A DNA stretch of 5,869 nt from Nanopusillaceae archaeon (lineage in GTDB: Archaea > Nanobdellota > Nanobdellia > Nanobdellales > Nanobdellaceae). The notes under the pieces are model-generated. The model saw only the letters and a program-made list of their open reading frames with translations, did no database searches and had not been told where the DNA came from. Within the stretch, counting starts at the first letter, position 1. Each line of letters starts with the position of its first letter. The stretch lies in contig JBMFJD010000017.1 of the NCBI GenBank assembly GCA_049974095.1, forward strand, positions 1 through 5,869. The letters run 5' to 3'. The position numbers were made by a program, and so were the translations under genes. Of the stretch, positions 1 through 5,869 are shown piece after piece.

Positions 1-152
1 GAAATTATAAAGATATTAGTAATATAATAAAAGATGAATATTATAATAAGTATGATGTAGATATATCAAAGAAGATATTAGATTTAGATAATGAATATAA
101 AGATATAGTAGAGGATTTATATAATATTGATATATTGAAATTTTTAAATTAG
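1..152 (+). CDS. 3' end of a CDS truncated by the window start (first full codon at nt 3). Probably a fourth member of the tandem paralog family downstream.
   Basis: Frame 3 is open from nt 3 to TAG at 150-152: NYKDISNIIKDEYYNKYDVDISKKILDLDNEYKDIVEDLYNIDILKFLN*. It shares DISKK, an acidic D/Y/E-rich tail and a short hydrophobic C-terminus with paralog C (FDISKKLNEY...YDNIDIDKLLI*). The same TAG + T-run + GTTTTGATG junction follows it. The ORF track omits it because it has no start in the window. Confidence 0.55.
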   Translation, partial: NYKDISNIIKDEYYNKYDVDISKKILDLDNEYKDIVEDLYNIDILKFLN

Positions 153-168
153 TTTTTTGGTTTTGATG
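150..168 (+). repeat. Gene-junction unit A: TAG stop + T6 + GG + GTTTTGATG. This is an orphan gene start; only a 9-codon mini-ORF follows.
   Basis: Sequence is TAGTTTTTTGGTTTTGATG, with the exact 9-mer at 160-168. The ATG at 166 opens only MFFKRKNKY* (166-195). Confidence 0.6.
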
Positions 169-227
169 TTTTTCAAAAGAAAAAATAAATATTAAAAAAG
201 TTATACTATAAAAAAGTTTTTTCATGG

Positions 228-279
228 AAATGTTTATTTATTGACAAATATTTATAAATATTTTCTATAACATTATTTT
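228..279 (+). promoter_or_regulatory. Promoter-like AT-rich spacer upstream of CDS 280-729 (TATA-box-like or sigma70-like elements).
   Basis: Elements: AAATGTTTAT (228-237, also at 3783-3792); AAATATTTATAA (246-257, also at 2049-2060); TTTATAAATA (251-260) beginning 29 nt before the ATG at 280. An alternative reading is TTGACA (241-246), a 19-nt spacer, then TATAAC (266-271). Either reading puts the transcription start at or next to the ATG, giving a leaderless mRNA. There is no SD. AT-rich DNA produces such matches by chance. Confidence 0.35.
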
Positions 280-729
280 ATGGCGTTGGAAATAACAAAG
301 GAAATAATAGATGCATTAAATGAAGAGGTAGAGACGGTAGGGGATAAAATGAGAAATATAGAAATAGCAACAATAAAGATTGTAGATAACAAAGTTTTGG
401 AAGTACAACTTTCAAATAAACAATATCCTTTTAGGGTAGCGTTAACTGATGAGACGGAATTATTAATATCAAATAAAGAATTAATAAATATATGGGTTAA
501 ATACATGAAAGAGATGTTTAGGGAGTATGAGGTAAGTTATTATAATTATAGTGATGAGGATGGGGATAATTTATATGTAAGGTTTACGGTATATAAAAAA
601 TTCAATGATAAACTTATGAATATGATAACCTGGGATTTTCAAATTAGGAATAAAAAAAGTATTAGCATACCATCAGATTTATTGAAAAGGTTTGTTTATG
701 AAAAGTTTAATATTATTTTTGTTTATTAG
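280..729 (+). CDS. Hypothetical protein, 149 aa, no recognisable domain.
   Basis: ORF track 280..729. It has an ATG start, the same purine-rich, C-poor codon usage as its neighbours, and a TAG stop embedded in junction unit B. I recognised no catalytic or binding motif. Confidence 0.7.
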   Translation: MALEITKEIIDALNEEVETVGDKMRNIEIATIKIVDNKVLEVQLSNKQYPFRVALTDETELLISNKELINIWVKYMKEMFREYEVSYYNYSDEDGDNLYVRFTVYKKFNDKLMNMITWDFQIRNKKSISIPSDLLKRFVYEKFNIIFVY

Positions 730-749
730 TTTTTTTTATTGTTTTGATG
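727..749 (+). repeat. Gene-junction unit B: TAG stop + T8 + ATT + GTTTTGATG.
   Basis: Sequence is TAGTTTTTTTTATTGTTTTGATG. TAG at 727-729 ends the upstream CDS and ATG at 747-749 starts the next. Confidence 0.65.
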
Positions 750-1592
750 AATGCAAAAAGTAAATTGCTAGGGGAAATAAAATATTATTTAGAGAAATTT
801 AGGAAAAGGGGATTAGAGGTTAATATAAGGGAATGGAAAACAATGATGGAAATAGAGATTAATTATATTAACTTTGAAAAACAAAAAGAAATTATTAATG
901 AACTTATAAAAGTACATGAAATAAAGAAAAAATATTTAAGAAATAAGGAATTAGAGTATTTTAATAGATTATTAGAGGATTATTTACGTATTAGGATAAC
1001 ACATTATTTTATTAATAAAAAATTGAATGAATTGAAAAGGGTAAGAGATGGGTTAAAAAGTTTGTATGAAAATTATGATGAAAATGAATATTTGGAACAA
1101 TTAAAAAGCGAAATAGAAATTAAATTTAATAGATTGCTAGAGGATATAAAGGATATTGAAAATAAGGAAAAAGAAATAAAGAGATTAATAGAGAAATATT
1201 TAAAGTATTTGAATAAGGAAATTGAATATGATGAGGAAATAAAAGGGATTGAGGAATGGATGAATAAGGGAGGATTTAAGAATAGTAAATTAATGAGGAT
1301 TATAAAAGATAAAATAAAGAGTATATTAAATAATAAAAATATTAAGTTATTTTGGTTTGGTAATGGTATGATTTTAGTAATGGTTTATGAAAATAAATAT
1401 TTCTATAGAGGATGGATTTATGAAAATAATAAGTTTTATGTTATTGATTTAAGAAATAATAAGTATATGGATGTAAGTAATTTTATAGGTAATAGGTATG
1501 GGGGAAGAATATTAAAAATGCTGGGGGATGATAGAGATAGAGATATAATTTATGATATAAGGGAAAGGTCAATATATGATTTTTTAGTTTAG
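747..1592 (+). CDS. Paralog A of an uncharacterised three-part family: N-terminal alpha/beta region, central K/E/L-rich helical region, C-terminal beta-rich region.
   Basis: ORF track 744..1592 starts at TTG. I prefer the ATG at 747 supplied by the junction 9-mer. Full-length similarity to 2090-2962 and 2976-3773: NFEKQKEII; LNELKRVRDGLKSLYENYDENEYLEQL; KYLKYLNKEIEYDEEI; NKFYVIDLRNNKYMDVS. I recognised no known domain. Confidence 0.85.
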   Translation: MNAKSKLLGEIKYYLEKFRKRGLEVNIREWKTMMEIEINYINFEKQKEIINELIKVHEIKKKYLRNKELEYFNRLLEDYLRIRITHYFINKKLNELKRVRDGLKSLYENYDENEYLEQLKSEIEIKFNRLLEDIKDIENKEKEIKRLIEKYLKYLNKEIEYDEEIKGIEEWMNKGGFKNSKLMRIIKDKIKSILNNKNIKLFWFGNGMILVMVYENKYFYRGWIYENNKFYVIDLRNNKYMDVSNFIGNRYGGRILKMLGDDRDRDIIYDIRERSIYDFLV

Positions 1593-1606
1593 TTTTTGTT
1601 TTGATG
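1590..1606 (+). repeat. Gene-junction unit C: TAG stop + T5 + GTTTTGATG.
   Basis: Sequence is TAGTTTTTGTTTTGATG. TAG at 1590-1592 ends paralog A and ATG at 1604-1606 starts the next CDS. Confidence 0.65.
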
Positions 1607-2014
1607 GCGGAAAACAACAATTCGGATTTGGTTTTTAAATTGAGAAATGGAAAATTAGAAGAGAAAGATATAGCGGAATTAGTAAAAAGGGCATTAGAAG
1701 AAAGAAATGAGGAAAGTTATTATTTATTGAAAGTTAGGGAATGGGACGAAGTATATGAAAGGTATGAAAGTATAAAAGAAGTAAAAATTATTTATGGAAA
1801 TGCGGAAAAGATATTAATAAATGAGGAATATAATTATGATGAGAAAAGAAAAGAAAGAGAATATATAATAATTCCAAAAGATAGATTGGTTATATTATTG
1901 GATAGAGAATATGTATATTCAGAAAGTAAAGGGGAAAGGGAGGGGCTTACGGTTTTTGTATTTACTGGCGATGGCTGGCATTCTCATACAGTCTCTGAAA
2001 TAAATTATTTCTAA
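1604..2014 (+). CDS. Hypothetical protein, about 136 aa, no recognisable domain.
   Basis: ORF track 1601..2014 starts at TTG; the ATG is at 1604. It has the same compositional signature as its neighbours and a TAA stop followed by a doubled T-run/TAG unit. The C-terminus GLTVFVFTGDGWHSHTVSEINYF looks beta-rich. No motif recognised. Confidence 0.7.
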   Translation: MAENNNSDLVFKLRNGKLEEKDIAELVKRALEERNEESYYLLKVREWDEVYERYESIKEVKIIYGNAEKILINEEYNYDEKRKEREYIIIPKDRLVILLDREYVYSESKGEREGLTVFVFTGDGWHSHTVSEINYF

Positions 2015-2039
2015 TTTTTTAGTTTTTTTAGTTTTGATG
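2012..2039 (+). repeat. Gene-junction unit D: TAA stop + T6 + AG + T7 + A + GTTTTGATG. This is an orphan gene start; only a 7-codon mini-ORF follows.
   Basis: Sequence is TAATTTTTTAGTTTTTTTAGTTTTGATG, with the exact 9-mer at 2031-2039. The ATG at 2037 opens only MIFNKYL* (2037-2060). Confidence 0.6.
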
Positions 2040-2040
2040 A

Positions 2041-2083
2041 TTTTCAATAAATATTTATAAGGTTTTAATATAATTATATTATA
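2041..2083 (+). promoter_or_regulatory. Promoter-like AT-rich spacer upstream of paralog B.
   Basis: AAATATTTATAA (2049-2060) is identical to 246-257. TTTATAAGG starts at 2054, 30 nt before G2084 of the next GTTTTGATG. A second TATA-like run, TTTTAATATAAT, lies at 2063-2074. An alternative sigma70-like reading is TTGATG (2034-2039), a 16-nt spacer, then TATAAG (2056-2061). Confidence 0.35.
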
Positions 2084-2092
2084 GTTTTGATG
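2082..2092 (+). repeat. Gene-start unit E: TAGTTTTGATG, with no upstream CDS stop attached.
   Basis: The exact 9-mer is at 2084-2092. ATG at 2090-2092 starts paralog B. Confidence 0.6.
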
Positions 2093-2962
2093 GAAGAGGA
2101 AGAAAAAATATTAAAAGAAATAAAAGAAATAGTAGAAAGGTTTAGGGATAGAGGGTTAAAGATAGAGATGGAAGAAAAGGATAATATGATAAGTATACTT
2201 ATGACATATGAAAATTTTGAAAAACAAAGGGAGATAATAGGGAGTATTTCAAAAAAGTATAAAATAAGGTTAAATAGGGTAAGGAAAGAATATTTAAAAT
2301 ATGTTAAAAAGCTTTTAGAGGAACCTAAAACTATAATAGTTTATTATGTTTTAGCATATAAGAATAAAGATAATTTATTAGAGGTAAAGGAATTTTTAGA
2401 GGAAAGTTATAATAAGGATGATGAAAATTATTATTTACAATTGTTAAAGGAAAAATTAGAAAATGAATTTAATAATTTTGTTAAAGAAAATATAAAACCA
2501 TATTTAGAAAGAGAGGAAAAACAATATGCATTATTAAAGAAATATTTAAAGTATTTAAATAAAGAAGTTGATTATAATGAGGAAATAGAAAATATTGAAT
2601 CTTTATTAAATAGGGTTTATTATAAAGGGGATTATCATTTAAGTGATGATATATATAAACTATATGCATTAATAAGGAAAAAAGTAAGGATGGTTATTAA
2701 TCAAAAAAATATTAAATATATTAAAATTGATCATGGTATTTTACTTATTATGACATATAAATACAATTTTAGTGATGAATCAGATATTATATATGAAAAA
2801 AATAAGTTTTACTTAATTGATTTTAGGAATAATAAGGTTATGGATATTAGCAATACTATAGAAAAAGAATATACGGGAGGGGTATTAGAGGTTATTGATG
2901 AGAATAATTTATATATATTGGATGATTTACGTAAAAGGAATATATACGAGTTATTAATTTAG
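2090..2962 (+). CDS. Paralog B of the uncharacterised family.
   Basis: ORF track 2087..2962 starts at TTG; the ATG is at 2090. Shared blocks with A and C: NFEKQREII; KYLKYLNKEVDYNEEI; NKFYLIDFRNNKVMDIS; C-terminal NIYELLI*. Confidence 0.85.
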   Translation: MEEEEKILKEIKEIVERFRDRGLKIEMEEKDNMISILMTYENFEKQREIIGSISKKYKIRLNRVRKEYLKYVKKLLEEPKTIIVYYVLAYKNKDNLLEVKEFLEESYNKDDENYYLQLLKEKLENEFNNFVKENIKPYLEREEKQYALLKKYLKYLNKEVDYNEEIENIESLLNRVYYKGDYHLSDDIYKLYALIRKKVRMVINQKNIKYIKIDHGILLIMTYKYNFSDESDIIYEKNKFYLIDFRNNKVMDISNTIEKEYTGGVLEVIDENNLYILDDLRKRNIYELLI

Positions 2963-2978
2963 TTTTATTGTTTTGATG
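2960..2978 (+). repeat. Gene-junction unit F: TAG stop + T4 + ATT + GTTTTGATG.
   Basis: Sequence is TAGTTTTATTGTTTTGATG. TAG at 2960-2962 ends paralog B and ATG at 2976-2978 starts paralog C. Confidence 0.65.
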
Positions 2979-3773
2979 GATAGTTTATTATGGGAGATTA
3001 GGATTTTGTTAGAAAAATTAGTTAAGGATAAGGGATTATATGTGTATGAAAAAGAAAAGGTAGGGGATTCATGGATAGATATCAATATATATTATACAAA
3101 TGTTAAAAAACAAAAAGAGATGGTAGAGGAATTATTAAGAAAAAATAATATTGATAAAAGGTATTATAGATTTTTTAGTGATTTATTGGATAAAAGTTAT
3201 AAAATTGAAATTCTTAGTGATTACGTAAGTAAAAGAATGAATGAATTAAGAAAATTAAGGGATAAATTGAAAGAAATATATGAAAATTTTAGGGAGGATG
3301 ATTATTTAAGAAAATTAGAGGATAATATAAATGAGGAATTTAAATATGATTTAGAGGATTTAAATAATTATTTAAAAGAAGAAAAATTATATTTGGATTA
3401 TTTAAATGGAAAAATTGATTATAATAAGGATATAAAAGATTTTGAGGATGATTTAATTTTTAGTGATGAATTAAAATATAAATCATGGATCTATAGAAAA
3501 ATAAAAAGATATATTAAGAAATTATTGAATAGTAGGAAATTTAAAATTATATGGATTAAAAGAGGGTTTGTTTTAGTAATATTATATAAAGATAAAGGGG
3601 ATTTTGGAAATGGTAAACATGTATATTTTTATAATAAGTTTTACTTAATTGATTTGAGAAATAATAAAATATTTGATATAAGTAAAAAATTGAATGAATA
3701 TATTGATGAGTTTAGGGATGATGATATATTTGATATGTATGATAATATAGATATAGATAAATTATTAATATAG
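2976..3773 (+). CDS. Paralog C of the uncharacterised family.
   Basis: ORF track 2973..3773 starts at TTG; the ATG is at 2976. Shared blocks: NVKKQKEMV; MNELRKLRDKLKEIYENFREDDYLRKL; LYLDYLNGKIDYNKDI; NKFYLIDLRNNKIFDIS; C-terminal IDKLLI*. The translated protein has no Ala, Pro or Cys. Confidence 0.85.
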   Translation: MDSLLWEIRILLEKLVKDKGLYVYEKEKVGDSWIDINIYYTNVKKQKEMVEELLRKNNIDKRYYRFFSDLLDKSYKIEILSDYVSKRMNELRKLRDKLKEIYENFREDDYLRKLEDNINEEFKYDLEDLNNYLKEEKLYLDYLNGKIDYNKDIKDFEDDLIFSDELKYKSWIYRKIKRYIKKLLNSRKFKIIWIKRGFVLVILYKDKGDFGNGKHVYFYNKFYLIDLRNNKIFDISKKLNEYIDEFRDDDIFDMYDNIDIDKLLI

Positions 3774-3819
3774 GTTTTTGATAAATGTTTATATGTGTTT
3801 TTTATAATATATAATATAA
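3774..3819 (+). promoter_or_regulatory. Promoter-like AT-rich spacer upstream of the AAA+ ATPase gene.
   Basis: A degenerate junction, TAGGTTTTTGATAAATG, lies at 3771-3787. AAATGTTTAT (3783-3792) is identical to 228-237. TTTATATG (3788-3795) starts 32 nt before G3820. TTTATAATAT lies at 3801-3810. An alternative sigma70-like reading is TTGATA (3778-3783), a 19-nt spacer, then TATAAT (3803-3808). Confidence 0.35.
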
Positions 3820-3828
3820 GTTTTGATG
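3818..3828 (+). repeat. Gene-start unit G: AAGTTTTGATG.
   Basis: The exact 9-mer is at 3820-3828. ATG at 3826-3828 starts the ATPase CDS. Confidence 0.6.
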
Positions 3829-4950
3829 ACGGAAAAACAAAGTAATTTATTAAGAATATTTGAGAGAGCTAGAAAAGAAAAGGTAGCAATAGGATTGTTT
3901 GGGGGTTATGGAATAGGAAAGAGTAGTTTGATTTATCAATATTCATTAATGAAAAGTATGGAATCTGGTAGAGAATTAAAAATATGGCATGAATTGACGG
4001 AGAGAGAGAAAAAAGAGATATTAGAAAATCCTGAAAAGTACTTTATAGTAGTAGATATTAAGGGTAGCTTAATATCTTTGGATAATTTAGTTATACCAAT
4101 ACCTGTAAATGATGGGATAAAATGGGAGGTACCTTTATGGATGAAAGTATTAGAAAATGAGAAAAGTATGGGGATATTATTTATTGATGAGGTTAATATG
4201 ACATTACCATCATTACAAAGTTTATTATTTGAATTAGTATTTCAAAGAAAGTTGGGAGAAAGTACAATAAAGGGGGATGTATTAATAATTACTGCGGGAA
4301 ATGATCTAGAAAGCAATAATGTAGCTAAAGAATTACCACAACCACTTATAAATAGAATGATATTTATTAATGCAAATGAAATATTTGACATTGATGCATG
4401 GTTAGAATATGCAAAAAATGTTAATATTGATAATAGAATAATAGGATGGGTATTATTTAATAATAGAAATATTAGTTATTCTAATGATGTTATGAAACAA
4501 TCAACCACACCTAGATCTTTGGAAATGTTAAGTAAGATGATTAATGGGGAAAAAGATATGAATTATATAAGAATGGTAGCATATGGATTATTAGAACCTA
4601 ATGATGCATTACAATTTACTGCATTTATAGAATTATATGAAAAGTTTAGTGATATAGATAAGTATATTGATAATATTGAATTATTATATGATCTTAAGGA
4701 AGATGAGAGGATAATAATTATGATGAAAATAACAGAAAGATATATTAATGATAAGTTAACATTAGAGAAATATTATAATATATTGGATGGGTTAAGTAAT
4801 ATAAGTAAAATGTTAGTGGTATTTTCATTAAGGTATTTGAAATATCAAAATAGTGATAAGTTTAAGATATTGTTAGATAAGGTAATAAAAGAAAATGGTA
4901 AGGTTTACAATTTGTTAGGGCAAATGTTAGAATTTGAAAATAAATTATGA
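3826..4950 (+). CDS. MoxR-like (AAA_5 / CbbQ-NorQ-GvpN type) AAA+ ATPase.
   Basis: Walker A GGYGIGKS (3901-3924). Walker B ILFIDE (4174-4191). Sensor-1-like LIITAGN (Asn at 4300-4302). PLINRM follows at the position of the MoxR-type ALLDRF arginine motif. The single AAA+ core is followed by a helical C-terminal region of about 190 aa. The gene sits directly upstream of, and overlaps, a VWA-type partner, which is the classic MoxR arrangement. ORF track 3823..4950 starts at TTG. Confidence 0.85.
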   Translation: MTEKQSNLLRIFERARKEKVAIGLFGGYGIGKSSLIYQYSLMKSMESGRELKIWHELTEREKKEILENPEKYFIVVDIKGSLISLDNLVIPIPVNDGIKWEVPLWMKVLENEKSMGILFIDEVNMTLPSLQSLLFELVFQRKLGESTIKGDVLIITAGNDLESNNVAKELPQPLINRMIFINANEIFDIDAWLEYAKNVNIDNRIIGWVLFNNRNISYSNDVMKQSTTPRSLEMLSKMINGEKDMNYIRMVAYGLLEPNDALQFTAFIELYEKFSDIDKYIDNIELLYDLKEDERIIIMMKITERYINDKLTLEKYYNILDGLSNISKMLVVFSLRYLKYQNSDKFKILLDKVIKENGKVYNLLGQMLEFENKL

Positions 4951-5869
4951 TGGATGAGGAATTATTAAAGTTAGTAATTACTAAAAATTTTCCATTGTTT
5001 GCACCAATATTAAGTAAGATAAGAATTAAAGAAAGTAGGGAAATATCATATGTGGCGGGATTGAATTATAAAGAAAAAACAATATATATTAATCCTGATG
5101 AATTCAATGAATATATTAGTAAAGAAAAAATGTTTATAATATCACATGAAATAATGCATTATCTATTAGTACATGATCCTGAAGCATTGAGGGATAAAAA
5201 TTTATTATTAGTTTTTAATTTAGTTAGGGATGCCCAAATAAATCATATATTACATAAACAAATGAAATATATGGCAAGGGGGGTTATAACATTGGATATA
5301 TTAGAAAGGATGAGCGAAAAAGTAAAAGAATACTTTGAGGGGGATGTTGAGAAATTCCTTAATGAGGATGAGTATTTTATTGTTAAATTGATGTTAGAGG
5401 ATAAGAAAGTTAATAATATGGTTAATAAGATGATTGATGTATTAGAAAATAATAGTGATAACCTAGATGAAACTAGTGAAAAAATTAGAGATATATTAAA
5501 GGAGAATGGGGTTAATATAGATATTGATGAAATTAGTAAGAATATAGTAAAAGAATATAATGAAAGTAAGGAATTGGGAGAAATGAGCGATGAGGAAATA
5601 AAAGAAATGGTTAATGAGGGTATGGAAATGTTAGAGAAAGGTATGTTATTAAGTAAAATGCTTAATCCTGAAAGTAAGGAATTAGATATAAAGTTAAGGA
5701 AAAAGAGGATTAAATGGAAAGAAGCATTAAGGTATATTATGAGTGAGATAGGGGCATTGGCAACTGATTATGATTTAACAAAATTGGATAAAAAAGCATG
5801 GGTATTAAAGACATATGTACCTGGGGTTATAAAGGAAAATGAAAGTATTAATGTAATAATTGGTATAGA
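4947..5869 (+). CDS. Putative zinc metallopeptidase-domain / VWA-like domain protein (DUF2201_N + DUF2201-type architecture), 3'-truncated by the window end.
   Basis: I translated this frame by hand from ATG 4947 (or ATG 4950) to the window end and found no stop: MMDEELLKLVITKNFPLFAPILSKIRIKESREISYVAGLNYKEKTIYINPDEFNEYISKEKMFIISHEIMHYLLVHDPEAL... The HEIMH motif is at 5145-5159, with a third His at 5172-5174 (HExxHxxxxH). The layout matches the putative metallopeptidase domain usually fused to a VWA-like domain: a hydrophobic FPLFA... helix, then '(T)IYINPDEF', then HExxH. The final residues ...YVPGVIKENESINVIIGI(D/E) look like the first beta-strand leading into a MIDAS DxSxS motif just beyond the window. 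The start overlaps the ATPase stop (ATGA / TGATG). Confidence 0.8.
   Translation, partial: MMDEELLKLVITKNFPLFAPILSKIRIKESREISYVAGLNYKEKTIYINPDEFNEYISKEKMFIISHEIMHYLLVHDPEALRDKNLLLVFNLVRDAQINHILHKQMKYMARGVITLDILERMSEKVKEYFEGDVEKFLNEDEYFIVKLMLEDKKVNNMVNKMIDVLENNSDNLDETSEKIRDILKENGVNIDIDEISKNIVKEYNESKELGEMSDEEIKEMVNEGMEMLEKGMLLSKMLNPESKELDIKLRKKRIKWKEALRYIMSEIGALATDYDLTKLDKKAWVLKTYVPGVIKENESINVIIGI

Follow-up and report, generated by a model that had tools for sequence, protein, structure and literature searches.

A nine-nucleotide motif carrying the start codon at the joints of a strain-variable gene array in a Nanopusillaceae archaeon

Introduction

Why are nine nucleotides ending in a start codon repeated without change along one archaeal locus? 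The window analysed here, a stretch of 5,869 nucleotides, is an entire contig of a MAG of Nanopusillaceae (Nanoarchaeota), and its source is a tiny hot-spring archaeon. The exact 9-mer GTTTTGATG recurs in it. The roles proposed in a first-pass annotation included a transcription stop and start at each junction, termination-reinitiation coupling, RNA processing and a joint for the exchange of gene cassettes. We tentatively propose that co-oriented cassettes form a strain-variable tandem array here and that GTTTTGATG joins them as a fixed element, with the start codon inside the joint itself.

Results

Exact copies of GTTTTGATG start at positions 160, 741, 1598, 2031, 2084, 2970 and 3820 of the window, all seven on the + strand. 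Only 0.10 copies are expected and none of 200 dinucleotide shuffles reached seven, which bears out the count of the first-pass annotation and its estimate of about 0.1. The window contains no copies on the minus strand and no additional copies with one mismatch. The annotation had called these sites seven gene starts, which is correct for the five that supply the ATG of long ORFs (281, 136, 290, 265 and 374 codons); the copies at 160 and 2031 are followed by mini-ORFs of just 9 and 7 codons, as it had also listed. Its statement that no copy lies inside a gene holds for the window, but on a near-identical 29-kb sister contig (L001) two exact copies (436 and 546) are inside a called small gene.

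The features of the window described here are all on the + strand. The junction after a P0-like gene (150..168) consists of TAG, T6, GG and GTTTTGATG. Its motif copy (160-168) is contained in a 13-14-nt inverted repeat, TTTTTTGGTTTTGA / TCAAAAGAAAAAA, and constitutes the 5′ end of promoter module 1. Gene B (280..729; 149 aa), which matches no known family, is the first gene of transcription unit 1. It has TTTTATG instead of the motif at its start and is preceded by a BRE/TATA box (AATATTTATAAA, 247..258), the TATA 8-mer of which begins 29 nt before the ATG, the geometry of leaderless promoters. Window positions 1-401 are identical to L001, and positions 402-704, within gene B, are about 9% divergent. 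Internal cistron P1 (747..1592) belongs to a family of 265-290-aa paralogs that are 36-48% identical to one another and follows the short junction TAG, T8, ATT, GTTTTGATG (727..749; motif 741-749). Gene C (1604..2014; 136 aa), also an internal cistron and the last gene of unit 1, follows TAG, T5, GTTTTGATG (1590..1606; motif 1598-1606). Both junctions are without a promoter. Gene C has a match in phrog_10536, and its homolog in the Sulfolobus rudiviruses SIRV5-10 is their terminal gene, gp01.

The end of unit 1 and promoter module 2 span 2012..2092 and read TAA, T6, AG, T7, A, GTTTTGATG (2031-2039), BRE/TATA AATATTTATAAG (2050-2061), GTTTTGATG (2084-2092). The module thus has the motif on both flanks, and its TATA 8-mer begins 30 nt upstream of the G and 36 nt upstream of the ATG. 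P2 (2090..2962; 290 aa) is the first gene of unit 2. The last gene of the unit is the internal cistron P3 (2976..3773; 265 aa), located behind the promoter-less short junction TAG, T4, ATT, GTTTTGATG (2960..2978; motif 2970-2978). The end of unit 2 and promoter module 3 (3771..3828) comprise TAG, a degenerate motif copy, BRE/TATA AATGTTTATATG (3784-3795) and GTTTTGATG (3820-3828), with 32 nt from the beginning of the TATA 8-mer to the G and 38 nt to the ATG. The degenerate copy, the eighth in the window, occupies 3771-3787 together with the TAG (TAGGTTTTTGATAAATG) and 3774-3787 by itself (GTTTTTGATAAATG). The same joint starts the gene of a MoxR-like AAA ATPase (3826..4950; 374 aa; phrog_1297), although this protein has no homology to the P family. 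The gene of a DUF2201_N metallopeptidase-like/VWA protein (4947..5869, cut by the window end) overlaps the ATPase stop with its start (ATGATG), which is ordinary tight coupling without the motif.

The four short junctions have the anatomy described in the first-pass annotation: TAG, T4-T8, then GG, ATT or nothing, and GTTTTGATG, altogether 17-23 nt counting TAG and ATG. At gene-start copies, GUUUUG is directly 5′ of the AUG in every case, with a motif-to-ATG distance of always 0. Where it follows the UAG of a preceding gene, GUUUUG ends a spacer of 11-17 nt that is U-rich and unstructured. At two of the four short junctions, the joint's UGA is in frame with the upstream UAG. No RNA structure was detected at the joint (z-scores of -0.7 to +1.9) and no Rfam family was matched. 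The eleven sister-contig copies agree in 11 of 11 cases at each of the nine motif positions, compared with 5 of 11 at position -1 and 6 of 11 at position +9. The edges of GTTTTGATG are sharp.

The matrix used to score promoters was derived from 20 local leaderless promoters outside the array, in which the TATA 8-mer is mostly -29 to -31 from the ATG; the local norm is -29, with no leader. BRE/TATA scores of 6.5-9.3 were obtained before B (-29), P2 (-36), the ATPase (-38) and gene P0 of L001 (-40). The matrix scan detected no strong BRE/TATA before P1, C, P3, the sister-contig gene Px and gene P2′ of strain L005, where scores were at most 4.6; a score of 5 is reached by 24-30% of random 70-nt windows. 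Archaeal promoters are predicted at just three places in the window's array, before B, P2 and the ATPase, which leaves P1, C and P3 as predicted promoter-less internal cistrons. GTTTTGATG was rejected as a per-gene promoter, since a TATA box is present solely before those three genes. The distance from TATA to motif varies (30, 32 and 34 nt for P2, the ATPase and P0 of L001), and therefore GTTTTGATG is not a fixed initiator; the motif appears to be tied to the start codon, not to the promoter. At the three promoter-proximal copies, transcription is predicted to start 0-5 nt upstream of the G. A leader of 6-11 nt containing GUUUUG is plausible there, in keeping with the 6-nt leader of the first-pass annotation, but not at a fixed distance from TATA. 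The promoter modules all share homology, and the motif flanks some of them on both sides. In two "short-class" modules, the six bases before the ATG are predicted to be untranscribed and the motif is relaxed, to TTTTATG before B and ATTTTGATG in L006.

The first-pass annotation had dismissed a Shine-Dalgarno (SD) role, and duplex energies of the motif with the 16S 3′ tail of Nanopusillus acidilobi or a canonical tail were indeed no better than those of shuffles. The family is reported to be SD-scarce and without CCUCC (PMC10783764), and usable SD pairing is absent in the organism. Its other genes are leaderless or have overlapping or 1-8-nt stop-start junctions.

Beyond the window, all 11 motif copies on L001 lie within a 6-kb array. 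In the 17-kb locus of this contig, they are confined to 436-6055, with none in the other 11 kb, and the motif precedes 7 of 8 array genes compared with none of 13 others. On this contig the motif is array-specific, not replicon-wide, and it was rejected as a general start signal. At L001:436, five clustered substitutions within a conserved gene gave rise to the exact copy (one haplotype, single assembly), with no insertion involved.

Strains differ by whole cassettes, with breakpoints within the joint and a crossover homology of 10-19 nt, which directly supports the cassette joint suggested in the first-pass annotation. Sister contigs L001 and L004 contain an additional 853-bp cassette, Px, at window site 727..749, bounded by two copies of the TAG/T8/ATT/GTTTTGATG junction; the arrangements with and without Px were each found in two independent assemblies. 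In strain L005, the joint after P1 leads straight into a P2-like gene, and gene C and promoter module 2 are missing. The P1/P2-like exchange point is confined to at most 10 nt, GTTTTGATGG, and the L005 gene P2′ is a P2/P3 chimera. A new, non-homologous gene in L006 also carries the motif. The 35-nt junction segments are 71% identical and the paralogs 36-48%, yet the final 9 nt are 100% identical.

The distant relative L010, with an ATPase 43% identical, contains 16 copies of AATTTTTGATG, compared with 0.04 expected. Fifteen of them precede consecutive genes of several unrelated families, and the copy at 409 has no long ORF. The L010 spacers are 6-54 nt long, and the minimal junction is TAA-TTTTTG-ATG. 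L010 appears to be an independent analogue with its own, equally exact joint. Relatives at 47-72% ATPase identity have homologous P and ATPase genes, and the motif was not found there.

Discussion

Based on the junctions and the strain haplotypes, GTTTTGATG may join the cassettes of a recombining array and double as an SD-less restart or short-leader context, a reading in which our confidence falls somewhat short of even. The U-rich joint would provide the context for initiation, or for reinitiation after termination, at AUGs that are neither 5′-terminal nor stop-overlapping. The position of a cassette would therefore not matter for its expression, whether it follows another cassette or a promoter module. 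The exact identity and sharp edges of the motif may be maintained by DNA-level copying among the copies, through unequal crossing-over and short-patch conversion, and the gain, loss and reshuffling of cassettes and promoter modules at these sites would result from the same process. There is published evidence of short-patch gene conversion in hyperthermophilic archaea (PMC4471258).

Against the translation role, a ribosome-level signal should not be array-specific, and other internal cistrons on the same contigs manage without the motif. The motif-free P and ATPase genes of relatives at 47-72% ATPase identity also speak against our reading. Known translation contexts are degenerate, and an exactness of 11/11 or 16/17 is unusual for one. 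For the ORF-less copies (160 and 2031 in the window, 436 and 546 in L001, and 409 in L010), there is no long gene to start. A homology of 10-19 nt is short for ordinary homologous recombination, and examination of 17 kb of L001 and 14 kb of L010 revealed no recombinase gene. Termination-reinitiation coupling (AUGA, UGAUG; calicivirus TURBS) similarly serves promoter-less, SD-less cistrons shortly after an upstream stop, and the joint contains UGAUG. However, the upstream ORF of the array stops at the UAG 11-17 nt before the joint's UGA, there is no rRNA-complementary element, and other genes on these contigs are coupled without the motif, through overlaps or 1-8-nt spacers.

We regard as unlikely a dedicated site-specific recombination or transposition-like system that uses the 9-mer for crossover or as its target. 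Promoter-less, ATG-less cassettes would insert into the 9-mer and duplicate it, the joint would donate the start codon, and any role in expression would be a by-product. All modules, both the gene cassettes and promoter module 2, are bounded by exact, same-orientation, sharp-edged 9-mers, and where strains differ in the presence of a cassette, both breakpoints fall in the joint. The short L005 exchange point, the array specificity, the different fixed joint of L010 and the creation of an exact copy at L001:436 agree with such a system. However, the latter copy formed without insertion, and the L005 chimera records recombination within coding sequence, which points to general homology-driven exchange. 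The 17 kb of L001 and the 14 kb of L010 yielded no integrase, transposase or HUH gene, and the cassettes have neither terminal inverted repeats nor an attC-like hairpin. Integron arrays (attC/attI/Pc) share with this locus co-oriented, mostly promoter-less cassettes whose expression depends on a few upstream promoters, strain-variable cassette content and order, and a recognisable joint at each boundary. Unlike in integrons, no IntI gene was found here, unstructured T-rich joints of 11-17 nt take the place of 50-150-bp hairpin-forming attC sites, the core GTTRRRY is not matched, and the start codon is inside the joint.

We consider it quite doubtful that the junction is the site of an endonuclease or a sequence-specific RNA-binding protein, which would cut or cap the polycistron to give a uniform 5′ end (GUUUUGAUG...) and an upstream 3′ end, or would co-regulate translation of the array. 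Such a factor would cover internal junctions, post-promoter copies and the ORF-less copies at the 3′ ends of units; exact, sharp-edged 9-11-mers are typical of factor recognition, and a factor dedicated to the array would explain the array specificity. The agreement of the L010 joint AAUUUUUGA with the Sm-site consensus RAU4-6GR provides a lead only. However, no candidate factor emerged. Sm/LSm-like matches of the confident P-family model (pLDDT 90) were non-significant (E > 0.2, TM 0.2-0.35), and gene C, weakly matching a KH protein (E 0.008), is missing the GXXG loop. The likeness to polycistron punctuation by kinetoplastid polypyrimidine tracts, chloroplast PPR10-type intercistronic sites or mitochondrial tRNAs is in logic, as one short element could set both the 3′ end of the upstream message and the 5′ end of the downstream one, not in components.

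A full transcription stop and start at each junction, with the oligo-T terminating the upstream gene, a promoter for each gene and the G as +1 of a 6-nt-leader mRNA, as proposed in the first-pass annotation, is very unlikely. The predicted starts at promoter-proximal copies and the T4-T8 behind every array stop codon are in its favour. So are the weak AATAT(A/T) elements 27-33 nt upstream of most internal copies, which are encoded by conserved C-terminal N-I codons, and six L010 junctions of exactly 30 nt, in which TTTTTTAAAT occupies -30 to -21 relative to the ATG, roughly the TATA-box position. However, internal junctions, including those before P1, C and P3, score at most 3.4-4.6 with the local promoter matrix, which is noise level; junctions of 6-20 nt are too short for a TATA box; the TATA-to-motif spacing is variable; and T5+ runs are not avoided within genes (10 observed, 12.1 expected). 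The promoter-proximal copies, three in the window 30-32 nt downstream of a good BRE/TATA and that of L001 P0 34 nt downstream, resemble archaeal leaderless or short-leader promoters with a 6-11-nt leader, but most copies have no promoter, and the distance to the ATG, not to TATA, is fixed. Mononegavirales gene-end/gene-start signals and poxvirus TTTTTNT / TAAATG also combine a U/T-run with a conserved element touching the start codon. This likeness to viruses with their own transcription machinery, raised in the first-pass annotation, is formal only and has no support: the locus is cellular or plasmid-like archaeal DNA in which no virus-encoded polymerase or viral hallmark gene was found, and such arrays are absent from IMG/VR.

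An operator for a transcription factor co-regulating the array is highly improbable: the motif is exact and orientation-fixed, it lies in promoter modules between TATA and ATG, where archaeal repressors act, and a different conserved box, (T/C)GTACAA, is at the same position in at least five promoters of the related contig L007, but most copies are at promoter-less internal junctions with nothing to control, the motif is not palindromic and its TATA spacing varies. A functionless leftover from tandem duplication of one ancestral promoter-leader-gene unit is strongly disfavoured and equally improbable: the P genes are paralogous, the promoter modules are homologous and promoter deletion between two flanking copies could yield short junctions, but eleven neutral 9-mers would not remain identical among paralogs of 36-48% and flanks of about 70% identity, the motif is also on the non-homologous genes C, ATPase and the new L006 gene, the L010 joint is independent and equally exact, exact copies have been newly created, and protein divergence excludes a very recent amplification of the whole array.

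As the joint of a recombining cassette array, GTTTTGATG would probably enable SD-free translation of promoter-less genes in this archaeon and would mark where genes are added, lost and swapped.

Source locus and encoded proteins

The window is a complete 5,869-bp contig of an NCBI metagenome-assembled genome (MAG) labelled Nanopusillaceae archaeon, and its proteins include ACP5GJ_04390, ACP5GJ_04395 and ACP5GJ_04400. It encodes three paralogous P proteins, the small genes B and C, a MoxR-like AAA ATPase and a DUF2201/VWA protein in the order B-P1-C-P2-P3-ATPase-VWA. A near-identical locus is located on the 28,986-bp JGI hot-spring contig Ga0453806_32047, the first 17,177 bp of which (L001) match window positions 726-5869 with 99.94% identity and additionally encode MCM, thermopsin and an AAA protein. 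The same MAG contains a second array on a 59.9-kb contig (ACP5GJ_02430-02450). The window has a G+C content of 22% and a coding-strand GC skew of +0.5 to +0.9. Its coding strand is extremely poor in cytosine throughout (C makes up 228 of 5,869 bases, 3.9%).

The P proteins are 265-290 residues long and 36-48% identical, with three members in the window and five on L001. The family forms eight clusters among 5.8 billion proteins, all of them from this lineage. AlphaFold models of the P family are confident (pLDDT 90 for the whole protein and for the C-terminal domain) and predict an N-terminal alpha/beta unit, a long helix, and a helix followed by a six-strand beta-meander. None of the solved structures matched these models (all E > 0.2). 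Gene C (window 1604-2014; L014 1658-1996) matches phrog_10536 with E = 4e-21. Its homologue in the Yellowstone Sulfolobus rudiviruses SIRV5-10 is gp01, their first (terminal) gene, at about 32% identity. The similarity suggests that genes may have been exchanged between the nanoarchaeal locus and viruses of the likely host community. Gene C also weakly resembles the KH protein aDim2p PH1566 (E = 0.008), and the GXXG loop is absent. Matches in the hallmark scan were limited to the ATPase, the VWA protein, the SIRV gp01-like gene and the clamp-loader-like AAA protein, and a PADLOC search for defence systems had no matches.

An exact nine-base joint at the gene starts of the array

The 9-mer GTTTTGATG is present in seven exact copies in the window, at positions 160, 741, 1598, 2031, 2084, 2970 and 3820, all on the + strand. 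By chance 0.10 copies would be expected, and seven were not reached in any of 200 dinucleotide shuffles. The motif has sharp edges. A one-mismatch scan of the 5,869-base window revealed no site beyond the seven exact ones, and the junction and gene-end segments are about 71% identical, with their last nine bases 100% identical. Five copies provide the ATG of ORFs of 281, 136, 290, 265 and 374 codons, and those at 160 and 2031 are followed by ORFs of only 9 and 7 codons. In the four short junctions, TAG is followed by T4-T8, then by GG, ATT or nothing, and then by the motif. The copy number and strand, the division into five long and two mini-ORFs, and the junction anatomy are all as the first-pass annotation had described them. 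A degenerate eighth copy, TAGGTTTTTGATAAATG, is located at 3771-3787. The ORF-less copy at 160 lies within a 13-14-nt inverted repeat, TTTTTTGGTTTTGA (tgtttt) TCAAAAGAAAAAA, at 153-192, which forms the sole local hairpin among the junctions and has an ordinary overall fold z-score.

The motif is specific to the array and has no role as a general gene-start signal. L001 contains eleven exact copies, all on the + strand within 436-6055, and none in its other 11 kb. The motif is present at seven of the eight array genes of L001, gene B being the exception, versus none of the 13 other called genes on either strand. Promoter-proximal genes outside the array have a TTTATAAA/TTTAAAWW box, which in 16 of the 20 promoters used for training is positioned 29-31 nt before the ATG, a leaderless geometry; internal operon genes outside the array overlap the preceding gene or start 1-8 nt after it.

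Array genes also differ from their neighbours in the stop codon. Six of the seven array genes end with TAG versus one of 13 others (Fisher p = 0.0012), and TAA dominates elsewhere on the contig. Therefore, TAG appears to be part of the junction signature, with array stops at 150-152, 727-729, 1590-1592, 2960-2962 and 3771-3773 in the window and also on L001.

A parallel array in a distant relative

A second, independent array with a fixed joint is present in the distant relative L010 (JGI 3300005801), which retains the order P-ATPase-VWA and whose ATPase is 43% identical. The 11-mer AATTTTTGATG occurs there 16 times on one strand versus 0.04 expected. Fifteen copies precede a run of 15 co-oriented genes that belong to several small, mutually unrelated families, and one follows a gene end without a long ORF; the broader pattern TTTTTGATG adds a 16th gene start. 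The shortest L010 spacer measures 6 nt (TAA-TTTTTG-ATG) and the longest 54 nt; T5-7/A2-4 units make up the spacers, six of which measure exactly 30 nt. Every stop codon of the L010 array is TAA. The C-termini of unrelated families from both arrays (about 14 L010 genes and the P genes of the window) share similar hydrophobic endings (...LLI, ...KLI, ...LSI, ...LLV), and as a consequence the DNA preceding the stop (YTAATTTAA / TTATTARTTTAG) is semi-conserved as well, under a constraint that may act on the peptide or on the DNA or RNA of the junction.

The homologous P and ATPase genes of the intermediate relatives L007, L011 and L012 (64-69% identity), L009 (72%) and L013 (47%) do not carry the motif and have ordinary leaderless promoters or tight junctions. 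The exception is a single GTTTTGATG in L007 and L011, where it starts a decayed small gene. Thus, the shared core TTTTGATG is confined to the two arrays and is not dictated by the gene family. In region 700-4400 of L007, at least five small genes (gene positions 705, 1830, 2485, 3087, 3466 and 4361) have promoters of about 33 nt that hardly differ from one another, (T)TTATAAACATT(T/A)(T/C)GTACAATAAATATT-ATG. Here a related lineage has uniform gene starts of another kind. The conserved GTAC-centred box between TATA and start may be a common operator. L011 (JAGDVT010000029.1) was deposited in a bin of Candidatus Paceibacter, a bacterial CPR lineage. It is collinear with the nanoarchaeal L007, has the same archaeal leaderless promoters and a 64% identical ATPase, and was probably mis-binned.

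Promoters and predicted transcription units

Promoters were scored using a position matrix trained on 20 local promoters (consensus AATGTTTATAAA); an archaeal promoter would have a BRE/TATA box about 26-30 nt before the transcription start. The TATA 8-mer starts 29 nt before the ATG of B (score 9.3), 36 nt before that of P2 (8.5) and 38 nt before that of the ATPase (6.5). On L001, it starts 40 nt before the ATG of the further P gene P0 (6.9). Before P1, C, P3, the extra L001 cassette Px, and the P2-like gene (P2') of the strain haplotype L005, the scan gave no score above 4.6, which is at the noise level; 24-30% of random 70-nt windows score 5 or more. Since strong promoters precede only B, P2 and the ATPase, the window most likely holds three transcription units, B-P1-C, P2-P3 and ATPase-VWA, in which P1, C and P3 are internal cistrons. 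A TATA-like TTTTTTAAAT at -28 in L010 scores 3.5, which is at the noise level.

One of the candidate roles listed by the first-pass annotation was that at every junction the oligo-T terminates the upstream gene and the G of the motif is the first base of an mRNA with a 6-nt leader. Promoter-proximal copies fit this proposal: the local TATA-to-start distance of about 29 nt predicts a leader of 6-11 nt containing GUUUUG. The proposal does not fit the internal junctions, which score at the noise level, and for the window and its sister contigs the idea that each gene has its own promoter was rejected. The first T-runs after the six stop codons of the window are T6, T8, T5, T6, T4 and T5 (the last one after a G), and unit ends have two to four T-runs, in keeping with the run of at least 5 T that an intrinsic archaeal terminator has directly after the gene. 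Runs of T5 or longer are not depleted within genes (10 observed vs 12.1 expected), which speaks against their being strong terminators.

The promoter modules of the array are all homologous in alignment and about 60 nt long. Indels within the modules move the motif relative to TATA and never separate it from the ATG; thus, the motif is tied to the start codon and not to the promoter. Long-class modules place the G of the motif 30, 32 or 34 nt from TATA, and the short-class module of haplotype L006 places it at 23 nt, so the spacing is not fixed. In the two short-class modules, TATA is 29 nt from the ATG, a distance at which transcription would leave out the six bases, and the motif is relaxed to TTTTATG at B and to ATTTTGATG in L006. 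Within L006 1136-1147, an ATG is located 9 nt upstream of the motif ATG and in frame with it (ATGGTTTTGATGG), exactly 29 nt after the TATA start. Therefore, the upstream ATG may be the leaderless start of the L006 gene, in which case the motif would be read as Val-Leu-Met.

Translation context of the joint

Nanopusillus acidilobi is listed as making scarce use of Shine-Dalgarno sequences and has a 16S rRNA 3' end, GATCTAGTTAATTCC, without CCUCC (PMC10783764). Nanopusillus-type archaea have been reported to have lost the anti-Shine-Dalgarno sequence altogether (PMC10783764). Duplexes of six junctions with the N. acidilobi tail GAUCUAGUUAAUUCC (S4 table, PMC10783764), which is that of a relative and not the MAG's own 16S, had energies of -1.3 to -3.7 kcal/mol, and those with the canonical tail -2.4 to -5.1 kcal/mol. 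The five window junctions paired with either tail no better than shuffles, and the L010 junction paired with the canonical tail about 1.6 sd better than shuffles. In all copies the motif adjoins and contains the ATG, leaving none of the spacer of about 4-10 nt of a Shine-Dalgarno site. Shine-Dalgarno pairing was rejected because the joint lacks complementarity to the N. acidilobi and canonical tails, and the earlier statement that the motif is not such an element is borne out.

The joint is not a structured RNA: junction fold z-scores range from -0.7 to +1.9, none of them significant, and an Rfam search of the window and L010 returned no matches. Between stop and start, the window has 11-17 nt and L010 has 6-54 nt. 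The locus resembles stop-restart coupling, in which the downstream start overlaps the preceding stop or follows it by a few nt, but its spacer is longer and sequence-exact. Only two of the four short junctions have the UGA of the joint in the reading frame of the preceding UAG, and read-through of TAG to this in-frame stop was rejected.

Cassette exchange at the joints

The cassette content varies among strains: B-P1-C-P2-P3 in the window, B-Px-P1-C-P2-P3 in L001 and L004, B-P1-P2' in L005, and other neighbours in L006. The 853-bp cassette Px is present between B and P1 in L001 and in the independent Logan assembly L004 (99.96% identical), and B is joined directly to P1 in the window and in the independent ENA assembly L005. 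The limits of the Px indel are two copies of TAGT7-8ATTGTTTTGATG. In L005, gene C and promoter module 2, which precedes P2 in the window, are missing, and P1 is joined to the P2-like gene at GTTTTGATGG. Because the upstream cassette has kept the left part of this junction, the exchange can be placed to within about 10 nt. The P2-like gene (L005 1068-1943) is a chimera: its 5' part resembles P2 at 71%, its final 160 nt resemble P3 at 88%, and the two parts meet in the conserved region NKFYLIDLRNN. Therefore, paralogs recombine within coding sequence too, and the chimera points to unequal crossing-over between them. A patch of about 300 nt in gene B (window 402-704, L001 1773-2075) is about 9% divergent; 401 bases on one side of it are identical, and downstream the match is 99.94%. 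The patch is a mosaic that arose by recombination between strains.

Px, the unit made up of gene C with promoter module 2, and this module on its own are each enclosed by exact 9-mers as direct repeats. The upstream ends of other promoter modules carry the motif variants GTTTTTGATAAATG, GTTTTTGATAAACATG and GTTTTTGAAAAAAATG; therefore, ORF-less copies are less constrained than gene-start copies. Two of the ORF-less copies upstream of promoters are exact, three degenerate and two absent, and about 16 gene-start copies are exact and one is a variant.

The motif has also appeared within a gene. Positions 436-444 of L001 hold an exact copy inside a conserved small gene, at which L006, L007 and L011 read AATTCTAAAA. 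Five changes within nine bases produced the 9-mer in this one assembly, with length and reading frame kept and identical flanks. Clustering of the mismatches was not significant in a permutation test (p = 0.08-0.24), and the argument is instead that the changes yield the exact 9-mer. Five such directed changes are not credible as independent neutral mutations, and the site looks like a product of short-patch templated copying. Similar in-gene exact copies are present at L001 546-554 and L006 165-173. Short-patch gene conversion has been documented in Sulfolobus (PMC4471258), which is a precedent and not proof.

Comparison with known systems

The locus works like an integron-style cassette array, with co-oriented promoter-less cassettes of strain-variable content, but fails the defining tests of an integron. 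No IntI tyrosine recombinase was found beside the array: all called genes of L001 (17 kb) were scanned with Pfam and PHROG, and 10 of the 19 L010 genes with PHROG, and none was an integrase. The junctions span 11-17 nt with fold z-scores of -0.7 to +1.9, whereas attC sites are hairpin-forming imperfect inverted repeats of 50-150 bp, and the GTTTTGA of the motif does not fit the attC core GTTRRRY. The identical direct repeats flanking inserted units resemble a fixed-target transposon with a 9-bp target-site duplication, but no transposase, terminal inverted repeats or subterminal hairpins were found in the L001 and L010 gene scans and cassette flanks, nor inverted repeats flanking the cassettes. 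An attC site, transposon ends and a recombinase were rejected for the stretches covered by these searches.

Sm/Lsm sites have the consensus RAU4-6GR, to which AAUUUUUGA of L010 conforms; the window GUUUUGA lacks the A. No Sm-fold protein was recognised in the P family encoded with the joint. The weak structural matches of the P-family models include many Sm/LSm chains (E 0.4-2, TM 0.2-0.35, rmsd 7-9 Å), which are not significant, and a search of the family for the Pfam LSM domain had no match. The P family was therefore rejected as an Sm-like binder of the U-rich joint.

The first-pass annotation had likened the joints to gene-end and gene-start signals of viruses with their own transcription machinery. 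The likeness is formal only: no viral RNA polymerase or hallmark genes were found within the 17 kb of the 29-kb contig that L001 covers. P-family and ATPase relatives are absent from IMG/VR, and a junction-pattern search of viral contigs gave single, chance-like matches per contig. A viral origin was rejected on these grounds. A description of this motif or array was not found in the searchable literature.

Proposed function of the joint

Based on the promoter map, the parallel arrays and the cassette polymorphisms, we tentatively favour a reading of the joint in two halves, which we consider close to an even call. At the RNA level, the U-rich unstructured joint would permit translation to begin, or to begin again, at AUGs that lie away from the 5' end and do not overlap a stop codon, and a cassette would then be expressed at any site it reaches. 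At the DNA level, copying from joint to joint by unequal crossing-over and short-patch conversion would keep the joints identical and reshuffle the cassettes. This two-half reading has weaknesses. A ribosomal signal should not be array-specific, and we know of no initiation context as exact as the joint. The homology for crossover is very short, and no recombinase or binding factor was found. Therefore, a recombination site and RNA punctuation keep real weight as rivals.

It is possible, although doubtful, that the 9-mer and the 11-mer of L010 represent a new archaeal gene-start signal read by a dedicated factor. As a punctuation or initiation element, it may give every cistron of a polycistronic RNA lacking Shine-Dalgarno sequences the same 5'-proximal GUUUUGAUG and drive internal initiation. 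As a start-codon-donating recombination site, it may plug cassettes without ATG and promoter into the operon. Taken alone, a dedicated site for recombination or targeting that supplies the ATG is rather unlikely; direct repeats flank the exchanged units, and the gene scans of L001 and L010 revealed no enzyme for it. RNA punctuation or a factor-binding site, to which the Sm-like consensus in L010 would be pertinent, is quite unlikely. The terminator-plus-promoter model fits the promoter-proximal copies only and is improbable. Passive remnants of duplication, set against gene-start copies that are nearly all exact, and a DNA operator, set against a motif that is tied to the start codon and not to the promoter, are both very unlikely.

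To our knowledge, the mechanism by which archaea start translation at internal or leadered AUGs without Shine-Dalgarno sequences is an open question. With 5-15 consecutive promoter-less cistrons in one letter-perfect context, the arrays offer a compact, mutable test substrate for such initiation. For annotation, the joint settles which start codon of an array gene is the true one and makes the array recognisable in fragmented metagenome bins. For genome evolution, the locus illustrates how a symbiont with a reduced genome maintains lineage-specific genes that turn over quickly: the nine-base joint is the point at which entire cassettes and promoter modules come, go and change places, and in one case the joint was written into a new place.

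Follow-up and report, generated by a model that had tools for sequence, protein, structure and literature searches.

An orphan nanoarchaeal protein family in a cassette-like tandem array directly upstream of MoxR-like ATPase and VWA genes

We analysed a 5,869-nucleotide stretch of contig JBMFJD010000017.1 (assembly GCA_049974095.1) from a Nanopusillaceae archaeon, hereafter the window. It carries three complete members (A, B and C) and the 3′ end of a fourth member of one protein family, interspersed with other genes, linkers and TATA-like elements, followed by genes for a MoxR-like AAA+ ATPase and a zincin-like metallopeptidase/VWA protein:

3..152, + strand: 3′ end of the fourth copy (284-aa lineage), 49 codons plus stop, matched to a gene on related contig L013
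160..168, + strand: isolated linker end GTTTTGATG (orphan copy), shortly after the stop codon, with no real gene behind it
246..256, + strand: TATA-like element AAATATTTATA, a putative archaeal promoter about 25–35 nt 5′ of the 149-aa gene
280..729, + strand: 149-aa ORFan gene outside the family
730..746, + strand: conserved inter-cassette linker (T-run and ATTGTTTTG) that runs up to the A start codon (repeat families D5/D7/D15)
747..1592, + strand: paralog A, 281 aa (P0001, 100% identity)
1194–1229 (A) and 2540–2575 (B), + strand: KYLKYLNKE(I/V)(E/D)Y block (motif search)
1425–1478, 2798–2851 and 3630–3683, + strand: NKFY(V/L)ID(L/F)RNNK..D(V/I)S block (motif search)
1593..1603, + strand: short linker TTTTTGTTTTG (repeat analysis)
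1604..2014, + strand: 136-aa gene, homolog of rudivirus terminal-region ORFs (phrog_10536, E 3.6e-21)
2031..2059, + strand: remnant linker GTTTTGATG (2031–2039), then TATA-like AAATATTTATA (2049–2059), 5′ of B
2090..2962, + strand: paralog B, 290 aa (identical to P0009)
2963..2975, + strand: linker TTTTATTGTTTTG (repeat analysis)
2976..3773, + strand: paralog C, 265 aa (identical to P0002)
3387–3422, + strand: LYLDYLNGKIDY, the counterpart in C of the KYLKYLNKE block (motif search)
3783..3793, + strand: TATA-like element AAATGTTTATA, 5′ of the ATPase gene
3826..4950, + strand: MoxR-like AAA+ ATPase, 374 aa (phrog_1297 ‘ATPase’, E 1.4e-39)
3901–3924, + strand: Walker A motif GGYGIGKS of the ATPase
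4174–4197, + strand: Walker B motif ILFIDEVN of the ATPase
4947..5869, + strand: zincin-like metallopeptidase plus VWA protein, N-terminal 307 of 443 aa (PF13203 DUF2201_N, E 1.7e-9)
5145–5159, + strand: zincin motif HEIMH; the VWA domain starts at the window end

A, B and C each begin with ATG at the positions first annotated. The initial annotation proposed that they align along their whole length, and pairwise BLASTP with compositional adjustment bore this out (A–B, 39% identity across 279 aa, E 6e-50; A–C, 38%, E 5e-36; B–C, 31%, E 2e-22). It had also named low-complexity K/E/N/I composition as a potential source of the likeness. In a Smith–Waterman control with 200 shuffles of the partner sequence, every shuffle fell far below the real score (z = 33.6 for A–B, 28.4 for A–C and 19.5 for B–C), ruling out compositional matching. 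The quoted shared blocks were located in the sequence, and judged from these alignments A, B and C are true paralogs. The truncated reading frame at the left edge had been taken for a probable fourth copy of an array that probably extends leftward. Its 49-aa tail by itself had no significant similarity to A, B or C (z about 1–1.5). The tail is, however, the C terminus of a full-length 284-aa gene on the related JGI contig L013 (669–1523; z 29.8), with 0 differences in 49 codons; since that gene encodes a full-length family member (P0005), evidence from outside the window confirms that there is a fourth copy and that the array continues leftward.

The tandem array is real, yet it is interrupted by two unrelated genes, at 280–729 and 1604–2014 (hhalign probability <1% each). 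The 149-aa protein encoded by the first has no Pfam match and scored 0.14% against the family profile; its ortholog is kept on L013 (dN/dS 0.17). The 136-aa protein scored 0.4% and is thus unrelated to the family; by tblastn it matched 18 Sulfolobus/Acidianus rudivirus records, including SIRV1 ORF134b. The linker sequence GTTTTGATG occurs in 7 copies versus 0.1 expected, and the orphan copy at 160..168 is probably a remnant cassette start. The linker at 730..746 is the exact breakpoint at which a 278-aa cassette is present or absent relative to L013. The organisation is cassette-like: what is gained or lost is bounded by conserved linkers. A TATA-like element recurs 5′ of the 149-aa gene, B and the MoxR gene, and these putative promoters suggest that the array is transcribed as three units and not as a single operon. 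The description ‘operon-like’ accordingly holds only in part, as the array is broken up by the three elements and the two inserted genes.

About seven paralog lineages are common to different loci and older than strain divergence, which shows that the duplications are old and have been retained. Ortholog dN/dS values of the paralogs (0.12–0.37; 0.17 for A and its L006 ortholog) are comparable to those of the ATPase (0.20–0.25), indicating purifying selection. Loci hold from one up to five family copies, and the B lineage is represented elsewhere by a 160-aa C-terminal version adjoining MoxR, shortened yet conserved. Divergence is mosaic across the window, and one MAG carries two divergent modules. 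Such variation bears on the idea that the paralogs are a host-interaction or anti-defence multigene family carried in a mobile element’s variable region, each targeting a different host or defence factor, with MoxR–VWA adjacency secondary. The array would then resemble the multi-copy anti-CRISPR paralogs at rudivirus termini, or multigene families such as those in large DNA viruses. Cassettes with conserved linkers, presence or absence exactly at a linker, mosaic divergence, the interspersed rudivirus ORF homolog and the two modules in one MAG would suit this idea, as would recurring promoter modules before monocistronic ORFs, a pattern for predicting archaeal-virus anti-defence genes (PMC11065993). 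We nevertheless regard it as quite unlikely: selection on orthologs is ordinary and purifying with no arms-race sign at this resolution, the lineages are old and stable, archaeal Acr proteins are typically much smaller than 265–290 aa, the paralogs gave no match to PADLOC or to a known Acr, and the strict position 5′ of the ATPase, held even at 43% ATPase identity (below), would be left unexplained.

The family had been called unrecognised, in agreement with searches that returned no match in Pfam, PHROGs, NCBIfam, PADLOC or PDB profiles and no Foldseek neighbour of the family models in PDB or BFVD. IMG/VR and INPHARED contained no member. An exhaustively read profile search yielded 12 true family members among 1.84 billion representative proteins, and 8 family proteins were found among 5.8 billion clusters; every one lies on a contig that is labelled Nanopusillaceae or is just as AT-rich (about 22% GC). 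By these searches the family is an orphan, so far known only from a single group of very small hot-spring archaea. Two members carry the JGI label ‘Skp family chaperone’, an identity that no profile match supports.

Confident AlphaFold2 models of A (pLDDT 83.6, pTM 0.65) and C (pLDDT 91.9, pTM 0.79) have a common order of secondary-structure elements, in which an N-terminal alpha/beta unit is followed by a heptad-patterned helix of 37–44 residues and then by a C-terminal part rich in beta structure, matching the head, helical middle and tail that the initial annotation had read from the sequence. Its suggestion of a coiled-coil middle gained from the periodicity of this helix (residues 112–155), in which a/d positions are 77% hydrophobic versus 23% elsewhere (p about 0.008). 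No catalytic signature, signal peptide or transmembrane segment was found in the paralogs, again as annotated; Cys is absent and each protein has only 1–2 His. The KYLxYLN helix and NxFYxxDxRN hairpin contain the invariant residues, which are mostly Tyr, Leu, Gly, Asn, Asp and Arg. The paralogs are thus predicted to be soluble and non-enzymatic, with a long amphipathic helix and a conserved beta-hairpin-rich C-terminal part. Several chains of the actin-capping protein CapZ alpha/beta recurred as top Foldseek matches to model C. Like CapZ, the paralogs are about 270–290 aa with helices mixed with a central antiparallel sheet, and CapZ’s heterodimerising paralogous subunits may count as a further likeness; although no other structure came nearer, CapZ was rejected as a fold relative (E 0.2–3, probability ≤0.14, TM-score about 0.2, rmsd 8–17 Å).

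The downstream ATPase has weak Pfam matches (AAA_5, Sigma54_activat), and its relatives carry PF07728, PF07726 and PF20030. The ATPase has distant homologs in 425 phage records, some of which are annotated MoxR-like, and on >100 IMG/VR contigs; no cultured nanoarchaeon was among the relatives. The zincin/VWA protein matches phrog_1314 (E 2.7e-18), and a MIDAS-type motif, DVSGS, is present in its full-length ortholog on L001/L013, which also matches PF09967, VWA_CoxE and VWA_2. The two proteins thus retain the motifs Walker A/B, HExxH and MIDAS-type DxSxS. The window has three PHROG matches, to these two proteins and to the 136-aa protein, and the ATPase–zincin/VWA dyad is also an adjacent gene pair in an N4-like phage.

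Neighbouring genes are almost all ORFans, and locus L010 is a 14-kb single-strand ORFan run with uniform linkers, a layout typical of archaeal virus genomes. No viral hallmark gene (capsid, portal or packaging) was recognised among the neighbours, and the contig also has possibly chromosomal genes (MCM and thermopsin-like). The phage-type dyad, the IMG/VR relatives of the ATPase, the rudivirus-like gene, the ORFan neighbours and the absence of cultured nanoarchaea among ATPase relatives nevertheless suggest that the region is probably an accessory, mobile or viral part of Nanopusillaceae (Nanoarchaeota) genomes. In the Acidianus two-tailed virus (ATV), MoxR (p618) and VWA (p892) proteins reportedly have a proposed role in tail development, acting on coiled-coil tail proteins. 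By that parallel the paralogs could be hetero-oligomerising, coiled-coil-bearing structural subunits of a nanoarchaeal virus or other particle that has gone unrecognised, and the MoxR–VWA pair would chaperone their assembly. Several old lineages side by side under purifying selection, the long heptad helix, the absence of enzymatic motifs, the phage-type dyad with a rudivirus-like gene and the L010 layout are consistent with such a role. We think it unlikely given the missing hallmark genes, the absence of family members from IMG/VR and INPHARED and the empty Foldseek search against viral structures; one to five copies and a conserved 160-aa version are also awkward for a structure of fixed stoichiometry.

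The initial annotation had suggested a survey of MoxR/VWA neighbourhoods, and this showed that every close locus, and one distant locus, has a family member directly 5′ of its MoxR-like gene. The arrangement, on the same strand, is found in the window, L013, L005, L011, L008 and L007 and in a second module of the NCBI MAG (ACP5GJ_02430–02450). In the distant L010, whose ATPase is 43% identical, the protein directly upstream (282 aa) matches the family profile (hhalign probability 94.5%, E 7.7e-8, 234 columns). The position is thereby kept in all six or seven independent family-bearing loci; one has a single, very divergent copy, still 5′ of the ATPase. No family member was detectable in the visible neighbouring genes of distant ATPases L098 (42%) and L099/L100 (48%), nor of L015 (47%), where the gene 5′ of the ATPase is off the contig, so the dyad does not require the family; many phage dyads likewise have no adjoining homolog. 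Other unrelated paralog families crowd the region, and a variable region rich in cassettes might by itself account for the co-location. The paralogs would then be functionally independent of their neighbours, a lineage-specific cytoplasmic family (holdase-like or scaffold, for example) that lies by chance in such an island. The separate promoter-like elements for paralogs and ATPase, the many paralog families, the ATPase relatives lacking the family and the JGI chaperone label all lean this way. This independence strikes us as rather improbable, as the label has no profile match behind it and the position 5′ of the ATPase persists at every family-bearing locus, including that with a single divergent copy.

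Adjacency is the one link between the family and MoxR–VWA, and from it we infer a physical or functional tie. Our preferred reading, to which we assign a probability of roughly 0.45, is that the paralogs are non-enzymatic client or adaptor subunits of a MoxR–VWA module located in a mobile or variable part of nanoarchaeal genomes, and so a lineage-specific third component of a phage-type module (MoxR-like AAA+ ATPase plus zincin-metallopeptidase/VWA). If it works like characterised MoxR–VWA pairs, the module would use its VWA/MIDAS protein to capture a segment of the paralogs, or of a target held by them; the ATPase ring would then remodel or release the captured proteins, and the fused zincin might process them. 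Different paralogs may be alternative adaptors or clients, or co-assembling subunits, in line with the two options of the initial annotation (diversified specificity or client modules, or a multi-subunit assembly). Against this preferred reading stand the apparently separate TATA-like promoters of paralogs and ATPase, the dyads that lack the family, the crowd of other paralog families in the region, the missing viral hallmark genes, the absence of family members from IMG/VR and the possibly chromosomal genes on the contig. The general MoxR–VWA mechanism, and ternary systems with a variable third protein, have been described (Kaur et al. 2020, PMC7159879).

Among known systems, ATV would share with this locus a MoxR and VWA pair, an archaeal mobile-element context and coiled-coil proteins lacking enzymatic motifs, although no sequence similarity to ATV proteins was found and ATV is absent from the tblastn matches. 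The phage AAA_5 plus DUF2201_N/DUF2201 dyad differs in that identity is only 21–28% and the paralog family does not lie beside phage dyads; it has the same order, ATPase then metallopeptidase/VWA, and phrog_1297/phrog_1314 are the best profile matches of the downstream genes. Examples of this dyad are genes 00011/00012 of the N4-like Erwinia phage Pastis and gp566 of Bacillus phage G. In the ternary systems the third protein is of the VMAP, iSTAND, FtsH or beta-propeller type (Kaur, Burroughs, Iyer & Aravind, eLife 2020, PMC7159879) and hosts are multicellular bacteria, whereas here the host is a reduced symbiotic archaeon, the ATPase falls in a phage-type clade, and the third component, in up to five tandem paralogs, lacks VMAP, STAND, FtsH, propeller and effector domains and has no relative by sequence or by fold. 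Like those systems, the locus combines adjacent MoxR-type AAA+ and VWA genes with a rapidly diversifying, lineage-restricted third protein, and its VWA protein has an additional domain, in this case a zincin-like metallopeptidase.

The credible genes of the window all lie on the + strand, in DNA of about 22% G+C over the 5,869 bp and with a very strong skew of G over C on that strand:

3-152, + strand, final 49 codons of a fourth family gene
280-729, + strand, 149-aa gene
747-1592, + strand, paralog A, 281 aa
1604-2014, + strand, 136-aa gene
2090-2962, + strand, paralog B, 290 aa
2976-3773, + strand, paralog C, 265 aa
3826-4950, + strand, AAA+ ATPase, 374 aa
4947 to window end, + strand, zincin/VWA protein, first 307 codons

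Across the whole window, at 18-30% GC, the (G-C)/(G+C) skew on the coding strand runs from 0.45 to 0.9, an unusually extreme depletion of C from the sense strand.

A, B and C aligned end to end in BLASTP with compositional adjustment (A-B, 39% identity, E = 6e-50; A-C, E = 5e-36; B-C, E = 2e-22), and local alignment against 200 shuffles of the partner gave z = 33.6, 28.4 and 19.5. This significance rules out a K/E/N/I compositional artefact, the alternative that the initial annotation had raised against its own proposal, and establishes the array as one of true paralogs. The 49-residue tail encoded at 3-152 is too short for significance against A, B or C (z about 1); its sequence recurs unchanged at the C-terminus of a complete 284-aa member encoded on a related contig, an identity that bears out the fourth copy suspected at 1-152. 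Both the observation of a tandem array and its hedged interpretation, as a structural assembly or a set of specificity or client modules, stand. The interspersed 149-aa and 136-aa proteins and a 192-aa protein of the related locus L005 were rejected as short family members (hhalign probability 2.4% or less).

Database searches agreed that the family is unrecognised. A, B and C reached best Pfam E-values of 0.0024-0.1, all far under gathering scores, and no weak Pfam family recurred among 16 collected members scanned singly (at most 3 of the 16 shared one). PHROGs, NCBIfam and PADLOC returned nothing significant for single family proteins, and a profile search of PDB sequences found no match. 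A word-indexed search of 5.8 billion clusters recovered 8 proteins and an exhaustive HMMER search of 1.84 billion representatives recovered 13, of which 12 belong to the family, whole or as fragments. The one other protein, P0018, is a repeat protein of 1,075 aa; it matches a 22-residue hairpin motif only, 12 times, and was set aside as resembling propeller blades at the level of the motif. INPHARED and IMG/VR yielded no member. Labelled members all come from ‘Nanopusillaceae archaeon’ MAGs or equally AT-rich hot-spring-type contigs, with one member contig binned, probably wrongly, as ‘Ca. Paceibacter’. A fragment identical to the database protein P0012 sits at the very end of contig L009 (about 40% GC, with a PolX gene), beyond an in-frame junction (2600-2997) that is almost certainly an assembly chimera, and this contig was rejected as family context. 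Also rejected, as remote members, were a downstream paralog family of locus L010 and a 254-aa protein of contig L015. The family is genuinely uncharacterised, narrow in taxonomic range and without detectable relatives.

MoxR-VWA pairs are widespread remodelling machines, but substrates are known for very few of them, and the version that occurs in many phages, an AAA_5 ATPase with a DUF2201 zincin/VWA protein, has no known client. Walker A (GGYGIGKS) and Walker B (ILFIDEVN) are both intact in the window ATPase, which matches phrog_1297 (E = 1.4e-39). Its own AAA_5 match is subthreshold, at E = 0.08 and 13.4 bits where the cutoff is 22; precomputed PF07728 (AAA_5) assignments exist for homologs of 42-49% identity, and more distant ones have PF07726 (AAA_3) or PF20030. 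Sequence search found no PDB relatives of the ATPase. Remote homologs, with 21-28% identity, are present in 425 phage genomes, where some cyanophage genes are annotated as MoxR-like, and in over 100 IMG/VR contigs. The zincin/VWA gene encodes HEIMH at 5145-5159 within a protein matching DUF2201_N, and in the full-length ortholog of this protein DUF2201, VWA_CoxE and a DVSGS MIDAS-type motif are present as well. In the N4-like phage Pastis, the ATPase and metallopeptidase genes are likewise adjacent.

Surveying the family for co-occurrence with MoxR/VWA genes, as proposed in the initial annotation, placed a member directly upstream of the ATPase gene at every locus of the set: the window, the related JGI contig (L001/L013), L005, L011, L008, L007, L010 and a second module in the NCBI MAG. 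In L005, L011 and L008 a 274-aa copy and a truncated 160-aa copy precede the ATPase. At L010, where the ATPase is only 43% identical to that of the window, the single upstream protein (282 aa) matched the family profile with an hhalign probability of 94.5% (E = 7.7e-8, 234 columns; shuffle z = 8.5). The association with the phage-type pair is reproducible. No family member was detectable among the genes visible on the L098, L099/L100 and L015 contigs, which carry more distant ATPase relatives, and the family is thus an addition to the dyad that is specific to its lineage. From conserved adjacency only, we infer that the family may be a non-enzymatic partner (client, adaptor or co-assembling subunit) of the MoxR-VWA-zincin module, a reading to which we assign a probability of roughly 45%. 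That the paralogs have no functional link to their neighbours is improbable given the same adjacency, and it would shrink the finding to an ordinary lineage-specific ORFan family.

AlphaFold2 with the family alignment gave confident models of the two members submitted (A, pLDDT 83.6 and pTM 0.65; C, pLDDT 91.9 and pTM 0.79), which share one order of elements: an N-terminal alpha/beta unit (helix, two strands, helix or helices, strand, helix), a helix of 37-44 residues with shorter helices returning after it, a set of four to seven strands bearing the invariant motif G...Y...Y..N.FY..D.RN....D, and short terminal helices ending in hydrophobic-Leu-(Ile/Val). In the A helix at residues 112-155, hydrophobic residues fill 77% of a/d positions and 23% of the others, a bias reached by 0.8% of shuffles. 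Family proteins contain no Cys and one or two His, and their invariant residues are of a structural or binding type rather than a catalytic set. Two members carry the JGI label Skp. The Skp/prefoldin jellyfish is an oligomer in which a small beta body is built from both chain ends and a helical-hairpin tentacle is inserted between them, and the secondary-structure order of the A and C models (beta-containing N-terminal part, long helix with returning helices, beta-rich C-terminal part) is compatible with it, in order only. Foldseek lists for the two models contained no Skp or prefoldin chain. At the profile level no match to either turned up: OmpH (PF03938) and prefoldin were missing from the listed 25 of 26 weak Pfam families for 16 members at E up to 1, and a PDB sequence search found no match. 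Skp/OmpH is moreover a periplasmic protein with a signal peptide, from organisms with an outer membrane, whereas the family is archaeal, its N-termini are charged (MNAKSKLLGEIKYYLEKFRKRG...) and lack a hydrophobic leader, and no signal peptide or TM segment was found in its proteins.

Comparison with the JGI contig (28,986 bp), which is 99.9% identical to window 726-5869, showed differences in the array. Five family genes are found there, and with the interspersed genes in brackets the order reads 284 aa, (150 aa), 278 aa, A, (136 aa), B and C, showing that the array does continue leftward, as had been supposed. The 278-aa copy is missing from the window, and its presence/absence breakpoint falls exactly at a conserved ~22-nt linker, TAGTTTTTTTTATTGTTTTGATG, found 5' of both the 278-aa gene and A:

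726-749 of the window, aligned with 2103-2120 and 2954-2973 of the JGI contig, breakpoint region

The difference indicates a gain or loss of a cassette by linker recombination, or possibly an assembly collapse. Within the 149-aa gene, 27 positions of window 402-704 (about 7-9%) disagree with the JGI contig, and 1-401 and 726 onward are essentially identical to it. A diverged patch between near-identical flanks marks the locus as mosaic, implying probable recombination between strains or with the second module. That module lies outside the window in the same Nanopusillaceae MAG at NCBI (ACP5GJ_02430-02450), where four tandem paralogs (284, 271, 279 and 278 aa) precede an ATPase with 89% identity to that of the window; either one genome carries two elements or the bin combines two strains.

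Among 21 members, a neighbour-joining tree resolved about seven lineages, each found in several loci, which places the duplications before the divergence of the sampled strains. Ortholog dN/dS was 0.17 for A, 0.37 for B, 0.26 for the 274-aa lineage and 0.12 for the 160-aa B-type copy, compared with 0.20-0.25 for the ATPase; such low values indicate that the family proteins are maintained and are neither decaying duplicates nor hypervariable. The 160-aa version of B lacks the N-terminal alpha/beta unit, is 98% conserved between loci and lies directly 5' of the ATPase gene:

L004, 2650-3132, 160-aa version of B
L005, 6112-6594, 160-aa version of B
L008, 304-786, 160-aa version of B
L011, 6122-6604, 160-aa version of B

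Its conservation suggests that the C-terminal two-thirds may be the functional core of the family protein.

Two further sets of repeated elements mark the gene boundaries:

160-168, 741-749, 1598-1606, 2031-2039, 2084-2092, 2970-2978 and 3820-3828, + strand, GTTTTGATG, a 9-mer of linker end plus start codon
246-256, 2049-2059 and 3783-3793, TATA-like AAAT(A/G)TTTATA (AAATRTTTATA), ~25-35 nt 5' of the 149-aa gene, B and the ATPase gene, respectively

The seven GTTTTGATG copies (0.10 expected) all lie on the + strand at or just after a gene boundary. Five are real gene starts; those at 160 and 2031 follow stop codons, open only tiny ORFs and look like what is left of lost cassettes. GTTTTG does not obviously resemble a Shine-Dalgarno sequence. 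The placement of the TATA-like elements suggests three putative short-leader transcription units (149 aa-A-136 aa, B-C and ATPase-VWA). Of the ‘operon-like’ array first described, the tandem same-strand arrangement holds and a single operon is not favoured. A sigma-70 promoter and terminator scan (44 promoter-like sites against 57 expected) used a bacterial model and is uninformative for an archaeon. Repeated elements also occur at other loci. Over its 14 kb, L010 is a single-strand run of small paralog families, including 13 consecutive ORFan genes at 5294-12795, from several unrelated paralog families, separated by near-identical 30-nt linkers, TAA ttttttaaattttaaaattttaaatttttg ATG. At least eight copies of a ~40-nt TATA-containing module, TTTATAAACATTnnGTACAATAAATAnTTATGG, occur in both orientations at L011 900-5300, abutting the start codons of small ORFs and of the 274-aa paralog, and this module is a putative repeated promoter of leaderless monocistronic genes. 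We also observed that 12 of the 18 L010 proteins, though unrelated, end in Ile (LLI, KLI or LSI); the linker or promoter may constrain the DNA there, or the proteins may have a common C-terminal signal. A multigene family for host interaction or anti-defence, carried by a mobile element, would fit this cassette and promoter architecture (compare PMC11065993), but the ordinary purifying selection on orthologs speaks against it, and we consider it improbable.

Neighbouring genes are almost all ORFans, the exceptions being a 243-aa AAA/clamp-loader-like protein, a thermopsin-domain membrane protein, an MCM further along the JGI contig and the 136-aa protein. The last matches phrog_10536 (E = 3.6e-21; residues 15-127 on model positions 6-113 of 117) and, by tblastn, 18 rudivirus records (E down to 2e-10), with ~32% identity to variable terminal-region ORFs of Sulfolobus and Acidianus rudiviruses such as SIRV1 ORF134b. 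Through this gene a nanoarchaeal contig is unexpectedly tied to viruses of crenarchaea. A 303/327-aa paralog pair on L013 (10499-12446) and a 329-aa protein on L010 (12805-13794) share the N-terminal motif IIDSS.Y..Y..G...E....C....., found no database match and are predicted to be another conserved ORFan of the same type of element. We saw no tRNA, Rfam feature, integrase or capsid gene in the loci examined. The region is best described as accessory and mobile-element-like, whether virus, plasmid or chromosomal island. Were it viral, the paralogs could be structural proteins of an unrecognised virus, in parallel with the tail proteins of ATV, which are reportedly MoxR/VWA-assisted; we regard this as unlikely, if somewhat less so than the anti-defence reading. 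Another, quite speculative reading would make the paralogs building blocks or specificity subunits, with a relative-less fold, of a previously unseen ATP-remodelled assembly of a Nanopusillaceae virus or mobile element, their hetero-oligomers being loaded, processed or disassembled by the MoxR-VWA-zincin module. If true, it would open the mobilome of ectosymbiotic nanoarchaea to molecular study for the first time and add a new class to the third components of MoxR-VWA machines.

The accessory gene content of Nanoarchaeota is poorly described, and the locus documents cassette-like gene gain and loss at conserved linkers in their very small genomes or mobile elements. An expanding non-enzymatic family consistently 5' of a phage-type pair is also a concrete, testable client candidate. 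Partnership with the MoxR-VWA-zincin module is the most economical reading, its analogue being the variable third proteins of MoxR-vWA ternary conflict systems (Kaur et al. 2020). In those systems the third protein works physically with the vWA-MoxR pair; what the family loci show on this point is conserved adjacency. The systems pair adjacent MoxR AAA+ and VWA genes (PMC7159879), as does the window locus with its MoxR-like gene, and their general mechanism is capture by the vWA protein and ATP-driven remodelling by the MoxR ring (PMC7159879). Their third component is a VMAP, an inactive STAND, an FtsH or a beta-propeller fused to vWA, usually with effector domains (PMC7159879), whereas Pfam scans found no VMAP, STAND, FtsH or propeller-type domain in A, B or C. 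The finding is a variation on a known type of system rather than a categorically new one.

Follow-up and report, generated by a model that had tools for sequence, protein, structure and literature searches.

A predicted MoxR-class ATPase and metallopeptidase-VWA gene pair next to an orphan paralog family on an AT-rich archaeal element

The 3' part of the 5,869-nucleotide stretch of DNA analysed here (the window) encodes two overlapping genes (3826-5869) that we interpret, with a probability of roughly 0.6 for this reading as a whole, as a translationally coupled operon of a MoxR-class ATPase and a VWA-peptidase partner that resides on an AT-rich virus or other mobile element of archaea and remodels and processes client proteins (Table 1). 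The pair is not new, as its two genes belong to the phage families phrog_1297 and phrog_1314, respectively. What is specific to the window is the archaeal host element and the orphan paralog of about 280 aa that is encoded directly upstream of the pair.

Table 1. Coordinates of the genes, motifs and signals in the window (residue numbers are those of the encoded protein)
Feature	Position	Strand	Basis or remark
Fourth paralog, C-terminal 49 codons, cut by the contig end	1..152	+	matches C-terminus of L003 666-1523
149-aa orphan protein (p149), head of array	280..729	+	
Paralog 1, 281 aa	747..1592	+	AF2 structure predicted
136-aa protein inside array	1604..2014	+	phrog_10536, E = 3.7e-21
Paralog 2, 290 aa	2090..2962	+	
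Paralog 3, 265 aa, directly upstream of ATPase	2976..3773	+	paralog HMM
TATA-box-like element AAATGTTTATA	3783..3793	+	~33-43 nt upstream of ATPase start
Junction motif GTTTTGATG	3820..3828	+	ends in ATPase start codon
MoxR-class AAA+ ATPase (predicted), 374 aa	3826..4950 (ORF opens 3823/3826)	+	translation, phrog_1297
ATPase Walker A GGYGIGKS, G26-S33	3901-3924	+	translation
ATPase Walker B ILFIDE, residues 117-122, D121 E122	4174-4191	+	translation
ATPase sensor 1 N159 (AGN), by motif position	4300-4302	+	translation, family alignment
ATPase arginine-finger position R177 (PLINRM; relatives PLxNRF)	4354-4356	+	family alignment
ATPase sensor 2 R230 (TTPRS), by motif position	4513-4515	+	family alignment
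ATPase extra C-terminal helical domain	residues roughly 245-374		
Partner, 5' 307 codons of 443-aa DUF2201-family protein	4947..5869	+	DUF2201_N, phrog_1314
Partner HEIMHYLLVH (HExxHxxxxH), residues 67-76	5145-5174	+	translation
Partner conserved N91/D95/N99 motif	5217-5243	+	family alignment
Partner acidic helical linker	between peptidase motifs and VWA		
Partner first VWA strand INVIIGI	5847-5867	+	

The catalytic motifs of the ATPase are intact. Complete Walker A, Walker B and sensor 1 motifs had been named in the original prediction, and the translations agree with it at all three positions; in an alignment of 15 sequences of the family, G26, G29, G31, K32, S33 and D121 are invariant and E122 is nearly so. 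The same holds for N159, R177 and R230, all invariant, which by motif position can be assigned as sensor 1, arginine finger and sensor 2, respectively. In the family alignment, the archaeal ATPase is also distinguished by an insertion of about 24 aa that follows its Walker A helix and is specific to the clade.

The protein matches phrog_1297 over nearly the full length of the profile (E = 1.3e-39). When compared to Pfam on its own, the window ATPase stays below every cut-off (AAA_5, 13.4 bits against a cut-off of 22, E = 0.08; Sigma54_activat, E = 0.0034), so that its placement in the MoxR class depends on family-level and structural evidence. At the family level, AAA_5 is matched by 13 of the 15 relatives (best E = 1.6e-10), AAA_3 by four and bpMoxR, weakly, by three, and the top PDB match of the family profile is midasin (2.8e-11). 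Single-sequence phmmer searches against PDB, with the ATPase as well as with the partner, yielded noise or borderline matches only, so profiles were needed. At the structural level, the AlphaFold (AF2) monomer model of the ATPase (pLDDT 87.1) retrieved with Foldseek, at ranks 1-18, NorQ and CbbQ2/cso-CbbQ (E = 5e-9 to 2.5e-6, with NorQ on top at 5e-9), followed at lower ranks by dynein, midasin, Lon and RuvB. In the DSSP string of this model, from which (rather than from a superposition) the hairpins were taken, beta-hairpin inserts are formed by strands 90-94/97-101, placed after beta2 and ahead of the Walker B strand, and a short hairpin lies at about 142-147, before the sensor-1 strand. Judging from these profile and model comparisons, the ATPase appears to fall in the AAA_5/MoxR class (helix-2-insert clade); the AAA_5/MoxR assignment that was originally expected from HMM searches is favoured by the family and by the predicted fold, with the lone sequence staying below the AAA_5 cut-off.

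The partner gene begins within the ATPase stop codon, its ATG (4947-4949) overlapping the TGA (4948-4950) as ATGA. Both this overlap and the HEIMHYLLVH motif had been pointed out beforehand and are reproduced by the translation, and the supposition that a first VWA strand lies at the window edge with a DxSxS motif just after nt 5869 is borne out by longer contigs. The edge cuts the codon of the MIDAS aspartate after two bases, and the VWA part beyond it was taken from two contigs: JGI contig L003 shares 99.94% identity with positions 726-5869 of the window, and Logan contig L004 shares 100% with positions 3784-5869. Across the edge, the partner encodes in these contigs INVIIGIDVSGSISD, then GYGGT and ILTDG, which gives a MIDAS composed of D308-V-S310-G-S312, T372 (GGT) and D398 (TDG), where S312 is invariant and the other four residues are nearly invariant.

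Already the part of the partner inside the window matches DUF2201_N (E = 1.7e-9), and the full 443-aa protein has both domains that were anticipated, DUF2201_N (PF13203, 37.9 bits, cut-off 23.2) and the DUF2201 VWA-like domain (PF09967, 29.1 bits, cut-off 26.4), above the Pfam cut-offs, with VWA_CoxE at the cut-off (26.4) and VWA_2 and VWA matching as well. The match to phrog_1314 again covers nearly the full length of the profile (E = 9.3e-40), and the partner profile finds integrin I domains, minigluzincin MJ1213 and M48. The partner, therefore, is a protein with a predicted zincin-like metallopeptidase at the N-terminus and, at the C-terminus, a predicted VWA domain with a complete MIDAS motif. 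Residues H67, E68 and H71 are nearly invariant among the relatives, and H76 (of HExxHxxxxH) or D95 are candidates for the third zinc ligand. All 54 distinct full-length viral partners retain both HExxHxxxxH and DxSGS, which argues that the catalytic sites are under selection. GenBank entries for the partner are routinely mislabelled 'HNH endonuclease'.

The linkage of the two genes is near-obligatory. The ATPase family is contained in 425 phage records (tblastn), among them Bacillus phage G, N4-like phages, jumbo phages and cyanophage S-TIM5, and 197 viral and 549 bacterial relatives were collected, with an identity of only 23-32% to any phage or bacterial homolog. In 69 of the 80 IMG/VR viral loci kept (of 197), the partner accompanies the ATPase, 68 times downstream on the same strand and once about 6 kb upstream; in each of the remaining 11 loci, less than 1 kb of sequence is left behind the ATPase. 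Among the bacterial genomes, the partner is found in 73 of the 80 loci kept (of 549), and six of the seven loci without it have less than 700 nt left. Thus, about 99% of the testable viral and bacterial loci have kept the linkage, and each of the nine further archaeal loci that were recovered has the partner gene downstream of the ATPase gene, on the same strand. Many phages encode a conserved phrog_1965-like protein of about 220 aa between the ATPase and the partner; as a relative of the archaeal paralogs, this 'middle' protein was rejected (hhalign E = 0.59). Also rejected, as a candidate partner in the N4-like phage VBP47, was VPNG_00013 (433 aa; 11% identity, no motifs, no HMM match). Full-text literature searches found no function experiments for any member of the subfamily to which the pair belongs.

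The paralogs encoded upstream of the pair share 31-48% identity within one array, and their copy number varies between near-identical contigs. No Pfam or PHROG family was found for them and no effector domain was recognised, and the AF2 model of paralog 1 (pLDDT 91.2) had no Foldseek match in PDB or BFVD; Asp234 is invariant in the family. The 136-aa protein inside the array has a homolog in a terminal-region ORF of the rudiviruses of Sulfolobus and Acidianus (ORF1 in SIRV7), its tblastn matches being confined to SIRV and ARV genomes, and the 149-aa orphan has no Pfam match and a homolog only in the near-identical contig L003.

The position of the paralog was scored in those archaeal relatives with a visible upstream flank, and all were positive. 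By paralog HMM and position, a paralog precedes the ATPase in loci L006, L008, L009, L005, L172 and L176, and a family member is found directly upstream of the ATPase at loci with 72%, 64% and 43% ATPase identity, the last of which has almost no other gene in common with the window; at the second copy (89% ATPase identity), the upstream paralog was judged from protein numbering alone. This conserved position supports a functional link between the paralogs and the pair, a client role of the paralogs, or of the small orphan proteins for which it had likewise been proposed, not being something that position shows. Common descent, too, can yield conserved synteny in small mobile elements. The 160 viral and bacterial loci kept (from 197 and 549 relatives) contained no match to the paralog family, so the paralogs are neither a general substrate nor the ancestral client of the pair. 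The co-occurrence of pair and paralogs that was proposed at the outset is, then, a feature of every archaeal relative with a visible flank but of none of the 160 viral and bacterial loci, and paralog 3 is a candidate third component, either a client or an adaptor.

The array and the pair share two repeated signals. The sequence AAATRTTTATA occurs five times in the window against 0.45 copies expected, with the copies at 246, 2049 and 3783 located upstream of p149, paralog 2 and the ATPase, and the last of these, AAATGTTTATA, is a candidate archaeal promoter for the ATPase-partner bicistron. The junction motif GTTTTGATG is present in seven copies against 0.10 expected, all on the forward strand, and five of these (741, 1598, 2084, 2970 and 3820) end in gene start codons.

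Lineage-specific expansion, fast divergence and variable copy number of the paralogs would also suit a conflict system (defence or counter-defence) resembling the vWA-MoxR ternary systems, in which the paralogs would be sensors or effectors that the pair activates proteolytically upon detection of a competing virus or of an immune factor of the host. We regard this scenario, its trigger included, as unlikely. The homolog of a rudivirus terminal-region gene inside the array is in line with it, as is the precedent of NTP-dependent conflict systems in which a MoxR-vWA core is accompanied by peptidase effectors (PMC7159879). So is the setting in phage VBP47, where 3.5 kb separate the ATPase from the genome end and the genes around it are small and unannotated; none of the genes in the approximately 9.5 kb shown is annotated as structural, an environment that does not obviously fit a role in virion assembly. 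However, PADLOC returned no match for the ATPase, the partner or the paralogs, so the defence-system interpretation offered in the original prediction did not gain from that search; the bpMoxR matches are limited to three of the 15 relatives and are weak, there is no VMAP, Ubl or other signature component, and the paralogs are devoid of a recognisable effector domain. An attempt at naming through NCBIfam gave no match either.

The nature of the host element bears on a further alternative, namely, that the genes form a cellular Nanopusillaceae cluster, not a mobile one, that serves the organism's own surface or host-attachment biology, for example, by maturing secreted or surface proteins; this we hold to be quite improbable. 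NCBI assigns both copies of the module to a single Nanopusillaceae MAG, in which one copy lies on a contig of 59.9 kb, and a membrane-anchored thermopsin-like protein is conserved near the module on related archaeal contigs. The GC content of 21-26% is in keeping with that of Nanopusillus genomes, but binning by composition carries little weight, since the AT content of Sulfolobus rudiviruses is similarly high. Moreover, no tRNA or Rfam RNA gene was detected in about 63 kb of related loci, and no housekeeping family was matched among the gene products scanned from them. When 185,579 species-representative genomes were scanned and the 80 closest relatives kept, no archaeal one was among these 80. 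Outside the clade, the nearest homologs come from viruses, and the related contigs carry, along with the rudivirus-type gene, MCM and AAA genes of replication type, as mobile elements of archaea typically do. For 20 further proteins of the related loci, comparison to Pfam and PHROG gave almost no matches, the exact-sequence scan of IMG/VR for the window gave no match, and single-protein scans of IMG/VR and GTDB genomes gave no close relative. Since the archaeal contigs contained no recognisable gene for a capsid or another virion component, the label 'virus' is not proven, and we speak of a virus or other mobile element.

Finally, that the pair is a chaperone for metal-cofactor insertion or enzyme activation in the manner of NorQD, CbbQO and CobST, working on an enzyme of the host or of the element, with the HExxH motif binding metal without proteolysis, is very improbable: NorQ and CbbQ are the closest solved structures and such functions are classical for MoxR-VWA pairs (PMC13036017, PMC9976466), but none of the archaeal loci encodes a candidate client metalloenzyme, and the N-terminal domain of the partner, which matches peptidase families (DUF2201_N, minigluzincin MJ1213, M48) with the catalytic Glu conserved, has no equivalent in NorD and CbbO (PMC7824862).

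Under the preferred reading of a remodelling and processing operon on a mobile element, the ATPase would presumably form a hexameric ring, and the VWA/MIDAS domain would dock the partner on this ring, bind an acidic residue of the target, or both. Hydrolysis of ATP in the ring might then pull or twist the VWA protein via its long acidic linker, as modelled on NorQ-NorD, and this motion could gate or position the peptidase and remodel the bound client, while the HExxHxxxxH zinc peptidase would cut the target held by the VWA domain. The outcome would be a protein that is unfolded or assembled and then proteolytically matured, conceivably in the course of virion or particle maturation or of host takeover. 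In the archaeal lineage, the upstream paralog of about 280 aa would be the most likely client or adaptor. More tentatively, and with some doubt on our side, we suggest that the pair in this lineage has gained a dedicated third component, the fast-diversifying paralogs, which it would load, remodel or cleave, with Asp234 of the paralog perhaps bound by the MIDAS site. If so, this would be a new ternary ATPase-adaptor-substrate system in the viruses or mobile elements that are associated with Nanoarchaeota and about which hardly anything else is known.

Among the two-gene modules of tailed phages, the pair ranks with the more widespread ones. The archaeal version is compact, with overlapping genes and, seemingly, a promoter of its own, and comes with an obvious candidate substrate directly upstream; hence it could reveal what virus-encoded MoxR-protease machines act on. 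It also adds recognisable genes to the almost entirely dark mobile elements of hot-spring archaea that are binned with Nanopusillaceae.

Among the systems to which the window pair can be compared, the bicaudavirus ATV offers a morphogenetic precedent in a similar archaeal hot-spring setting: its MoxR protein p618 and VWA protein p892 have been implicated in extracellular tail development (Scheele et al. 2011, as cited in PMC7824862). The analogy drawn in the original prediction is valid at the level of the MoxR and VWA classes only, given that similarity is barely detectable or undetectable, and orthology was rejected for the ATPase and p618 (hhalign over 31 columns around Walker B, probability 22%) as well as for the partner and p892 (BLASTP E = 2.2). 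Furthermore, the ATV genes are about 4 kb apart, not adjacent, and p892 has no annotated peptidase domain. The vWA-MoxR-VMAP ternary conflict systems, whose vWA component sometimes carries a fused peptidase domain (Kaur et al. 2020, PMC7159879), resemble the window locus in combining a MoxR ATPase, a vWA protein and a variable third protein. By contrast, the VMAP domain and PADLOC matches are missing at the window locus, these systems occur in multicellular bacteria rather than in archaeal viruses, and most of their fused trypsin- or caspase-type peptidases are catalytically inactive, whereas the site of the window type is strictly conserved.

Structurally, the ATPase model is matched best by NorQ and CbbQ (Foldseek E = 5e-9 to 4e-7, TM about 0.58 on target), and NorQ-NorD and CbbQ-CbbO, which serve in cofactor insertion and Rubisco activation, share with the window the arrangement in which the VWA partner with a MIDAS is encoded next door. 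In the cryo-EM structure of NorQD, a VWA finger is inserted in the ATPase pore and the NorD linker is remodelled, and the long linker that NorD and the window partner have in common is probably where the force is applied (PMC13036017). The window ATPase differs in its low identity to these proteins (12-14%) and its extra C-terminal helical domain, and no respiratory or carbon-fixation client is encoded near the window pair.

The closest counterpart is the phage pair itself. The MoxR and metallopeptidase-vWA architecture was described by Iyer et al. (2021) in group 2.2 jumbo phages, with a proposed chaperone and peptidolytic processing role in virion assembly (PMC7824862), and it agrees with the window pair in domain architecture, gene order, strand, the HExxHxxxxH and MIDAS motifs, and the viral or mobile setting. 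The window pair is set apart by its archaeal element, its low identity to the phage homologs and the insertion after the Walker A helix of its ATPase, by genes that overlap directly instead of being separated, as in many phages, by the phrog_1965 gene, and by the conserved family of orphan paralogs upstream.

The coordinates in the original prediction all proved correct on checking, and so did the motifs claimed for the ATPase: residues 26-33 read GGYGIGKS (Walker A), residues 117-122 read ILFIDE (Walker B), and N159 occupies the sensor 1 position. The AAA_5/MoxR assignment foreseen for this protein failed at the level of the single sequence, which falls below every Pfam cut-off; it was therefore tested at the family level, with 16 relatives found by searching 5.8 billion proteins and 15 members aligned, and there, as in the structural model, it was borne out. 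The Gly, Lys and Ser of Walker A, the Walker B Asp, N159, R177 (the arginine-finger position) and R230 (sensor 2, within TTPRS) are invariant in this alignment, and the Walker B Glu is nearly so; 13 of the 15 members match AAA_5, four match AAA_3 and three bpMoxR, and the top PDB match of the family profile by sequence is midasin (2.8e-11). The AlphaFold model obtained from the family alignment (mean pLDDT 87.1) contains both inserts characteristic of the MoxR/dynein/MCM clade, namely a beta-hairpin separating strand 2 from the Walker B strand and a short hairpin that precedes the sensor-1 strand. When this model was compared with the PDB using Foldseek, the top 18 matches were NorQ and CbbQ2 (E = 5e-9 to 2.5e-6), with NorQ represented both free and in complex with the VWA domain of NorD. 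We accept the ATPase as a divergent subfamily of the MoxR class; it carries an additional helical domain at the C-terminus and ~24 clade-specific residues inserted after the Walker A helix.

The partner gene indeed starts within the ATPase stop codon, its ATG overlapping the TGA as ATGA, and HEIMHYLLVH is found at residues 67-76 of its product. The window is one entire contig of an NCBI MAG labelled Nanopusillaceae archaeon, the partial partner protein being on record from a 5,869-bp contig of this MAG; the same ATPase is also present on a 28,986-bp JGI contig (L003, bases 1-17,177 thereof; 99.94% identity to window 726-5869) and a 2.5-kb Logan contig (L004; 100% to window 3784-5869), from which the full partner length, 443 aa, was read. 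The MIDAS motif of the VWA domain, expected just past nt 5869, is complete: the codon split by the window edge specifies the Asp of IGIDVSGS, with GYGGT and ILTDG following. Both predicted families, DUF2201_N and the DUF2201 VWA-like domain, are matched by the full partner at or above Pfam cut-offs, as is VWA_CoxE. HExxHxxxxH and DxSGS are both retained in 54 of 54 distinct full-length viral partners and therefore are under selection. The two genes are tightly coupled, and the ATPase, peptidase and MIDAS sites that they encode are intact; we put the probability that the parts are correctly identified at roughly 0.9.

Credible genes in the window are on the + strand only, in a very AT-rich sequence (~23% GC over 5,869 bp) with a strong excess of G over C on that strand. 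Across the window and the related contigs L003-L010 and L172, GC content is 21-26%, and the coding-strand G-over-C skew reaches 0.9 in 500-nt windows. The 9-mer GTTTTGATG, with seven + strand copies against 0.10 expected, may act as a translation-initiation context or have been left behind by array-shuffling recombination. The TATA-box-like AAATRTTTATA is found five times (0.45 expected) and, because such elements lie upstream of the genes for the 149-aa orphan (p149), paralog 2 and the ATPase, three transcription units are suggested: p149, paralog 1 and the 136-aa gene; paralogs 2 and 3; and the ATPase with the partner.

Positions of genes and sequence elements in the window and in related loci
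Feature	Sequence	Positions	Strand
Paralog, final 49 codons only	window	1-152	+
149-aa orphan (p149)	window	280-729	+
Paralog 1	window	747-1592	+
136-aa protein	window	1604-2014	+
Paralog 2	window	2090-2962	+
Paralog 3	window	2976-3773	+
ATPase	window	3826-4950	+
Partner, initial 307 codons	window	4947-5869	+
GTTTTGATG ending in gene ATG, 5 copies	window	741-749, 1598-1606, 2084-2092, 2970-2978, 3820-3828	+
GTTTTGATG before tiny ORFs (9 and 7 codons)	window	160-168, 2031-2039	+
AAATRTTTATA ahead of p149, paralog 2 and ATPase (by 25-45 nt), respectively	window	246-256, 2049-2059, 3783-3793	
AAATRTTTATA within partner gene	window	5128-5138	
Paralog missing from window	L003	2118-2957	
Tandem 303- and 327-aa paralogs	L003	10499-12446	-
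Homolog of the 303/327-aa pair	L005	12805-13794	
Thermopsin-domain protein, ~590 aa (Pfam 1.8e-51)	L003; L172	12505-14286; 6752-8527	-
254-aa gene between ATPase and partner	L010	1204-1968	
~220-aa protein between ATPase and partner	L013; L015 (IMG/VR)	4377-5036; 10991-11644	
Partner family, tied to 'HNH endonuclease' label: gp576	L001 (Bacillus phage G)	10434-10931	
Partner family, tied to the same label	Vibrio phages pv27, SRILMA, TDDLMA		

The ATPase matches PHROG 1297 over almost its full length (1.3e-39), and the full partner matches PHROG 1314 (9.3e-40). By tblastn, the ATPase family was detected in 425 phage records, including Bacillus phage G, N4-like Schitoviridae, jumbo phages of Erwinia, Serratia and Salmonella, and cyanophage S-TIM5. 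A scan of IMG/VR with the family alignment yielded 80 kept loci, and a partner homolog accompanies the ATPase in 69 of these, downstream on the same strand in 68 and ~6 kb upstream in one; in the remaining 11, the contig always stops less than 1 kb from the ATPase. The linkage is near-obligatory across viruses. In bacterial genomes, 73 of the 80 kept loci contain the partner, and six of the seven exceptions leave less than 700 nt of room for it. For this architecture in jumbo phages, virion assembly with peptidolytic processing has been proposed as the role (Iyer et al., PMC7824862); we found no experimental work on the module in the literature.

Between the ATPase and the partner, 37 of the 69 partner-containing viral loci encode a conserved ~220-aa protein (weak phrog_1965 match); a ~300-350-aa protein weakly matching DUF3150 is found in nine other viral loci, and in the archaeal relative L010 this position is occupied by an unrelated gene. 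It may be common for the pair to act together with a third protein that varies between loci. PHROG 1314 and several GenBank phage records are labelled 'HNH endonuclease'; nothing in the sequences of this metallopeptidase-VWA family supports the label, which therefore looks like a propagated misannotation.

The close archaeal relatives (43-89% ATPase identity) are all AT-rich metagenome contigs (21-26% GC), and none of them figures among the 80 closest loci retained when 185,579 species-representative genomes were scanned. The paralogs, an orphan family of ~280-aa proteins, had been proposed to be clients or effectors of the pair, and the two do co-occur elsewhere: wherever the upstream flank is visible, a family member directly precedes the ATPase, be it a paralog cut by the contig end at 72% ATPase identity (L172, L176), a full-length copy plus a C-terminal-half copy at 64% (L006, L008, L009), or, at 43% (L005), a 281-aa protein that aligns end to end (paralog HMM, 3.5e-9). 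Contigs at 43% identity share almost nothing besides this trio, so its persistence argues for a functional link. The earlier interpretation stands as to the identity of the genes and plausibly as to the linkage of the paralogs. The same MAG contains a second, diverged paralog-ATPase-partner arrangement (MGC9133232-MGC9133237, on a 59,894-bp contig; 48%, 89% and 87% identity, respectively), whose NCBI protein numbers point to the same layout; the bin would hold either two related elements or an integrated and a free copy.

Among 1.84 billion representative (clustered) proteins, an exhaustive HMMER search detected only 15 members of the paralog family, and no member occurs in any of the 160 bacterial and viral loci kept. 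The confident AlphaFold model (pLDDT 91.2, from 15 sequences) has an alpha/beta domain at the N-terminus, a helix of 44 residues and, at the C-terminus, a six-stranded beta domain in which N228 and D234, within the motif NNKFYLIDLRNNK, are invariant; Foldseek retrieved no significant match to it from the PDB or BFVD. Copy number is unstable, with five copies in L003, one of them missing from the window, and with paralogs 1 and 2 adjacent in the variant L175, which lacks the intervening 136-aa gene. Compared with L003 1372-2957, window 1-840 shows 93% identity over these first 840 nt, against 99.94% from position 726 on; the pattern resembles recombination between the 5' ends of paralogs, by which array copy number would vary within a population. 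The diversification of the paralogs favors a conflict or counter-defence system, an explanation that we consider unlikely given that PADLOC gave no matches and no effector domain was found.

Other genes on the archaeal contigs encode an MCM helicase, a small AAA protein, a membrane-anchored thermopsin-like protein and the rudivirus-type 136-aa protein. The latter matches phrog_10536 (3.7e-21), and its only detectable relatives, found by tblastn at ~32% identity, are terminal-region ORFs of Sulfolobus islandicus rod-shaped viruses and Acidianus rod-shaped virus 2 (in SIRV7, ORF1, the first annotated gene from the genome end); this gene is common to crenarchaeal rudiviruses and the Nanoarchaeota-binned element. 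The thermopsin-domain protein (61% identity between L003 and L172), which has a hydrophobic, Lys-rich C-terminal tail and whose gene precedes that of a small multi-pass membrane protein, may belong to the envelope or surface of the element. A second tandem paralog pair in L003, unrelated to the ~280-aa family, has a homolog (25% identity, E = 7e-17) in the distant element L005 and is a further core gene family common to both. In ~63 kb of related sequence, there is no tRNA or Rfam RNA gene, and none of the scanned gene products matched housekeeping families; no capsid gene was recognized on the archaeal contigs. An archaeal virus or plasmid fits better than a compact nanoarchaeal chromosome, and a cellular Nanopusillaceae gene cluster, with binning as its sole basis and that of the host assignment, seems quite improbable.

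In the most likely mechanism, the ATPase would assemble as a ring onto which the VWA domain of the partner docks, by analogy with NorD, whose VWA domain extends a finger into the pore of NorQ (PMC13036017). ATP hydrolysis would then act on the long acidic linker of the partner (~residues 130-290) and thereby gate its N-terminal peptidase, which would mature a client held via the MIDAS site. As client or adaptor in the archaeal lineage, the paralogs encoded upstream are the leading candidates, and we propose them as the client only tentatively. A NorQD-like metal-insertion chaperone is very improbable, with no client enzyme nearby and a partner that matches peptidase families.

The analogy drawn originally with the archaeal virus ATV does not extend to sequence similarity or gene adjacency: ATV p618 aligns with the ATPase family over only 31 columns around Walker B (probability 22%), p892 has no detectable similarity to the partner, and the p618 and p892 genes are not adjacent. 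It holds at the level of class, that is, a MoxR-class ATPase together with a VWA protein. The pair is not new in kind, being an archaeal representative of a module already described from phages; the orphan paralog family, which lies mostly outside 3826-5869, is the more unusual element.
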